Shown here: one piece after another, positions 1 through 64,000 of the stretch
Layout of the letters: each line of letters opens with the position of its first letter
Position numbering within the stretch: position 1 is the first letter of the stretch
Origin: Bacteroidales bacterium
GTDB taxonomy: Bacteria; Bacteroidota; Bacteroidia; Bacteroidales; UBA932
Direction of reading: 5' to 3'
NCBI GenBank assembly: GCA_017477245.1
Contig: JAFUWY010000027.1
Location: forward strand, 118,942-182,941
Length of the DNA stretch: 64,000 nucleotides
Translations under genes and position numbers: made by a program
The notes under the pieces: model-generated
The model's database searches: none
Told to the model about the DNA's origin: nothing
Seen by the model: the letters and a program-made list of their open reading frames with translations, nothing else

Positions 1-848
1 CAGTTGGCCTGGATGCGCGAGAGCGCAGCCTCCACGCCGCCGCGCCCGCGGCCGACGTTCATGCTGTCCAGCGCATAGGTCAGATACCAGTAGCTGTAGG
101 CGTCGAAACCGCGCCGGAGCAGCTTCTGCCCCTGGTAGCGCTGGTAGGAGGCCGCCCGGTCGGCGAACAAAGTGTCCTCGTCCGGCTCGGCCTGCGTGAG
201 GTTGTAGCCGGCGTAGGTCCGGTAGGAGATCAAGGCAATGGAGCGCGCACAGGCCAGGCCGGCGCTGCCGCCGGTCAGGTCCGCGGCGGCGCGGAAGGTC
301 GGGTCCGCCTCCAGCGCCATGCGCTGGGACTCGTTGAAGGCGGTCATGAAAGGGTTGACGCGCGTGGCCGTGGCAAGGAACACCACGTCACGCACGACTT
401 CCGGCTCCATGATCACCCACTCCAGGGCCTGGAACCCGCCGATCGAAGGGCCCAGCATCATGTCGATGCGCTCGATCCCGAGGTGCTTGCGCACCAGGAT
501 CTCGGCGGCGACGATGTCGCGCACCGTCGTGCGCGGAAAGTCGAAGAAGTACGGCCGCCCCGTCGCCGGGTTGACGGACGCCGGGCCCGTGGCTCCGTAG
601 GGAGAGCAGAGCATCGCGGCGCACACGATGAAATACTTGTCCGGATCGAAGGTCTTGCCCTTCCCCACGAGCTGCGGCCACCAGTCCTCCGGATTGGCAT
701 TGCCCGTCAGGGCATGGCAGATCCAGACCACGGTCTCCCCGGGACGGTAGGGTCGGTCGGAGGTATAATACACCATCTCCAGGTGGTCCAGACGACCGCC
801 GGCCTCAAACTCGAAAGGTTTATCAATGACAAGTTTATTGTACTTCAT
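1..848 (-). CDS. metX: Homoserine O-acetyltransferase (alpha/beta hydrolase fold), 3' end runs off the window
   Basis: Not in the ORF track. Hand translation from the ATG at 848 gives MKYNKLVIDKPFEFEAGGRLDHLEMVYY...VVWICHALTGNANPEDWW...FDPDKYFIVCAAMLCSPYG and the nucleophile motif LGPSIGGFQALEW, typical of MetX/MetA2. Confidence 0.9.
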   Translation of the reverse strand, partial: MKYNKLVIDKPFEFEAGGRLDHLEMVYYTSDRPYRPGETVVWICHALTGNANPEDWWPQLVGKGKTFDPDKYFIVCAAMLCSPYGATGPASVNPATGRPYFFDFPRTTVRDIVAAEILVRKHLGIERIDMMLGPSIGGFQALEWVIMEPEVVRDVVFLATATRVNPFMTAFNESQRMALEADPTFRAAADLTGGSAGLACARSIALISYRTYAGYNLTQAEPDEDTLFADRAASYQRYQGQKLLRRGFDAYSYWYLTYALDSMNVGRGRGGVEAALSRIQAN

Positions 849-850
849 CT

Positions 851-2170
851 CTACTGATTCTTCGGGTGATCCCGTTCAAATTCCGCCATCCTCTCCTCCA
901 GCACGGGATAGAGCTCCTCGCGCATGCGGCTCGTGCAGCCGCGCACGCCTTGGCGCAGGCTGCCCGTCGTGGACAGGGAGATGCAGCTCACGCCGTAGTA
1001 CATCAGTTCCACGACCAGCCGGTCCCCGCTCAGGCCGTCGTAGCCGAGCGTGAAGAAGAAGCCGTCCCCCACCTCGCGCGTCACGTCCCGGTCGTAGACG
1101 ACCGTGAATCCGTGCCGGCAGAAGATCTCCTTCATCCGGCGGGCCCGGCGTTCGTACTCGCGCGTGTCCGCCACGAAATCGATCTTCCCCTCGCAGGAGA
1201 GGCGCAGCATCTCGGCATAGCCGTACTGCGTCGAGGCGGTGCAGCCGCTCGTGATCATGTACAGGACCGAGGCGGTCAGCGTGACGCCGAACACGCCGGC
1301 GTCCTGGTAGCGCTCCGCAAGGGCCGGATACTGCTTCTCGTACAGGCGGTCGGAGATGCAGCAAAGCGCCATCCGCTGCCCGGCGTAGCTGAAGATCTTG
1401 GACGAGGAGAGCATCAGGATGTAGTTGTCGGTGTAGCGGGCCACGGTGGGCACGTAGGGCGGCTGGTAGGGATGGCCCAGGTCCCGCCGGTAATCCATGC
1501 AGAAATAGGCCAGGTCCTCCATCACGACGGCGTCGTACTTCGTCGCCAGCTCGCCGATCACCTGCAGTTCCTCCTCCTCCAGGCAGATCCACGCGGGATT
1601 GTTGGGGTTGGAATAGATGATGGCCGCGATGTCGCCGGCGGCGAGCTCGGCTTCCAGCTTGTCGCGAAGCCGCGCGGCGCCGCGCCAGGCGTAGATGTCA
1701 AACTCGCGCCAGCCGATCCCGAGCACGCGCAGCTGCGACTTCTGGATCGGGAAGCCCGGGTCGATGAAGAGCACCTTGTCCTTGCCGGGGAGGCGCTGCG
1801 TGCAGGCGATGAACGCACCGAACGAGGCAGCCACGGAGCCGGTCGTCGGCACGCAGCTGCGCGGGCTCACGGACACGTCGATGAAGGCGCGGATGAACTC
1901 CGACGCGGCCTCCTTCAGCTCCGGCACGCCGGCCGCGGGCGGGTACTGCGACCCGACACCCCGGTCCAGCGCACGCTTCTCGGCCTCCACGCCATAGCGG
2001 TTGGCAGGCAGGCCCGGGGACCCCTGGTCCATCCGGACGAAAGGAATCCCCGTTTTCTGCTCGAGATATTGCGCCGCCAGCAGGATCTCCCCGATCGTGG
2101 CGGTGGACAGGTCCGCGATGCTGTTCTCGCGGCAGGCTTCGGCGACCAGCGCCTCACTGAAAATCTTCAT
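851..2170 (-). CDS. PLP-dependent class I/II aminotransferase
   Basis: 439 aa with YSNPNNP, MEDLAY and SSSKIFSYAGQR (PLP lysine) motifs; tightly packed between ilvE and metX. Confidence 0.88.
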   Translation of the reverse strand: MKIFSEALVAEACRENSIADLSTATIGEILLAAQYLEQKTGIPFVRMDQGSPGLPANRYGVEAEKRALDRGVGSQYPPAAGVPELKEAASEFIRAFIDVSVSPRSCVPTTGSVAASFGAFIACTQRLPGKDKVLFIDPGFPIQKSQLRVLGIGWREFDIYAWRGAARLRDKLEAELAAGDIAAIIYSNPNNPAWICLEEEELQVIGELATKYDAVVMEDLAYFCMDYRRDLGHPYQPPYVPTVARYTDNYILMLSSSKIFSYAGQRMALCCISDRLYEKQYPALAERYQDAGVFGVTLTASVLYMITSGCTASTQYGYAEMLRLSCEGKIDFVADTREYERRARRMKEIFCRHGFTVVYDRDVTREVGDGFFFTLGYDGLSGDRLVVELMYYGVSCISLSTTGSLRQGVRGCTSRMREELYPVLEERMAEFERDHPKNQ

Positions 2171-2173
2171 TCC

Positions 2174-3211
2174 TTAAATCTTGTGGCACCATCCGTGCGT
2201 ATCCTCCAGTTCGCCGAACTGGATGCCGGTGATCTGCTTGTAAAGCTTCGTGCAGACCGGCCCGACCGCGCCGTCCGGCTCGTAGCGGAAGGAGCGGGTG
2301 ACCAGCGGCTCGCGGAGCACCGGCTTGATGTCGATGTGCGACATCGGAGTGATAACAACAGCCGTGCCGCAACCGCCTGCTTCCGAGAATTCCGCCAGCT
2401 CGTCGAGCGGGATGGGACGCTTCTCGACCGTCATGCCGAAATCGGCCGCCACTTCCTGCAGCGTCAGGTTCGTGATGGAAGGCAGAACAGAGTCGGAAAG
2501 GGGCGTTACATATTTGTTTCCTTCCTTGATACCGAAGAAGTTGGAAGAACCGAACTCATCCACGAACTCGCGGGTCGCGGAATTGAGGTACAGCAGCTCG
2601 GCATAGCCCTGTTCATGGGCGATCTTGTACGGCACGAAGGTGCCTGCGTAGTTGGCGCTGAGCTTGTAGCTGCCCGTCCCCTTGGGAGCGGCCCGGTCGA
2701 AGTCTCCCGGGATCACGGCCGCGGCCGAACGCAGGTGGGCGCCGTAGTACGAGCCCGCCGGCGCGCACATGACGGCGAGGGTCACCTCCGGATACGGGAC
2801 CAGCTGCATCTGCGGATGCGGCGCGAAGAGCAGCGGACGCAGGTACATCGAAGCCTGGTGGCCGTAGGGCGGCAGGAACTCGAGGTTGTTCTTGACACAG
2901 AGCTCGCACATCTTGATGAACATCTCCTCCGACGGCTCCGGAAGGCCCAGGAAACGGGCGGAACGGGCCATGCGGGCGGCGTTCTTGTCCGGACGGAAGA
3001 TCGCGATCCCGCCGTCCTTCTGGCGGAAGGCCTTCAGGCCCTCGAAACAGGAGATCGCATAGTGGAGGCCCTGCATGAACGGGTCGATGGTGAAGGAGAA
3101 GGTCTCGGTCAGTTCGATGTCCGACCAGGCTCCGTCACGGTAGTGCGCCAGGACGACGGTCCGGGTGCGGTAGGCATCAAAGCCCAAAGAATCCCAATCG
3201 ATTTGTGCCAT
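2174..3211 (-). CDS. ilvE: Branched-chain amino acid aminotransferase
   Basis: LHYAISCFEGLKAFR, FRPDKNAARM, YLRP, YKLSANYA, EFGSSNFF, VLPSITN and GTAVVITP motifs of fold type IV BCAT. Confidence 0.95.
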   Translation of the reverse strand: MAQIDWDSLGFDAYRTRTVVLAHYRDGAWSDIELTETFSFTIDPFMQGLHYAISCFEGLKAFRQKDGGIAIFRPDKNAARMARSARFLGLPEPSEEMFIKMCELCVKNNLEFLPPYGHQASMYLRPLLFAPHPQMQLVPYPEVTLAVMCAPAGSYYGAHLRSAAAVIPGDFDRAAPKGTGSYKLSANYAGTFVPYKIAHEQGYAELLYLNSATREFVDEFGSSNFFGIKEGNKYVTPLSDSVLPSITNLTLQEVAADFGMTVEKRPIPLDELAEFSEAGGCGTAVVITPMSHIDIKPVLREPLVTRSFRYEPDGAVGPVCTKLYKQITGIQFGELEDTHGWCHKI

Positions 3212-3233
3212 AAATAAATCTTATATTTCCCGG

Positions 3234-4295
3234 TTATACAATGTGCGCGGCGACCCAGTCCCCCACCTCAGAGGTGGAAAAAGCCTTGCCTGAAGGGGCC
3301 AGATCCTCGGTAACAATATTGTTTTCTATGCTGAGAGCAACCGCTTTGCGGATTGCAGCCCCTTCCTCCATCAGTCCGAAGGCATATTCGAACATCATGG
3401 CGGCGGAAAGGATGGCCGCGAGGGGGTTGGCGATGTTCTTGCCAGCCGCCTGCGGGTAGGATCCGTGGATCGGCTCGTACACGCCGGTCTTCTCGCCGAT
3501 GGAGGCGGAGGCCAGCAGGCCCATCGAGCCGGACACCACGCTCGCCTCGTCGGTGAGGATGTCCCCGAAGGTATTTTCGGTCACGATCACGTCGAACCAC
3601 TTGGGCCCGGTGATGAGCTTCATCGCGGCGTTGTCCACGAACATGTAGTCCGTCGTGACCTCCGGATACTGCGGGGCCATCTCCTGGGCGACCTGCCGCC
3701 AGAGACGGGAGGATTCCAGGACGTTGGCCTTGTCCACCACGGTGAGGTGCTTGCGGCGGCGCATGGCGAACTCAAAGGCCTGCCGGAGGATGCGCTCGAT
3801 CTCGTAGCGGTGGTAGATGTTGGTGTCGTAGGCGGTGTCGCCGCCGTCCAGGCGGCCCTTCTCGCCGAAATACATGCCTCCGGTCAGCTCGCGGATGCAC
3901 AGGAAATCCGCCCCGTCCACCAGCTCTTCCTTGAGGGGCGACTTGTGCACGAGGGATTTGAAGGTCTCCACCGGACGCAGGTTGGCGAACAGGCCGAGCT
4001 GCTTGCGCATGGCCAGCAGGCCCTGCTCCGGACGCACCTTCGCGGTGGGATCGTTGTCGTACTTGGGATCGCCGACGGCGCCGAACAGCACGGCGTCGCA
4101 CTCCAGGCAGGTCTGGTAGGTCACCTCCGGGAAGGCGTCGCCGAAACGGTCGATGGCGCATGCGCCCGCATACGCGAAATGGTAGGACACCTCGTGTCCG
4201 AACTTGCGGCAGACGGCGTCCACGGACTTGACCGCCTGGCCGACGACCTCGGGGCCGATGCCGTCCCCGGGCAGAAGGGCAATATTCAGTTTCAT
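3234..4295 (-). CDS. leuB: 3-isopropylmalate dehydrogenase
   Basis: [55 protein letters not shown] and ANPLAAILS motifs. Confidence 0.97.
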
Positions 4296-5845
4296 TTCAG
4301 TTGATTCAGATCCATGTTTTCGATGATGTTGAGCATCTTGACCGTGGCCTTGATGGCGGCCTCGGTCTGGTCGGAGTCGATGCCACGCGTCTTGAACTCG
4401 TAGTCTCCGTCCTTCCAGGAGATGCTGGCGGACACGAGGGCGTCGGTCTTGCCGCCCGGCGGGATCGTGACCTGGTAGTCAGTCAGCACGGGGTGGGACT
4501 TGCCGAGCTTCTCGTAGATGATCCAGAGGGCCTTCATGAACGCGTCGTACTGCCCGTCGCCGGGCGAGGCGGCCTCGTATTCCTGGCCGTGGATATTGAC
4601 CTTGACCACGGCGACCGGACGCATCCCGCGGGCCAGCTGCAGGGAGTAGTTGACGATGTGGATGTTGTCCTGGGCGGCACTGTGGGCCGTCTTGAGCACG
4701 TCCGCGATGATGAACGGAAGGTCCTCGGCGGCCAGCGCCTCCTTCTTGTCGCCCAGCTCCACGACGCGCTGCGTGACCAGCCTGACCTGTTCGGGGGTGA
4801 GGCGGATGCCCAGCTTGTCGAGGTTCTTGACGATGTTGGCCTTGCCGCTCATCTTGCCCAGGGCATAGCTGCGCGTGCGGCCGAAGCGCTGCGGGAGCAG
4901 CGGATTCGCATAGAGGTCGGCCTTGTTGTCCCCGTCGGCATGCACGCCGCTGCTCTGCGTGAAGACGTTCTCCCCCACCACGGGTTCGTTGCCCGGGATG
5001 CGGATGCCGGAGATGCTCTCCACGTACTTGCAGACATGCGTCAGCTTGGACTCGTCCACGCCGAGCGGGCAGCCCAGCTGGTCGCGGAGCGCGGCCACGA
5101 CCCCCGCCACGGGGGCGTTGCCGCTGCGCTCGCCCAGGCCGTTGACGGTCACGTGGACGCCGCTGATGCCGGCGCGCACGGCCGCCAGCGTGTTGGCCAC
5201 GGCCAGGCCGTAGTCGTTGTGGGCGTGGAAGTCGAACGCCATCTCTGGGAAACGCTCCCGCATCTGCGTGACGAACGCCTCCACCTGCCAGGGGTTCAGC
5301 ACCCCGAGGGTGTCGGGCAGCATCACGTGGCGCAGGGGCTGGGAGCGCAGACGCTCCAGCAGCCCGAACACGTACTCCGGCGAATCGGCCATGCCGTTGG
5401 ACCAGTCCTCGAGGTAGAGATTGACCGACAGGCCCCGCTCCGCGGCATGGGCGATCACGCGGATGATCGCTTCGGCATGCTGCTCCGGGGTCTTCTTCAG
5501 CTGCTTCTCGAGATGGCGCAGGGAACCTTTGGCCAGGATGTTGACCACCCGGCCGCCGGCGTCGGCGATCCAGTCCACGGACACCCCGTCGTCGACGAAG
5601 CCCAGGGCTTCGACCCGGTCGAGACAGCCTGCTGACGCGGCCCAGGCGCAGATGCGCCGGAACGCTTCGCTCTCCCCCTTGGACACGCGCGCGGAGGCCA
5701 CTTCGACACGGTCGACCCGCAGCTCCTCGAGCAGGAGCTGCGCGATCGCCAGCTTCTCGTCCGCGTTGAACGAGACGCCGGCGGTCTGTTCGCCGTCGCG
5801 GAGTGTCGTATCGAGGATGACGACCTTATTTGCGTGCTCTTTCAA
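4292..5845 (-). CDS. cimA: Citramalate synthase (LeuA/CimA family, Bacteroides/Leptospira type); start uncertain (TTG at 5845 or 5872)
   Basis: [14 protein letters not shown] and GLGERSGN motifs plus CimA-type segments [19 protein letters not shown] and [11 protein letters not shown]; second LeuA-family gene of the operon. Confidence 0.85.
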
Positions 5846-6422
5846 AGGCTTCGATCTTATCCTTCTGCTCAAGAAGATAGTCTATATCATCTAAAGCATG
5901 GGTTAAACAATATTTCTTGTACGCGTTGAGCTCGAACCGCTCGCTGCGCCCCGTGGCGAGGTTGGTCACGGTCTGCGCCGGCACGTCCACGCGCACCTTC
6001 ATGGCCGGATCGGCCTGGATGCTGGCGAAGAGCTCGGACAGGAACGCCTCAGACACCACGACCGGCAGCACGAAGTTGTTGAGTTCGTTGTTCTTGTGGA
6101 TGTCGGCGAAGAAGCTGGAGATCACCACGCGGAAGCCCGCACCGGCGATGGCCCAGGCCGCGTGCTCCCGGCTCGATCCGGAGCCGAAATTCTTGCCGGC
6201 CACCAGGATGCAGCCGCCGTAGCGCGGGTCGTTCAGGACGAAACCGGGCTTGGGATTCCCCGCGGCGTCGTAGCGCCAGTCACGGAACAGGTTGTCCCCG
6301 AAGAACTTCTCGTCGCGGGTCGTGGCCTTGAGGAAACGGGCCGGGATGATCTGGTCCGTGTCCACGTTCTCCAGCGGAAGGGGCACGCAGGTGCTCTCTA
6401 TGATGTCGAATTTCTGTTTCAT
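5826..6422 (-). CDS. leuD: 3-isopropylmalate dehydratase small subunit
   Basis: [28 protein letters not shown] and SFFADI motifs. Confidence 0.97.
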
Positions 6423-7786
6423 AAAAGGGTACGTGGATCGGTGACGACACCCGTCACGGCTGCGGCGGCCGCGGTGAGCGGACTGGCGAGCAGCGTGCGG
6501 GAACCCGGGCCCTGGCGGCCCTCGAAATTGCGGTTGCTGGTCGAGACGGCATACTTCCCGGCGGGGATCTTGTCGTCGTTCATCGCCAGGCAGGCCGAGC
6601 AGCCGGGCTGCCGGACCTCGAAGCCGGCCTCGGCGAGCACGCGGTCCAGGCCTTCGGCCTCGACCTGGCGCTTCACGGCCCAGGATCCCGGCACCAGCCA
6701 GGCGGTCACGCCCGGCGCCTTACGGCGTCCGCGCACCAGCGAAGCGAAGGCGCGGAAGTCCTCGATGCGCCCGTTGGTGCAGGCGCCGAGGAAGACGTAG
6801 TCGACAGGATGTCCGAGCAATTTCTGCCCGGCAGCAAATCCCATGTAGTCAAGCGCTTTCTTCGCAGCATCTGCAGGGATGCTTCCGCCGACCGGCATCC
6901 CCATCCCGGGATTGGTCCCGTAGGTGATCATCGGCTGGATGTCGGCAGCGTCGAAGACGACTTCGCGGTCGAAGACGGCGTCGTCGCCGCTGCGCAGCGT
7001 GCGCCAGCGCTCCACTGCTTCGTCCCAGGCCGCGCCCTTCGGCGCATATTCACGCCCCTTCAGGTAGGCGAAGGTCGTCTCGTCCGGAGCCACGAATCCG
7101 CCGCGCGCCCCCATCTCGATGGAGAGGTTGCAGAGCGTCAGGCGGCCCTCCATCGAGAGCGCGCGCACGGCGCTGCCGCGGTACTCCACGAAATAGCCCG
7201 TGGCGCCGCTCGTCGTGAGCTTGCTCATCAGGTAGAGCGCCATGTCCTTGGCGGTCACGCCGGGACCCAGCTGCCCCTCGATGCGGATGCTCATCGACCT
7301 GGGTTTCTGCTGCAGGATGCACTGGGACGCCAGCACCATCTCCACCTCGCTCGTGCCGATGCCGAAGGCGACGGCGCCCACCGCCCCGTGCGTGGACGTG
7401 TGCGAATCGCCGCACACAATGGTCATGCCGGGCAGCGAGAGCCCCTTCTCCGGCCCCACGACGTGGATGATCCCGTTGTCGGGGCTCAACATGCCGTAGT
7501 GCGTCAGCCCGAATTCGGCGGCGTTGCGCGCCAGCGCATCCACCTGGGCCTTGGACACGGGATCCTCGATCGGCTTGTCCTGGTCGTGGGTCGGGGTGTT
7601 GTGGTCCGGCATGCAGAAGATCTGCTGCGGACGCAGGCACCGGATGCCCCGGGCGCGCAGGCCGTCGAAGGCCTGCGGGCTCGTGACCTCGTGGCAGTAG
7701 AGCCGGTCTATGTAGAGCTGGGTCGGGCCGTCCTCGATGAGCGAGACCACGTGTGCGTCCCAGATCTTGTCAAAAAGCGTATTCAT
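6419..7786 (-). CDS. leuC: 3-isopropylmalate dehydratase large subunit
   Basis: [39 protein letters not shown] and [12 protein letters not shown] motifs. Confidence 0.98.
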
Positions 7787-9288
7787 CAGCTCTTGAATTT
7801 GTTGATACAGTCAATGTAGGCCTCCACGGACCCGGTCACGATGTCGGTATTGGCGCCGAAACCGTAGTACACATGGCCGTCGTGCTCCACCTGCATGTGG
7901 ACCTTGGCCACGTCGTCGGAGCCCTTGGTGATGTTCTGGATCGTGAATTCCTTGATCGTCATCGTGCGCTTGATGATGGACTTGAGGGCGTTGATGGCGG
8001 CGTCCACCGGGCCGTTGCCGTGGGCCGCGCCTTCGAATTTCTCGCCGGCGATGTCCAGTCCGATGCTCGCGACGGGCCGCAGGCCCTTGCCGCTCGTCAC
8101 CTGGAGGTAGTCCAGCTTGACGTGCGCCACCTCGGCGCGCTCGGCGCCGGCCAGCACCAGCAGGTCGTCGTCGGTCACCTGCTTCTTCTTGTCCGCCAGC
8201 TTGAGGAATTCCTGGTAGAAGGCGTCCAGCTTCTCGTCGGAGAGCTTGATGCCCAGGGTCTCCAGGCGGAAGCGCAGGGCGGCGTGGCCGCTGCGGGCCG
8301 TCAGCACGATGTTGTTGTCGTCCAGGCCGATATCCTTGGGATTGATGATCTCGTAGGTGCTGACCTCCTTGAGCACGCCGTCCTGGTGGATGCCGGACGA
8401 GTGCGCGAAGGCGTTGCGGCCCACGATGGCCTTGTTGGCCTGCACGGGCATGTTCATCAGGCTCGACACCATCCGGCTGACCGGATAGATGCGCGGCGTG
8501 TTGATGTTGCAGGTCAGGGGGATGTCGGAGTGGCTCCTGAGGATCATGGCGATCTCCTCGAGCGCGGTGTTGCCGGCGCGCTCCCCCACGCCGTTGATCG
8601 TCACCTCGCACTGGCGCGCCCCGGCCAGCAGGCCGCTGATGGTGTTGGCCGTGGCCATGCCGAGGTCGTTGTGGCAGTGCGTGGAGAGGATGGCCCGGTC
8701 GATGCCGTCCACGTGCTCCACCAGGTAGCGGATCTTGGCAGCATACTCCTCCGGGAGGCAGTAGCCCGTGGTGTCGGGGATGTTGACCACCGTGGCGCCG
8801 GCCTTGATCACGGCTTCGACCACCTGCGCAAGGTAGGCGTTGTCCGTACGTCCGGCATCCTCGGCGTAGAACTCCACGTCCTCGACGAACTGCTTGGCGT
8901 ACTTGACGGCCCGGACGGCCCGCTCCAGGATCTCCTCGCGCGTGGAGTTGAACTTGTAGCGGATGTGCGAGTCGGAAGTGCCGATGCCGGTATGGATGCG
9001 CTTGTGCTTGGCGTACTTCAGCGCATCCACGGCCACGTCGATGTCTTTCTGCACCGCCCGCGTGAGGGCGCAGACCGTCGGCCAGGTCACGGCCTTGGAG
9101 ATCTCCACGACCGAGTTGTAGTCGCCGGGGCTCGAGACCGGGAAACCGGCCTCGATCACGTCCACGCCGAGCTCCTCCAGCGCCTTGGCCACCTGGATCT
9201 TCTCCACGGTGTTGAGCTGGCAGCCGGGCACCTGCTCGCCGTCGCGCAGGGTGGTGTCGAAAAAGTATATCCGGTTGCTGTCCATCAC
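7786..9288 (-). CDS. leuA: 2-isopropylmalate synthase
   Basis: [27 protein letters not shown] and HSSGIHQDG motifs; C-terminal regulatory domain with GNGPVDA. Confidence 0.96.
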
Positions 9289-9291
9289 GGA

Positions 9292-10335
9292 TTATTTATT
9301 CTCGGGACGGAGTTCACGGACGGCTGCGCCGGTGCGCCAGAGCTCGCTCTCGCGCATGGCCTTCAGTTCCTTCTCCAGGCCTTCGCGGTAGTCGGGCTTG
9401 GAATTGGCGTCGATCGAGCGCTGGGCTTCGTTGCCGCAGGCCACCTCGTTGTAGAGCTTCTCGAACACCGGTTTGGTGGCGTCGTGGAAGGGGCCCATCC
9501 AGTCGAGGGCGCCGCGCTGGGCGGTGGTGGAGCAGTTGGCGTACATCCAGTCCATGCCCTTCTCGGCGAAGAGCGGCATCAGCGACTGGGTCAGCTCCTC
9601 GACGGTCTCGTTGAAGGCCTCGGAGGGGCTATGGCCGTGCTCGCGCAGCACTTCGTACTGGGCGGACAGGATGCCCTGGATGGCGCCCATCAGGGTGCCG
9701 CGCTCGCCGGTGAGGTCGGAGTAGACCTCGCGCTTGAAGTCGGTCTCGAAGAGGTAGCCCGAGCCGATGGCGATGCCGAGGGCGAGGGTGCGCTCGAGGG
9801 CGCGGCCCGTGGCGTCCTGGTACACGGCGAAGGAGGAATTGATGCCGCGGCCCTGCAGGAAGAGCCGGCGCACGGAGGTGCCGGAGCCCTTCGGGGCCAC
9901 CATAATCACGTCGACGTCCTTCGGCGGGACGATCCCGGTGCGGTCGTTGAAGGTGATGCCGAAGCCGTGGGAGAAATACAGGGCCTTGCCGGGGGTCAGG
10001 TGCTTCCTGACCACGGGCCACTGCTCGATCTGGGCGGCGTCGGAGAGGAGGAACTCGATCACGGTCGCCTTCTCGCAGGCCTCCTCGATGCTGAAGAGGG
10101 TCTTGCCGGGCACCCAGCCGTCGCCGACCGCCTTGTCGAAGGTCTTGCCGGCACGCTGGCCGACGATGACGTTGATGCCGTTGTCCTTGAGGTTGAGGGC
10201 CTGTCCGGGGCCCTGGATGCCATAACCGATGATGGCCACGACCTCGTCCTTGAGGACTTCGCGGGCCTTCTCCACCGAAAACTCATCGCGGGTGACGACA
10301 TTCTCGACCACCCCGCCGAAATTCATCTTTGCCAT
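9292..10335 (-). CDS. ilvC: Ketol-acid reductoisomerase
   Basis: IGYGIQGPGQALNL, FSHGFG, MVAPKGSG, SDLTGERGTLMG and NCSTTAQRGA motifs. Confidence 0.97.
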   Translation of the reverse strand: MAKMNFGGVVENVVTRDEFSVEKAREVLKDEVVAIIGYGIQGPGQALNLKDNGINVIVGQRAGKTFDKAVGDGWVPGKTLFSIEEACEKATVIEFLLSDAAQIEQWPVVRKHLTPGKALYFSHGFGITFNDRTGIVPPKDVDVIMVAPKGSGTSVRRLFLQGRGINSSFAVYQDATGRALERTLALGIAIGSGYLFETDFKREVYSDLTGERGTLMGAIQGILSAQYEVLREHGHSPSEAFNETVEELTQSLMPLFAEKGMDWMYANCSTTAQRGALDWMGPFHDATKPVFEKLYNEVACGNEAQRSIDANSKPDYREGLEKELKAMRESELWRTGAAVRELRPENK

Positions 10336-10350
10336 AACTCTTAAACGTTT

Positions 10351-10659
10351 TTATTGGTTTCTGTTTTTCAGATAATCTTCCAGGATCCCATGCTCCGCGG
10401 CGCTGGTCGCGTTGTCCGGGAAATAAAAGGCGCGCACCACCTCGACCTTCTTCTCGATGAAGCCCACCACCTGCTGCGCGGCATGCTCGGTGGTGATGGC
10501 CCGGAAGGTGAAATGGTGGATGCCCGGGAACTCCGACGGGAACACCGTCAGGCTCTCGATGTTGATGCCGCGGCGGGTGAAGATGTTGGAGATCGAGCTC
10601 AACAGACCCACCTGGTTCTCGGAGTACACCGAGATGATATACATGCTGCTATTCTCCAT
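10351..10659 (-). CDS. ilvN: Acetolactate synthase small subunit, single ACT domain (start may be 10644)
   Basis: ISVYSENQVGLLSSISNIFTRRGINIESLTV ACT signature, directly after ilvB. Confidence 0.88.
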   Translation of the reverse strand: MENSSMYIISVYSENQVGLLSSISNIFTRRGINIESLTVFPSEFPGIHHFTFRAITTEHAAQQVVGFIEKKVEVVRAFYFPDNATSAAEHGILEDYLKNRNQ

Positions 10660-12367
10660 CGCGGTACCATTCGTCTTTGTTCAACAGGATCTCGTCCATC
10701 CGGCGTCCGCCGGGGACCATCGGGTAGACCATCCCCTCCTCGCGCACCCGGGCGTCGAGCAGGAACGCCTCGGGGGCGTCCAGCATCTCGCGCACCGCAT
10801 CCGCCAGCTCGGCGCGGTCCTCCACGCAGCGGTACCGGATGCCGTAGGCCTTGGCGATCAGGGAATAATCGGGATTCAGCATGCGCGTCTGGGAGTAGCG
10901 CCGCTCGTAGAACAGTTCCTGCCACTGGCGGACGTTGCCCAGCCAGTTGTTGTTGAGCAGGACGACCTTGACGGCCGTGCCCTCCTGCATGATCGTGCCG
11001 AACTCCTGCAGGGTCATCTGGATGCCGCCGTCGCCCACGAACACGCAGACCTGGCGGTCCGGGGCGCCGATCTTGGCGCCGATGGCCGCCGGCAGGCCGA
11101 AGCCCATCGTGCCCAGGCCGCCGGAAGAGATGAAGCTGCGCGTCTGCGCGAAGCGCGAGTAGCGCGCACCCATCAGCTGGTTCTGGCCCACGTCCGTGAC
11201 GATGACCGCCCGGCGGCCGGAAAGTTCGGCCACCTGCGAGACCACTTCGCCCATGTTGATGGGGCCCTCGGCGGGCGCCGTCTCGGGACCGGAGACCTTC
11301 TCGGCCTCCACGCGGTCGTAGCGGCGCGCCAGCGCGGCCCACTCGTCGTGGAAGGAGAAGCGGATCCGGTCGGTGAGGCGCTCCAGCACCTCTGCGGCAT
11401 CGCCCAGGATCCCCACGTCCACCGGGATGATCTTGCCGATCTCGGTGCGGTCCACGTCTATGTGGATGACCTTGGCGCGCGGGGCATAGGTGGAAGGATT
11501 GCCGGTCACGCGGTCGCTGAACCGCATCCCGACGGCGATCAGCACGTCGCAGTGCTGCGTCATCATGTTGGAGGCGATGTTGCCGTGCATGCCGGCCATG
11601 CCCACGTAATACGGGAAGTCGGAAGGCAGGGCGCTCAAGCCCAGCATCGTGGAGGCGGCGGGGATGCCGCCCTTCTTGAGGAAGGCCATGAGCTGCTCCT
11701 CGGCATGCGAGAGCACCACGCCCTGGCCGAAGACCACGAAGGGGCGCTCGGCCTCGTCGATCAGCCGGGCCGCCGCGTCGATGGCCGTCTCGGAGGCCGG
11801 CGCCGGGAGCGCGTAGCTGCGGATGTGCGTGCAGGGCCGGTATTCGAAGTCGGCCTCGCCCACCTGCGCGTCGCGCGTGAAATCCAGCACCACGGGGCCG
11901 GGACGGCCCGTGCCGGCGATGTGGAAGGCCTTGGCGACCGCCTGGGCCACGTCTTCGGACCGGCGGATCTGGTAGGTCCACTTGTCGATCGGCCCGGTCA
12001 TGCCCACCACGTCGGTCTCCTGGAAGGCGTCGGTGCCGAGCATCGCATTGCCCACCTGGCCGGTGATCACCACCACGGGGGTGGAGTCCACCATCGCGTC
12101 GGCCACGCCCGTGATGACGTTGGTGGCGCCCGGACCGGAGGTCACGATCACCACGCCGGGACGGCCGGTCGCCCGGGCATAGCCCTGGGCGGCATGGATG
12201 GCCCCCTGCTCGTGACGGACGAGCACGTGGCGCAGGCGGTCGCCGTAATGGTACATCTTGTCGTAGACGGTGATGATCGAACCGCCCGGATAGCCGAAGA
12301 CCGTGTCGACGCCTTCGGCGATGAGGGATTCCAGCAGGATCTCCGCTCCTGTCAGTCGTCGTGCCAT
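10649..12367 (-). CDS. ilvB: Acetolactate synthase large subunit
   Basis: FGYPGG, RHEQGAIHAAQGYAR, TSGPGATN, DAFQETD, TDVGQNQ and ThDP-binding GDGGIQM...LNNNWLG motifs. Confidence 0.97.
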   Translation of the reverse strand: MARRLTGAEILLESLIAEGVDTVFGYPGGSIITVYDKMYHYGDRLRHVLVRHEQGAIHAAQGYARATGRPGVVIVTSGPGATNVITGVADAMVDSTPVVVITGQVGNAMLGTDAFQETDVVGMTGPIDKWTYQIRRSEDVAQAVAKAFHIAGTGRPGPVVLDFTRDAQVGEADFEYRPCTHIRSYALPAPASETAIDAAARLIDEAERPFVVFGQGVVLSHAEEQLMAFLKKGGIPAASTMLGLSALPSDFPYYVGMAGMHGNIASNMMTQHCDVLIAVGMRFSDRVTGNPSTYAPRAKVIHIDVDRTEIGKIIPVDVGILGDAAEVLERLTDRIRFSFHDEWAALARRYDRVEAEKVSGPETAPAEGPINMGEVVSQVAELSGRRAVIVTDVGQNQLMGARYSRFAQTRSFISSGGLGTMGFGLPAAIGAKIGAPDRQVCVFVGDGGIQMTLQEFGTIMQEGTAVKVVLLNNNWLGNVRQWQELFYERRYSQTRMLNPDYSLIAKAYGIRYRCVEDRAELADAVREMLDAPEAFLLDARVREEGMVYPMVPGGRRMDEILLNKDEWYRDGE

Positions 12368-12370
12368 AAG

Positions 12371-14200
12371 CTAGTCCTCGATGATTCTGACCGCTCCCTT
12401 GTCCGCGCTGCTGACCATCGCGGCATAGGCCTTGAGGCTCTTGGAGACCACGCGCTCGCGGTGCGGGGGCGTGAAGGCCTTGCGGCCCCGCGCCTCCTCC
12501 GCGCGGCGGCGCTCGGCGAGCTCGCTGTCGGAGAGCGCGACGCTGATGCTGCGGGAAGGGATGTCGATGGTGATGATGTCCCCGTCGCGGACCAGGGCGA
12601 TCTCGCCGCCGGAAGCCGCTTCGGGCGATATGTGTCCGATGCTCAGGCCGGAAGTGCCTCCGCTGAAACGGCCGTCCGTCAGCAGCGCGCACTCCTTGCC
12701 GAGGTGCATCGATTTGATATACGAAGTCGGGTAGAGCATCTCCTGCATGCCGGGGCCGCCCTTGGGGCCTTCGTAGGCGATCACGACCACGTCGCCGCTG
12801 CCTACCTTGCCGCCGAGGATGCCGTCGCAGGCCGCCTCCTGGGAGTCGAACACGCGGGCCGGGCCCTCGAAATGGAAGATGCTCTCGTCCACGCCGGCCG
12901 TCTTGACGATGCAGCCGTCGCGGGCGATGTTGCCGAAGAGCACGGCCAGGCCGCCGTCGCGCGTATAGGCGTGCGCGACGTCGCGGATACAGCCGTTCGC
13001 CCGGTCCGTATCGAAACCGTCATAGTACATCTTCTGCGAGCCGAGCTCGATGTTGAAACGGTTGCAGGGCGCCACGCGGAAGGTCCGGCGGGCTTCCTCC
13101 GTGCAGTTCGGGGAGAGGATGCACCAGCGATCGATCTCCTCGGCGAGGGTCAGGCCGTCCACGCGCCGCAGCGACGTGTCCACGAGGCCGGCGGCCGCCA
13201 GCTCGGCGAGGATCGCGACGATCCCGCCGGCGCGGCCCACGTCCTGGATATGGTACTTCGCCGTATTGGGCGCCACCTTGCAGATGCAGGGGACCTTGCG
13301 GGAAAGGGCGTCGATGTCGGCCATCTTGAAGTCCGCCCCGGCCTCGGAAGCCACCGCCAGCAGGTGCAGGACCGTGTTGGTGGACCCGCCCATGGCGATG
13401 TCGAGGGTCATGGCGTTGAGCAGCGCCGCCCGGGAGGCGATGCTGCGCGGGAGCACCGAGTCGTCGCCCCCGTCGTAATATTTATACGTATTCTCCACGA
13501 TCTGGCGCGCAGCCTTGCGCAGGAGTTCCGTGCGCATGGCGTGCGTGGCGAGGACCGTGCCGTTGCCGGGCAGGGCCAGGCCGATCGCCTCGGCCAGGCA
13601 GTTCATCGAATTGGCGGTGAACATGCCCGAGCAGCTGCCGCAGGTCGGGCAGGCCGCGGCCTCGATCCGGGCCACGTCCGCATCGCTCACGGACGGGTCG
13701 GCCGAGCGGACCATCGCGTCGATCAGGTCGAGCTTCTCCTCCCCCATCGTGCCGGCCTCCATCGGGCCGCCGGACACGAAGATGGTCGGGATGTTGAGCC
13801 GCATCGCGGCCAGCATCATGCCGGGGGTGATCTTGTCGCAGTTGCTGATGCACACCAGGGCATCCGCCTTGTGCGCGTTGACCATATATTCCACGCTGTC
13901 CGCGATGATATCGCGGGACGGGAGCGAATAGAGCATCCCGTCGTGGCCCATGGCGATGCCGTCGTCGACTGCGATCGTATCGAACTCGGCGGCGAAGCAG
14001 CCGAGCCGCTCGATCTCGGCCTTGACGATCTGGCCCGCCTCGTGGAGGTGGGTATGACCCGGGACGAACTGCGTGAAGGAATTGGCAATGGCGATCACGG
14101 GCTTGCCGAACTGCGCCCGCTTCATCCCGTTCGCCATCCACAGCGCACGGGCTCCGGCCATCCTGCGGCCTTCAAAGGTAACACTACTACGATACTTCAT
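12371..14200 (-). CDS. ilvD: Dihydroxy-acid dehydratase
   Basis: [46 protein letters not shown] and TDGRFSGG motifs. Confidence 0.98.
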
Positions 14201-14353
14201 AATCTAACCGGGGCAACTCTTCCCCACTAACGGTCACGAATCTCGGGTTTTTTTGTCGAAAAAGCAAGAGGCAGTGCAAAATATTTATTAAAAATTTGAA
14301 AAATTGGGAAAAATTGCTTTACTTTGGGATGGATTATAGCGTTAGTTAGTTTT

Positions 14354-16795
14354 ATGAAAATCCTCAAGTTCGGCGGCACTTCGGTGGGCACACCGGAGAG
14401 CCTGCTCAGAGTCAAAGAAATCGTAAGTGCCCGCCAGGAACCCACCATCGTCGTCGTATCCGCGCTCAGCGGCGTCACGGACCAGTTGATCCGTGCCTCG
14501 CGGCTGGCTGCCGCGGGCGACACCGCGTTCCGTTCCGAGCTCGCGGAGCTCCGCAAGCGGCACCACGACGTGTGCGGAAGCATCGTCCCGGACGAAACCC
14601 GCCGCGCCTCGCTCCTGACCGACCTGGACGGCCTCCTGGACCAGCTGGAGCGCATCTGCGAGGGGATTTTCCTGCTTCAGGTCCTCCCTCCCAAGACCGC
14701 ACATGAAGTCATGGGCTTCGGCGAGCAGATGTCCTCGCGCATCGTCGCCGCCGTGCTCCCGGACGCCGTGCGCTACGACGCCGTGGCGTTCATCCGCACC
14801 CGCCGGCACGGCAGCCTGGACGACGTGGACCAGGAGCTGACTTACAAATTGATACAGGACAAGTTCCGCGGCTGGAGCTCCGCCGGGACCACGGCCGTGG
14901 TCCCCGGCTTCATCGCTTCCGACGCCGTCAGCGGCGAGCTCACGACGCTGGGACGCGGCGGCTCGGACTACACGGCCAGCCTGCTCGCAGCGGCGCTCGA
15001 TGCGGAACTGCTTGAAATATGGACAGATGTGGACGGATTCATGACCGCAGACCCGCGCATCATCAAGACCTCCTACGTCATCGACGAGATGACTTACGAG
15101 GAGGCCATGGAGCTTTGCAACTTCGGCGCGAAGGTCATCTATCCCCCTACCCTCTACCCCGTCTGCGCGAAAGGAATTCCGATTTTGATCCGGAATACTT
15201 TCAATTTGAAAGCACCGGGCACGATCGTCAAGAAAAATGTAGCCCCGGGAGCCACTTCCATCAAGGGCATCTCCTCGATCGACGACATCAGCCTGATCAC
15301 CCTGTCCGGCACCTCCATGGTCGGCATCGTGGGCGTGGACAGCCGCATCTTCGGCGCCCTCGCCCAGGAGCAGATCAGTGCGTTCCTCGTCAGCCAGTCG
15401 GCCTCCGAGACGGGCATCTCCATCGGCGTCAGCCGCGCCGACGCGGAGCGTGCGCGCGTCGTGCTCGCCGATGCCTTCGCCCGCGAGATCGAGAGCGGCG
15501 CCATCAACCCGATCGAAGTCCGCAGCGAACTCGCCGCCGTGGCCGTGATCGGCGAGAACATGAAGCAGCACGCCGGCATCGCCGGCAAGCTCTTCACCAC
15601 CCTGGGCCGCAACGGCATCAGCGTGATCGCCCTCGCCCAGGGCGCGGCCGAGTCCAACATCTCGTTCATCGTGGAGCGCCGCCAGCTGCGCAAGTCGCTC
15701 AACGTCATCCACGACAGCTTCTTCCTTTCCGAGTACCAGGAGCTCAACCTCTTCCTCTGCGGCATCGGCACCGTGGGCGGACGCCTGATCGACCAGATCG
15801 CGCACCAGCGCGAGCAGCTCATGCGCACGCGCGGGCTCAAGATCAACATCGTCGGCATCGCGCGCAGCCGCTGCGCCGTGTTCGACCGGGGCGGCATCGA
15901 CCTGTCCCGCTGGCAGGAAGTCCTGCGCGAGCACGCCATCCCCACCGACCCGCAGCGCCTCAAGGAGGAGATCATCGGGATGAACATCTTCAACTCCGTG
16001 TTCGTGGACTGCACGGCCAGCCCCGACGTGGCGGCCCTCTACGGCGACTTCTTCGACCACGGCATCTCCGTGGTCACGGCCAACAAGATCGCCGCCTCCT
16101 CCGACTACGACAACTACCGCCGGCTCAAGGAACTGGCCCGCCGGCGCGGCGTCAAGTGGCTCTTCGAGACCAACGTGGGCGCCGGCCTGCCGATCATCGG
16201 GACCATCAACGACCTGTGCAACTCCGGCGACCGCATCCTCAAGATGGAAGCCGTGCTGAGCGGCACCCTCAATTTCATCTTCAACACCCTCTCGGCCGAC
16301 ATCCCGTTCAGCGAGACGGTCCGGCTCGCCAAGGAGCAGGGATTCTCCGAGCCCGACCCGCGCATCGACCTCTCCGGCACGGACGTCATCCGCAAGCTGG
16401 TCATCCTCTCCCGCGAAGCGGGCTACGAGGTCAACCAGAGCGACGTGGAAGCCGACCTGTTCATCCCCAAGGAGTTCTTCGACTGCAGCGAGGAGGAGTT
16501 CTGGCGCAGGCTGCCCTCCCTGGATGCCGGGTTCGAGGCGCGCCGCCGCGAACTCGAAGCCCAGGGCCGCCGCTGGCGCTTCGTGGCCAAGATGGAGGAC
16601 GGCAAGTACTCCGTGTCGCTGCGCGACGTCCCGATGCAGCACTCCTTCTACGTGCTGGACGGCTCCAACAACATCATCCTGCTCACCACCGAGCGCTACA
16701 ACCGCCACCCGATGCTCATCCAGGGCTACGGCGCCGGGGCCGACGTCACGGCCGCCGGCGTGTTCGCCGACATCATGAGCATCGCCAACATCTGA
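14354..16795 (+). CDS. thrA: Bifunctional aspartokinase / homoserine dehydrogenase
   Basis: MKILKFGGTSVG start, LGRGGSDYTA, WTDVDG, two ACT domains, GIGTVGG, ETNVGAGLP and GYGAGADVTAAGVFAD motifs. Confidence 0.97.
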   Translation: MKILKFGGTSVGTPESLLRVKEIVSARQEPTIVVVSALSGVTDQLIRASRLAAAGDTAFRSELAELRKRHHDVCGSIVPDETRRASLLTDLDGLLDQLERICEGIFLLQVLPPKTAHEVMGFGEQMSSRIVAAVLPDAVRYDAVAFIRTRRHGSLDDVDQELTYKLIQDKFRGWSSAGTTAVVPGFIASDAVSGELTTLGRGGSDYTASLLAAALDAELLEIWTDVDGFMTADPRIIKTSYVIDEMTYEEAMELCNFGAKVIYPPTLYPVCAKGIPILIRNTFNLKAPGTIVKKNVAPGATSIKGISSIDDISLITLSGTSMVGIVGVDSRIFGALAQEQISAFLVSQSASETGISIGVSRADAERARVVLADAFAREIESGAINPIEVRSELAAVAVIGENMKQHAGIAGKLFTTLGRNGISVIALAQGAAESNISFIVERRQLRKSLNVIHDSFFLSEYQELNLFLCGIGTVGGRLIDQIAHQREQLMRTRGLKINIVGIARSRCAVFDRGGIDLSRWQEVLREHAIPTDPQRLKEEIIGMNIFNSVFVDCTASPDVAALYGDFFDHGISVVTANKIAASSDYDNYRRLKELARRRGVKWLFETNVGAGLPIIGTINDLCNSGDRILKMEAVLSGTLNFIFNTLSADIPFSETVRLAKEQGFSEPDPRIDLSGTDVIRKLVILSREAGYEVNQSDVEADLFIPKEFFDCSEEEFWRRLPSLDAGFEARRRELEAQGRRWRFVAKMEDGKYSVSLRDVPMQHSFYVLDGSNNIILLTTERYNRHPMLIQGYGAGADVTAAGVFADIMSIANI

Positions 16796-16802
16796 TGAGA
16801 AC

Positions 16803-17729
16803 ATGAAGAAGATCAAGGTATTCGCCCCGGCGTCCATCGCCAATCTCGGCTGCGGTTTCGACATCATGGGCATGGCCCTCGACGAGGTCGGGGACATCCT
16901 CGAGATGAGCCTCGACGGGCAGGGAGAAGGCATCACCATCACCAACGAGACCGACGTCCCCCTGCCCGAAGACATCGAGGACAACGTCATCACCCCGGTC
17001 CTGCGCAAGTTCTTCGCGATGACCGGCCACGCCGGACGCGTGGACGTGCGCGTCGTCAAGAAGATCTATCCCGGCTCCGGCATCGGCTCCAGCGCCGCCT
17101 CCAGCGCCGCGGCCGCCTTCGGCATCAACGAGCTGTTCGGCGCCCCGCTCAGCGAAGAGGACGTCGTCGTCTGCGCCATGGAGGGCGAGAACCTCGCCAG
17201 CGGCGGCTACCACGCCGACAACGCGGCCCCGGCCGTCATGGGCGGCATCACGCTGATCCGCGGCTACGATCCGCTCGACATCATCAAGCTGCCCGTCCCG
17301 GGCAACCTCTACTGCCCCGTCATCCACCCGCACCTGATGGTCTCCACCAAAGAGGCGCGCAGCATCCTCCCCAAGGAGATCCCGATGCACACCGCCATCA
17401 CCCAGTGGGGCAACGTAGGCGGGCTCGTCGCGGGCCTGTGCACCGGCAACATCGAGCTGGTGGGCCGGGCCATGCGCGACGCCGTGGCGGAGCCCTACCG
17501 CAAGCAGTTCATCCCGGGCTTCGACGAGCTCCGCGAGAAGCTGCACATCGCCGGCGCGCTGGCGATGAACATCAGCGGCTCCGGCCCGTCCGTCTTCGCG
17601 CTGGCGAACCGCGCCGACCTGGCCCAGAAGGCCGCCGCCATCATGGAGCGGCACTTCCGCCAGCACGGCATCGAATTCGAATCCTACGTCGTCAAGGTGT
17701 CCAACAAGGGCGCCCGCCTGATCGCATAA
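16803..17729 (+). CDS. thrB: Homoserine kinase (GHMP family)
   Basis: APASIANLGCGFD, PGSGIGSSAAS, HADNAAP and ISGSGPSVF motifs. Confidence 0.95.
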   Translation: MKKIKVFAPASIANLGCGFDIMGMALDEVGDILEMSLDGQGEGITITNETDVPLPEDIEDNVITPVLRKFFAMTGHAGRVDVRVVKKIYPGSGIGSSAASSAAAAFGINELFGAPLSEEDVVVCAMEGENLASGGYHADNAAPAVMGGITLIRGYDPLDIIKLPVPGNLYCPVIHPHLMVSTKEARSILPKEIPMHTAITQWGNVGGLVAGLCTGNIELVGRAMRDAVAEPYRKQFIPGFDELREKLHIAGALAMNISGSGPSVFALANRADLAQKAAAIMERHFRQHGIEFESYVVKVSNKGARLIA

Positions 17730-17733
17730 GCCC

Positions 17734-19041
17734 ATGATGTACTACAGCACAAACGGCAAGGCGCCCGCCGCCACCCTCGAGAAGGCCGTCATCCGCGGCC
17801 TCGCCGAGGACCGCGGGCTCTACATGCCCGAACGGATCCCCGCGCTGCCGCAGGAGTTCTACGCCCACATCCAGACGATGACCTTCCACGAGATCGCCTG
17901 CACCGTGGCCGATGCGCTCTTCGGCGAGGACGTCCCGGCGGCGGACCTCCACCGGATCGTGGAGGAGACGCTCAGCTTCGACTGCCCCGTCGTCCCCGTG
18001 ACGCGCAGCATCGGGGCGCTGGAGCTCTTCCACGGCCCCACCCTCGCTTTCAAGGATGTCGGCGCCCGCTTCATGGCCCGCCTGCTGGGCCACTTCACGC
18101 GCAACGCGTCCGACGGCCGGATCATCCACGTGCTCGTGGCCACCTCCGGCGACACGGGCAGCGCCGTCGCCAACGGATTCCTCGGCGTGCCGGGCGTGCA
18201 GGTGCATGTCCTCTACCCCAAGGGGAAGGTCAGCCCCATCCAGGAATGCCAGTTCACCACCCTCGGCCGCAACATCACGGCCCTCGAGGTGGACGGCACC
18301 TTCGACGACTGCCAGGCCCTCGTCAAGAACGCCTTCATGGACGCGGAGCTCACGGAGCGCCTGCGCCTGACGTCGGCCAACAGCATCAACGTCGCCCGCC
18401 TGCTGCCGCAGTCGTTCTACTATTTCCACGGCTATGCCCAGATGAAGCGCCTGGGGCTCGCCGACCAGCTGGTCGTGTGCGTGCCGAGCGGCAACTTCGG
18501 CAACCTCTGCGCCGCCCTGATCGCGAAGCGCATGGGCCTGCCGGTCAAGCGCTACGTGGCGGCCAACAACGCCAACGACGTCTTCCTGGAGTACCTGACC
18601 ACGGGCACCTATACGCCCCGCCCCAGCGTCCCGACGCTGGCCAACGCGATGGACGTGGGCGCACCGAGCAACTTCGACCGCATCCTCGACCTCTACGGCC
18701 ACGACTGGGAGGCCGTCAAGGCCGACATCTCCGGCGCGCGCTGCAGCGATGCGGAGATCCGCAGCACCCTGTCGGAGTGCCTGCACAAGTACGGCTACCA
18801 GCTCGACCCGCACGGAGCCTGCGGCTTCCACGCGGTCTGGCACCGCCTCTCCCCCGGCGAGTCCGTCCTGCTCTGCGAGACGGCCCATCCGGCCAAGTTC
18901 CGGCAGACCGTCGAGGAAGCCACGGGCGCACCCGTAGCTCTCCCCGAGCGCCTCGCCGCCTTCCTGCAGGGAGAGAAGCAGAGCGTCCCGATGGGACGCG
19001 ACTACCCGGCCTTCCGGGACTATTTATCCAAACTTCAGTAA
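17734..19041 (+). CDS. thrC: Threonine synthase
   Basis: [39 protein letters not shown] and TAHPAKF motifs. Confidence 0.97.
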
Positions 19042-19063
19042 AATCAATCAAAGAATCAACGAT

Positions 19064-20068
19064 ATGAAAGTAGCCATCGTAGGTGTCAGCGGAGCCGTGG
19101 GACAGGAGTTCCTGCGGGTGCTGGACGAACGCAATTTCCCCATCGACGAGCTCGTGCTTTTCGGCTCGAGCCGCAGCGCCGGGACCCGGTACACCTTCCG
19201 CGGGAAGGAATATGAAGTGAAGCTCCTGCAGCACAACGACGATTTCATGGGCGTGGACTACGCCTTCGTGTCCGCCGGAGCGGGCACCTCCAAGGAATTC
19301 GCGGAGACGATCACCAGGCACGGCGCCGTGATGATCGACAACTCCAGCGCCTTCCGCATGGATCCGGACGTGCCCCTCGTCGTGCCCGAGTGCAATGCCG
19401 CGGACGCGCTGGTGCGCCCGCGCGGCATCATCGCCAACCCCAACTGCACCACCATCATGATGGTCGTGGTGCTGAAGCCCATCGAGGCCCTCTCCCACAT
19501 CACCCGCATCCACGTGGCGAGCTACCAGTCCGCCTCGGGCGCAGGTGCGCAGGCGATGGCCGAGCTGCAGCAGCAGTACCGCGAGATCGTCGAGGACAAG
19601 CCGGTCACCGTCAAGAAATTCGCCTACCAGCTCGCCTACAACGTCATCCCGCAGGTCGACGTCTTCCAGGACAACGGCTACACCAAGGAGGAGATGAAGA
19701 TGTTCAACGAGACCCGCAAGATCCTCCACTCCGACGTGCGCTGCTCGGCGATGTGCGTGCGCATCTCCTCGCTGCGCTCCCACTCCGAGGCCGTCTGGAT
19801 CGAGACGGAGAAGCCCCTGTCCGTGGAGCAGGTCCAGGCCGCCCTCGCCGCTGCGCCGGGCGTCACCCTGCAGGACGATCCCGCCACGCAGACCTACCCG
19901 ATGCCCCTGTTCACGGGCGGCAAGGACGACGTCTTCGTGGGCCGCGTCCGCAAGGACCTCGCCAATGACAACGGCATCACCCTCTGGCTCTCCGGCGACC
20001 AGATCAAGAAGGGCGCCGCGCTCAACGCCGTACAGATTGCCGAGTACCTGCTGTCTGTACAGCATTAG
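19064..20068 (+). CDS. asd: Aspartate-semialdehyde dehydrogenase
   Basis: [35 protein letters not shown] and [16 protein letters not shown] motifs. Confidence 0.97.
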
Positions 20069-20101
20069 CATGCTGACCGGCAGTATTGAGTTTCAATCAC
20101 A

Positions 20102-20143
20102 TACAAAACGACCTTCGGAACTTCCTCCGAAGGTCGTTTTGTA
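20102..20143. terminator. Perfect 18-bp inverted repeat between convergent genes; likely bidirectional terminator and member of a dispersed palindrome family
   Basis: TACAAAACGACCTTCGGA-acttcc-TCCGAAGGTCGTTTTGTA between asd and the convergent membrane protein gene. Confidence 0.75.
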
Positions 20144-20164
20144 ACAACTTGATAATCAAGTGCA

Positions 20165-21262
20165 CTACGAAACGTCGGCGCGGGCCATGGCGTCCTTGTA
20201 GTACTTCTGGTCCACGAACACATCCTCCTTGTACGGGTTGATGTGGCGCTTCTTGCTCTGGGCGATGATGTAGCAGATCGCGATGATGTTCGTCACCAGG
20301 GCCAGGGCGCTGATCACGGTCATCATGGTCGGATTAGCGGCCACGACGGACGGGTCGACGGTCGTGCCCACGACGGCGGCCTCGCCGCCGGCAGCCTCAT
20401 AGAGCTTGCTGATGGTATTCACGCCCTCGGGATAGAGGACGGGCAGCGTGGCCCAGGAGAACCACTGCTGGCCGTTCTTGAAGGTCTCCTGGAAGAGCGG
20501 GAACACCTGAGCGAACATGCACCAGATGGCCAGGGTGTTGGCGCGGTTCTGGATCCAGCCGCCGCGGTTCCACAGGAGGGCCGCCACGGTCGGGGCGAGC
20601 AACAGGGCGATACCGCAGTACCAGCTGTGCGTAGGCAGGCAGTTGTAGGTATAGGCGAAGTTCCAGATATCGTAGATCACGATGTAGACCCAGGTCATGT
20701 CGGCCCAGATCATGTCTTTCTTGTCCTTGGAGGGGTAGACGTTCCACCAGGCGGTCATACACATGATGTTGATCAGGCCGGCGACGCCGTTCATCACGTT
20801 GTGCCAGCCGCCGTACTGCCAGACACCCTCGGAGGTGAGCCACCACTTGTTCCAGCCGTTGACCGCGGACTCGAAGTCGGACACGCAGGCGATCAGGATG
20901 TTGATGCCGACGATCACGAACGGGAAGGGCTTGAACCAGTGCTTGGCGCCGACGCCCCACTTGTACTTGATCATCATGAAGCCGATACACCCGGCGGTGG
21001 CGGCGTACAGCTTGGCGTAGTGGAACCAGCCCTGCATGTAGATATGGGTCTGGTTCTGCAGCGCCCACTGTGCTCCGGAGCGCACGCCGATGGCGATGGC
21101 CAGGAAGTAGACGGTCAGGGCAGCCGGGACGGCCAGGAAGGTGATGATTCCGCCGAGCTTGGTGCGGCGGGCGAATTCATTGAGGAGGATCAGGCCGAGA
21201 AGGACCACGATCAGCATTCCCCACTGGGCGAGTGCATGCTCGCCATAGACTTGGAAAAACAT
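20165..21262 (-). CDS. Polytopic membrane protein, DUF5692-like
   Basis: 365 aa, many hydrophobic segments; WFHYAKLY, WNFAYTYNC and WIQNRANTL segments recalled as DUF5692-type. Confidence 0.65.
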   Translation of the reverse strand: MFFQVYGEHALAQWGMLIVVLLGLILLNEFARRTKLGGIITFLAVPAALTVYFLAIAIGVRSGAQWALQNQTHIYMQGWFHYAKLYAATAGCIGFMMIKYKWGVGAKHWFKPFPFVIVGINILIACVSDFESAVNGWNKWWLTSEGVWQYGGWHNVMNGVAGLINIMCMTAWWNVYPSKDKKDMIWADMTWVYIVIYDIWNFAYTYNCLPTHSWYCGIALLLAPTVAALLWNRGGWIQNRANTLAIWCMFAQVFPLFQETFKNGQQWFSWATLPVLYPEGVNTISKLYEAAGGEAAVVGTTVDPSVVAANPTMMTVISALALVTNIIAICYIIAQSKKRHINPYKEDVFVDQKYYKDAMARADVS

Positions 21263-21308
21263 AGAGGTTTAGTGTTTATTAAACAACAAATGCGGTATAA
21301 TAATACCG

Positions 21309-21316
21309 CAAATGTA
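21309..21316 (-). promoter_or_regulatory. Bacteroidetes -7 promoter element TACATTTG
   Basis: Exact TAnnTTTG match about 50 nt upstream of the ATG at 21262; overlaps a TGCGGTAT/ATACCGCA hairpin. Confidence 0.6.
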
Positions 21317-21342
21317 GTGATTATTTCCGCTCGTTGTAACAC

Positions 21343-21834
21343 TTACCGTCCGTAACGGTGTCCCGGCGGGGTCGGCTTCTTGGGCCGGACGCGGTCCCAT
21401 TTGACCTTGTAGCGGATCTGTCCGCCGTTGTCCACGTATTCGTACATCTCCCGGACCCGCGCGGACCCGTAGCGGGCCAGTTGCCACACGTCCGGATAGT
21501 AACGCATCAGGATGCGCATCTGCTGGCGCTCGTCCGTGATATAGCGGCGGACGTAGCGGCGCTTGATGTCCCAGTCCTTGCGGCCGCCCGGGTAGATCTT
21601 CTCGCGCATGGAGATGATCTGCAGGAGACCTTCGTCATAATAGTTGTAGAGCTGCGGATAGTGGACCCGCAGGATCATGCGCTGCTCGATGGGATTCTCG
21701 ATGTAGCGGTAGCCCGTCATCCGGGAGGAGTGGCCGTAGCCGTAGCCCGGCGAGGACACGCGCGTGAGGCCGCAGGACGACAGCGTCAGCATCGCGACGG
21801 CGAGGAGCATCATCAGGCGGTATATCTTTTTCAT
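21343..21834 (-). CDS. Hypothetical lipoprotein with an internal duplication
   Basis: Signal peptide MKKIYRLMMLLAVAMLTLSSC with lipobox; two similar ILxxxYP segments. Confidence 0.75.
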   Translation of the reverse strand: MKKIYRLMMLLAVAMLTLSSCGLTRVSSPGYGYGHSSRMTGYRYIENPIEQRMILRVHYPQLYNYYDEGLLQIISMREKIYPGGRKDWDIKRRYVRRYITDERQQMRILMRYYPDVWQLARYGSARVREMYEYVDNGGQIRYKVKWDRVRPKKPTPPGHRYGR

Positions 21835-21890
21835 ACGCGAAAAGTTTTGGGGTTACGACTCCGTAACTTTCAAATACCGGGCCGGGACGC

Positions 21891-22259
21891 TCAGCGGATC
21901 TCCTTGCCGAAAGGGAAGATGGAGCCGATGGCCATCTTGAAATGCTGGAGGCCCCACGGGATCCCGACGATGGTGACGCAGAAGACCAACCCGAACACCA
22001 GGTGCGTCAGGGCGATCTCCCACCATCCCAGCAGGATCCAGAGCAGGTTCATGACCGTGGACAGGCAGCCCGGCTCGCCGGGGCCGTTGACCAGCTCATG
22101 GCCGAAGGGCCAGAGCGCGTAGGTGCCCAGCTTGAAGAGCTGCACCCCGAAGGGGATGCCGATGATCGAGATGCAGAACAGCAGACCGACCAGATAGTAG
22201 ATCAGCGCAACCAGCAGTCCGCCCAGGACCAGCCAGACGATATTTCCCAGGAATTTCAT
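21891..22259 (-). CDS. YccF-domain inner membrane protein
   Basis: MKFLGNIVWLVLGG and the duplicated IIGIPFGVQLFK / TIVGIPWGLQHFK YccF repeats ending in PFG. Confidence 0.9.
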   Translation of the reverse strand: MKFLGNIVWLVLGGLLVALIYYLVGLLFCISIIGIPFGVQLFKLGTYALWPFGHELVNGPGEPGCLSTVMNLLWILLGWWEIALTHLVFGLVFCVTIVGIPWGLQHFKMAIGSIFPFGKEIR

Positions 22260-22261
22260 GC

Positions 22262-22492
22262 TTACTTGATGTGTTTGATGTCTTCGTAGAAAAGGTAGTG
22301 GCCGTCGGCCTTCATGGCCTTGAGCAGCTCGTCCTGGTGGCCGTACATGATGCCTTTGTCACGGATCCTGACCAGGCGCTCGAGGAGTGCCCGTGCCTCC
22401 GGCGTCGCCTCCGGATCGGCACACCGGAAAGCCTGCGCCGACACAGCCAGCGAAGCTCCCAGGGCGAGGATGGATAAGAGGATGCGTTTCAT
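22262..22492 (-). pseudogene. Probable internally deleted GH26 beta-mannanase-like gene
   Basis: Signal peptide plus ADPEATPEARALLERL...KGIMYGHQD (GH26 N-terminal start), then an immediate switch to a short C-terminus-like tail; only 76 aa. Confidence 0.6.
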
Positions 22493-22522
22493 GGTCCCGT
22501 TTCGTTTTATGCTTTTCGACTG

Positions 22523-24310
22523 CTAATAGTGCGTATGGTTGGCCATCGTCTCCTTGAGGAAATCAGGGTCGTCGTTGGGCTTGCCGTCCTTCGGGGCGCC
22601 CGTCCATCCGAAGACCCGGAGCTTGCCGTCCGTCAGGGTGATGACCTGCGCACAGCCGTTCCGCTCGAAGTCGAACACGTGGTAGATGTCGCCGATGCAG
22701 CAGAGCCTGCCCTTGCCGTCCGGCTGCATCAGGAATTTGTTCCAGAAGCAGACGTCCTTGCCGTTGCCGTAGAAATCTCCTTTCCGGATGTCGGGATTGC
22801 CGTTCAGGCCGCTGGCCGGCCAGCGGAAGAGCTGGTTCCCCTCCGCGTCGATCCAGTAGATCTGGGAAAGGAGATAGGGATCCACCTGCCTGTTCCGGTA
22901 GAGTCTCGCCGCGGCTGCGACCGTGGGGAGGTCGTATCCTTCCAGGAAATGCCCCACCTCCATCTGCTGAAGGTGCTCAGCAAACGCGAGGGACTTCAGC
23001 TCGCCGGTGAACGCGTCGCGCACCTGCAGGCCGAGCTCGCAGGCGCCGATGACCACTTCGTCCGTGCCGTCCCCGTCCATGTCGGCGAAGCGGTAGGTGT
23101 CCGCATGGTCGTGGTTGTCATAGATGTCTTCCAGCTTGCTCCAGAGGATGTTGCCCTTGGCATCCACCACCCGGTAGCCGCCAACGATCTCGTCGATGCC
23201 GTCCTTGTCGAAATCGTGGGCATAGAAGTAATGTCCCAGATGGTCTTTCTTCAGGTGCAGCTCGTGTCTCCACACCTCGTTCAGCTCCTTGTCGTAGATC
23301 CCGTAAGTCTGGAACTGCCCGCAGTCGGAGTAGAGAAGCACGCTGGCCGGATACACGCCGTCCGTGTTCGCGACGGCGAGGCGGAAATTGTTGTAGACGT
23401 GCGGATGCGGCGCGCAGGGCCAGGGCGTCCTGTGCAGGACGGCGCCCGTCATGCCGTCGGCCAGCACGAGCCACTCCCCTTCCTCATCCTCTCTCCACTG
23501 GACCAGCTCCGCCTTGCCGTCCCGGTCGAAATCCCAGACCAGGCCGGGACATTCGAAGCCGGAGCGTTCGCGGGTATAGGCCTCCGGGGCCTCCCAGGAC
23601 CAGAGGAGCTTGCCGGCGTTGTCGTACGCATAGGAGGAGTATCCGGGCGAGAACACCACCATGTCCGTCTTGCCGTCCCCGGTCAGGTCGCCGAACTTCA
23701 CGCAGCTGGTTCTCGGCAGGTCGTATTCGCGCAGCTGGGTGATGTAGTCCGGCAGTTGGTTCTTCCTGAGGTCGGCCTCCGTCAGGTTGGGGTTCTTCGA
23801 CAGCACGATGCAGTCCAGCGAAGGGCGGCCCGTGATACGGGTGATCCAGAGCTGGGCCTTTTCCCCCTTCTCCGCCTGGATTGTGGCGGCGCGGGTGAAC
23901 TCCATCCGGTCCGTCGTCCCGAAGATGCCGTCGATGTACGCATCGTTGAGACGGATGCGGAATCCGTCCGTATACTGTCCGTACGTGTGTTGTTCGCTCC
24001 CTATCGCGCGGACATACAGGTAGTACGTCCCGCTCTCGGGATACGTATAGTACTTGAGATAGTTCGATTGCATCGATTCCGAATGCGTCCTGAACAGGAT
24101 GGCGAAATCGTTGTAGAGCCAGTCGACCCCGAGGGACGAAGCGCTCATCATCAGATCGTGACGGGGGATCTCGTCAAGCAGGTCGGAAGCATCGATGATG
24201 ACATCGGATCCGGATACTTTGTACCGGGGGCCGTAATCCACGCCGTCCGCGCTCCTGGAGCAGGACACGGCCGCAAGCAACAATACGGCAACGGCCAATC
24301 TCAATTTCAT
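22523..24310 (-). CDS. Lipoprotein with an N-terminal beta-sandwich and DxDxDG-repeat propeller, PL11 rhamnogalacturonan-lyase-like
   Basis: MKLRLAVAVLLLAAVSC lipobox; repeats FGDLTGDGKTD, WDFDRDGKAE, HDFDKDGIDE and ADMDGDGTDE. Confidence 0.65.
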   Translation of the reverse strand: MKLRLAVAVLLLAAVSCSRSADGVDYGPRYKVSGSDVIIDASDLLDEIPRHDLMMSASSLGVDWLYNDFAILFRTHSESMQSNYLKYYTYPESGTYYLYVRAIGSEQHTYGQYTDGFRIRLNDAYIDGIFGTTDRMEFTRAATIQAEKGEKAQLWITRITGRPSLDCIVLSKNPNLTEADLRKNQLPDYITQLREYDLPRTSCVKFGDLTGDGKTDMVVFSPGYSSYAYDNAGKLLWSWEAPEAYTRERSGFECPGLVWDFDRDGKAELVQWREDEEGEWLVLADGMTGAVLHRTPWPCAPHPHVYNNFRLAVANTDGVYPASVLLYSDCGQFQTYGIYDKELNEVWRHELHLKKDHLGHYFYAHDFDKDGIDEIVGGYRVVDAKGNILWSKLEDIYDNHDHADTYRFADMDGDGTDEVVIGACELGLQVRDAFTGELKSLAFAEHLQQMEVGHFLEGYDLPTVAAAARLYRNRQVDPYLLSQIYWIDAEGNQLFRWPASGLNGNPDIRKGDFYGNGKDVCFWNKFLMQPDGKGRLCCIGDIYHVFDFERNGCAQVITLTDGKLRVFGWTGAPKDGKPNDDPDFLKETMANHTHY

Positions 24311-24377
24311 GTCGGACATAAGATGAAGAGGATAAGTGAGTAAAACCATTCCGGGATTGCACAGTAACTCCCGAATC

Positions 24378-24385
24378 CAAAGATA
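24378..24385 (-). promoter_or_regulatory. Bacteroidetes -7 promoter element TATCTTTG
   Basis: Exact TAnnTTTG match about 70 nt upstream of the ATG at 24310. Confidence 0.6.
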
Positions 24386-24435
24386 AACAATTCTTTACAA
24401 TAATCCGCCCCCCCTTTCGCTCACAATATCCTGCT

Positions 24436-25047
24436 TCACCGGGACGTTTTCTTCTCGATACGCCGGAAAACAAACGGAGTGGAATAAACCTTGCCGGTGC
24501 TACGGTCTCCACCAGGAACGAAATCAAACGTGTAGGTATGTCCCCTCCTGGCGCTGGACTGAAGTTCCTTCCAGATTTGCTCCAGGAACGCTTCGGGACA
24601 TCCTGTCACACGCTTGCCGTAGTTGGTGTGCAGGACTTCGAGCAAGGTCTGTTCCTTGTCTACCCTATTGTCCACCAAGTACCTGTAGATATCTCCGGCA
24701 ACGGATGAAGGTGCATACAGGAACTGAAGGATACCCGTAGGTTCAAGGAAAGAGACATATTTCCTTTTCATCCGTGCATATTCGATCTCGCTGCGCGTAC
24801 TTTCCTCGACATAGCCGTCCACATTGATCACATAGATGGCATCAGCCATGTCGATCTTGCGCTTGTGCATGTCGTCCAGCATCTCCTTGGTCCCCTCGGT
24901 CCAGACCTCGTCATCTCCCGAATGCCCGAAAAGCCCCACGCTGATCACGATGTTCCCCTCAAGCGTCAACCGCTTCTGCGCCTCAAGGAACTGATCCTTG
25001 AAACGTGTGCTTCCACAGAGGGTTATGACGGGGTATTTGCCTTTCAT
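24436..25047 (-). CDS. Hypothetical protein: N-terminal Rossmann-like domain (nucleoside deoxyribosyltransferase/DUF4406-like) plus an unknown C-terminal domain
   Basis: VITLCGSTRF...MHKRKIDMADAIYVINVDGY..ESTRSEIEYA pattern; about 100 extra C-terminal residues. Confidence 0.6.
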   Translation of the reverse strand: MKGKYPVITLCGSTRFKDQFLEAQKRLTLEGNIVISVGLFGHSGDDEVWTEGTKEMLDDMHKRKIDMADAIYVINVDGYVEESTRSEIEYARMKRKYVSFLEPTGILQFLYAPSSVAGDIYRYLVDNRVDKEQTLLEVLHTNYGKRVTGCPEAFLEQIWKELQSSARRGHTYTFDFVPGGDRSTGKVYSTPFVFRRIEKKTSR

Positions 25048-25138
25048 GTTGCCTTTAATTCAGACTCGTTGGGCAGTGATGCTCCGAATCATGTCAAGAA
25101 TTAATGCTTCATTTACGCAGTCGATTTAGATTCTTCAT

Positions 25139-25561
25139 CTAGGGATAGATTCGAACCCTGAAACGTTCTTTCGGGTTAGTACTCCATTGTACCTGATATG
25201 GATATCCCCAAACGGTATCCAAAAGAATGAATGTGTATTTGTTCTTCGTGGGATACAATTCATACCTGCCGCGAATCTCTTCATCACTACTCTTCAGCAA
25301 AGAAGAATCATCAATAGCAACCTCCATGGCATCTGCATGCTCGTTCATGCTGTACTGAACCATCCAGATTGCACCCGTTGCAGTGTCGAGTTTCAGAAGA
25401 TTATAGATATTTTCCGTCTGGTACAACTTATAGCGGGGAGTGATAATCTCACCAAAGCCGCCATAGGACATACTCTTTTTGAGTTCATCGGCTGAGTGCT
25501 CCTGGGCAAAGGAAAAGAATCCCAGAAAGATAGTCAGCAAAACAAGAATGATTTTTTTCAT
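25139..25561 (-). CDS. Secreted hypothetical protein with two internal repeats
   Basis: Signal peptide; RYKLYQTENIYNLLKLDTATGAIWMVQYS versus RYELYPTKNKYTFILLDTVWGYPYQVQWS. Confidence 0.75.
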   Translation of the reverse strand: MKKIILVLLTIFLGFFSFAQEHSADELKKSMSYGGFGEIITPRYKLYQTENIYNLLKLDTATGAIWMVQYSMNEHADAMEVAIDDSSLLKSSDEEIRGRYELYPTKNKYTFILLDTVWGYPYQVQWSTNPKERFRVRIYP

Positions 25562-25935
25562 CTTTCCATTATCGTTATCACTGGTACCGTCCGGCCTATT
25601 CCGCCGCCTGTTTCGTAAGAATACACTCCAATCACACGGAACACCGTTCCGAGTGGAGCCTTCACGGATTCTCCATCGTAAAATGCCGTTTTCTTATCAA
25701 GCTGAAGGAGATAAATCTGGTCGTCAATATCTGTATGTCCGGTTTCTTTAACCAGGGCGTTGCCCTGAGGGAGGGCCTGAAAAACCGTAACCGATCTGAA
25801 ATACAAAACATCAGCGGGTTCCTCATAGTATGAAACACCCGAATGACCACGAATTTGAACAATAATAGAGGATACGACAAAAGTAAGAATAATTCCAGTG
25901 GCTATTCCCAAAACATAAACCAAACCTTTTTTCAT
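25558..25935 (-). CDS. Hypothetical protein with an N-terminal membrane anchor
   Basis: MKKGLVYVLGIATGIILTFVVS hydrophobic start; overlaps the next gene by 4 nt (ATGA coupling). Confidence 0.7.
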   Translation of the reverse strand: MKKGLVYVLGIATGIILTFVVSSIIVQIRGHSGVSYYEEPADVLYFRSVTVFQALPQGNALVKETGHTDIDDQIYLLQLDKKTAFYDGESVKAPLGTVFRVIGVYSYETGGGIGRTVPVITIMER

Positions 25936-25949
25936 ATTCTTCTTGTTAA

Positions 25950-28892
25950 TTAGGATTCAACCAACTTCTGATACATCTTGAACAACTCCGCCACAATCTC
26001 CGGTTCCGTCATGTCTTTGCGGAAACCGTACGCTTCCATCACCGCGGCGTCATTAGCACGGTGGGCCCTACGAAGTTCCGGAGGCATAGCCAATTCATCG
26101 TACAAATCAGCTAAACTGCTATTCGGATAAAGAGCGCGAGCGTCGAGGATGCCTTGGGCGGTCTGGCTGATTCTCTCTTTCTGAGCTTCAGTTGGTTGAG
26201 GCCAAGGAAAATTATTATAGACGATAGTGTTAGAGAAACGGTAATCGCTTTTGAGCCGACCACAAACATACTTCATCCAGCACATATGAAGAGATGAATC
26301 GATTACTCCAAAATGATAGATGGTAGAATCCTGCATAAAGAACAACATATCCCCAGGAACAACTTCTTTTGACAAATAATCCACAGGAATATAACGTCTG
26401 TCGCCAGAAGATACTTTTGGAATGGCAACATAATCACTTTGGGGCTCGTGTATTTCATCAAATAGTGTTGGTGTATCAGCTTTAACCCTAGTCGCCGCTT
26501 TCGTACTCTTCATACGGAAAGCCCTAACATTCTCCACTCTTTGAAGGACTAATGGACATTTTCTTAATTCAGAAGGATTTGCGCCAAGCAGCCATAAGCA
26601 ATAACGAGGCTCTCTCTGAATAAAATCTTTCCCCATCATAAATGGACGAATAAACTGTTCAGCCTGTGGCTCTCTACTCAAAAGTTCATTACGTTCCTCT
26701 TCGGTAAAAATAAAGTTTCCATCATCGGTTGGCTGGCAACCACGTACGAATGGAGGTACATCACATAGAGGATCAGACCGACGGTTTAGAAAAACGGTTG
26801 GCGCATCAAGTAAGTATGGAGAAATATTAGAAGCTTCGATAATTTCCTTGCCATCATATATCCGAAGCACCCGATGATTTTCCGCCAAATCAGATCCTGA
26901 GAATCCAATAATTACACAATGTACATGAGCTTGTAATGACGCTTCACTGTCCCATCGGAAAGTGCGATATGCAAAATCAATATGGACGCCATAGTTCTCC
27001 ATCAGGGGTTTCCATACCAATGACACTTGCTCGCCCTGTGTTATTGAATTTGTAGATACGAGAGCGGCTTTAATCCTGGTGCCCTGAATCATTTGTGCAG
27101 ACTTGTAGTACCATCCGACCACATAATCAATGCTTTTTCCACACTCCGGGCATATAGTGGCCAAATCCGCTTTCTGCTCATTACTTTGGTACTGGTAGCC
27201 AACGAACGGAGGATTACCCATGATGTAGTCGAAATCCACGTGCTGAGAAACCGGAATCTTCCGGGTCGGTAGGATGGATACCTCCCGCGTATAGAGATCC
27301 ACCGTCTTGAAATGAGGCTCCTGGAGAACTCCCGCAGCAGTCTCCGGATAAGGATAGACATTCGCGTGTTCTGCGATGATGGTTTCCGCCTCATCGGGCA
27401 CTTCCCATTCGCTCCAATCCATCCTCAGCGCATTTCCCTCCCTGATATTATTATAACTCTTCAACGGCAGGAAATCCAGGCTCACCTGCATGATCTTTTC
27501 GGTCTCGAAAAGCATCTGCGCCTCGGCGATCCACAGGGCTGTCATTGCGACAGACACGGCGAAGTCGTTGATCTCGATGCCGTAGAACTGGTTGATGGAC
27601 ACCCTGATCGGGTTGACCAGGTCGCCCATCACCATCTGGCCCTTGTAGATGATCCGCAGGCATTCGTTCTCCAGGCGCCTGAGGCTGATGAAGGTCTCGG
27701 TCAGGAAGTTGCCGCTGCCGCAGGCCGGATCGAGGAACTTCAGCCCTGCGATCTTGTCCTGGAATTCCCTCGCCCGCGTAATCCGCTTCTTCTCGCCGGG
27801 CTCCGCCTTGATGTCGGCGAGGTCCTGCTTCAGCTCGTCCAGGAACAGCGGGTCGATGACCTTGTGGATGTTCTCGATGGAGGTATAATGCATCCCGCCC
27901 TTGCGACGGGTCTCAGGGTTCAGCGTGGATTCGAACACACCACCGAAGATGGTCGGGGAGATCTGACTCCAATCGAAATCGTCGCTGGCGTGCCGGAGCA
28001 GCAGGTCGGCGATCTCCTGGGTGAAACGGGGAATCTCGATCCCCTTCTCGGCGAACAGGCCGCCGTTCACATACGGGAAAGCGAGCAGATCGTCCCGCAG
28101 ATACGGGTCGCGCTCCTCCCTCGGCGTACTCAGCACGTCGAAAAGCTCGATGAGGGCCTTGCGCATATCTCCGGTGCCGGGTTTGAACTGGACCAGGTAA
28201 TCGTGGAACTGCGAGTGGGTATCGAAAAGACCGGCATCCTCGGCGTACAGGCAGAACACCAGCCGCACGCACAGGATGTTCAAGCTCCGCTGGGAGTGCG
28301 GATCGTCCGGGTTGCGGTATTCCTTGCGGAAGGCATCGAAGATCTCGCCGATAATGGCGCCTGCGGCCATCGAGACCTCGACTTCCCTCTTCGTGTGGAT
28401 GGCCGTATCATCCACCAGGAACGACAACCGGTAGTACTCCTTCTCCAGATCTTCGAGTCTCACGATTTCGGGAGCATCGTTGGGGTGCTCCATGTCGTGG
28501 ATTTCGAAAGTCGTGAAATTACAAGCTACGATCCACCGGGGCGCCATCGAAAGAGGCAGACCGGTCGCATAACGTCTGCCCTGCTGATAGGGAGTGAGTT
28601 CCGATCCGTCGGATTGCCGGGCTTTGGCGGACAGGTCCACGTGGGAGCCCTTCTGCTCAATCAGCACTTTCGTTGAGACGATGTAGGCATCGATGAAATC
28701 GGCCCCTTTCTCTTTTGTAATCGTCTTCACCGGGACCTCGAACTCCATCAGCCGGGTCGGGTCGTCCACACCGAAAACGTTGTGGAGCAGGGAGAGCCAG
28801 AAGCGCTGGGTCTCGCCCTTCTCGTATCCCTTTCCCGTCCACTCTTTGATGAATTGCTTTGCAGCGGCAGATATGTTGCTGGTCTTGGCCAT
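25950..28892 (-). CDS. MmeI-like type IIL/IIG restriction-modification enzyme (fused endonuclease, adenine methyltransferase and target recognition domain)
   Basis: 980 aa; PD-ExK segment FIDAYI...VLIEQKGS, motif I FLDPACGSGNFL, motif IV MGNPPFVG, MmeI-type IFGGVFES...GMHYTS and YNNFPWP tail. Confidence 0.92.
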   Translation of the reverse strand: MAKTSNISAAAKQFIKEWTGKGYEKGETQRFWLSLLHNVFGVDDPTRLMEFEVPVKTITKEKGADFIDAYIVSTKVLIEQKGSHVDLSAKARQSDGSELTPYQQGRRYATGLPLSMAPRWIVACNFTTFEIHDMEHPNDAPEIVRLEDLEKEYYRLSFLVDDTAIHTKREVEVSMAAGAIIGEIFDAFRKEYRNPDDPHSQRSLNILCVRLVFCLYAEDAGLFDTHSQFHDYLVQFKPGTGDMRKALIELFDVLSTPREERDPYLRDDLLAFPYVNGGLFAEKGIEIPRFTQEIADLLLRHASDDFDWSQISPTIFGGVFESTLNPETRRKGGMHYTSIENIHKVIDPLFLDELKQDLADIKAEPGEKKRITRAREFQDKIAGLKFLDPACGSGNFLTETFISLRRLENECLRIIYKGQMVMGDLVNPIRVSINQFYGIEINDFAVSVAMTALWIAEAQMLFETEKIMQVSLDFLPLKSYNNIREGNALRMDWSEWEVPDEAETIIAEHANVYPYPETAAGVLQEPHFKTVDLYTREVSILPTRKIPVSQHVDFDYIMGNPPFVGYQYQSNEQKADLATICPECGKSIDYVVGWYYKSAQMIQGTRIKAALVSTNSITQGEQVSLVWKPLMENYGVHIDFAYRTFRWDSEASLQAHVHCVIIGFSGSDLAENHRVLRIYDGKEIIEASNISPYLLDAPTVFLNRRSDPLCDVPPFVRGCQPTDDGNFIFTEEERNELLSREPQAEQFIRPFMMGKDFIQREPRYCLWLLGANPSELRKCPLVLQRVENVRAFRMKSTKAATRVKADTPTLFDEIHEPQSDYVAIPKVSSGDRRYIPVDYLSKEVVPGDMLFFMQDSTIYHFGVIDSSLHMCWMKYVCGRLKSDYRFSNTIVYNNFPWPQPTEAQKERISQTAQGILDARALYPNSSLADLYDELAMPPELRRAHRANDAAVMEAYGFRKDMTEPEIVAELFKMYQKLVES

Positions 28893-29106
28893 GAGCTATA
28901 GTGTTCAATCGTGTAAATTTAGCAAAAAATACACGAAACCCACAACTGTCCCTGGCGATGCTTTCCATGACAATGTCCCTGGAATCGAACACGAGCGTGT
29001 CGCCATTCTTCATGCTGTCGCATCCGCAAGGACATCCTGTCAGATTTCGCGTCCATTTGATTCTCGCTCACACCAAGAAGGTTATGTCACATTGATTTTC
29101 AGTTAC

Positions 29107-29150
29107 TTACGAATTAACCTTCGGAAGTTTTTCCGAAGGTTAATTCGTAA
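29107..29150. repeat. Perfect 20-bp inverted repeat related to the one at 20102
   Basis: TTACGAATTAACCTTCGGAA-gttt-TTCCGAAGGTTAATTCGTAA; shares the ACCTTCGGA...TCCGAAGGT core. Confidence 0.85.
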
Positions 29151-29196
29151 CTTATTGATTATGAGGTATCGGGTTGTGCCAAGCGCGGAAATGTGA

Positions 29197-29262
29197 AAGT
29201 ATGGGTTCGGCGGCAGCCTTCGCTACCGCGGCCTCCCGATCAGACCTGTCTTCGGTAAATGA
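29197..29262 (+). pseudogene. Short 3' gene remnant KYGFGGSLRYRGLPIRPVFGK*, resembling DUF1566 / Fib_succ_major C-termini
   Basis: Hand translation; RxxGxPIRPV ending, GC-rich third codon positions, followed by a terminator; in-frame TGA immediately upstream and no start codon. Confidence 0.4.
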
Positions 29263-29276
29263 TGCCAAATGACGAT

Positions 29277-29306
29277 TGCCTCGGAGCCTGTGCTTCGGGG
29301 CTTTTT
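29277..29306 (+). terminator. Intrinsic terminator
   Basis: GCCTCGGAGC-ctgt-GCTTCGGGGC stem (with G-U pairs) followed by TTTTTT. Confidence 0.7.
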
Positions 29307-29430
29307 TGTCCCCTGGAAACACAGTAAACGCGTCATTTACATACCCCGTTTATCGGTGCTCAATGCGGTCAACGGCAACGAGCACGCGGAAAAGAAGGGC
29401 ATCCTGTCCATCCGGCTCTCGATGATAGAT

Positions 29431-29562
29431 ACAGGTGTCCACAAAAAGGCCCTTATACGCGGTATTTCCGGATACCTCCCCGGCAGATTGGCCTGAACAG
29501 GCTGTTCGGGGCGACAGGTGTCCACAAAAAGGGGTTCTGATGCGATATTTTTGGACACCTGT
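29431..29562. repeat. Two tandem approx. 48-bp hairpin units (REP-like doublet)
   Basis: ACAGGTGTCCACAAAAAGG identical at 29431 and 29514; each is followed at the same distance by the complementary arm (GGATACCT at 29470-29477, TGGACACCTGT at 29552-29562). Confidence 0.8.
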
Positions 29563-29598
29563 CTCGGAGTGTGCGAAAAAAGCATTATCTTCGGAAGC

Positions 29599-30012
29599 AT
29601 GAAGCGTTTATTCCCTTTCCTTCTGGCGTTGTGCCTGCTGGCCGTTCCGGTCGGGGCGCGGGCGCAGCGGGTGGCCGATGCGTCATACCGCACGATCGCC
29701 TATATCAAGTCCGACGGGACGCTCCAGGACGACTCGTACAAGACCCTGGGACATATCAAGTCCGACGGGACGTTCCAGGATGCCGCCTACCGGACGATCG
29801 GCCATCTCAAGTCTGACGGGACGGTGCAGGATGCCGCGTACCGGACCGTGGGGCACATCAAGCTGGACGGGACGGTGCAGGACGACGCCTACCGGACCAT
29901 CGGCCATGTCCGCCGGGACGGCACCGTCCAGGACGCTTCGTACCGGACCATCGGCCACGCCGACGGCGTCCCGCTCCGCTGGACGGCCCTCTATTTCTTC
30001 TTCCTCCGATAG
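29599..30012 (+). CDS. Secreted protein built of 17-aa tandem repeats (5-fold beta-flower-like)
   Basis: Signal peptide MKRLFPFLLALCLLAVPVGARA; five full and one partial DxxYRTIGHIKSDGTVQ repeats (51-nt period from 29677). Confidence 0.85.
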   Translation: MKRLFPFLLALCLLAVPVGARAQRVADASYRTIAYIKSDGTLQDDSYKTLGHIKSDGTFQDAAYRTIGHLKSDGTVQDAAYRTVGHIKLDGTVQDDAYRTIGHVRRDGTVQDASYRTIGHADGVPLRWTALYFFFLR

Positions 30013-30062
30013 AAGGCGGCTCCGGGCCGCAGCCGGCCATGCTCCGTACCGGCAAAAAGTGT

Positions 30063-30070
30063 TATCTTTG
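30063..30070 (+). promoter_or_regulatory. Bacteroidetes -7 promoter element TATCTTTG
   Basis: Exact TAnnTTTG match 10-19 nt before the ATG codons at 30080 and 30089. Confidence 0.7.
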
Positions 30071-30088
30071 CACTTCGTTATGATTACC

Positions 30089-30664
30089 ATGAAACCCATC
30101 GCTTCCTGGCTGCTCGCCGCAGCCATGACCGCCGGCCTGCTGGCCGGCTGCGGGCCGCGCAAGGCGCAGCAGCAGGAGCCTGCCGCCGAGACGCCTGCGG
30201 AGACCTGCTTCACCGCCATCGACAAGTATCTTGTCGACTCGATCGGCCACTACTATTCACCGGCGGACTATTGCATCCCCTTCCACGACTACGTCACCGT
30301 CGACGAGAGCAACGCCGACGACATCCAGGTATCGGGCAGCTTCTGGGTCCTCAACTATACGCAGGCCGGCGACACGCTCAAGACCATGTCCGGCGGCAGC
30401 CACCCCGGCAAGATGCACGTCCGCCGGACGGCGGACGGCCATTTCGAGGTGACCGCCTTCGAGCCGGTCGGCGACGGGTCCAACTACCTGCCGACCGCCC
30501 GCCGGATCTTCGGCGACCGCTTCGAGGAGTTCCAGCAGGCCGTTTCCGACGAGAAGCACCGCGAGGCCGTCCGCAAGGAGGTCCTCGCCGCCTTCGTGGA
30601 GCGCGAAGGGCTGGCCGTCAAGTATTACCAGGACTACGGCTGGCCCGTCGTCCCGATCCAGTAA
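30089..30664 (+). CDS. Hypothetical lipoprotein
   Basis: MKPIASWLLAAAMTAGLLAGC lipobox; promoter directly upstream; strong codon bias (3' part of the track ORF 29678-30664). Confidence 0.8.
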   Translation: MKPIASWLLAAAMTAGLLAGCGPRKAQQQEPAAETPAETCFTAIDKYLVDSIGHYYSPADYCIPFHDYVTVDESNADDIQVSGSFWVLNYTQAGDTLKTMSGGSHPGKMHVRRTADGHFEVTAFEPVGDGSNYLPTARRIFGDRFEEFQQAVSDEKHREAVRKEVLAAFVEREGLAVKYYQDYGWPVVPIQ

Positions 30665-30678
30665 CCCGGAAAAACCCC

Positions 30679-30981
30679 ATGGACATGAACGACATGATGA
30701 ATGTGACCCTGCTGGCCGACAGTACCCGCGACGGGATCCGCAAGGCTTCTTTCGCCACCTGCGGCATCGTCTGCTCGGAACAGATCGACATCGAACTGGA
30801 AGGCGACGTGATCCGCCGCGTCCAATACACCAAAGGCTGCCACGGCAACACCCAGGGCGTCTCGGCCCTCTGCGTCGGAATGCGCAAGGATGACGTCATC
30901 GCCCGGCTGGAAGGCATCAACTGCAAGGGCCGGGGTACGAGTTGCCCGGACCAGCTGGCCCGGGCACTGAAGATGCTCTGA
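30679..30981 (+). CDS. TSCPD-domain protein (TIGR03905-like)
   Basis: GIVCSEQIDIE, GCHGNTQG and CKGRGTSCPDQLARAL motifs. Confidence 0.88.
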   Translation: MDMNDMMNVTLLADSTRDGIRKASFATCGIVCSEQIDIELEGDVIRRVQYTKGCHGNTQGVSALCVGMRKDDVIARLEGINCKGRGTSCPDQLARALKML

Positions 30982-30999
30982 TCCCGCCTTCGGCCTTCG

Positions 31000-31683
31000 T
31001 CAGACCAGGCGGATGAAACTGATGGTCCGCCCGGTGCTGAGTCCCTCGCGGCGGGCGGAGAAGAAAGATTCGTCGGTGTAGCTGTCGATGCCGCATTCCT
31101 GGATGTTGGCTGCCGGCACGCCGGCTTCCTCAAGCAGCCAGCGGTTGGCCTTGAAGAGGTCGAGATGGTGGCCGTCCGCCATCGGGACGCCGCTGCGGCC
31201 GGGCTTGAAATACCAGATGTCCTCCAGCGGGAATCCCTGCTCCTTGAAGAACTGGACCACTTCCTCCCCTACCTGGAAACTGGCCGGGCCGATCGCCGGG
31301 CCTATGGCCGCCCGGATCTCCTCCGGCCGGCTGCCGTAGCGCTGCTTCATCTCGAAGAGGACCTTCTGGGAGATGCGCTGGACCGTCCCCTTCCAGCCGG
31401 AGTGGATGGCCGCGACTACCCGCCGCTGCCGGTTGTAGAGCAGGATTGGGACGCAGTCCGCCGTATGCACGCCCACGGCGATGCCGGGCATCCCCGTCAC
31501 CAGGGCGTCGTACCCCTGGAGCTCTTCCTTCCGGACACCGGGCCGCTCGATCACGGCCACGCGGAACCCGTGGATCTGGTGAGCCTCGGTAACGGGGTAA
31601 GGAAGGACGGAATCCCGGCGGGTCGAAAATGCCTCGACGCCGGGGCCCAAATCATATGTCAGAAGTGTAGCTGATGTGGTCAT
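31000..31683 (-). CDS. pgeF: YfiH/PgeF laccase-domain protein
   Basis: QIHG, GVHTADCVPILL, AAIHSGWKGT, AIGPAIG and FFSARRE motifs. Confidence 0.9.
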   Translation of the reverse strand: MTTSATLLTYDLGPGVEAFSTRRDSVLPYPVTEAHQIHGFRVAVIERPGVRKEELQGYDALVTGMPGIAVGVHTADCVPILLYNRQRRVVAAIHSGWKGTVQRISQKVLFEMKQRYGSRPEEIRAAIGPAIGPASFQVGEEVVQFFKEQGFPLEDIWYFKPGRSGVPMADGHHLDLFKANRWLLEEAGVPAANIQECGIDSYTDESFFSARREGLSTGRTISFIRLV

Positions 31684-31691
31684 TGCACCAG

Positions 31692-31699
31692 CAAATATA
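31692..31699 (-). promoter_or_regulatory. Bacteroidetes -7 promoter element TATATTTG
   Basis: Exact TAnnTTTG match 9 nt upstream of the ATG at 31683. Confidence 0.65.
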
Positions 31700-31713
31700 C
31701 ATTTATTTTGAAG

Positions 31714-31750
31714 AAAAAAACCTGCCTCCCGACCGGGATCGGAAGGCAGG
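31714..31750 (-). terminator. Intrinsic terminator downstream of the PUL/HTCS transcript
   Basis: 12-bp CCTGCC-based stem whose single irregularity is a G-U pair on the minus strand, followed by a 7-U run on that strand. Confidence 0.75.
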
Positions 31751-31902
31751 AATCCTTTTCCCGTTCAAACTCAAAAACTTATGCCGGGAATAACATTTTT
31801 GTTTTCTTCAAATTCGCCGGATTTGCTCCGAAAAGCCACCTTAACCACTTTGTTTTACTTACTGATTTCCAGCGATATCACAAAAACGCCTCCAAAAGGT
31901 CA

Positions 31903-34900
31903 TTAACGCTGGGGGTTCTTGTTTTTCAGCACTTCGGAAGGGTTGACGCCGAACTCTTTCCGGAAGTAATTCCGGAAGTTTCCGGCGTCCTGATATCCCG
32001 TCATCATGCTTACCTCGTTCACATTGTATTTCCCGGTCAGCAGGAGTTCCATCGCCTTGTGCAGCTTCCGGTTCCGGATGAACTCCTTGGCCGTGATTCC
32101 GGTCAGCCCCTTGACCTTGCGATAAAACGAAGAATAGCTCATATGGAAGCTCGCCGTAAGGAAACCCATGTCCAAATCCTCTTTGTCCAGGTTCTCTTCA
32201 ATCAGGCGGTCGAAGCGTTCGATAAATTCCCGGTCAGGTCCGCTCAGTCCGTCCGGAACGGCACCGTCCCCTTCCGGCCGGCCATCGCCCTTTCCGACCA
32301 GCATACGCGCCAGACGCCGGCGGGAGTCGAAGAGGTTTGCGACCCTGCTGCGAAGAAGACGCGAAGTAAAGGGTTTGGTCAGATAGGAGTCCGCGCCGCT
32401 TTCGTAGCCGATCTCCTTGTCCTGCAAGGAGTCCTTCGCGGTCAGCAGGATCACCGGGACATGGCTGGTCCGCAGGTCCGACTTGATCCTTTTACAGAGT
32501 TCGATACCGTCCATCTCCGGCATCATGATGTCGCTGATGACCATGTCAGGAATCCGCCGCACGGCTATCTCGAAGCCCTCGCGGCCATTCTCCGCCGTCA
32601 GCACGGCATACCGGGGGGCAAGCGATTCCGAAACATAATGGAGGATATCCACGTCATCCTCAACGACCAGTATGAGCGGGCGGGAGCGGACCGCATCTTC
32701 CGTCTCATCCGGACCGGCGGCTGCCACCTTCTCTACGACTGGATCCGCTTTCCCGTCCGGGCTGCCGTGCTCGGCCTCCGGGTAAACGGCATCCCGCAGG
32801 ATTGAAAAAGAGAAGGTACTCCCCCGTCCCTCGCGGCTGCTCACGCGGAGAATACCCTGATGGACATCATTGAGCGCCTTGACGAGCGCCAGGCCAATCC
32901 CGGTCCCGGAAGCCTGGTGCGTCCCTTTCACCTGGTAATAGCGGTCGAAAATCTGGGGGATGTCGGTCTCCGGAATCCCATAGCCGGTATCCTGCACTGA
33001 CATCGTGCAGTACCGTTCCCCTTCGATCTCTTCTTCACGGAGGGACAGGGTCACATTTCCGCGAAGGGTATATTTCACGGCATTGGACATCAGGTTCTCC
33101 AGGATTGTCGAGACAATATCCGGATCGAAATAGACATCCGGACAACGGTCCCGGACATCCAGCCGGATCTCCGTAGCGGTGTTGCGGTTCATTTCCCGGT
33201 AACGCTTCCCGATACTTTCCACTAATTCGCCTAGGTTCCCTTTCCGGACCACCAGCCGCTTGGTCTGCGTCTGCGTTTTCCGGAACTCCAGGATCTGGTT
33301 GATCAGACTGTGAAGACGCAGTCCGCTCCGATGGATACCGGCAATCCGGTCGGCATAGGGTTCCGGGAGCCCTTTGTCGTGGACCAAATCCTCCAGCGGC
33401 CCCAGGATCAGGGTCAGCGGAGTACGCAGTTCATGGGTGATGTTGGTGAAGAAACGCAGCCGCTCCTCATTCAGGTCCTGCTCCTTCCGGCGATTCTCTT
33501 TTTCAACCCGGTACGACAGGGCCAGGCGGAGATAACGGAGGATGAAATACAGGATGGCAGCCAGCAGCAGACCGTACACGATCCTGGCGGGCCAGGATCC
33601 CCAGACGGACGGGCGCACACGGATCGTCAGGGACAGTATCCCCGCATCCTCCCAGTTTTTGTCCTGCAGGCGGGCACGCAGTTGGAAACGGTGGGTCCCG
33701 GGCTTGAGTCCCCAGAGGACCAGCTGACCGCGGTCGCCATTGCTCAGCCATTCGTCGATGACACCAGGCAACCTGTATGCATACTCGGCCCGTTCGGTCT
33801 GAGACTGGTCTTCCAGGCAAAACGCCAGCCTGATGGTATTTTCATCATGCCTGAGGACGATTTGTCCGCCGTCTGCAATCTGGACCGGCAACCATTCCAC
33901 CCCCTCCCGTATGCTTTTCCGGCAGGAGACCAGGTGGATTGGCGAAACGGATTGGACGGCACCGGATTCGGCCGGATTGAAATAACAGACCCCCTCGGGA
34001 GAGCCGAAGTACAACAGGTTATCTGCACTCCTGGCTGCGGAGCTCTCCACGAAACTGCCAGTCGGAATGCCGCTGAAATGATTGAAGTTCTCGAACAGGC
34101 GTTCCCGGCGCCTCAGCGAGGAGATGCCGCCATAGGTACTGATCCAGATTCCTCCCATGGCGTCTTCCATCACCGCCCGGACATTGGCATCGCCCAGGCC
34201 GTTGCGACCGTCGAACAACTCCATCCGACCCGGATCCGCCGGATCCGGAAAATGGACCAGACCGGCGTAGGTGGCCACCCAGAAACCGCCTTCGGCGTCC
34301 TTGAAAATCTGGTTGATATTGTCTGAACAGAATCCGTTCGCAACATTGAACTCGGCCTCGACCCGGCCTTTCCTGTCGAAGATGAACAGTCCGTCGCCCA
34401 GCGTTCCGACCCACAGGCGTCCCAGCGCATCCCGTTCAAGTCCATAGATACACAGGAGCCGGTCCATCTTCCGGTAACCGTCTTCGAGATACAGGGCGTC
34501 GCCCTCTGCACGATACAACCCTGCCTCCGTTCCAATCCACATCTGCCCGTCCGGGTCTTCGTGCATCGCATGCACGTCGAACAGCTGCGTTTCGGACGAA
34601 ATCCGCCGGAAAACCCCGCTGCCGGGATCGAAGCGCAAAACGCCTTCGTCGTTCAGGCCGATCCAAATCCGGCCATCCCGGTCGGGATGCAGGATATACG
34701 GCACGGTGTAGGTCTGTAAAAGGTAGGGCGAAAGATCCCATGAGCGGACGAACGCATTGTCCCGGAACATGGCCAGTTCATTCTGTCCGCCCAGCCAGAG
34801 GTTTCCCTGCTTATCTGTACAGACTGCATAGATGCGGTTCAGCTGCCTCGAATCCCGGGTGACATGATAGTAAGGCAGGACACGGAACGGACTGACATTG

Positions 34901-35940
34901 TCCATAATCATATCTACACCCGAAGCGTAATTCGCCACCCAGACATTCCCGTAGCGGTCCTCTTCCACGCAGCGGATATTGATCGAGCTCAGGCCGTCCT
35001 CGTCCGTGATTCGACGAAAAACGGGGCTGTGGAGGTCTTTCTGGAGGTCCAGGACTGATATACCTCCCAGGTCTGAGGAGACCCACAGACAATGGTCCGA
35101 CATCTCGGTCAGGCGGAAGATATTGTTCCCGACGAGGGAGTTCGGGTCCTTCGCGTCATGGCGGAAGGTATGGAACTTCCCGGATATCCTGTCGAAAAGT
35201 CCCAGCCCCCGGTTCGTGCCGGCCCAGACGTTCCCGTACGAGTCGATCAGGATGCTGCGGACGACATCCGACGGCAGGCTTCCGGGATCACCGGGGATAT
35301 GAGCATAGTTCACCACCTGCCGGGTTTCCAGGTCCATGACGGCGAATCCCCGGCGGTTATATCCGATATAGAGCCGTCCGTAACGGTCTTCCGCGCAGCA
35401 TCGCACGTCCTTATCCAGCCCAGGGCAGTCTGCCGGAGTGTAATTCCGGACAGCCAGCGTGGCCGGATCGACATGCTGGATTCCGTGTCCGTCAGTAACG
35501 ATCCATATTCCCCCGTCCTGGGCAGGAAAAGCTGCGTTCAGATTGTTGCTCAGGAGCCCGTTTTCCTCCGTAAAGAACGAGAATGTGAAAGTATCGCAAT
35601 CCAGGATGCTGATTCCTTCATTGAGACTGAGGCACCAGAGCGAATTCGTAGACCGGTCGAAATACAAGCGGATGACCTTGTCATCCAGGATTTCAGAATT
35701 GCCGGTATTCCAGTTATCGAAATTATCTCCGGCAATCCGGCTCAACCCATTCTCCGACGCCACCCATACCATCCCCTGGTTGTCGATGGCCAGGTCCAGG
35801 GAGAAGCTGTTTGCAAGTCCTTCCCTGATTCCGAAATGCCGTACAACCGGCTCTGCCCGCAATTGCAGGCAGAGCGAGAGGGCGGCACCTAACAAGCAGA
35901 GCCCCCTCCGGATCAGCGGGTTTCTACCGTAATGAAGCAT
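31903..35940 (-). CDS. Hybrid two-component sensor kinase / AraC response regulator
   Basis: Beta-propeller repeats, Y_Y_Y domain, FFTNITHELRTPLTLI, NLMSNAVKYT, GTGIGLAL, receiver (SDIMMPEMDG) and AraC HTH. Confidence 0.96.
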   Translation of the reverse strand: MLHYGRNPLIRRGLCLLGAALSLCLQLRAEPVVRHFGIREGLANSFSLDLAIDNQGMVWVASENGLSRIAGDNFDNWNTGNSEILDDKVIRLYFDRSTNSLWCLSLNEGISILDCDTFTFSFFTEENGLLSNNLNAAFPAQDGGIWIVTDGHGIQHVDPATLAVRNYTPADCPGLDKDVRCCAEDRYGRLYIGYNRRGFAVMDLETRQVVNYAHIPGDPGSLPSDVVRSILIDSYGNVWAGTNRGLGLFDRISGKFHTFRHDAKDPNSLVGNNIFRLTEMSDHCLWVSSDLGGISVLDLQKDLHSPVFRRITDEDGLSSINIRCVEEDRYGNVWVANYASGVDMIMDNVSPFRVLPYYHVTRDSRQLNRIYAVCTDKQGNLWLGGQNELAMFRDNAFVRSWDLSPYLLQTYTVPYILHPDRDGRIWIGLNDEGVLRFDPGSGVFRRISSETQLFDVHAMHEDPDGQMWIGTEAGLYRAEGDALYLEDGYRKMDRLLCIYGLERDALGRLWVGTLGDGLFIFDRKGRVEAEFNVANGFCSDNINQIFKDAEGGFWVATYAGLVHFPDPADPGRMELFDGRNGLGDANVRAVMEDAMGGIWISTYGGISSLRRRERLFENFNHFSGIPTGSFVESSAARSADNLLYFGSPEGVCYFNPAESGAVQSVSPIHLVSCRKSIREGVEWLPVQIADGGQIVLRHDENTIRLAFCLEDQSQTERAEYAYRLPGVIDEWLSNGDRGQLVLWGLKPGTHRFQLRARLQDKNWEDAGILSLTIRVRPSVWGSWPARIVYGLLLAAILYFILRYLRLALSYRVEKENRRKEQDLNEERLRFFTNITHELRTPLTLILGPLEDLVHDKGLPEPYADRIAGIHRSGLRLHSLINQILEFRKTQTQTKRLVVRKGNLGELVESIGKRYREMNRNTATEIRLDVRDRCPDVYFDPDIVSTILENLMSNAVKYTLRGNVTLSLREEEIEGERYCTMSVQDTGYGIPETDIPQIFDRYYQVKGTHQASGTGIGLALVKALNDVHQGILRVSSREGRGSTFSFSILRDAVYPEAEHGSPDGKADPVVEKVAAAGPDETEDAVRSRPLILVVEDDVDILHYVSESLAPRYAVLTAENGREGFEIAVRRIPDMVISDIMMPEMDGIELCKRIKSDLRTSHVPVILLTAKDSLQDKEIGYESGADSYLTKPFTSRLLRSRVANLFDSRRRLARMLVGKGDGRPEGDGAVPDGLSGPDREFIERFDRLIEENLDKEDLDMGFLTASFHMSYSSFYRKVKGLTGITAKEFIRNRKLHKAMELLLTGKYNVNEVSMMTGYQDAGNFRNYFRKEFGVNPSEVLKNKNPQR

Positions 35941-37442
35941 AGGGAATGGGGAGGGATATCAACGCGCCCGTCACGGACCCGGAACATATATTTCTCGGGC
36001 ACCACGCGGTTTTCGGCCCCGACATCATTATAATCATCAGCAGAATACCCGCTCAATACAGCGCCTTCCAGTGTCCGGACTTTCCGGGCGGACATCGACA
36101 GGTCCAACTCCAGGGGGACCGTCCGCGAAGAATCCTTGTTGACAATGGCATAGACGAAACGGTCCTTTCCGGCATTGGCCGTCAGGATGACGTCCAGGAC
36201 ACCGGTTGACTGGTCCTCAAAGACCAGCGACTCAAAGGCCGTACTGACCGGGGCCACATGGTCTTCCAGCAGATTCGCATACATGTGCAGCACGTAATAG
36301 GTTGTCCGCTTCAGCACACCGCCTTCATGGACAAAAAGAGCGCCCCGCGTGTTTACGATAGGAGAAAAGCAGGCGATCTCGACGATATCGGAATGCCGCA
36401 GGCAGGCGTTCAGGAAACAGGCGGAGAAAAGGGCGTCCGCCATCGTATAAGTCGAATTGATGTCATTCTTGCGCCGGTCCTCCAGCACAAACCCGCGACG
36501 CAGATCCCCATGCCAGGGATGGTGCCAGTTGCGCAGGTTCCATTCGTCATACGCGATCTTGATCCGGCCGCCGCCGAAGCCGGCTTCCTCCAGGATTTCG
36601 ATGGTCCTGCGGATATCCTGCTCCGGCGCATCGGTCTTGCTCATGCATTTCTCGAAAGACGCTGGATTGTTGTAGTGGAACAACGGATCCCAATAACCGT
36701 GGATCGAAACATATTCCAGATGCTGGCCCGCAGCCTTGAGCAGAGGCATCGTCCAGTCCTTGTTGGATTGCGCAGCCGCGAACAGACGGATGTCTTTGGT
36801 CACACTGCGCATCAGTTTGGCCGACTCACGGACCAGCGGTCCCCATTCGGAAATCGTCCGGGCGCCCAGTTCATGCGCACCCCAATTCTCATTGCCGATG
36901 CTCCAGTATTTGACGTTATAGGGTTCCGGATGGCCGTTCTCCGCACGCATCCGGCCGAATTTGCCGACCGTCAGGTTGCAGTACTCCACCCAGTCGCTCA
37001 TCTCTTCCGGCGTGCCGGTCCCCGCGTTGGTGCAGATATAGGGCTCACAGCCCACTTTCCGGCACCATTTGATATATTCATCGGTCCCGAACGCGTTGGA
37101 ATCTTCTACCTGCCAGGTCTTGTCATACACCGGGACGCGGTCCTTTCCGACCCCATCCATCCAGTGGTACGTGGACACGAAACAGCCACCGGGCCAGCGC
37201 ACGATCGGCGTCTTCAGTTCCCGGATCGCATCAATCACATCGGTCCGGAAACCATCCTCATCGGAGAACCGGGAGCCCGGATCATAGATGCCGCCATAGA
37301 CCTGTGTATCAAAGTGTTCAATAAAACCGCCGAAAATCATCCGGTTATAACGGATCGAATCCTCCGGGAGCATCCGTACGACATTCTGTGCCGGCAGGAT
37401 CAACGGGAAAAGAACGGCCCAAATGGAGAAAAACTTTTTCAT
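35913..37442 (-). CDS. GH51 alpha-L-arabinofuranosidase-like
   Basis: GGFIEH, FRTDVIDA, RWPGGCF, FGTDEY, WSIGNENWG and IAYDEWN motifs; signal peptide MKKFFSIWAVL. Confidence 0.92.
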   Translation of the reverse strand: MKKFFSIWAVLFPLILPAQNVVRMLPEDSIRYNRMIFGGFIEHFDTQVYGGIYDPGSRFSDEDGFRTDVIDAIRELKTPIVRWPGGCFVSTYHWMDGVGKDRVPVYDKTWQVEDSNAFGTDEYIKWCRKVGCEPYICTNAGTGTPEEMSDWVEYCNLTVGKFGRMRAENGHPEPYNVKYWSIGNENWGAHELGARTISEWGPLVRESAKLMRSVTKDIRLFAAAQSNKDWTMPLLKAAGQHLEYVSIHGYWDPLFHYNNPASFEKCMSKTDAPEQDIRRTIEILEEAGFGGGRIKIAYDEWNLRNWHHPWHGDLRRGFVLEDRRKNDINSTYTMADALFSACFLNACLRHSDIVEIACFSPIVNTRGALFVHEGGVLKRTTYYVLHMYANLLEDHVAPVSTAFESLVFEDQSTGVLDVILTANAGKDRFVYAIVNKDSSRTVPLELDLSMSARKVRTLEGAVLSGYSADDYNDVGAENRVVPEKYMFRVRDGRVDIPPHSLCFITVETR

Positions 37443-37456
37443 AAGATTGATCTGAA

Positions 37457-39775
37457 TCACTTCAAGAGATAAACCTGGTCCAACACCTCCCCTTCGTCGA
37501 GGGCGGTGATCACGAGGGTATGTTTTCCGGTGCCCTTGAGCGGGACCGTCAGGTTGCGGACCGCCTGGTTGTTCAGCACATTTTCCTTCCACTCCTCACT
37601 GCGGTCGTAGGTCTCATACGAGAGCTCCTCCGGCTCGCCGCCGTCCACCGAGAGGGTGAAGCGGAGCTGCGGGCTGCTGACCGGGTGGGTCGGGACCATC
37701 CGGACGGAGACGACGGCTTCGGTCGCCTCGCAGCGGAAGTCGAAGGACACGCTCTCTCCAGGCGACAGAAGCGCCGCGCCGCCTTCATAGCCCAGGCCTT
37801 CACAAGGCGTGAGACTTCCCTTGCCATCGACGGCATTCCATTTGGCCAGCACGGCGGGAGCCGCCGGCAGCGGCGCCTCCACCTGCACGTGGGGATATAT
37901 CTGGAAAACCGGCAGTCTGCGGGGCGCCATATTCATCATTCCCTTCCACTTCCCCTGATTGTAGCGTTCCGTCAGGGACGCAATCGCGTCACAGGCAGCA
38001 TCCGCGGCGGCCCAGTCCGCCAGGCCGTGCCGGGCCAGCTGGGCGGTAAGCGCCTTCTCATTCATCTTCGCCGCAGCCTGCACAGGATACTGGACGAGGT
38101 GGTAGTATGCGGTCCGGCGGTCCTCGGGCACCTGTCCGGCGCAGGCTCCGACCAGATCGTACAACTTGGCGAACTGCTCCATACGGGTCCGGATCGTCGA
38201 TTCATCCCAAGGGAGATCCTTCACGACGCGGTAGGCGGGATCGCGCTCTTCCTCGCGCGTATTGCCCATGAGTTCCGGCTTGCGGATATACGAGAGGCGA
38301 TAATACTCCAGCAGCGCCGGCAGGACTTCGGACGCGACCTTCTGGCCGAATTCCCGCGCCAGGAAGGCCTTCAGGTGGGCCTGCCAACCCGTCGCACGCA
38401 CGGCGTCGATGTCCCAGGCCATGTCCATGAAGAGTTCGATCTGGTACTCCTCGGGCTTGATGTCACCGACATTGAGGATCCAGGTCTGGCGGATGCCCTT
38501 GTCGTAAGCCAACGACATCTGCTGGAGGATCAGGGCCGGCGAATAGGCTCCCAGCCACAGGTAGTCGTGCGGGCGGCCCCAGTAAGAGACGTGGTAATAG
38601 ACGCCGTTACCCCCCGGGCGGCTGCGCTCGGCCTCGGTCGGGAAATGACGGATATAGCCGTAGTTGTCGTCGCACCACATCAGGGTGACGTCTTCGGGGA
38701 CCTCGAGGCCTTCATTGTAGGCCAGGAGCACTTCCTTATAGGGAATGAAAACCTGCGGGATCCGCGTCAGATCGGAATCGACCAGTTCGGAGAGCATCTG
38801 CCGCTGCACGGAGATCACCTCTGACAATGCTTCCTTCTGTTCCTCCGGCGTATCGGCACCGCTCATCGGCCCGTCGTGGATGCCGCGCATCCCGAGCGTG
38901 TACATAATCTCCTGGTCCTTGACCGCGGAAACACGCTCCCGCCAGAAGTCCAGCACCTTGTCGCGGTTGGTGATGAAGTTGTACTCCCCTTCCCCGCGCA
39001 CACACCACTCGCCGTTGGCGTTGCTCGCCATCGGTTCGCAGTGGGAGGTGCCGATGTAAATCCCGTAGCGCTCCGCGACTTCACGGTTGTCCTCCGTCAG
39101 GAAGTACGGCACCGAGCAGCCGTGCATCGCAGGCCAGAACGAATTGGCGCGCAGGCGGAGGAGCAGTTCGAAGATCTTCTCGTGCGTCCGGGGTCCGATC
39201 CGCCCGGGCACGTCCGTGGGCTCGAAGTTCCCGGTAACCCAGGGGACAAACGCAAAATCCTCGTCATTGATAAAGATACCACGGTATGCCACAGACGGTT
39301 CCCGCGTCAGCTTGAAGCCTTTCTTTAGATGGAATCCTTTCCGTGGAGCCGGCGAACAGTCCGCCCACCATTCCCAGGGCGAGACGCCCAGCATCCGGGA
39401 GAGTTCCAGCAGGCCGTAGGCCGCACCGTGGCCGTCGCTGCCGGCAATCAGCAGCTGCCCGGAAGGGAGCACCTTCATCAGGAAAGCTTCGTGCCGGCCG
39501 GCAAGGGCGGCGACATCCGGATCCGATGCATAGGCAGGATCGTCCGAGCGGACCAGCAGGATCTTCCCGTCCCGGTCCACCTCGCGGCAGGTCGCCGAAA
39601 GCACCGTCTGCACGTCCTTTCCGAAGATCCCCAGGGCGGACTCCGCCACCGGTTCGTCCACGGAGAGTGTGACCGTCAGGTCCTCTCCCGGCTGCAGGTT
39701 GAAGGTTCCGCCAGGCCTGCAGGCCGTCAAGGCCAGCAGAATCCCGAGACACAAGCTGATTCTTTTCATCTCCAT
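37457..39775 (-). CDS. GH115 alpha-glucuronidase-like
   Basis: GVSPWEWWAD, YRGIFINDED, LRLRANSFWPAMH, GTSHCEPM, LGMRGIHD, WCDDNYGY, YYHVSYWG and NVGDIKP motifs. Confidence 0.93.
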   Translation of the reverse strand: MEMKRISLCLGILLALTACRPGGTFNLQPGEDLTVTLSVDEPVAESALGIFGKDVQTVLSATCREVDRDGKILLVRSDDPAYASDPDVAALAGRHEAFLMKVLPSGQLLIAGSDGHGAAYGLLELSRMLGVSPWEWWADCSPAPRKGFHLKKGFKLTREPSVAYRGIFINDEDFAFVPWVTGNFEPTDVPGRIGPRTHEKIFELLLRLRANSFWPAMHGCSVPYFLTEDNREVAERYGIYIGTSHCEPMASNANGEWCVRGEGEYNFITNRDKVLDFWRERVSAVKDQEIMYTLGMRGIHDGPMSGADTPEEQKEALSEVISVQRQMLSELVDSDLTRIPQVFIPYKEVLLAYNEGLEVPEDVTLMWCDDNYGYIRHFPTEAERSRPGGNGVYYHVSYWGRPHDYLWLGAYSPALILQQMSLAYDKGIRQTWILNVGDIKPEEYQIELFMDMAWDIDAVRATGWQAHLKAFLAREFGQKVASEVLPALLEYYRLSYIRKPELMGNTREEERDPAYRVVKDLPWDESTIRTRMEQFAKLYDLVGACAGQVPEDRRTAYYHLVQYPVQAAAKMNEKALTAQLARHGLADWAAADAACDAIASLTERYNQGKWKGMMNMAPRRLPVFQIYPHVQVEAPLPAAPAVLAKWNAVDGKGSLTPCEGLGYEGGAALLSPGESVSFDFRCEATEAVVSVRMVPTHPVSSPQLRFTLSVDGGEPEELSYETYDRSEEWKENVLNNQAVRNLTVPLKGTGKHTLVITALDEGEVLDQVYLLK

Positions 39776-39776
39776 A

Positions 39777-41723
39777 TCATTCTTTCATTTGCAATTCATC
39801 AATCCGGCCGCCACTGCGGAAATCCAGTCCCGACACGCCGACTACGTTGCCGGCCACCGAAGCAAGTTCGACCGTATTCTCCTCGCCGGGAGCCAGCTCC
39901 ACCCGGACTTCCACAAAACTGTAAAGGTCATCCGAGCCCGTCGGCGGCAATTCGATCAGTCCCACGGGTTTCCCATTGACGAAGAGACTGTTCACGGCCG
40001 CATCGGCACGATCCAGCGCATAGCGGAACCGAAGGGTCCGCACTCCGCCGGAAGCGCCTCCGTCAATCCTTTCCCACCGGACATAACCGGCACCTCCGCA
40101 AGGCAGGAGCACATAGCCGTTACCGGCAAACCCGTTCTCGCCCGCCCCGCTTCCGGTGCAGGCGCTGCCTCCTACGACGGCGAACTCCGCCTGGAGGTAT
40201 TTCCCGGCTTCAGGAAGCCCCGTATCCTTACAGCGGACCAGGGCGGTCTGTCCGGGTCCGAGCGTCAAGGTCGCACCGCCGCCGCGGGACGGCTGCAGCT
40301 CAGCCGAAGCGGTCTCAACCCAGCGGTTCCGACCGTCGAATGCGCCCAGCGAAGCCGCGTCCGGCCCCATTCCGGCAGGAATGAAAAAGCGGCCTCCGGT
40401 GGTGCTCATCAGCACGAGTTCCGTCCGGCTGCGGAGGATGCTGATACCCTGCGACGTCGCAACGCCAGGCGTATAACCCACACCGGCATTGCTGATGCTT
40501 TCCAGGGCGGAATACCCTTTCCAGTTATGGACGAACAGTCCATAACCGTTGGCATTGGAGGAGAGATCCGCCATTGCGCTGCAAAGGATCCGGTTCGTCA
40601 TCCGGACATCCTCGATATAGGGACCGCGGGGACGGAATTCATTCCGTCCGACGGCATCATAGAGTCCATGGCCGTCGATTCCGCACATGTCGTAATAGTC
40701 AAAAGCGCAGTTGCCGGACAGGGCCGCCAGGCTGAGCTGGGCGATGTTGGGAACTTCAGCCCCCACTTCCATGAACATCCGGTAATTGCGCCCCCGGTAC
40801 GGGATGTCCCGGCGCATGCTCTCCACGAAGGATTCGAAGGTCGGGAACTGCGGATGGTGCTTGTAGGTATCCAGCCCGACGAAATCGATATCCGTTCCAC
40901 CGGGCGTGAGCCGTTTTTTCTCGTTCTCCGGAATCCGGCCGTCCACCTCCCAGTACACGCAGTTGATCCGCGTCCAGACGACATAGGAGGAACGCTTGAC
41001 AGCCCCAGCCACGTCGCTGAGATAATCGATCACCAGAGAATTCGGAAAGGAGGCACCGGAACCGAACACCTCATTGTCGATCTGGACGCCGATGACGGGA
41101 TGCCGGTTCCCATGACGGCGGTCCCAAGCTGCGATGTGTTCCATCACGAGCCCCAGCACATGGGTCTCCCGTGCCCGCAAGGCAGGATCGGACAGGTCCA
41201 TGGTCCGCCCGTTGATATCGCGGCGGACAGAAAACTCGCTGCTGCCGTCCGTGGAAAGGACATAGTCCGGAACGCGGTTGCGCGAGGCTCCGGACCGGTC
41301 CCGCATGTTCATCTTCGCCACGCCGCCGACGCTGTTCTGACCGAACCAGAGCAGTTCCATCCGCAAACCGTTGCGGGTGACCAGGTCCAGGTACTGGTCC
41401 AGCACCTTCCAGTCAAAACGGTCTTTCTCAGGCTCCACCTCCGTCCACATCAGGGGAATGGATACCGTGTTGAACCCGTCCGCCGCCGCCCGGGCGACAA
41501 TGGCCTCCAGCCCCGAATCATCCCAGCCGAGACTGTAACGCAGTTTATCGAGGCGGATCTGGATATTGGTCATATAGTATGGCCGGCCGTCCACCATCAG
41601 GCGGTATTTCTGGGAACCGTCAAGGGAGGTATCCACATAGGACACCACCTGCCTGGCCGCAGCAGCACACACGCCACACGCAACGGCCAGGCCGAAAAGC
41701 ATCAGGCTGAATAATTTCCTCAT
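39777..41723 (-). CDS. Clan GH-A glycoside hydrolase (DUF4978 / GH35-GH42-like) with a C-terminal CBM6/CBM35-like module
   Basis: GFNTVSIPLMWTEVEPEKDRFDW, LLWFG and VQIDNE motifs; C-terminal QAE...GFAGNGYV...TLRFRYA...RIDEL module. Confidence 0.7.
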   Translation of the reverse strand: MRKLFSLMLFGLAVACGVCAAAARQVVSYVDTSLDGSQKYRLMVDGRPYYMTNIQIRLDKLRYSLGWDDSGLEAIVARAAADGFNTVSIPLMWTEVEPEKDRFDWKVLDQYLDLVTRNGLRMELLWFGQNSVGGVAKMNMRDRSGASRNRVPDYVLSTDGSSEFSVRRDINGRTMDLSDPALRARETHVLGLVMEHIAAWDRRHGNRHPVIGVQIDNEVFGSGASFPNSLVIDYLSDVAGAVKRSSYVVWTRINCVYWEVDGRIPENEKKRLTPGGTDIDFVGLDTYKHHPQFPTFESFVESMRRDIPYRGRNYRMFMEVGAEVPNIAQLSLAALSGNCAFDYYDMCGIDGHGLYDAVGRNEFRPRGPYIEDVRMTNRILCSAMADLSSNANGYGLFVHNWKGYSALESISNAGVGYTPGVATSQGISILRSRTELVLMSTTGGRFFIPAGMGPDAASLGAFDGRNRWVETASAELQPSRGGGATLTLGPGQTALVRCKDTGLPEAGKYLQAEFAVVGGSACTGSGAGENGFAGNGYVLLPCGGAGYVRWERIDGGASGGVRTLRFRYALDRADAAVNSLFVNGKPVGLIELPPTGSDDLYSFVEVRVELAPGEENTVELASVAGNVVGVSGLDFRSGGRIDELQMKE

Positions 41724-41724
41724 T

Positions 41725-44232
41725 TCAATCCAAGGTAATGTATTCAAAAAACACGCTGGCTCCTTCCGGGTTGTCCTGCGGAAGGACGGCCATCTTGACG
41801 GTCTCCACTTTTCGAATGTCAAGATAAGTATTTTCTTCCGGAATCCGGTCAACATAAACGAATCCTTTTTCACCCGGCCCCGTAACCCGGACGCGTTTGA
41901 AATCAGATAGAGGGATCCTGTAATCCCGGGCATCGGGGCCGACACGGAACTGCGTCCCATATTCCAGGCCATCTGTCCCCTGCAGCACGACCCATACCTG
42001 GGATGAAGGTCCCTTTCGCGCGTATGCCCTTACTACAACGGCTTTCCGGCCAGGGAGGTCGGAGCGGCGGCCGGCCGTGCGGTCCGAAACATAGTGGCTC
42101 GCATAAACCATCCCGTCCGACGCTACGCAAACACCGGCCAATCCAGGAAGGACAGAGGGGCGGAACCTATATGGATAATGTCGATGATTGCGACGCAGTT
42201 CCTTCAGGTCTTCTGCAACATTCAATAAAACGACGGGGGCCTCCGGGTCCACAATCCGAAGTTGATACATCGCCGTATTGATGTAATCCATCTGCCCGCC
42301 CGAGACATCCTCGGGATAATACACGGTTTTCCCATCACGGACAACTGCAATCCGGTATGCCAGCATATCTTCCCGGAGCATTTCCTCCGGAAGCGACACT
42401 TTCCAACCATAACGGCCGTCTCTTTCGAAATCCAATGCAGGGAAACGTGATGGAGACAAGGAGAAGGCTTCCAGCCGCACAGCGTCAGGGGCGCGTTGTG
42501 AAATTACTTCCAGGGACAGTTCCGGCCGAACATTCCGGCTCAGTTCATGCATCGGTGTATATACCAGATACAACCCCCGTGTCGGCTTCGGTGCCGCAAA
42601 TTCACCCAGGACAATGTCTTTCCACCGATCATCCGGTCCCAGTGCCGAGTGCCTGTCGGCAGCCTCCAGCAAATATGTCCCGGGAGAGACCTCTACGGCA
42701 CGTCCGATCGCTGTAGAGCGTCGGTCGTTCCCGTCATTGATACCCCGCAAAGAGAATCCCTCACCCAGGTCCGGAAGATCGATTGTCATTGGGTAGGTCT
42801 CCCAGACAATGGCCGACATCTCACGGCCAAGTTCCGGTCTGCCGAACGGATTGTCCACCCAGGTTGCATCCGGCATCAACTCAAGACGCCACACGCCATC
42901 TTCCAGTTTATCAAGGAAATAGATGCCCCGCCCGGCATATCTGACCAGACAGGAAGACCCGATCCCGGCAATCTCTTTCAAAGAAGAAATAGCCGGAGGC
43001 ACACTCTGCGTATCTCCACTATAGAAAAACTTCTCTTCTGAAACCATTTCCGCGAGTTCGGGATCGTGACTGACGTGAAAGCAACCAAAGGTCGTATCCT
43101 GCGGGAAACGGCCAAATTGTTTCAATCTGGGAGTAGAACGGAACACCTCCCCTGCTATCTTGAGTCCCATCGCCTTTTTGGGTGCATAGGCAAGATTCAT
43201 ATAATGTGTCCGATATTCCGTATTATAAGCTGCAATGTACAACGGATCATAGGAGAACATCGCCGCAAACTGGAATCCGGCTTCCCTCATCGAACGCGCC
43301 ATCATCGGATAGGTATATGAGTAGCCATTGTCTGCCGCATCCATCTCATAGGAGACCAACGCCTTCCTTGCAGCGCGGACGACATCCGTCAGGGTATCTT
43401 TCGGCCACTGGTCCACGTGGGTCAGCAGGTTCCCCTTGAAAGGAAAACCTGCATTATGGCTCACGGAATACCATTGCATCGATCCTCCCTGGACATCCGC
43501 TTTGACAAATCCCCGGATCAAGTGGGGTGCAATCGACATACACCAAAAAAGCGGCTTCCGGCAACCTGCCTGACGGATAACCTCAACCAGCGAATTGATG
43601 TAGGTCACCGCAGCCTCCTCGGTAAATCCGGGATGTTCCGGTTCATTATAGATTTCATAACCAATGATATCTTCGTCATCTTTGTACGCATTACCCGTAT
43701 AAGGATTGACGTGTTCCATCAATTGGCGGAGGTAATTCTTTGTCGCCGCCACGGCATCCGGTGTATAAGAGCCCGTTTTTCCCCACTTCTGACCGATTCC
43801 GTAGGGTTTTTCACGCGTTCCGTAGTAATTCAACGGGGTCAGCAGCATCTTGAACCCCCTGTCTTTCATCTCTTTCACGGTCAGATCCAGCAAACGCAGG
43901 TGTTCATTATGTTGCAGGTTCCCCAACGTATCTGTCAGTTCGGCATCCCACATATGTACCCTGTAAGCTTTAAGCCCCAGGCGGGTCAGATGATAGACAT
44001 CCTGCCGGAGTCCCGTTTCGAAGTCAAGCCCGAGATCCTGGAAATTCGCATAAGCCGTGGAGAACGGCAGGGCATAATGCACGCCGAATTCTGCAACTTC
44101 CTGGCGATCTGCCGCCCAGCGCAGGACGCCTTCCCGGTCCACGTAGGCCCCCGGACTGCGCTGCGCTGCCATAGGATCCGATATCAGGACGGCCAATACC
44201 GGCAACAAATAAAATCCTCTCAATCGGACCAT
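41725..44232 (-). CDS. GH5-like (clan GH-A) glycoside hydrolase of unknown specificity (start 44232 or 44289)
   Basis: AYRVHMWD, LRQLMEHVNPYTG and YEIYNEP acid/base motif; long C-terminal accessory domains. Confidence 0.7.
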   Translation of the reverse strand: MVRLRGFYLLPVLAVLISDPMAAQRSPGAYVDREGVLRWAADRQEVAEFGVHYALPFSTAYANFQDLGLDFETGLRQDVYHLTRLGLKAYRVHMWDAELTDTLGNLQHNEHLRLLDLTVKEMKDRGFKMLLTPLNYYGTREKPYGIGQKWGKTGSYTPDAVAATKNYLRQLMEHVNPYTGNAYKDDEDIIGYEIYNEPEHPGFTEEAAVTYINSLVEVIRQAGCRKPLFWCMSIAPHLIRGFVKADVQGGSMQWYSVSHNAGFPFKGNLLTHVDQWPKDTLTDVVRAARKALVSYEMDAADNGYSYTYPMMARSMREAGFQFAAMFSYDPLYIAAYNTEYRTHYMNLAYAPKKAMGLKIAGEVFRSTPRLKQFGRFPQDTTFGCFHVSHDPELAEMVSEEKFFYSGDTQSVPPAISSLKEIAGIGSSCLVRYAGRGIYFLDKLEDGVWRLELMPDATWVDNPFGRPELGREMSAIVWETYPMTIDLPDLGEGFSLRGINDGNDRRSTAIGRAVEVSPGTYLLEAADRHSALGPDDRWKDIVLGEFAAPKPTRGLYLVYTPMHELSRNVRPELSLEVISQRAPDAVRLEAFSLSPSRFPALDFERDGRYGWKVSLPEEMLREDMLAYRIAVVRDGKTVYYPEDVSGGQMDYINTAMYQLRIVDPEAPVVLLNVAEDLKELRRNHRHYPYRFRPSVLPGLAGVCVASDGMVYASHYVSDRTAGRRSDLPGRKAVVVRAYARKGPSSQVWVVLQGTDGLEYGTQFRVGPDARDYRIPLSDFKRVRVTGPGEKGFVYVDRIPEENTYLDIRKVETVKMAVLPQDNPEGASVFFEYITLD

Positions 44233-44278
44233 ATCCCGATTCCTTAAAAATGAAAACGCACGATTTCTTTTCAGCCGT

Positions 44279-46192
44279 TTACCTGCCATAACGGAGCGTG
44301 TACATCTCTTTTTTGATCTCCCGCGAAGCGGCGATCATTTCGGGATGCGGCCGGTCGCAGATGTCCACAAAGCCGATCTGGTAGTTCTCGCCGTCGCTGC
44401 GGGCGGTGAAACACTGGTCCACGTACTGGAACCAATGGGTCCCGACGATGTAGTCGCTCTCCAGGGCTTCTTCCACGAAATGCCTGTAGATCCTGGCACG
44501 TTGCTTCTGGGAAGGCGCCGTGCGCAGTCCGGTATGCGCAAGGCCGCGGTCCAGCGCACCGAAATGGTATTCGCCCACGATCAGGGGCTTGTCCAGCCCT
44601 TCCGTCTCCTTGAAGGTGGAAAGGTTGTAGTCGTAGTGGTTGATGCTCATCACGTCGCAGTATTCGGCCTGGGCTTCAAATGCGATCCGGTTGAAATTCA
44701 CGCTGTTGCTCCTGCATCCCAGGTATAGTTTATCAGGAGCGAGTTCGTCCAGCACTTCGCGGACCGCCTTGAAATAGGCGTATATGATCTCGCGCTGGTT
44801 GACCGTCGGCCAGCCACGCTCGTTGTCCACGAAGAAACCGATGCACCAGGGATCTTGCGCAGCGAGCAGGAAATTCGAACGGCCGGCAAGCAGGGACTCG
44901 CGGAAAGCCGCCTTGAACGCAGCCGCATCGAAATCATCGGGAAGGCGGTCCCGGATGCCGGAACTGAGCGTGATGGTATAGGGCAGCCGCTGCTCCTCGC
45001 TGAACTGGTCGTTCAGCGACCAGCTGGCCATCGTGTTGATGCCCCAACTCTTCATGCGACGGGAGGCATTATCCACCACCTGCATGGCGAAATCCGGCGC
45101 ACCCTGAAATTTCGTAATCAGGTTCGAGAGATAGAAATCCCCGTTAAGGGGCTTGTATTCAAAGTACTTTTCCCGTCCCTGGATCCGCGTCACCTGGGTC
45201 AGGCCCACCCCGCAGATGCCCTGCGAGAAGAACAGGTGGCCGTCGGGGTCCACCAGCCACCATTTGCCGTTGTATTTTTCCACCCGGAAATGACCGGTTG
45301 CCCGCAGTTGCGGTCCGTCCTTCCAGCCGCCCCACTTGTCCCAGCTGTCGGATACCGGGTTCGCGGCAAGGTCGCGCTCCTCCGCCTCCCGCTGGGCATA
45401 CAGGTCCTCCGGACGCTTTACCTTTCCGTCCCAGTCAGTCCACTTATACTGTCCGAAACGGTCGATAAACGGGAAAAACGAAGTCTCCAGCAGTTCCCGG
45501 GACGGGAGGTTGTAGCGACCGAGCGTCCGGATGTCTTCCACACGCAGTTTCCATTCCCGGCCAGGGAACTGTTTGAAGAGGCGCAGGTGAGTGAAATGGG
45601 AAAGCGGAACGTTCACCTTCCGGCGCAAAAAACCGCCGGGGATGCCGAACATGCCCTGGAAATGATCATACATGTAAGCGGGCATGCTCTCCATATCCCG
45701 ACTCAGGAAAACGATCATCGTATCAGTCTCACCGGGCTCGAGGACAAGCATGGAGCGATAGTAGAAATAAGCCCCGTTCTCCAAGACGAGCGATTGGTCG
45801 CCGTCGCTGAAGCACTGCCCTTCGAGATAGATCCGCTCCTGCCCCAGATTGGTGATGTCTATCGCGACGGACACCCAGTCGTCCAGTCGCAGGCCGGGTT
45901 TGAAGGGAATATCGACGCTGGCTTTTTCCGATGAGGCGCCGAGGGAGATTTCAAGCGCTTCACGACTCCCCCGCGGGCGTTTCACGAGGGCATCCTGGGT
46001 ACGGATGGATTTCAGGTTCTTCATGGAAGCCAGGTCGGTTGCCGGAGCCGTGGCCTGCATGGCTTCGTCCCAAGCGGCACCTGCCGGATTGACAAAAGTC
46101 CCCCGCAGCGGCTGCACCTGTCCTGCCGTCCGCCAAGAGGCGGACAGCAGGAAAACGGATACACAAACGGATACTAACGATATTGTTTTCAT
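44279..46192 (-). CDS. GH50 / beta-agarase-like glycoside hydrolase
   Basis: FPFIDRFGQY, ATGHFRVEKYNGKWWLVDPDG, GFFVDNE, PLIVGEYHFGA and VGTHWFQYVD motifs. Confidence 0.75.
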   Translation of the reverse strand: MKTISLVSVCVSVFLLSASWRTAGQVQPLRGTFVNPAGAAWDEAMQATAPATDLASMKNLKSIRTQDALVKRPRGSREALEISLGASSEKASVDIPFKPGLRLDDWVSVAIDITNLGQERIYLEGQCFSDGDQSLVLENGAYFYYRSMLVLEPGETDTMIVFLSRDMESMPAYMYDHFQGMFGIPGGFLRRKVNVPLSHFTHLRLFKQFPGREWKLRVEDIRTLGRYNLPSRELLETSFFPFIDRFGQYKWTDWDGKVKRPEDLYAQREAEERDLAANPVSDSWDKWGGWKDGPQLRATGHFRVEKYNGKWWLVDPDGHLFFSQGICGVGLTQVTRIQGREKYFEYKPLNGDFYLSNLITKFQGAPDFAMQVVDNASRRMKSWGINTMASWSLNDQFSEEQRLPYTITLSSGIRDRLPDDFDAAAFKAAFRESLLAGRSNFLLAAQDPWCIGFFVDNERGWPTVNQREIIYAYFKAVREVLDELAPDKLYLGCRSNSVNFNRIAFEAQAEYCDVMSINHYDYNLSTFKETEGLDKPLIVGEYHFGALDRGLAHTGLRTAPSQKQRARIYRHFVEEALESDYIVGTHWFQYVDQCFTARSDGENYQIGFVDICDRPHPEMIAASREIKKEMYTLRYGR

Positions 46193-46201
46193 AACAGATA
46201 A

Positions 46202-47893
46202 TCAATAGTGATATAGTTTTACATACTGTAAGCCGGTCCGGCCGAAGCGCAAGCCATTTCCGGAACGACCGTCCAGGAAAGCGGAATCAAAGGAATAGTC
46301 ATTCATGATCTGATCCCCGTTCAGCCTGCGCGAAGCTTTCCATGCTCCGTTTTCGAAGCATCCCTCTTCGCATTCCAGGATCCCGGTCACGAGATTCTTT
46401 TTTCCCCTCTCGAGCAGGGAGAACTGCAGGCTGACGCCTTTTCCGTAAACATAGAATGAATCTTCCCCCGCCTGCAGGATCAGGGCGTACCCTACCTGCT
46501 CTCCGGCGGGCTGATTGCCGCGATGGCCAAACTCGCACAGTATCCGATACTTACCCATCTCCAACGTCTTGACAGGCGTGTCTGAATCAACCATGATGGC
46601 GCGCATCGTCATGCCGGGTTCACGTTCCAACATCAGCGGGGCCAGGGTGGACAGGTCCCGGTAGAAATCGCAGATCGGTCCTCCAGCGTACCCTTCGATG
46701 CCGAACGGCGAGAAACAGAGGGCGCCGTGCTCCGCATAGGCCAGCAGGGCCCGGCCGATTCCGACCTCATCGCCCCGGGTTTCAGGGATGATGAGTGGAT
46801 TTCCTTTCTGGGTATAGGCCCGGCAATGTCCTTCGAAATCTCCATAATAGATATCCGGGCTGATGGCATCCAACTGTGGCGCCGCGCATTGCCAGACATC
46901 CATCACGAACGGAATCGGTCCTCCGCAGGGATAAGTCGCGATCTTGCGGTCCTGACGGCCGATCGAGGCGTTCGCGAACATCGGGATATCATATTCTTTC
47001 TTGCCGGCAGCCACGACGGCACCAATGTACTTTGCATAATAGTAAGACATAAATATCTCATTTCCGGCAGGACTGTCGCCAAACACTCCAGCCCAAGAGC
47101 CGGAAGTCCGGGCACCAAGGCTTTCCCAATGGGAACGGAACTCCGGAATCAAGTCTCTGCGATGCTTGCGGAGATAATCCGTCAGTTCCCGGGGCACCGG
47201 CGCTTTCCAAGCCCTTCGGGCCAGGTCCGACCAATCCCGTTCGCCGAAACTATAGCCGACTTCGTTCTCGACCTGGACCATGATGACGGTCTGTTCAGCC
47301 GCATCAATCTCGCGGATATGACGCATCATCGCGGAAAATGCTCGGGCATCCGCAGCGACATTACCTTCGGAGAAAACGGAAAGCATCTGGATCTGGCCGC
47401 CGTTCTTGTCCTGCAGGAGCGGGAAGCGCTCCCGGTTCAGTTTCACCCACGACGGAGCATAAGAAGAAACCATATTTTTCCAGCTGCCGAACCACAGCAG
47501 GGAAAGTTTGACCCCCTCCCGGCGTGCCTGCCGGACCAGCGCATCCACGATTGAGAAATCGAATGTGCCTTCCTGCGGTTCGACCATCTCCCAACTGACA
47601 GGCACCAGTACGGTGTTGAGGTTCAACTGTCGCAGGCGCGGCCAGAGGCTCTCCATATAAGCGGCGCTGCCAGACGCCGAATTTCCGGTTTCACCGGCAA
47701 TGGCCAGATAGGGCTTCCCTTGCACAACCAGATGAGCCACTCCGCCCTTTTTCTCGATATGCGGTTGGTTCTGGGCCGGAGCCGGCAGGAACGGAAGCGT
47801 CAGCGCGAGCAATAAGGAAAACAGGTGGCGGCGTCTTGCCGCCACCTGCAAAAAGTAACCATTCATTATATTAACCAATCCTGATTGCATCAA
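46202..47893 (-). CDS. GH35-like beta-galactosidase with DUF5597 domain (start may be 47866)
   Basis: LNLNTVLVPVSWEMVEP, LLWFGSWKN, VQVENEVG, SPDIY, IIPET and FSPFGIE motifs. Confidence 0.8.
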   Translation of the reverse strand: MMQSGLVNIMNGYFLQVAARRRHLFSLLLALTLPFLPAPAQNQPHIEKKGGVAHLVVQGKPYLAIAGETGNSASGSAAYMESLWPRLRQLNLNTVLVPVSWEMVEPQEGTFDFSIVDALVRQARREGVKLSLLWFGSWKNMVSSYAPSWVKLNRERFPLLQDKNGGQIQMLSVFSEGNVAADARAFSAMMRHIREIDAAEQTVIMVQVENEVGYSFGERDWSDLARRAWKAPVPRELTDYLRKHRRDLIPEFRSHWESLGARTSGSWAGVFGDSPAGNEIFMSYYYAKYIGAVVAAGKKEYDIPMFANASIGRQDRKIATYPCGGPIPFVMDVWQCAAPQLDAISPDIYYGDFEGHCRAYTQKGNPLIIPETRGDEVGIGRALLAYAEHGALCFSPFGIEGYAGGPICDFYRDLSTLAPLMLEREPGMTMRAIMVDSDTPVKTLEMGKYRILCEFGHRGNQPAGEQVGYALILQAGEDSFYVYGKGVSLQFSLLERGKKNLVTGILECEEGCFENGAWKASRRLNGDQIMNDYSFDSAFLDGRSGNGLRFGRTGLQYVKLYHY

Positions 47894-49524
47894 TACCCGG
47901 GGTTCTGGACAAACGTGTCCTTGTTCGTCACGCGATCCATCATCGTGGTAGGGATCGGGCGGAGCAGGTGCTTGTCCTGGATATTCGGACGCGCATCCAC
48001 GTTATAGAGACGGACCAGTTCCAGAAGTTTGCCTGTACGCTTGAGGTCCACCCAGCGGTTGCACTCGCCGGCGAGCTCGAAGGCACGTTCATCCAGGATC
48101 AAATCAATCGTCATATCCTCGGCAGACACCTTGTGCGCTTCATACAACGCCTCACTCTTGGCGGCACGCTTGTGCAGGGCATTGATATATTCAGCCCCTT
48201 CTGCAGCCTTGTTGTCTTTCATCAGGGCCTCGGCGGCGATCAGGTACATCTCCCCCAGGCGGATGGCGACGATGTCCAGCGAGGACATCAGGCCCACCTC
48301 CACACGCGTCGGGTCCAGCCATTTCGCCAGCTGGGCGAACATCTCGCGGGGACCGCTGGTCTCCTCCCCGTTCGGGGAATCCGGGTTGAAATAGTCATTT
48401 ATGTCCTCGATGCGGTAGCGGCCCTTTGCCCGCTCACGCTGGGCTGCAGAGACTGGGAACGGCGGCGTATAGATGGCGGTATCGCCCACTGCAGCCCCGG
48501 GATTCTCTTTGCACTTGCTTTCATCGTTGACGTACCAGGTCCACTTGAAGCACTTTTCGAAGCGGCTGTCCCAATCCATATTGTCCACCAGCATCGTATA
48601 GAAATGGCGGGTCGGCATGAAGTAACGGTACGGACGACCGTTCGCGATGTCACGGACCATTCCGTAACTAGCCGCGTGCACATCATAGCGTACCGTAAAG
48701 ATGGAGGATGCCCAACTCCTTTCCGTATCGAATGCATCGTTGGCGGAACCCTGGATGGACCAGATGAATTCCTTGCTCTTCTGGTTTTTGGGGTCCCAGA
48801 GGGCAGCGTAATCCTCTTCGAGCGAATAGACGCCGGAGTCGATGACTTTCTTGGCATAAACAGCCGCATTGCTCCACTGTCCGGCATGCAGATAGACACG
48901 GGCCAGCAACGCCTGGGCAGCGGTCCTGGAAGGTCGGCCCCACTGGGTCGCAGCATCAGGAAGCAGGTTCTCCGCATCCTGCAGGTCCTTGATAACCTGC
49001 TCGTAGATCTGGACAACCGGCACTCGCGTGGCGGTGGTCAGGACTTCTTTCACCTCGTCCACGACAAGGGGGACGTCGCCATACTGCATTACCAGGATGT
49101 GGTAGAACCAGGCACGCAGGAACTTGGCCTGACCGACGAAGTCATTGACCGTAGCCTGGGCAGCCTTGATGCCGTCTGCGCGGCCGATCAAGGTATTCGC
49201 GGCCGTGATACCCCGATAACACTGGTTCCAAAGATTGGTCACATAGTCTTCCGACGTAGAGAAGGTATAATTGTTAAGGGCTTTCGGGCCGTCACCTCCT
49301 ACCATCCAAATATCCGTACCCATATCGGTAAGCGCCCAGATATCCACACGGTACAGGGCCTGCGCATAAGAATAGATGGAATTGACCAAATCGGACGCAC
49401 CGTCTTCGGTCGCATAATAGGTGTCCGCGACCGGGGTGCGGGTGTTCACCTCGTCCAGAGAACAAGACACGAGGAGGGCAAGTGCTCCGGCGCACAGGGC
49501 TATTTTGTTTACAATTCGTTTCAT
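47890..49524 (-). CDS. susD: SusD/RagB family lipoprotein
   Basis: Lipobox LVSC; GQAKFLRAWFY, RLGEMYLIAAEA, ERAFELAGECNRWVDLKR and QNPGY end. Confidence 0.95.
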   Translation of the reverse strand: MKRIVNKIALCAGALALLVSCSLDEVNTRTPVADTYYATEDGASDLVNSIYSYAQALYRVDIWALTDMGTDIWMVGGDGPKALNNYTFSTSEDYVTNLWNQCYRGITAANTLIGRADGIKAAQATVNDFVGQAKFLRAWFYHILVMQYGDVPLVVDEVKEVLTTATRVPVVQIYEQVIKDLQDAENLLPDAATQWGRPSRTAAQALLARVYLHAGQWSNAAVYAKKVIDSGVYSLEEDYAALWDPKNQKSKEFIWSIQGSANDAFDTERSWASSIFTVRYDVHAASYGMVRDIANGRPYRYFMPTRHFYTMLVDNMDWDSRFEKCFKWTWYVNDESKCKENPGAAVGDTAIYTPPFPVSAAQRERAKGRYRIEDINDYFNPDSPNGEETSGPREMFAQLAKWLDPTRVEVGLMSSLDIVAIRLGEMYLIAAEALMKDNKAAEGAEYINALHKRAAKSEALYEAHKVSAEDMTIDLILDERAFELAGECNRWVDLKRTGKLLELVRLYNVDARPNIQDKHLLRPIPTTMMDRVTNKDTFVQNPGY

Positions 49525-49537
49525 ACCTAGCTTTATA

Positions 49538-52500
49538 TTAGAAGGAAACATTGACTCCCAGGGTAAAAGTATTCACAATCGGATAGCCGCTGCCGGTCTC
49601 CGGATCGATTTTGAAACGCTGGCTCAGACCCGCACGCGACCAGGTGCAGAGATTCTGGCCCGTGGCGTAGATACGCAGGGCGCTGACAGGGGACCCTTTC
49701 AGGATCCGCTGCGGGAAAGTATAACCCAGGGAGAGGTTCTTCAAGCGGATAAAACTACCGTCACGATACCCCAGGACTTCGCCCTGCAGATAGCTCTGCG
49801 CATTTTCGTCAGGGCGGGGATACTCATTGGAGCCATTCTCCGGGGTCCAGTAATTGATATTCAGAACATTTCCGTTCGTTGCCGATTCCTGGGAGAGTTG
49901 TCCGCTGTTGACCATCTGACCCCAGCGCATCGCCATCTCGAAAGAGAGGTCCCAGTTCTTCCAGTGGAAACGGTTGACCATATTGGCGACAAAGTCCGGC
50001 TGGGTGGTACCGATGATCATGCGGTCGGCATCGTTGACCGTACCGCTCTTGTCATAGTCCTCGGTCTTGATCTGACCGGGCTTGCGGGCAAACTTGGCGG
50101 CCTCCGCCTCCTCGTTATTCTGCCAGACACCGAGCCAGTTGTAGGTGTAGAACACATTGATCGGATGGCCGATGAACCACTGGTTACCAATGTCGTCCAC
50201 GGGGCCGTTATACAATTCGACAATCTGCTCGCGGTTGAGATAGAACGTCAGGTCCGTATTCCAGCTAAACTCCGGTTTGACAATATTCACCGTATTGAGT
50301 GTCAGCTCAATACCGCGGTTTCTCGTTGCACCGACATTCTCCAGCGTCGAATTGAAACCGGTCGTGATCGGGAGCATTCTGGGAAGGAGCAGGTCCGTAG
50401 TATTGCTTTGATACAATTCAAGGCTGCCGCTGATGCGTCCCTTCAGGAAACCGAAGTCCAGACCGATGTTATACACAGATGTCTTTTCCCACTTCAGATT
50501 CTGGTTCGCCAGTTCACCCGGGCGCATTCCGAGTCCTTCCGATTCGTCAAAGGAATACTTCGTGCTGGTAAGCGCCCCCTGCGTCTGGTATGGAGCGATG
50601 GCCTGGTTGCCGGAGACGCCATAGCTCAGACGGAGTTTGAGATTGGACAGCCAGCCCTTGGTGCCCTGCATCCAGGGTTCTTCCGTAATACGCCAACCCA
50701 GTGCGACGGACGGGAAGAAGCCCCACTTGTGTCCGGGAGCGAATTGCGAGGCACCGTCGGCGCGGACGGTCGCTGTCAACAGGTAGCGGTCCTTGAGGCT
50801 GTAGAAGGCGCGGGCCGCGAAGGAGGAAAGCTTCCATTCCTCCAGATTGGAGTCGTACGAAGAGATGCCGGCAGCAGCTCCGATATTGTTCCATAGGGCA
50901 TTGAAATACGGAATCTGATTGACGGCAAAATTGCTGTACTCCATATGGGAATCCTGCCAGCTCTGGATACCGGTCAGCGTGACATGATGGATATCGAAAG
51001 TCTTGTCCCAGGTCAGGATGTTCTCGATATTCCGGCGCACCGTAGTCGTCTGCGCGATGCTGGCAATATCCCCGTCACCATGGCGGGCAGGCGTTTCACT
51101 CATGGCGGCTTCCTTGTCCGAATTGGAGGAAATATCGGCACCGACATTGAGTCGGTAAGTCAGGCTCGGAAGGATCTGCCAGTTGAGATAGCCGTTGATA
51201 TAGGCGCTGTAGGTCTTGTCTTCAGCCCGGTAGGAATCAGTCTCGAGTTCCGTGAGCGGATTCTTGTACCAGGAGGCGGTATTGGAGGCGCGCACGATCA
51301 GGTTCCCCTCGCTGTCATACGGGAAAGCTGTCGGCGGCATTTTGCGGGCATCGCCGTAAGCGTTTCCGCTTATACGGCTGTGGCGGTTGCTGTAGGCAAG
51401 CAGTGTGGATAAACCGACGGTCAAGTTGTCGGTCACATTGATATCTACACTCGGCGAAAGGGTCAACCGGTCGAACTTGCGGGTCGGGACAATGCCTTCG
51501 TTGCTGCTGAAATTCCCGGCCACATTGTATTTCACGCGGTCGGAACCACCGGTCAGGGTCAACTGGTGCTTATGGCGGAAACCGTTCTGGAGCAGAAGCT
51601 TCTGCCAGTCGGTATCACCGCCCTTCTTATAATAATCCCACTCGCTTTCGCCGATGCGCTTCTGCACATAGGCTTCAAGCGCCTCCCCGCTCAGGCCGGT
51701 TGCACGGCCGCCTTCACGCATGCGGTCCGTCCACTGCTCGGCGTTCATCCAGGGCTGGTGCAGCGGGACCTGCAGGCCGACCTGGCCTTCATATTTCACC
51801 GTAGGGCGACCGGTCTCGCCGCGCTTCGTGGTGATGATGATGACGCCGTTGGCGCCGCGGGATCCGTAAATCGCCGTAGAAGAAGCATCCTTAAGGACGT
51901 CCATCGACTTGATATCATAAGGGTTGATATCATTGAGCGAACCGCCGAAAGTGATACCGTCCAGGATGATGAGCGGATCGTTGGATGCCTTGAAAGAGCG
52001 GTGACCGCGCATCAGGATTGAACCGGTAGCACCCGGATCGACACCGCCGGAAGTGATATCCAGGCCGGCGACACGTCCAGCAAGCGCCTGGGTGATGTCG
52101 GTAATGGCCAAGCTGTTAAATGCTTCTTCAGAGACGGATGCTACAGCTCCGGTCAGGTCACGTTTCTTCTGGGTGCCATAGCCGATGACTACGGTCTCGT
52201 CCAGCGACTCATAGTCTTCTTCCATGACAACGGTAAGCGGACCGCTGCCGACCGTCACGCTGACCGTCTTGTAGCCGATGCAGGAGATCTCCAGCACGGC
52301 ACCGGTATAGGTCTGGATGGAGAAATTGCCGTCCAAGTCGGAAACCGCGCCGTTGGTGACAGAGCCTTTCTCGAGGATCCCGGCACCGATAACCGGATTG
52401 CCGGACGCGTCTTTTACCACACCGGTCACCGTCTTTCTCGATGTCTGGTCCAAGACGACACCCCCGTCGACGGCATACAGGAAGGGGCTACCGGCAAAGG

Positions 52501-52567
52501 ATAGTAAACCCATGGAGAAAACGATAAACGCTTTGCTCCAGCGCAGGCTTGTTTTCTTTTTTGACAT
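49538..52567 (-). CDS. susC: SusC/RagA TonB-dependent transporter
   Basis: LDETVVIGYG, LKDASSTAIYGSRGANGVIIITTK, FFPSVALGW, LKWEKT and terminal GVNVSF. Confidence 0.97.
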   Translation of the reverse strand: MSKKKTSLRWSKAFIVFSMGLLSFAGSPFLYAVDGGVVLDQTSRKTVTGVVKDASGNPVIGAGILEKGSVTNGAVSDLDGNFSIQTYTGAVLEISCIGYKTVSVTVGSGPLTVVMEEDYESLDETVVIGYGTQKKRDLTGAVASVSEEAFNSLAITDITQALAGRVAGLDITSGGVDPGATGSILMRGHRSFKASNDPLIILDGITFGGSLNDINPYDIKSMDVLKDASSTAIYGSRGANGVIIITTKRGETGRPTVKYEGQVGLQVPLHQPWMNAEQWTDRMREGGRATGLSGEALEAYVQKRIGESEWDYYKKGGDTDWQKLLLQNGFRHKHQLTLTGGSDRVKYNVAGNFSSNEGIVPTRKFDRLTLSPSVDINVTDNLTVGLSTLLAYSNRHSRISGNAYGDARKMPPTAFPYDSEGNLIVRASNTASWYKNPLTELETDSYRAEDKTYSAYINGYLNWQILPSLTYRLNVGADISSNSDKEAAMSETPARHGDGDIASIAQTTTVRRNIENILTWDKTFDIHHVTLTGIQSWQDSHMEYSNFAVNQIPYFNALWNNIGAAAGISSYDSNLEEWKLSSFAARAFYSLKDRYLLTATVRADGASQFAPGHKWGFFPSVALGWRITEEPWMQGTKGWLSNLKLRLSYGVSGNQAIAPYQTQGALTSTKYSFDESEGLGMRPGELANQNLKWEKTSVYNIGLDFGFLKGRISGSLELYQSNTTDLLLPRMLPITTGFNSTLENVGATRNRGIELTLNTVNIVKPEFSWNTDLTFYLNREQIVELYNGPVDDIGNQWFIGHPINVFYTYNWLGVWQNNEEAEAAKFARKPGQIKTEDYDKSGTVNDADRMIIGTTQPDFVANMVNRFHWKNWDLSFEMAMRWGQMVNSGQLSQESATNGNVLNINYWTPENGSNEYPRPDENAQSYLQGEVLGYRDGSFIRLKNLSLGYTFPQRILKGSPVSALRIYATGQNLCTWSRAGLSQRFKIDPETGSGYPIVNTFTLGVNVSF

Positions 52568-52607
52568 AGGTAGTGTTTTAAAATGGTTAATAGGAGTTTG
52601 TCTGCAG

Positions 52608-52615
52608 CAAATTTA
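52608..52615 (-). promoter_or_regulatory. Bacteroidetes -7 promoter element TAAATTTG of the PUL
   Basis: Exact TAnnTTTG match about 40 nt upstream of susC. Confidence 0.65.
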
Positions 52616-52694
52616 AGGGGATAGCTGCCGGGCTGTGGAAGGATTTTCTTCCTTTTAGCGGGTAGAATCTTTCAGGAAGGGAAGGAAAATGAGT

Positions 52695-52740
52695 AAAAAA
52701 CGACCAGACGGGCAGGAAGAATCTTCCAACACCCGCCTGG
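52695..52740 (-). terminator. Probable terminator after the amidase-like gene
   Basis: Imperfect stem CCAGACGGG...CCCGCCTGG with an inner GGAAG/CTTCC stem and a 6-U run on the minus strand. Confidence 0.45.
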
Positions 52741-52766
52741 CGGCGATCGGAGGGCCGGCAGCAGTA

Positions 52767-53678
52767 TTACTCGGACACCCGCAGCACCGTAACCCCTTTA
52801 ATCCGTTTATTGGCACGCAGATACTCTTCCAGCGTGCGCGGCTCGATGACGACCTTCCGCGCGGCCGTGGAGGCGTGGATGAAGCCGAGCCGGTCTCCCG
52901 GATGCTCGCGGTAAGCGATCACGACATGGGAATAGTCCAGCCCTTCGATGGAAGTGAGGAAGCAGAGGATATCCCCGTTGCGGATCTGCCCTTCGGCTTC
53001 CGGCAGTTTCTCCCGGGGGATGTAGCAGCGCGGGATGCGGCTGATCTCCTCTTCGATCCGGGCGATGCGCCGCCGGTTTTCCTGCGCGTAGCCGGACTCC
53101 CCCTTCAGGGGCGCATAGCTGTCGGGATGCGCGGTCATGAAGCAGATGGGACGCGTGTCGGCGATCCCGCCCAGGTCCGCGGTAACATCCCGGAAAAGGG
53201 CGTTAGCGACGCCCTGCCGTATCCACTCGGAGGTGTAGTGCAGGCGGGATTCATACCCGTCCACGATGCCGCCGCGGTAACGGGAGAGCCTCAGCGTCTG
53301 CGCGAGGTCTTCGAAGCTGGCGGCGGCGCCGCGGCGCTGCACCGTCCGCACCAGGCCCAGGCAGGTCTCCGCGAAAAGGATGCAGTCCGTACGGGTCAGG
53401 TAGATGCGCAGACGTTCTTCCCTGCCTTCCTGGGTCCCCGCCACATAGGGCTGGCCCAACAGCTGCCGGGCCGCCCGGACCATCAGCGCCGGACTGTCCT
53501 CGGCCCCGGCATGCGCGCCCAGGTCCTTCATGACCAGCTGGGCCAGCGCGATGTCTTCGGCCGTGGAACTGTAGGCCGGCGTGTCCACCGGCTGCGCGCG
53601 CAGTGCCAGGGGGCACAGCGCCAGCATAAGGAGGACCAGTCGCCTAACGGCTGCGGGCACGGAGGATACGGCGGACAT
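52767..53678 (-). CDS. DUF1460 / AmiA-like N-acetylmuramoyl-L-alanine amidase (NlpC/P60-like)
   Basis: LLGQPYVAGT, TDCILFAET, RLHYTSEW, GLDYSHV and FIHAST motifs; signal peptide; real start at 53678 inside the longer track ORF. Confidence 0.85.
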   Translation of the reverse strand: MSAVSSVPAAVRRLVLLMLALCPLALRAQPVDTPAYSSTAEDIALAQLVMKDLGAHAGAEDSPALMVRAARQLLGQPYVAGTQEGREERLRIYLTRTDCILFAETCLGLVRTVQRRGAAASFEDLAQTLRLSRYRGGIVDGYESRLHYTSEWIRQGVANALFRDVTADLGGIADTRPICFMTAHPDSYAPLKGESGYAQENRRRIARIEEEISRIPRCYIPREKLPEAEGQIRNGDILCFLTSIEGLDYSHVVIAYREHPGDRLGFIHASTAARKVVIEPRTLEEYLRANKRIKGVTVLRVSE

Positions 53679-54456
53679 TGTCTTTGAGGATTTGGACGGC
53701 GGGATCGGCCATGTTGCCGTGGCCGAAGCCCTGGAGTTCGTAGAGGGTGGCGTCGGGGTGCCCGACCATCCGGAGCAGCCGCCAGAAGTAGGCGGTCTCC
53801 TCGTAGCGGCCATAGAGCTCGAGCTCCCGGTCGCCGGAAATGATCACGATCGGCGGAGCGTCCGCGCGCACGTGGGAAAGCGGCGCATACTCGTCGATCA
53901 GCGGCTGGAACGGGGTCATCCCCAGGGTCTTGCGATAGTTGTAGTGGCTGAGCACCTGGCCGCTGAACGGGATGAGGCCAGCCACGCGGTCGGCATCGAT
54001 CCCGTGTTTGGCAAGCCAGCGCTTGTCCAGCCCCAGCATGTCGATCAGGTAGCCGCCGGCGGAATGGCCGGACAGGAAGACCTTGTCCGGGGAGCCGCCG
54101 TAAGCGGCGATGTTGTCGAAGGTCCAGGCCACGGCCGCGGCAGCATCGGCGATGCAGTCGGCGATGGTGCCTTTCGGGATCAGCCGGTAGCCGGCGGAGA
54201 CAACTACGAAGCCGCTCTCCTTGAGGTCGCGCGGCACCGAGGTCTTCTCGCCGCCCGTCAGTCCCCCGCCGTGGAACCAGACGACCACGGGCAGGTCCTT
54301 CGCCCCTTCGGGGGCATAGATGTCCAGCTTGCAGCGTTCCTGCAGATAGGCATCCGTGGTGGAACTTGCATACTGGAGGTCCTTGACGATCTGAGCTGAA
54401 GCGACGCTGCAGACAGCAACGAGCAACAGCGTCAGCAGTAACAGTTTCCTTCTCAT
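53644..54456 (-). CDS. Secreted alpha/beta hydrolase (esterase/lipase family)
   Basis: WFHGGGLTGG oxyanion motif, GHSAGG nucleophile, late His in FGHG; signal peptide MRRKLLLLTLL. Confidence 0.9.
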   Translation of the reverse strand: MRRKLLLLTLLLVAVCSVASAQIVKDLQYASSTTDAYLQERCKLDIYAPEGAKDLPVVVWFHGGGLTGGEKTSVPRDLKESGFVVVSAGYRLIPKGTIADCIADAAAAVAWTFDNIAAYGGSPDKVFLSGHSAGGYLIDMLGLDKRWLAKHGIDADRVAGLIPFSGQVLSHYNYRKTLGMTPFQPLIDEYAPLSHVRADAPPIVIISGDRELELYGRYEETAYFWRLLRMVGHPDATLYELQGFGHGNMADPAVQILKDNVRRILRARSR

Positions 54457-54458
54457 AA

Positions 54459-57401
54459 TCATTTGATCAAAGCCCGCCCGGTGCGGCCGTCGATGCAGAT
54501 CTGCAGGTCGGCATCGAAGTGCACGAGGCGCAGGTATTCCGTCTCGAACTCCGCCGCCATCGCATCCAGCCGCGCAGCGTCGAAGCACTCGTCGGGACGC
54601 GCGAAAGGATTGACGTTGACATAGCCGGCGTTGAACGAGGTCATGTTCTGGAAGAAGTGCGTGCCCTGGCTGGGATCCACCCGGAAATGCTCCAGGCAGC
54701 ACTCCACGATGGCGCGCGCCTCGGAGATGTCGCTCCACTGCACGGGCACGCCCAGCGAGGGGATGCTGGAGCCCCAGCGGCCGTAGCCCACGAGGACGTA
54801 GTTGCGGCCGGCGGTGCGCATCCTGGCGTTGAGCTCCTTGAGCTGGGCCGCCATCTCGCGGGTCTTCAGCACGTCGAACGCCGACTCGCGCAAGTACACG
54901 ACGTCGCGAACGCCGTTGATCCAGCCCGGTCCGATGGCACTGCCGGACGCCACGATGGCGCCCTCGGCGTCGACACCGGACCAGTCGACCTCGGCGTCCA
55001 GGCCGTCCAGCGAGATGGGCCGCACCTGCAGGACGTTGAAGATGGAGAGGGCGTCGGGGCCGCGGTCGAGGTTGGCCGCGAATTCGATCTCCACACCGCA
55101 CTTGACCTCGCGCTGCATGATGTCCAGCAGTTCGTTGAGGATGTCGGCCAGCGGGAAGGTATTGTACTTGAGGATGTGCGCGAAGGTGACGAACTTCGGC
55201 CCCTGCGGGACCGGCGAGTCGACGATGCGCATGTTTTCGTAGTCGTAGGTGGAGACCACCCGTGCGAAGTTGCGGAACGGTCCGCACTCGGTGATCGGGA
55301 TGCGGTCGAGGTTGACGCCGTCGTCGACGGAGGTCTTGAACTTGTCCGGCTGGAGGTTGAGCGCGAACATGGCCTGCTGCGTCTCGGACATCGTCAGCTC
55401 GGGCGTGGAGGTCTGCAGGACGTTGCGCGGGTACTTCGGCGAGAAGCGGAGCACCTGGTCGCCGTCCACGACGGCCTTGCCCAGGCCGAAGGCGAGCTTG
55501 GCGACACCGTCTTCCGGCTTCTCGTAGCCGATCGGGTAGAAGTTGACCGAGCGCGCCACGCCGGAGAAGGTCGGGAAATAGTATCCGCGGTCCTCGCTGC
55601 CGCAGATCTCCTGCAGGACGATGGCCATCTTTTCCTCGGAGAGGACGTTGGCCGTGGCCGTGATGTAGCCTCTGGAGGAGGCGTAGTAGACGGAGGCGTA
55701 GACGCTCTTGATGGCCTTGGAGAGCAGGCGGAGTTCCTGGTCTTCGTTCTCCGTGTGCGGGATCATGTACGTCGAGTAGACGCCCGCAAAAGGCTGGTAG
55801 TAGGAATCTTCCAGCTTGGAGGAAGAACGGACCGCGAGGGGCTTGCGGACGTGCCTGATGAACACGCGCAAGGCCTCCGTGAGCTCCTGCGGGAGCGTCG
55901 ACGCGACGAATTCCGAGAGGATCTCGGCGTCGGTCAGGTCCGCGTTGATCACGTACTGCAGGCCGTTCTCACGGATGAAGCGGTCGAAGTATTCGGTGGT
56001 GATCACGAGGGTGCGCGGCACGAGCACGCGCACGTCCTCCCACTTGTCGTAGAGGTCGTATTTCTGCAGGATGTGGTTGAGGAACGCCAGGCCGCGGGCC
56101 TTGCCGCCGAGCGAGCCCTTGCCCACGCGGGCGAACCAGATGGCGTCGTTGTAGGTGGCCGGATCGAAGCTGGCCACCACGCCGAGGCCCTGGCTGATCC
56201 GGTAGTCGCGGATCATCCGCAGGTTCATTTCGCGCACGTGCGCGACGTCCTCGTCGGAATGGATGCGGATCGGGCGGAAGAGGTCGCCGATCGCGAAGAT
56301 ACCGCGGCCGTAGAGCCAGCGGGAGATGTAGTTCTTGTCCGCCAGCACGCGCAGGGCCCGGTCGGACATCCCGGCGATGACCCGCTCGAACTCGTAGAGG
56401 TTGCGGGCGCGCGCCGTCACTTCCCCGGTGTCGGGGTCCGTGACGACGAAGTCGCCGAACCCGAATTCGCGGCCGATGTATTCCGTCAGGTCGTGGGTCA
56501 GGGTCTTGGAGGTCTTGCGCACGAAGCCGACGCCGAGCTGCTCGGCGACGGCGCGCATGCTCTCCTGCGAGGACTGCATCAGGAAGGGCAGCGTGGGGTT
56601 CTCACGCCGCACCAGGCGGCACAGATCGATGCCGGCGTCGATCTTCTCCATCTCGGCCTTGTCGCCCTTGTGGAGGACGAAGCCGATGTCGGAGATGATG
56701 CCGATGATGTTGGACTTGTATTTCTGGTAGTAGTCGTAGGCCTCGTCGTAGCACGTGGCCATCAGGATCTTGGGGCGGGCGCGCTTGCGCAGGAACTGCT
56801 GCTCCTCGTTGAGCGCGTCGCGCACCGCCTCGCTGTTCTGCTGGAGCACCAGCTTGTAGAGCAGCGGCAGGTAGGTCGAATAGTAGCGAACGGAATCTTC
56901 CACAAGCAGGATCACGCGGGCGCCCATCTCGAGGCAGTCGTGCTCGGCGTTGAGCTTGTCCTCGAGGAGCTTGATGATGGCGATGAGCACGTCGGTGCTG
57001 TTGTTCCAGCAGAAGACGTAGTCGATGCCGGCGCGGTCGTGGTCGGCGATATGGCGGTAGATCTCCCGGGAGAAGGAGGAGAGCAGGACGATCGGCGTGT
57101 CGGGCGCCAGTTCCTTGGCCTGGCTGGAAAAGCCGAAGACATCGAGCTTGCCGACGTTGTACATCGTGATGATGAGATCGAAGTGCGTGTCGGTGCGCAG
57201 CACCTCCAGCGCTTCCAGGGTCGACTCGGCCCGGACGATGGCCGGCGGGTTGCTCAGGTTGAGCTCGGCGTAGTCCTGGCCGATCTGGGCCTCGATGTGT
57301 CCGTCCTCCTCGAGGGAGAAGCTGTCATAATTGTTACAAACCAGGAGGATTCGGCGAATCCTCCTGGCCATCAGTTGTGTATAATCCGTATTGTTGCTCA
57401 T
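54459..57401 (-). CDS. PEP/pyruvate-binding (PPDK_N) domain protein with receiver-like N-terminal domains
   Basis: ILLVCNNYDSF and ILLVEDSVRYYS receiver-like segments, GSLGGKARGL, AVRSSSKLED, FAGVYST and GRWGS motifs. Confidence 0.85.
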   Translation of the reverse strand: MSNNTDYTQLMARRIRRILLVCNNYDSFSLEEDGHIEAQIGQDYAELNLSNPPAIVRAESTLEALEVLRTDTHFDLIITMYNVGKLDVFGFSSQAKELAPDTPIVLLSSFSREIYRHIADHDRAGIDYVFCWNNSTDVLIAIIKLLEDKLNAEHDCLEMGARVILLVEDSVRYYSTYLPLLYKLVLQQNSEAVRDALNEEQQFLRKRARPKILMATCYDEAYDYYQKYKSNIIGIISDIGFVLHKGDKAEMEKIDAGIDLCRLVRRENPTLPFLMQSSQESMRAVAEQLGVGFVRKTSKTLTHDLTEYIGREFGFGDFVVTDPDTGEVTARARNLYEFERVIAGMSDRALRVLADKNYISRWLYGRGIFAIGDLFRPIRIHSDEDVAHVREMNLRMIRDYRISQGLGVVASFDPATYNDAIWFARVGKGSLGGKARGLAFLNHILQKYDLYDKWEDVRVLVPRTLVITTEYFDRFIRENGLQYVINADLTDAEILSEFVASTLPQELTEALRVFIRHVRKPLAVRSSSKLEDSYYQPFAGVYSTYMIPHTENEDQELRLLSKAIKSVYASVYYASSRGYITATANVLSEEKMAIVLQEICGSEDRGYYFPTFSGVARSVNFYPIGYEKPEDGVAKLAFGLGKAVVDGDQVLRFSPKYPRNVLQTSTPELTMSETQQAMFALNLQPDKFKTSVDDGVNLDRIPITECGPFRNFARVVSTYDYENMRIVDSPVPQGPKFVTFAHILKYNTFPLADILNELLDIMQREVKCGVEIEFAANLDRGPDALSIFNVLQVRPISLDGLDAEVDWSGVDAEGAIVASGSAIGPGWINGVRDVVYLRESAFDVLKTREMAAQLKELNARMRTAGRNYVLVGYGRWGSSIPSLGVPVQWSDISEARAIVECCLEHFRVDPSQGTHFFQNMTSFNAGYVNVNPFARPDECFDAARLDAMAAEFETEYLRLVHFDADLQICIDGRTGRALIK

Positions 57402-57408
57402 ATTCGGT

Positions 57409-58764
57409 TTAGACCAGTCCCTGGTCCACCATCGCGTTGGCCACCTTGATGAAGCCGGCGATGTTGGCACCCTTGACGTAGTTGATGTAACCGTCCTCCT
57501 CGGTGCCGTACTTCAGGCAGGCAGCGTGGATGTCGGACATGATGCGGTGCAGGTGCTCGTCCACTTCCTCGGCGGTCCACTTCTGGCGGATGGAGTTCTG
57601 GGTCATCTCCAGGCCGGATGTCGCCACGCCGCCGGCGTTGGACGCCTTACCCGGCGAGTAGAGCATCTTCTTCTCCTGGAAGATGGCGATGGCCTCCGGC
57701 GTGGAGGGCATGTTGGCACCCTCGACGACGCACCAGCAGCCACCCTTCACCAGGTTCTCGGCGTCGGCCTTCTCGATCTCGTTCTGCGTGGCGCAAGGGA
57801 GCGCGATGTCGCAGGGAATGCGCCAGGGGCGCTCGCCCGGGAAATACTGGGCCTGCGGGTACCTGTTGACATATTCCTTGATGCGGCCGCGACGGATGTT
57901 CTTGAGTTCGAGCACGAACTTGTGCTTCTCCTCATCCAGTCCTTCAGGATCGTAGATGAAGCCGTCGGAGTCGGACAGGGTCACGACCTTGGCGCCCAGG
58001 GCCATCGCCTTCTTGGCGGCGTACTGGGCGACGTTGCCGGAGCCGGACACGACCACGGTCTTGCCTTCGAAGCTCTCGCCGCGGGTGGCGAGCATCTCCT
58101 GGGCGAAGTAGCAGACGCCGTAGCCGGTGGCCTCCGTACGGAGGAGGCTGCCGCCCCAGGCGATGCCCTTGCCGGTCAGCGTGCCGGTGAACTCGTCACG
58201 CAGGCGCTTGTACTGACCGAACATGAAGCCGATCTCGCGGCCGCCCACGCCGATGTCACCGGCAGGTACGTCTGTGTCGGCGCCGATGTGGCGCTGGAGT
58301 TCGGTCATGAAGCTCTGGCAGAAGCGCATGACCTCGGCGTCGGACTTGCCGCGCGGGTTGAAGTCGGAGCCGCCCTTGCCGCCGCCCATCGGGAGGGTGG
58401 TCAGGGAGTTCTTGAAGGTCTGCTCGAAGGCGAGGAACTTCAGGATGCTGAGGTTGACGCTGGCGTGGAAACGGATACCGCCTTTGTACGGGCCGAGGGC
58501 GCTGTTCATCTGTACACGGTATCCCCGGTTGATATGGATTTCGCCCTTGTCGTCGGTCCAGGGGACGCGGAACATGATGACGCGTTCCGGCTCGACCATC
58601 CGCTCAAGGATCTTGAGATCCATCAAATAAGGGTAAGAGGTGACATAAGGTGCTACACTTTCCACCACCTCCCGGACTGCCTGGTGGAATTCCTTCTCCC
58701 CAGGATTGCGCGCGACCAGCTCATCCATGAAGCGGTCGACGTAGTTCTGTGTGAATTTGTCCAT
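57409..58764 (-). CDS. gdhA: Glutamate dehydrogenase (NADP-type)
   Basis: GPYKGGIRF, MGGGKGGSDF, DVPAGDIGVG, SGSGNVA, PCATQNE and ANAGGVATS-type motifs. Confidence 0.97.
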   Translation of the reverse strand: MDKFTQNYVDRFMDELVARNPGEKEFHQAVREVVESVAPYVTSYPYLMDLKILERMVEPERVIMFRVPWTDDKGEIHINRGYRVQMNSALGPYKGGIRFHASVNLSILKFLAFEQTFKNSLTTLPMGGGKGGSDFNPRGKSDAEVMRFCQSFMTELQRHIGADTDVPAGDIGVGGREIGFMFGQYKRLRDEFTGTLTGKGIAWGGSLLRTEATGYGVCYFAQEMLATRGESFEGKTVVVSGSGNVAQYAAKKAMALGAKVVTLSDSDGFIYDPEGLDEEKHKFVLELKNIRRGRIKEYVNRYPQAQYFPGERPWRIPCDIALPCATQNEIEKADAENLVKGGCWCVVEGANMPSTPEAIAIFQEKKMLYSPGKASNAGGVATSGLEMTQNSIRQKWTAEEVDEHLHRIMSDIHAACLKYGTEEDGYINYVKGANIAGFIKVANAMVDQGLV

Positions 58765-58794
58765 AATGTGGGATTTGATTAACTAACCGGGTTT

Positions 58795-58802
58795 CAAATT
58801 TA
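58795..58802 (-). promoter_or_regulatory. Bacteroidetes -7 promoter element TAAATTTG of gdhA
   Basis: Exact TAnnTTTG match about 30 nt upstream of the ATG. Confidence 0.65.
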
Positions 58803-58868
58803 GCAAAATATTTTAAGAATCCTATCCCCTTCCCGCGCTTTTTTCGGTCACTTTCCCTTCCGGATAGC

Positions 58869-59008
58869 TTCTGCCCGCAGGCAGCGCGGTGTGTCCGCGG
58901 CGAAGGCTCGGCCGCAGCAGGATCCGTGGCGCCGGATCCGGTTCCCGCTTGCGGGAAGCGAGGACGGAAGACGAGACGGGGGGCACACCGCGCTGGCTGC
59001 GGGTAGAA
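58869..59008 (+). other. 140-nt multibranched fold-back element (structured RNA or MITE/REP-like)
   Basis: 28-bp closing stem (58869-58896 with 58981-59008: 25 Watson-Crick, 2 G-U, 1 mismatch) enclosing three small hairpins. Confidence 0.7.
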
Positions 59009-59027
59009 ACTACAGACGATCCGCCTC

Positions 59028-59133
59028 TGCTGAAAAAATGTCAGCATTTTTGACAAAATGTCTTGATTATCAATGTATTATGAGGCGATTTTGGACAAAA
59101 TGTCCCGGAAACGCAATTGGTCCGGGGCTTGTA
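59028..59133 (+). promoter_or_regulatory. Three GACA-AAA-TGTC-type palindromes plus a sigma54-like -24/-12 element upstream of hsp20
   Basis: TGCTGAAAAAATGTCAGCA (59028-59046), TGACAAAATGTC (59051-59062), GGACAAAATGTCC (59093-59105); TGG-TCCG-GGGC-TTGTA (59118-59133). Confidence 0.55.
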
Positions 59134-59207
59134 ATCTACTAAGGCGTCGCCCGGTTGGGCGGCGGACAAAACAAGTTAAACAATTTAAAATCATAGGAGA
59201 TTTGATT

Positions 59208-59639
59208 ATGTATACCGATCGTAGAAACCAAGCTTGGATTCCGAGCATTTTCGGAGACCTTTTCGATGACTTCGCAGTGATGCCGGCAAAGCAGTTCGCC
59301 TCCCCTGCCGTCAACATCAAGGAGACCGAGAACGACTTCCAGATCGAGATCGCCGCTCCGGGCATGACCAAGGACGACTTCGCCATCCGCGTGGACAACG
59401 ACGAGGAGCTGGTGATCGCCCTCGAGAAGAAGCACGAGCACAAAGACGAGAAGAAGCACGAGAACTACCTCCGTCGCGAATTCTCCTACACCTCCTACCA
59501 CCAGGCCTTCACCCTCCCGGAGAACATCGACGTCGAGAACATCAAGGCCAATATGACCAACGGCGTGCTGGGCATCGTCCTCCCGAAGAAGACCCCGGAG
59601 AAGCAGATCCCCGCTTCCCGCCAGATCGCGATCGAGTAA
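59208..59639 (+). CDS. Small heat shock protein Hsp20 / alpha-crystallin family
   Basis: PAVNIKE, IEIAAPGMTKDDF, YLRREFSYTSY and NGVLGIVLPK motifs. Confidence 0.95.
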   Translation: MYTDRRNQAWIPSIFGDLFDDFAVMPAKQFASPAVNIKETENDFQIEIAAPGMTKDDFAIRVDNDEELVIALEKKHEHKDEKKHENYLRREFSYTSYHQAFTLPENIDVENIKANMTNGVLGIVLPKKTPEKQIPASRQIAIE

Positions 59640-59660
59640 GGCTCGACCCCGCACACACGC

Positions 59661-59692
59661 AAAAGGCCGGCGCTCTCAGGCGCCGGCCTTTT
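59661..59692. terminator. Bidirectional intrinsic terminator
   Basis: AAAAGGCCGGCGC-tctcag-GCGCCGGCCTTTT between hsp20 and the convergent helicase gene. Confidence 0.85.
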
Positions 59693-59702
59693 CGTATCCC
59701 CT

Positions 59703-59794
59703 GCACCGTGCATATCGTCCCATTCCCTGGACCCATATGCGCATTTTTGGCCATTTTTGCTCATATCGTCCCCTCTTCTGGACCCTTATGCACG
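59703..59794. repeat. 92-bp double-hairpin REP/MITE-like element, copy 1
   Basis: GCACCGTGCATATCGTCCC...TGGACCCATATGCGCATTTTTGGCCATTTTTGCTCATATCGTCCC...TGGACCCTTATGCACG; same length and near-identical to 62880-62971. Confidence 0.9.
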
Positions 59795-61866
59795 CTCCGG
59801 GCCAGCAATTCCAGGATCTCCGGGCCACATTTCTCCCAGAGGCCCGGGCCGAAGCCGGGCACGGCCAGCATCTCCGCGCGCGTGGCCGGGCAGGCGTCCG
59901 CCAGGCCCAGCAGGGTTTTCTGATGCAGGACAATGTATGCCGGTACACCCAGTTCAGCTGCCTTGCGGCGGCGCCAGGCGACCAGGACCTCCACCAGTTC
60001 CGGATGCCGGTTGTCGTTGTAGACATCCCGCGCTTCCTGGGGTTTCCGGCGGGATTTCCGGGCGACGGGAGCTTCGCCCAGCAGGGCCTTGGCGCGGGTC
60101 TGCCGGAAGCGGACGGGATCGAATCCCCCTTCAGCCACTTCATGCAAGGTGTCCAGGTGGGCCTGCCACTGCGGCACCAGGTCCGCCGCAAGGTTCTTCA
60201 ATTGCTTTCCGACCTCGGCGTTGTCCACCTCCACACGGAAGAAGAGGTCGAGTCCCAGCGTTTCGAGCCGCGGGAGGAAATAGGCGCAGGCCTGCCCGAT
60301 ACGCTCTGTCGTCCGGTCTGCATCGTTGCGAAGGGACTGCAGCTGCGAGCGGAACCTGCCGGCGACTTCTTCCGTTTCGGACAGGTCACGCGCCGCCGAC
60401 TCCAGTCTCTCCAGCTGGGCGGGATACAGGCTTCCCAGCGAATCGCGCCAGATCTTCCGCAGGTAGTACACCTCCCGCAGCAATGTCCCGAAACTGAAGC
60501 ACGCGCACTGCAGGGCCAGGGTGAAGGCGGCCCGGTGTCCCGCCAGGGCGTCCGCCACCTGCCCGGGAGCCGGGAAAGCGTCATTGAACGCAGTGACATC
60601 TGCGTCAGAGAGCAGCAGGTCCCGCCGGACAGGCCGGACCAGGGAGATCCCCTCCAGCGTCCGGCAACGGGAAAGGGCCACGTACACCTGGCCGAAGGCA
60701 AAGGCCGAACCGATGTCGATCACCACGTGGTCGAAGGTCAGCCCCTGGCTTTTGTGAACCGTGACGGCCCAGGCCGGGCGCAGCGGGAACTGGCGGAAGG
60801 TCCCCTTCACTTCCTGGCGGATCTCCCCGCTCCGCTCATCCAGGGTATATTGGAGATTCTGCCATTCCTGCCTGTCGACGGCTGTTTCCTCTCCGGAATC
60901 GGCCAGCACGCGCACGATGTCCTCCTCCAAAACGGCGACCGTCCCCAGCTTGCCATTGTAGTAGCGCCCCTCCGGGTCGTTGCGGATGAACATGACCCGC
61001 GCACCAGGCTTGAGCTCCAGCGAAGCAGCAGCCGGGTACAACCCCTCGGGGTACTCCCCTTCTACCAGGGCTTCCAGCCGCGCTGCATCGCCGGGCAGTG
61101 CGGCCAGGCGGGCAGCATTCTCGCTGTCGGCCTGGTGATTATGCGTCGTGAGCCGGATCCAGTCTTCCCCGGCCGGGGCTCCGACCCGTGCATTGATCCG
61201 TTGCAGCATCCCCGCGGATATCCGCGCATCGCGCACGGCGTTCAGGATCTCCACGAAGTCCGAATCCTCTTGGCGGTAGACCTTCTGCAGCTCCAGTGTC
61301 ACATAAGGCAACTGCTGCAAAGCCTTGCTATGGAAGAAGTAAGGAGACGGATAGACTCTCTCCAGGAAAGGCCGTTCCTCCTCCCGGACAACGGGAGAGA
61401 GTTGCCGGGCATCGCCGATCATCAGCAGCTGCACGCCGCCGAACGGCTCGGTACTGCGGCGGACCCGGCGCAGGGTCATGTCCACGGCATCCATCAGGTC
61501 CGCCCGTACCATGGAGACCTCATCGATGACCAGCAGGTCCAGGGTCCTCAGGATCAGGACCTTGTCCTTGCGGAGCCGGCGGTAGCGCTCCGGCATCTGG
61601 TACTCGTTCCTCAACTCCTGGACGTCAGGCAGATACGGACACAGGGGCAGGGAGAAAAAGGAGTGGATCGTACTTCCCCGCGCATTGATGGCGGCGACGC
61701 CGGTCGGCGCCAGCACCACGCATCGCTTGGAGGTCTTCTCTACGATATACCTCAGGAAGGTTGTCTTACCCGTCCCGGCCTTGCCGGTCAGGAACAACGA
61801 CACGGATGTCTCCTCCACATATTTCTCCGCCAGGTCGAACAGCGGATCCCTCTGCAAATCATTCAT
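59761..61866 (-). CDS. Pif1/RecD-like SF1B helicase with a C-terminal HRDC domain
   Basis: GKAGTGKTT, APTGVAA, TIHSFF, IDEVSMV, IGDARQL and AWAVTVHKSQG, VYVALSR motifs; HRDC tail LVAWRR...PAYIV...VPGFG. Confidence 0.92.
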   Translation of the reverse strand: MNDLQRDPLFDLAEKYVEETSVSLFLTGKAGTGKTTFLRYIVEKTSKRCVVLAPTGVAAINARGSTIHSFFSLPLCPYLPDVQELRNEYQMPERYRRLRKDKVLILRTLDLLVIDEVSMVRADLMDAVDMTLRRVRRSTEPFGGVQLLMIGDARQLSPVVREEERPFLERVYPSPYFFHSKALQQLPYVTLELQKVYRQEDSDFVEILNAVRDARISAGMLQRINARVGAPAGEDWIRLTTHNHQADSENAARLAALPGDAARLEALVEGEYPEGLYPAAASLELKPGARVMFIRNDPEGRYYNGKLGTVAVLEEDIVRVLADSGEETAVDRQEWQNLQYTLDERSGEIRQEVKGTFRQFPLRPAWAVTVHKSQGLTFDHVVIDIGSAFAFGQVYVALSRCRTLEGISLVRPVRRDLLLSDADVTAFNDAFPAPGQVADALAGHRAAFTLALQCACFSFGTLLREVYYLRKIWRDSLGSLYPAQLERLESAARDLSETEEVAGRFRSQLQSLRNDADRTTERIGQACAYFLPRLETLGLDLFFRVEVDNAEVGKQLKNLAADLVPQWQAHLDTLHEVAEGGFDPVRFRQTRAKALLGEAPVARKSRRKPQEARDVYNDNRHPELVEVLVAWRRRKAAELGVPAYIVLHQKTLLGLADACPATRAEMLAVPGFGPGLWEKCGPEILELLARSVHKGPEEGTI

Positions 61867-61872
61867 GGTGGA

Positions 61873-61880
61873 CAAAGATA
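61873..61880 (-). promoter_or_regulatory. Bacteroidetes -7 promoter element TATCTTTG of the helicase gene
   Basis: Exact TAnnTTTG match 7 nt upstream of the ATG at 61866, in the short gap after the transposase stop. Confidence 0.6.
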
Positions 61881-61885
61881 CCGGT

Positions 61886-62767
61886 TTATTCTGAATCCTC
61901 CAGCAACCTGGCTGCCGCAGCATAGGTCAGCGCGGTGACCCGGGCCAGCTGGTTGACGTCGCTGCTGAAACGGAAGCGGAGCTGGCGGAGCAGCTCCACC
62001 TGTTCTTCCCGTTCCAACTCTCCGAAAGAAGCCTTTCCGAAAAGCGTCTTGCACAATTCCGGGACAGCCGGCAGGATCGTCTGGTCCCGGAACGACGGCA
62101 GGCCGGTCTCGCCGGAGACGACCCGCTTCCGGGCCTTGGAGGAAGTATGCAGGAAATAATTCATCCGGTTCGGGGTCCGGTACAACTGTTCGACATACCT
62201 GACATTCAGGTAACTGGTCGGAAGCACATACCCTTCCTCGCACAGGAGCCACTCCCCCGGCAGTTCGACGGCGCAGTGCAGCATCCGCCTTTTTGCGCGG
62301 GCGGATATCTCCCCCAGCGGCCTCCCGCCGGCTTTGGCCGGATGGAAGAACGCCTGTCCGCATCCCCAGGGATAATGGGTCGGATGGGAGCAGATATTCG
62401 CAGCGACACAGTTCATCTGGACATAGGCAATGGCTCTCTCCACAGCCTCCCCTTCGTCTTCCGGGATTTCGCGGATATCCACACCGTTCCTCCTGAGGAA
62501 CTCCCTGACCCCGTACTTCCGCTGCAGGTACTTGGCATAGCGCATCTTGTAGCCGTTGACAAATGCAACGACTTCCTCCCTAGTCCCGTACAGCACGAAA
62601 TGGACATGGTTGGACATCAAGATAAAGACGAGTACCACGACGTTTGACAAGGCCACCTGGACAGCCACATAATTCATCCCGACCTTGAAATCATCATCAT
62701 CCCTGAACCACAATCCTTCTTCCAGATGCTCGGTGGTCACGAGCCAGATCTTCCTTTCTTTTTTCAT
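61886..62767 (-). CDS. Y1 HUH tyrosine transposase-like protein (RAYT / IS200-TnpA superfamily) with a C-terminal extension
   Basis: WFRDDDDF, ILMSNHVHFVL (HUH), AYVQMNCVAA (catalytic Tyr helix) and HYPWGC; helical C-terminal tail. Confidence 0.8.
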   Translation of the reverse strand: MKKERKIWLVTTEHLEEGLWFRDDDDFKVGMNYVAVQVALSNVVVLVFILMSNHVHFVLYGTREEVVAFVNGYKMRYAKYLQRKYGVREFLRRNGVDIREIPEDEGEAVERAIAYVQMNCVAANICSHPTHYPWGCGQAFFHPAKAGGRPLGEISARAKRRMLHCAVELPGEWLLCEEGYVLPTSYLNVRYVEQLYRTPNRMNYFLHTSSKARKRVVSGETGLPSFRDQTILPAVPELCKTLFGKASFGELEREEQVELLRQLRFRFSSDVNQLARVTALTYAAAARLLEDSE

Positions 62768-62814
62768 AGTCAATCAGTCTATCCGCCGGTGATACAGATC
62801 CACCGGTCTTCCTG

Positions 62815-62822
62815 CAAAAATA
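62815..62822 (-). promoter_or_regulatory. Bacteroidetes -7 promoter element TATTTTTG of the transposase gene
   Basis: Exact TAnnTTTG match about 50 nt upstream of the ATG, followed by a CCGGTG/CACCGG hairpin. Confidence 0.55.
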
Positions 62823-62879
62823 AGGTTTTCGCAGAATTCCGCAAGGGTTCGGCATCGTTTCTTAGGGAAAAACTAGCGG

Positions 62880-62971
62880 GCACCGTGCATATCGTCCCCA
62901 ACTTTGGACCCATATGCGCATTTTGGGCCATTTTTGCTCATATCGTCCCAAACTTTGGACCCATATGCACG
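62880..62971. repeat. 92-bp double-hairpin REP/MITE-like element, copy 2
   Basis: Direct-orientation copy of 59703-59794 with terminal inverted repeat CGTGCATAT / ATATGCACG. Confidence 0.9.
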
Positions 62972-63068
62972 GTCGGCGGGATGAAGGGTGGCGGAAGGGC
63001 GGAAGGGCGAAAGGGTGGGAGTTGGTGGGACCGGCGGGGCTGGGTGGCCGGGCTGGGGCGACCGGGGC

Positions 63069-63842
63069 CTAGCCCAGGACGACGTCCAGGACCATCATCA
63101 GGGCGAAGCCGAGTGCGAAACCGATGGTGGCGATGTTGGAGTGCTCGCCCTGCGAAGCTTCGGGAACGAGTTCCTCGATGACGACGTAGAGCATGGCGCC
63201 GGCGGCGAAAGCCAGCAGGTACGGCATCGCCGGCGTGACGACCGAGGCGAGCAGCAGCACCAGCAGGGCGCCGGCCGGCTCCACGGCCCCGCTCAGGGCG
63301 CCGATGCCGAAGGCGCGGAGCCGGCTGTTGCCCGCCGCGCGCAGGGGCATGGAGATGATCGCCCCTTCAGGCACGTTCTGGATGGCGATACCCAGCGACA
63401 GGGCCAGGGCGCCCGCCACGCTCATCCCCACGTCGGCGTTCAGCGCGCCGGCGATGGCCACGCCCACGGCCATGCCCTCCGGGAAATTGTGGATCGTGAC
63501 GGCCAGGGCCAGCATCGCGGTCTTGGAGAGATGGCTGCGCGGCCCCTCCGGTCCGCCCACGGGATGCAGGTGCGGGGTGACCCGGTCGATCAGCAGCAGG
63601 AAGGCGAAGCCTCCCAGCAGTCCCACCACGGCAGGCACGACGGCCCCGACGCCCTCGCCCATCTCCATCGCGGGGATGAGCAGCGACCACACCGAGGCCG
63701 CGACCATCACGCCGGAAGCGAAGCCCAGCAGCACTTTCTGCAGGCGCTCGGGCATCTCGTGGCGCATCAGGAAGACGAAGGCGGACCCCAGCGCCGTACC
63801 GGCGAAGGGGATCAGCAGGGCAAGGAGGACGGCAGGATTCAT
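63069..63842 (-). CDS. ZIP (ZupT/GufA) family metal transporter
   Basis: LGFASGVMVAAS, VTIHNFPEGMAVG, GIAIQNVPEG and AAGAMLYVVIEEL motifs. Confidence 0.93.
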   Translation of the reverse strand: MNPAVLLALLIPFAGTALGSAFVFLMRHEMPERLQKVLLGFASGVMVAASVWSLLIPAMEMGEGVGAVVPAVVGLLGGFAFLLLIDRVTPHLHPVGGPEGPRSHLSKTAMLALAVTIHNFPEGMAVGVAIAGALNADVGMSVAGALALSLGIAIQNVPEGAIISMPLRAAGNSRLRAFGIGALSGAVEPAGALLVLLLASVVTPAMPYLLAFAAGAMLYVVIEELVPEASQGEHSNIATIGFALGFALMMVLDVVLG

Positions 63843-64000
63843 TTCGATACGGATTTGGAGGCAGGCGCGCTCCGGTCAAAGAAGATGGAGACGATGGCGC
63901 ACAGCCCCATCAGGAAAGGATAATACAGGTAAGGGATGATCGCCGCCGGCGAGATGGCGGCGAGGCCCGAGGCCATCAGCAGCTGCGCCCCGTAGGGCAG
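63839..64000 (-). CDS. C-terminus of an NhaC-family transporter (partial)
   Basis: Hand translation LPYGAQLLMASGLAAISPAAIIPYLYYPFLMGLCAIVSIFF...*; the stop overlaps the ZIP start codon. Confidence 0.7.
   Translation of the reverse strand: MPYGAQLLMASGLAAISPAAIIPYLYYPFLMGLCAIVSIFFDRSAPASKSVSK

Follow-up and report, generated by a model that had tools for sequence, protein, structure and literature searches.

A RAYT-like HUH gene bordered by REP doublets and linked to a Pif1-HRDC helicase gene in a Bacteroidales genome

Genes and repeats at the locus

The window, i.e. the whole stretch of 64,000 nucleotides analysed here, contains a RAYT-like Y1 HUH gene and a Pif1-HRDC helicase gene, which are located between two copies of a hairpin repeat. 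The features of the locus are collected in Table 1.

Table 1. Coordinates of the features at the locus (positions in the window)
Feature	Positions	Strand	Remarks
hsp20 terminator hairpin	59661..59692	+	left border of the inserted block
REP doublet copy 1	59703..59797	none	at helicase 3' end; monomer hairpins 59708-59742 and 59758-59793
Pif1-family SF1B helicase with C-terminal HRDC	59761..61866	-	701 aa
Helicase deletion segment	59860..61880	none	2,021 bp, nearly the whole gene; missing in two independent assemblies
Promoter-like motif TATCTTTG	61873..61880	-	in the RAYT-helicase gap, 6 nt before the helicase ATG
RAYT-like Y1 HUH gene	61886..62767	-	293 aa from ATG, or 295 aa from the upstream TTG at 62773
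Promoter-like motif TATTTTTG	62815..62822	-	upstream of the RAYT gene; Bacteroidetes -7-type (TAnnTTTG), function putative
REP doublet copy 2	62880..62974	none	about 107 nt upstream of the RAYT start; monomer hairpins 62885-62919 and 62935-62970
G-rich tract	62975..63068	none	from REP copy 2 to the ZIP stop codon; right border; variable tandem repeats there in other strains

The HUH protein displays the motif H56-V-H58 and a catalytic Tyr117 within AYVQMN, and about 150 aa at its C-terminus form a helical extension. H56, H58 and Y117 were invariant in 32 homologs, with identities down to 22%. The AlphaFold model (pLDDT 89) matched best with PDB entry 4er8, the E. coli RAYT bound to REP, and then with the TnpA proteins of ISDra2 and IS608. 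Together with REP hairpins dispersed in the genome, the predicted fold and the invariant residues support the identification, already made in the original prediction, of a RAYT-like Y1 enzyme with cognate REP hairpins. The protein scored below the cut-offs of the curated family models NCBIfam NF047646 (26.6 bits vs 80) and Pfam PF01797 (18 bits vs 23); a precomputed PF01797 match is present in some of its close homologs. The motif upstream of the gene was assigned on the basis of TAnnTTTG, the Bacteroidetes -7-type consensus.

In total, nine diverged HUH paralogs (24-68% identity) were found in the genome, each type with its own repeats. No near-identical copy of the window gene was detected in the genome, the closest paralog sharing 68% protein identity and being associated with a different repeat family. 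One paralog, on contig C16, is arranged as REP-125 nt-RAYT-18 nt-REP without any helicase, and its REP family is at least as abundant as that of the window.

The helicase was matched by the Pfam profiles PIF1 (E 5e-30) and HRDC (E 3.5e-17) and, over residues 17-435, by the BaPif1 structure 5ftb (E 3e-97), which confirmed its assignment to the Pif1 family. Its translation contains the Walker A sequence GKAGTGKT and the motif II sequence DEVSM, and it also matched the helicase domain of Helraiser (E 4e-16). Searches of the genome by tblastn and blastn revealed one such gene only. The gap of 19 nt that separates it from the RAYT gene holds a promoter-like motif. Of the six other members of the subclade to which the helicase belongs (see below), five have TATCTTnG at the equivalent position and L058 has a looser TGATTTTG. 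In G033 the motif stays beside the helicase although a REP separates both genes. The helicase had been predicted to have a promoter motif of its own, and a TAnnTTTG-like motif is indeed conserved across the subclade.

A repeat search of the window confirmed that same-orientation repeats bracket the two genes. The presence of two direct copies was upheld, with a length of 95 nt on re-measurement instead of the 92 bp given earlier. Both belong to a single direct-repeat family, being 86% identical at a spacing of 3177. Within each copy, an imperfect hairpin of about 35 nt (GTGCATATCGTCC-variable loop-GGACCCATATGCRC) occurs twice in direct tandem, and the two monomers are joined by a 15 nt linker, ATTTTnGGCCATTTT. 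As single-stranded DNA, the whole doublet folded better than shuffled sequences (z -3.0 to -5.5). Each monomer is palindromic and their direct orientation was judged by an asymmetric bulge. In its minimum-energy fold, the window doublet forms one long hairpin, which may be compared with the REPIN, in which an inverted REP pair does so.

A BLAST search of the repeat against the whole assembly returned about 10 full doublets per 2.378 Mb, i.e. about 8 beyond the locus. In the dispersed doublets of this family the stems are conserved and the loops variable. At this density, 0.012 further copies would be expected by chance within 3.3 kb of any one copy. With about 10 copies in a 2.38-Mb genome, a chance bracketing is therefore unlikely (expected value of about 0.01). 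Copy 1 overlaps the helicase gene, whose final 12 codons and stop codon lie inside the repeat. The G+C content of the block matches that of its flanks, giving no compositional sign of recent transfer. Logan contigs from the likely source sample (X1) matched the window exactly, and contigs of two gut runs, one of goat (X6) and one of sheep (X11), also spanned the HUH-helicase junction.

Distribution, gain and loss in related genomes

In the three nearest species (G014, G121 and G346) ZIP and hsp20 abut, ZIP being found 13-106 nt past the hsp20 stop. The empty-site comparison proposed in the original prediction thus revealed sites lacking the whole unit. No helicase homolog was detected in the five nearest genomes, which comprise G040 and G125 besides those three. 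A helicase kept beside hsp20 without the transposase had been named as an arrangement that would speak against the proposal; it was not found in any relative examined, and the proposal mostly withstood the refuting conditions set out in the original prediction. That RAYT, helicase and REPs are inherited, gained and lost as a block is the best explanation.

The helicase alone has also been lost: one strain, which belongs to the same species or to a sister species, has nearly the whole gene deleted while its RAYT gene and both REPs are intact. The deletion junction shows CCGG microhomology, and the final 33 helicase codons are left. The loci L052 and L057 hold RAYT-REP beside hsp20 without helicase. 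One strain of the G121 species carries a related cassette that another strain lacks. At this G121/L057 site, a few G-rich bases are common to the junctions and the REP stem. The insertion or deletion reaches about 115 nt past the upstream REP, and its boundaries do not coincide exactly with the REPs.

The linkage of the two genes was evaluated from both sides. In the helicase tree, the window gene falls into a subclade (support 100) with a long stem branch (0.49), in which an HUH gene is located directly upstream in six of the seven members and an HUH remnant in the seventh. No HUH gene was found beside other helicases (0/38 loci of other tree clades and 0/6 further Bacteroidales loci), helicase homologs without any HUH gene being found across Bacteroidales. 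The pairing arose once, in the ancestor of this one subclade, and has persisted since. Branching order agrees between the HUH and the helicase trees for four members. Three different HUH lineages occur upstream of the subclade's helicases, suggesting that this position is favoured and not merely inherited. The adjacency is kept in seven species in which the surrounding gene order is otherwise entirely different, as is usual for genes that are functionally coupled.

In L058, G279 and G033 the pair is likewise flanked on its outer sides by REP doublets, which belong to other, species-specific sequence families; G264 has half-hairpin remnants at these places. The two flanking doublets of G279 are 97% identical to each other and at most 82% identical to dispersed copies. 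In G033 an additional doublet is located between the HUH and helicase genes, and in G129 the downstream REP is absent. In the window and these species, the REP sequences have diverged together with the RAYT. This pattern on the outer sides looks as if the two genes formed one unit. From the side of the HUH family, neither the helicase nor a remnant of it was found at the eight other paralogs of the genome, at 29 related-genome loci or at 76 of 80 metagenome loci. The RAYT-helicase link is facultative. The co-occurrence that the original prediction proposed to count holds for the helicase subclade, which is HUH-linked in 7/7 members, and fails for nearly all loci of the HUH family.

The original prediction further considered movement as a peel-and-paste unit, which was not borne out. 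No multicopy unit was detected in the genome, the helicase being single copy, and neither a circle nor a tandem junction of copy 1 with copy 2 was found in the contigs searched. One X11 contig joins position 62971 to 59710 through 17 intervening bases. This joint was rejected as a circle junction, since the 17 bases resemble the inter-monomer linker and it is therefore most likely a REP multimer from elsewhere. The differing flanks of the block in each species are likewise no proof of mobility, because hsp20, GDH and ZIP are also non-syntenic in those genomes. The left flank of L051 was considered as a case of cassette movement as well. It corresponds to the end of a multicopy element that is found at three contig ends of the window's genome, and thus represents an insertion into a REP or an assembly join and not movement of the unit.

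At two loci with flanks 99% identical to those of the window, the RAYT protein shares 83% (L054) and 68% (L056) identity. Strain-level hypervariability or swapping of paralogs was rejected as the cause, as sliding identity revealed reciprocal chimeras with another paralog (C22). The parts of each chimera meet in the region of the Tyr motif, at an exact match of 39 nt. Such a match could mislead assemblies built with k=31, so both loci were treated as probable assembly artefacts.

Comparison with known systems

The REPtron is a tnpA-REP (RAYT) gene bordered by REP/BIME, as described in E. coli (Ton-Hoang et al. 2012, PMC3333891; Nunvar et al. 2010, PMC2817692). The locus resembles it in having a Y1 HUH gene between hairpin repeats of a kind found dispersed over the genome, in the apparently single copy of each type, in lineage-specific loss and in a predicted fold closest to 4er8. 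It differs in the 2.1-kb Pif1-HRDC gene inside the REP borders, in a protein of about 295 aa with its long helical C-terminal extension that falls below the cut-offs of the curated RAYT and Y1_Tnp models, and in the nine diverged paralogs with separate repeat families in one genome. The REP units are also tandem direct dimers with a low copy number (about 10), as compared with the hundreds of REP copies in E. coli.

Class 2 TnpA-Y1 proteins, which carry C-terminal HTH or DnaA_C-like extensions (Quentin et al. 2018, PMC6006769), share the NHVH-type HUH motif, the long C-terminal helical domain and the occurrence in Bacteroidetes. Genes of subclass 2.1 are reported to have no REPs nearby (Quentin et al. 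2018, PMC6006769), whereas clear REPs flank the window gene, and its Tyr motif is AYVQMN and not YIxxNP. With the IS200/IS605 elements IS608 and ISDra2 the locus has in common the Y1 HUH fold and the imperfect hairpins located subterminally on one strand; by analogy, it would be expected to act through single-stranded DNA. Unlike them, it is not multicopy, has no tnpB and has hairpins that spread on their own.

The combination of an HUH nuclease with an SF1B helicase recurs as a functional one, for example in Helitron RepHel and in the TraI/TrwC relaxases. The locus resembles the RepHel of Helraiser and the MOBF relaxase-helicases (TraI/TrwC) in combining an HUH nuclease with a helicase of the Pif1/RecD family of SF1B. 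Here, however, a stop codon and 19 nt lie between the two ORFs, each of which has a promoter-like motif of its own. The nuclease is a Y1 enzyme with one tyrosine and not a Y2 enzyme, and there are no rolling-circle termini or oriT. A Helitron-like identity of the locus is not supported; what is left of that suggestion is an analogy, with a separate Y1 gene in place of a fused Y2 RepHel. The N-terminal 435 aa of the window helicase align in their entirety with the Bacteroides Pif1 (BaPif1, PDB 5ftb/5fhd). The window protein has about 270 extra C-terminal residues ending in HRDC, and its gene is RAYT-linked in its subclade.

Interpretation of the locus

The preferred reading, held with about even confidence, is that the locus is a variant of the REPtron, i.e. 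a RAYT bordered by cognate REP doublets, with a linked Pif1-HRDC helicase as a passenger or optional helper. By analogy with E. coli TnpA-REP and IS608 TnpA, the RAYT would bind the imperfect hairpins in single-stranded DNA. It would cut and rejoin them, thereby maintaining and spreading the roughly ten dispersed doublets, and this activity on the hairpins is proposed on the strength of those related enzymes. The helicase would be transcribed from its own putative promoter and would be dispensable for keeping the RAYT or the REPs. Based on this putative promoter and on this dispensability, the helicase is probably a tightly linked passenger or optional helper and not an obligatory subunit; a role as cofactor is plausible but unproven.

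RAYTs are the standard example of single-strand transposases that have become domesticated, and the locus bears on the source of their ssDNA substrate and on the mobility of REPtrons. In the literature searched, whose coverage is incomplete, a RAYT or REPtron is mentioned nowhere together with Pif1 or RecD2. Related gut Bacteroidales provide a natural experiment, in which RAYT with helicase, the helicase-deleted form, the RAYT cassette alone and the empty site are all represented. If the helicase aids REP processing, it would link RAYT biology mechanistically to Helitrons and relaxase-helicases. If it is only a passenger, REP-bounded blocks can carry and shed cargo genes.

Alternatively, the two genes may form a functional module resembling a split RepHel, in which the 5'-3' helicase unwinds the duplex, the REP hairpins extrude for the RAYT, and the block may peel and paste between its outer hairpins. 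This is possible although rather doubtful. The consistent HUH linkage and long stem of the helicase subclade agree with it, as do the adjacency that persists while every flanking gene differs, the outer-side REPs that diverged with the RAYT in the window and three other species (as well as the remnants seen in a fourth), and the mutual similarity of the G279 doublets. The Helraiser match, the absence of the block from an otherwise conserved site in the three nearest species and the missing helicase of the five nearest genomes point the same way. On the other hand, the helicase was deleted in a strain that retains the RAYT and both REPs, it is preceded by a separate conserved promoter-like motif, and nearly all RAYT homologs, including eight in this genome, have no linked helicase. 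The single copy per genome, the lack of circle or tandem junctions in the contigs searched, the deviating REP positions in G129 and G033 and the inexact REP boundaries of the G121-species indel also argue against it. It is unlikely that REP-RAYT-Pif1/HRDC-REP is a two-gene bacterial counterpart of the Helitron RepHel, in which the helicase would peel the hairpin strand, the RAYT would excise and paste independently of replication forks, and the 3.3-kb cassette would occasionally move to terminator-proximal sites like ZIP/hsp20.

An IS200/IS605-type insertion sequence that is currently transposing with a passenger helicase would account for the same-orientation hairpins at both ends of a Y1 transposase-like gene and for the strain-specific cassette of the G121 species. 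This reading is disfavoured and very improbable, given that no identical or near-identical copy exists in the genome (the 68% paralog having another repeat family), tnpB is absent, the ends occur dispersed as stand-alone, REP-like doublets, and the G+C content is that of the flanks. Pure coincidence would place an ordinary chromosomal helicase by a RAYT, with unrelated REPs on either side. REPs often lodge at gene 3' ends, and helicases of this kind without an HUH gene are widespread in Bacteroidales. Nevertheless, the low expectation for flanking copies, the same layout in other species with different REP sequences, the restriction of the link to exactly one helicase clade and the lack of a lone helicase beside hsp20 in any relative speak against it, and the recurrence of this layout across species has largely refuted the reading, which keeps only a slight residual probability. 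A nuclease-helicase pair for anti-phage defence is barely credible. Its patchy distribution, the gain and loss of the block, and weak, partial matches of the helicase to RecD-like and candidate PADLOC models would fit such a role. However, the HUH protein had no PADLOC match, the helicase matches correspond to generic SF1B cores only, and the dispersal of the cognate hairpins over the host chromosome agrees with REP biology.

Gene pair and encoded proteins

ORF analysis bore out the two co-directional genes of the original prediction. The helicase ORF begins 19 nt past the stop codon of the HUH ORF, and repeat copy 1 supplies its last 12 codons. Two same-orientation repeats around the pair, which had also been predicted, are present as 95-nt copies with 86% identity. 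The locus structure was reproduced in Logan contigs of the likely source sample, and the HUH-helicase junction was also spanned by contigs from goat and sheep gut runs.

Features of the window locus and arrangement of REP doublets at the gene pair in related loci
Feature	Position	Strand	Arrangement
RAYT-like HUH ORF, 293/295 aa	61886-62767	minus	
Helicase ORF, 701 aa	59761-61866	minus	
REP copy 1	59703-59797		
REP copy 2	62880-62974		
Inter-hairpin linkers	59743-59757; 62920-62934		
G-rich tract	62975-63068		REP copy 2 to ZIP stop codon
Segment missing in L055 and L051	59860-61880		
L058 REP doublets			bracket both genes; spacing 3134
G279 REP doublets			bracket both genes; spacing 3186
G033 REP doublets			both outer sides and one between genes
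G264			half-hairpins left on both sides
G129			upstream doublet only

The upstream protein scored under the cut-offs of Pfam Y1_Tnp (18 bits) and NCBIfam REP_Tyr_transpos (26.6 bits). It has >2,100 homologs of ~290 aa, a few of them labelled RayT or transposase by their sources. H56, H58 and Y117 are invariant in an alignment extending to 22% identity. The AlphaFold model (pLDDT 89.3) matched best the E. coli RAYT-REP complex (4er8), followed by ISDra2 and IS608 TnpA, with an additional helical domain at residues ~145 to 295. The RAYT/REP identity of the locus is well supported; REPtrons, RAYTs and Y1 proteins with C-terminal extensions have already been described (PMC3333891, PMC2817692, PMC6006769).

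Sequence comparison identifies the downstream protein as a true member of the Pif1 helicase family. It matched BaPif1 (E 3e-97, residues 17-435) and the Helraiser helicase domain (E 4e-16), and carries a C-terminal RecQ-type HRDC domain. A TAnnTTTG-like motif lies 6-7 nt ahead of its ATG and is conserved even with a REP between the two genes, in line with the earlier caveat that the helicase has its own promoter motif.

REP doublets

The repeat search of the window gave a single clear direct-repeat family around both genes. Sequence reading and alignment of all genomic copies revealed that each copy is an imperfect ~35-nt hairpin, dimerised in direct tandem. The stem, GTGCATAT/ATATGCRC plus GTCC/GGAC, contains a small internal bulge; the loop is variable, and the monomers are connected by the 15-nt linker ATTTTnGGCCATTTT. 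As single-stranded DNA, the doublets fold better than shuffled controls (z -3.0 to -5.5). BLAST against the 2.38-Mb assembly gave ~10 full doublets spread over 8 contigs; chance alone would place 0.012 further copies within 3.3 kb of any one copy.

Around the pair in other members of the helicase subclade, the doublets belong to different sequence families with a CCAATGG core. The two flanking the G279 pair share 97% identity, against no more than 82% with the ~10 dispersed copies. The REP of the window and that of L058 both begin three codons past a conserved EILExL, at an identical position, but differ in sequence. This suggests that the REP at the helicase 3' end marks an old junction, updated in place.

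Linkage, natural variants and interpretation

In the helicase tree, a well-supported subclade (support 100, stem length 0.49) unites the window gene with six further genes that share 65-68% identity. An HUH gene or remnant lies directly upstream in 7/7 members and an HUH gene in 0/38 other helicase loci of the tree; homologs without an HUH neighbour were found across the order. The upstream gene is intact in L058, G279, G033 and G129 (53-60% identity to the window HUH), and G264 retains a ~100-nt remnant. In G411 (L167 11014-12009, minus) the upstream gene codes for a 331-aa HUH protein and extends 4 nt into the helicase gene. This protein is very divergent, with PDHVHD and YVGNNP (Tyr) motifs, very distant from the window family, and no REPs were found around its gene. 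The branching order of the HUH and helicase trees is concordant for G033, L058, G279 and G129; the window HUH falls in a separate HUH clade and that of G411 in a third.

Among 31 related genomes, the RAYT family occurred in 16 of the 19 from the window's genus and was absent from the order's 12 other families. None of the 29 other RAYT-family loci in related genomes had a Pif1 helicase within 1.5 kb, and among 80 metagenomic loci one had an intact linked helicase and one a remnant. With 127 of the genus's 401 sampled genomes carrying it, the Pif1-HRDC helicase does not belong to the core gene set at genus level, though it is widespread in the order.

Flanking genes are unlike one another in all seven subclade species, but synteny of hsp20, GDH and ZIP is lacking there as well, so this difference carries no information. 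The original prediction had proposed comparing sites lacking the whole unit with sites lacking only the transposase and repeats. Sites without the whole unit and sites without only the helicase were found. In the nearest species G014, G121 and G346 (ZIP 89-93% identical, GDH 97-98%), ZIP and hsp20 abut at 13-106 nt without a REP; no helicase homolog was detected anywhere in these genomes, nor in G040 and G125. Two independent assemblies, L055 (ZIP, hsp20 and GDH proteins 99% identical to those of the window) and L051, have lost the helicase segment; they come from the same species as the window or from a sister species. The ends of the deletion meet at a CCGG microhomology, and what is left comprises the RAYT, the two REPs and the final 33 codons of the helicase. 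L057 is 98.2% identical to G121 in both flanks and counts as the same species, yet has a 1.29-kb REP-RAYT-REP cassette at the ZIP/hsp20 site. This cassette (reverse-complement 825-2111; empty counterpart L180 of G121, 1481-1494) may have been inserted in the one or deleted in the other. L052 reads RAYT-REP-hsp20, and its REP adjoins the stop codon of the RAYT gene.

Chance does not account for the RAYT-helicase link, which arose once and has persisted through speciation; the block is present or absent as a whole. Pure coincidence of helicase, RAYT and REPs is unlikely given the low number of flanking REP copies expected by chance. An obligatory partnership is disfavoured because natural helicase loss left RAYT and REPs in place, because the conserved motif precedes the helicase ATG even across an intervening REP, because most RAYT homologs lack a linked helicase, and because no surplus of REP copies accompanies the linked RAYT. 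These four points therefore favour a REPtron with a tightly linked, separately expressed helicase, acting as passenger or optional helper, to which we give about an even chance. A true two-gene single-strand-DNA module ranks second and is a tentative alternative. An active insertion sequence is unlikely, the closest own-genome paralog (on contig C16) being only 68% identical to the window RAYT, and so is a defence system. No mention of RAYT or REPtron alongside Pif1 or RecD2 was found in the literature searched, whose coverage was incomplete. The value of the locus lies mainly in a ready-made natural genotype series for testing.

RAYT paralogs and minor sequence variation

The window's genome encodes nine paralogs of the RAYT-like family. 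The eight besides the window RAYT (24-68% identity) lie on C16, C22, C3, C28, C15 (two), C7 and C38; those on C22 and C3 are 54% identical each, and five further ones 24-26%. The C16 unit is classical (REP-125 nt-RAYT-18 nt-REP), whereas the window locus holds a helicase gene inside its REP borders. The ~92-nt repeat family of the C16 unit differs from that of the window locus and is at least equally abundant. Next to the C28 and C7 paralogs lie extensive arrays of other repeats, dispersed or tandem, which recur on many contigs.

The window linkers read TTTTGGC..TTTT, then TGC. Similar linkers occur at L135:1395-1408, L136:2829-2842 and L058:5873-5880, in REP families with quite different stems; the linker could be where RAYTs of the entire family recognise or cleave the DNA. 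In L051 and L055, tandem repeats (GGGACGGACCGGCAGGAG) of variable number replace the G-rich tract. In one strain (L051:1343-1410) the REP stem gives way, at its outermost 5 nt, to 68 nt of AT-rich sequence that form the end of a multicopy element. This sequence is also present at three contig ends in the window's genome (C24:6766-6833, C12:72-139, C5:100210-100277). This element may be an insertion sequence targeting REP hairpins.

At the catalytic Tyr motif, the window RAYT (62389-62427; gene positions 346-384) and the C22 paralog (near 25097-25135) match exactly over 39 nt. The public contigs L054 and L056 change from one paralog to the other exactly at this match; these switches are probably assembly chimeras, a short gene-conversion tract being possible.

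Follow-up and report, generated by a model that had tools for sequence, protein, structure and literature searches.

Among the described systems closest to the repeat analysed here is the REPtron, in which the Escherichia coli enzyme TnpA-REP is partnered by REP and BIME sequences (Ton-Hoang, 2012, PMC3333891; Messing, 2012, PDB 4ER8; Corneloup, 2021, PMC8266576). REPINs, in turn, consist of two inverted REPs separated by a variable spacer, reach hundreds of copies, and are reported for RAYT groups 2 and 3 only (Bertels and Rainey; 10.1101/2021.07.10.451892). Within the TnpA-Y1 family, subclass 2.1 is reported to lack REPs and is marked by an 'FQ' variant and a long C-terminal extension matching Bac_DnaA_C or HTH_23/28 (Quentin et al., 2018, PMC6006769); subclass 2.6 comprises ~179-aa proteins from Bacteroidetes that are linked to 'atypical' secondary structures, with Aequorivita, Belliella and Fluviicola, not Bacteroidales, as the listed examples (PMC6006769). 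A further group, the CGTC-tagged REPs, is characterised by a terminal CGTC, stems of 8-9 bp, loops of 4-5 nt and an arrangement in head-to-head dimers, with no transposase association found (Di Nocera et al., 2013, PMC3733652).

The locus described here lies in a 64,000-nt stretch of a Bacteroidales genome (contig C26), which we refer to as the window. Two copies of a double-hairpin repeat, hereafter the doublet, bracket a RAYT-like gene together with a gene for a PIF1/HRDC helicase (Table 1). From the evidence set out below, we put at about three in four the probability that the doublet is a non-autonomous, REP-like tandem-hairpin element, with a T-tract/GGCC/T-tract linker and GTGC...GCAC ends, and that, in an arrangement like that of a REPtron, it is the DNA partner cognate to the ~293-aa RAYT-like Y1-HUH protein encoded next to it.

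Table 1. Coordinates of the two doublets, their parts and the genes between them in the window, and of the tandem arrays found elsewhere in the genome.
Feature	Position	Strand	Description	Basis
Type A doublet copy 1	59703-59797 (95 nt); core 59705..59796	+		
PIF1-like helicase with HRDC domain	59761..61866	-	Between RAYT-like gene and copy 1	
RAYT-like gene	61886..62767	-	293 aa from ATG (295 aa from upstream TTG); N-terminal Y1-HUH domain, H56-V-H58, Tyr117	
TATTTTTG	62815..62822	-	Presumed match to TAnnTTTG; between doublet copy 2 and RAYT-like start	
Type A doublet copy 2	62880-62974 (95 nt); 92-nt conserved core 62882..62973	+		blastn, nhmmer, pairwise identity
Hairpin 1 of copy 2	62887..62917	+	5' arm GCATAT-C-GTCC, loop 62898-62905, 3' arm GGAC-CC-ATATGC (1x2 internal loop)	Arm conservation, cross-family covariation
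Linker GCATTTTGGGCCATTTTTGC of copy 2	62918..62937	+	GC, T-run, GGCC-like core, T-run, GC	
Hairpin 2 of copy 2	62938..62968	+	Polarity as hairpin 1; loop 62949-62956	
Tandem arrays (G000)	C10:400-1100, C14:400-730, C5:56700-57220, C42:124680-125130			

The two copies in the window are 86% identical, and by our own count on both sequences 10 of their 13 differences fall inside two 7-nt variable loop segments. Each copy is built from two imperfect hairpins of ~31 nt, of the form GCATAT-C-GTCC / 8-nt loop / GGAC-CC-ATATGC, that are joined by a linker GC(A)TTTT-GGGCC-ATTTTTGC and enclosed by complementary outer ends, CGTGCATAT and ATATGCACG (the order in copy 2 being ACCGTG CATAT C GTCC-CCAACTTT-GGAC CC ATATG CGCATTTTGGGCCATTTTTGC T CATAT C GTCC-CAAACTTT-GGAC CC ATATG CACGGT). 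Within each type A stem, a 6-bp lower helix (GCATAT/ATATGC) is set off from a 4-bp upper helix (GTCC/GGAC) by an internal loop of C versus CC. A preliminary description of this DNA had already recognised two copies of a two-hairpin element, a bulge in the stems, a closing of the element by a pair of end sequences, and a concentration of differences in the loops over conserved stems, all of which hold at the refined coordinates; the interval that it gave, 62880-62971, has the right length of 92 nt, but the conserved core lies 2 nt further to the right. The two hairpin units are direct repeats, since 21-23 of 23 arm positions match in direct comparison as against 14-17 of 23 with one unit inverted; the units of the sister family introduced below, type B, are too palindromic for such a comparison.

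Copy 2 is situated ~95 nt past the 3' end of a ZIP transporter gene and 108 nt upstream of the RAYT-like start codon, and copy 1 sits just after the hsp20 terminator. The -7 promoter motif of Bacteroidetes has the consensus TAnnTTTG; in addition to the presumed match upstream of the RAYT-like gene, a similar TATATTTG stands upstream of a paralogue on contig C16. Hairpin 2 of copy 1, read as its reverse complement (59761-59796), provides the end of the helicase gene, namely its final 11 codons (SVHKGPEEGTI) and its stop codon. Single-sequence folding of each window copy as ssDNA gave energies weakly but not significantly better than those of shuffled sequences (z = -1.8 and -1.5); with folding energies of single copies marginal, the case for structure rests on comparison among copies.

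Searches of the whole genome assembly (2.38 Mb, 62% G+C, 48 contigs) with blastn and nhmmer recovered 10 full-length copies of type A (E 1e-20 to 1e-49; 88-101 bits), and this and the other copy counts are lower bounds, because an eleventh copy, seen in a rumen metagenome contig, falls exactly where contig C5 breaks. The preliminary description had allowed that the two window copies might be the only ones; at least ten exist. The same searches revealed type B, with 13 copies at 22-41 bits and perfect stems of 11-14 bp (GCA[CT]AACGTCC / 9-nt loop / GGACGTT[AG]TGC). Compared pair by pair, the 10 type A copies are on average most alike in the arms (identity 0.95-0.97), less so in the linker (0.85) and still less in the loops (0.50-0.64), whereas their flanks reach 0.28-0.35. 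As to position relative to genes, which the preliminary description had named as a check, type A copies are all intergenic and close to gene ends, in both orientations relative to the neighbouring genes, and where long ORFs seem to overlap them, as upstream of uvrB, the ORF has been extended spuriously at its N-terminus, the single real overlap being that of copy 1 with the 3' end of the helicase gene. The copies have no replication-strand bias (5/8 and 8/10), the element has no match in Rfam even at E up to 10, and no match to it was found in plasmids or phages; identity with the end of a known IS, which the preliminary description had listed as refuting, thus finds no support in this indirect check. 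The 92-base double hairpin is a genuine DNA repeat with dispersed copies, beyond what chance would produce.

Hairpins of this kind also occur outside complete doublets. Long tandem arrays of a hairpin-plus-linker unit of ~51 nt (GCCAGGGGC...GCCCCTGGC) adjoin type B doublets, and their period of 51 nt equals the unit spacing inside the doublet; the array hairpin also follows the distant paralogue of the RAYT-like gene on contig C7. Truncated relics are present in the same genome at C35:37126-37146, C38:19704-19721 and C44:79213-79274, and comprise two type A half-hairpins, one of them fused to linker-like GGCCCAAA, as well as a type B hairpin that stands alone but keeps its linker.

We next compared doublets across families, using an ungapped alignment of 17 doublets of different families, all exactly 96 nt long. 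In this set, which was gathered with a model that already included the lower stems, the two-hairpin structure pairs 81.8% of cells as against 61.4 ± 1.4 in shuffles, double-change cells number 118 as against 44 ± 5.5, compensatory changes occur in 26 of 31 pairs, and pairing falls to 31-39% in controls with slid partners. Kept across families are the GTGC...GCAC ends, the (C/G)GTCC-loop-GGAC apex, and a linker of the format GC / T-run / GGCC-like core / T-run / GC, which persists between otherwise unrelated stems; the mid-stems, by contrast, have changed in a compensatory manner. A stem imperfection, either a mismatch or a small internal loop, recurs partway down, as C versus CC in type A and as C-A or A-C in several other families. 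Two suggestions of the preliminary description bear on these results. Conserved tetranucleotides at the flanks, for which it had advised a search, are present as the GTGC/GCAC feet of the aligned families; and selection on structure, which it had read from the two copies and would have given up had the stems failed to covary, is supported by strong covariation once related families are compared, but not within type A, where the stems are conserved in sequence rather than covarying. Covariation of inverted repeats fits a hairpin in ssDNA and a palindrome in dsDNA read by a dimer alike, and cannot distinguish the two.

The minimum-free-energy fold of a single copy is one long fold-back, and in the basal pairs of type A long-range pairing (outer with outer, inner with inner) reaches 88.4% as against 84.9% for local hairpins (types A and B), such that the base of type A is ambiguous between local and long-range pairing. 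One long fold-back was nonetheless set aside as the general structure: in the comparison of families, hairpin 1 differs from hairpin 2 and the arms pair within each of them, and we therefore adopt the two-hairpin structure. A closing stem beyond the core was also rejected: positions immediately outside CGTG/CACG gave the impression of covarying, but by hand count only about half of them pair within type A, and a 3-bp closing helix across families, 61% paired, is not claimed.

To place the element in its species, we turned to related genomes and to strains. A full match to type A was absent from the 40 relatives searched, and the GTDB species representatives gave a single match, in a water-deer rumen MAG whose matching locus is 99% identical; this confinement to one species indicates that the copies spread within this lineage. 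The type A motif is present in 23 rumen metagenome contigs, most of which align to the genome at ~88-99% and carry the element at the same loci. At eight orthologous loci, in strains that are 97-99% identical, differences fall at 3/705 arm positions, 7/240 loop positions and 11/285 flank positions; the arms (3/705) thus change ~8 times less than flanks plus loops (18/525; p=6e-5), and are under purifying selection. Hypermutation of the loops was considered and rejected, as orthologous loops differ at about the rate of the flanks (2.9% vs 3.9%); strong loop differences between strains are confined to two gene-adjacent copies, where the whole allele has diverged.

At one locus (C20:14459-14553 of G000), the linker differs from that of the strain contigs L049, L050 and L060 at ~7/22 positions between flanks that are 97-99% identical, and resembles the linker of the C10 copy, which suggests gene conversion between copies; this locus alone inflates the rate of linker differences between strains. 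Every type A locus for which the motif scan returned a strain contig keeps the element (the scan could not return empty sites), and there is accordingly no sign of recent movement among the loci recovered. No clean pair of filled and empty sites was found, the orthologous intergenic region of G014 being too diverged for a precise empty site. At window 22492-24461, where this genome has a 608-aa FG-GAP / rhamnogalacturonan-lyase-like gene, another strain (L065:414-657) has ~240 nt that include a diverged type A doublet.

The protein encoded between the doublets has no match in Pfam at default thresholds, a weak match to Y1_Tnp, and a score of 26.6 bits with the NCBIfam model REP_Tyr_transpos, for which the cut-off is 80; PDB sequence searches returned nothing, and the enzyme is identified by fold search only. 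Its AlphaFold model (pLDDT 86) has as its top PDB match 4ER8, E. coli TnpA-REP with a REP hairpin (Foldseek probability 1.0), followed by the ISDra2, IS608 and IS200 transposases. Homologues number more than 2,100 proteins of ~290 aa, nearly all unnamed, and the motifs SNHVHF (HUH) and AYVxMNxVAA (Tyr117) are invariant in 23 of them. The C-terminal part, ~170 aa, is uncharacterised and has a highly conserved C-terminus that ends in an HTH-like region; a Pfam search with this part of 23 members at E up to 1 gave no domain, and a fold search with a separate model of it gave only non-significant local matches to the HTH of sigma region 4, SorC and DeoR. Given the predicted fold, the gene is best read as encoding a divergent REP-type (HUH/tyrosine) nuclease, RAYT-like, which agrees with the TnpA(Y1)-type enzyme that the preliminary description had proposed. 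A chimeric RAYT-like allele (L058:686-2068) joins an N-terminal part close to the C26 gene (~90% at the nucleotide level) to the C-terminal part of the C22 paralogue (99.5%), and protein P0002 displays the reverse pattern; such alleles reflect either recombination between paralogues or assembly chimeras.

The genome holds nine RAYT-like paralogues, 24-68% identical, each with different hairpins. Type A flanks the C26 gene, and the C16 paralogue, 68% identical to it, has type B doublets on either side. Of the remaining seven paralogues, five have flanking hairpins of their own that make up dispersed families, each of 7-23 units; motif searches for the other two, C22 and C38, gave one place or none. 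Recognisable repeats of their own are accordingly present for 7/9 paralogues, with one gene per hairpin family, and what lies to either side of the gene is a complete doublet rather than a lone left-end or right-end hairpin. Close homologues were found in 11 of 31 genus genomes (22 loci), and at most loci, pairs of hairpins with locus-specific stems lie no more than 300 nt from the gene. Two more distant Bacteroidales contigs have flanking hairpin pairs likewise, and a third (L073) has one clear hairpin with a degenerate second one before it. Of 61 genus genomes searched with a covariance model built from types A and B, 14 gave full-length doublets, several of these doublets being immediate neighbours of the gene, and doublets of ~96 nt adjoin RAYT-like genes in G012, G014, G016, G021 and G046. 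The doublet is present in 7/10 gene-bearing genomes as against 1/20 without the gene (Fisher p=4e-4). Gene and repeat are therefore cognate, the stems co-varying with the protein paralogue. The partnership of element and gene put forward in the preliminary description is upheld, in that the gene, its paralogues and its homologues all have doublets at their flanks, each in its own version; from this pairing we infer the role of substrate.

The helicase encoded between the RAYT-like gene and copy 1 is probably a neighbour that lies outside the unit. One rumen strain (L055:1760-1830) lacks almost all of it (window 59860-61880; C26:178801-180821) and retains ~60 nt of its 3' end, with a junction at a CCGG microhomology; remnant and junction mark this as a deletion, after which the gene is flanked directly by two doublets. 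Another species has a 69%-identical homologue at the same hsp20-gdhA-PPDK_N locus, with no helicase and with a degenerate homologous doublet upstream. Because the helicase is deleted in one strain and absent from the locus of the other species, we treat it as a neighbour, and for the same reasons its role as cargo of a Helitron-like unit is unsupported. In G021 (contig C23), the only other genus genome with a RAYT-like gene just upstream of a helicase orthologue (67% identity, the closest), the pair has a different genomic context and a doublet lies between both genes.

Several other explanations of the doublets have to be weighed against a REPtron-like partnership. Gene and flanking doublets could together form an IS200/IS605-type insertion sequence, with an ordinary transposase and with solo doublets as MITE-like derivatives in which left and right ends are fused. 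The Y1-HUH fold that the enzyme has in common with the IS608 and ISDra2 TnpA proteins fits such an element, as do the hairpins on both sides of the gene, but near-identical gene copies are missing, the paralogues are as divergent as described above and have different hairpins each, and each side carries a complete doublet instead of one subterminal hairpin per end. Moreover, the gene occupies the same hsp20-gdhA-PPDK_N locus in another species (69% identity) and in all strains seen, and a locus so constant conforms to the vertical inheritance expected of a domesticated RAYT. An insertion sequence of this type is, in our assessment, quite improbable.

We also find it unlikely that the doublets are structural or regulatory sites of the host (HTH operators, stabilisers of mRNA ends or nucleoid-protein sites), unprocessed by the HUH protein and spread by recombination or duplication. 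The upstream doublet does lie just outside the promoter-like TAnnTTTG of the gene, copies are near gene ends, the linker is conserved across families, the element is found at every type A locus with a strain contig from the motif scan, and the C20 linker swap points to gene conversion, all of which a host site would accommodate. What weighs against it is that the stems co-vary with the protein paralogue, that the invariant HUH and Tyr residues would argue for retained catalysis, as judged from sequence, and that the flanks of different copies are unrelated (0.28-0.35 identity), which means that segmental duplication was not how type A copies spread. The element could further be taken for the gene of a small structured RNA, or for a family of cis-acting RNAs, in view of its pair of conserved hairpins and the T-rich stretch that follows the first; the Rfam search at E up to 10 without a match, copies in both orientations relative to neighbouring genes, one of which overlaps a coding 3' end, and the tight coupling of the element to a gene for a DNA-processing enzyme make this very improbable.

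Under the preferred reading, that of a cognate partner, the doublet is best seen as the putative single-strand substrate of the RAYT-like enzyme, with binding, cleavage sites and mobility proposed by analogy with TnpA-REP and IS200/IS605 TnpA. The hairpins of the doublet would fold when the DNA is single-stranded, and the N-terminal HUH domain would recognise the stem of its family, together with the imperfection in it and the GTCC/GGAC apex. Cutting could take place at the foot or in the linker via Tyr117, with the metal held by H56/H58, and the ends would be rejoined, whereby the whole doublet might be copied or moved to new positions between genes; the linker, itself conserved, may be read by the conserved HTH-like region at the C-terminus. 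A more far-reaching version, which we offer tentatively and with more doubt than confidence, is that the doublet is the mobilised unit of a large unclassified Bacteroidales Y1-HUH clade with two-part recognition, in which a fast-evolving HUH domain would read stem and mismatch, the C-terminal HTH-like region would read the invariant linker, and the 51-nt unit would also build the tandem arrays.

In common with the REPtron, the locus has a single Y1-HUH gene with imperfect palindromes of its own that occur at its flanks and, elsewhere, dispersed between genes, a bulge or mismatch in the stem, co-evolution of enzyme and hairpin, and an enzyme whose best structural match is 4ER8. It departs from the REPtron in having no 5' GT[AG]G foot, for which (C)GTGC and GCAC(G) stand in all families aligned, in its ~290-aa protein with a ~170-aa C-terminal part without a Pfam match, and in its direct tandem hairpins with a fixed 51-nt period, a conserved linker and 10-20 copies per family. 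As in the REPIN-RAYT systems of Pseudomonas and enterobacteria, a doublet of ~100 nt is the repeated unit, the copies are extragenic, several families share a genome, and each has one cognate gene that keeps the same locus within the species and in a related species (here constant in all rumen strains seen, with hsp20-gdhA-PPDK_N synteny in another species). Unlike REPINs, the doublets have direct units, a conserved spacer (0.85 identity), variable loops and tens of copies. The term REP/REPIN-like, used in the preliminary description, is hence apt for the REP-like behaviour but not under the formal definitions, given the missing GTAG foot, the direct units, the conserved spacer and copy numbers in the tens.

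The RAYT-like protein appears to fit neither of the two TnpA-Y1 subclasses introduced above as they are described. It resembles subclass 2.1 in its HuH motif NHVH, an F-L-R-R segment reminiscent of the 'FQ' variant, and its long C-terminal extension, but has REP-like repeats, and Bac_DnaA_C or HTH_23/28 are undetected by Pfam; with subclass 2.6 it has Bacteroidetes hosts and 'atypical' secondary structures in common, but not the protein length (~293 aa) or, going by the listed examples, the host order, Bacteroidales. Identity with the CGTC-tagged REPs was rejected by comparison with their description. The doublets do contain CGTC, and the tagged repeats occur in Bacteroidetes among other phyla, but here CGTCC is located inside the stem beside a loop of 7-9 nt, and the units are head-to-tail; tag position, loop size and unit orientation all differ. 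Literature searches gave no description of this doublet/RAYT-like family, in line with the preliminary description, which had not recognised it as a described one.

The spread of REPs and REPINs is poorly understood and has been studied almost only in Proteobacteria. The doublet and its RAYT-like gene, from rumen Bacteroidales, add to this known kind of repeat-plus-enzyme pair an enzyme family and a repeat design that are both new; the design is very regular in its exact length, its conserved ends and linker, and its variable stems. The enzyme family to which the doublets belong comprises more than 2,000 mostly unnamed proteins of gut and rumen Bacteroidales. The repeats break assemblies and mark points of strain rearrangement, and are thus relevant to the metagenome assembly of these genomes. 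Nine paralogues, seven of them with their own repeats, in one small genome amount to natural swap experiments on DNA recognition and cut sites; two-part recognition, if true, would be a mode of REP processing unlike that of both TnpA-REP groups studied so far.
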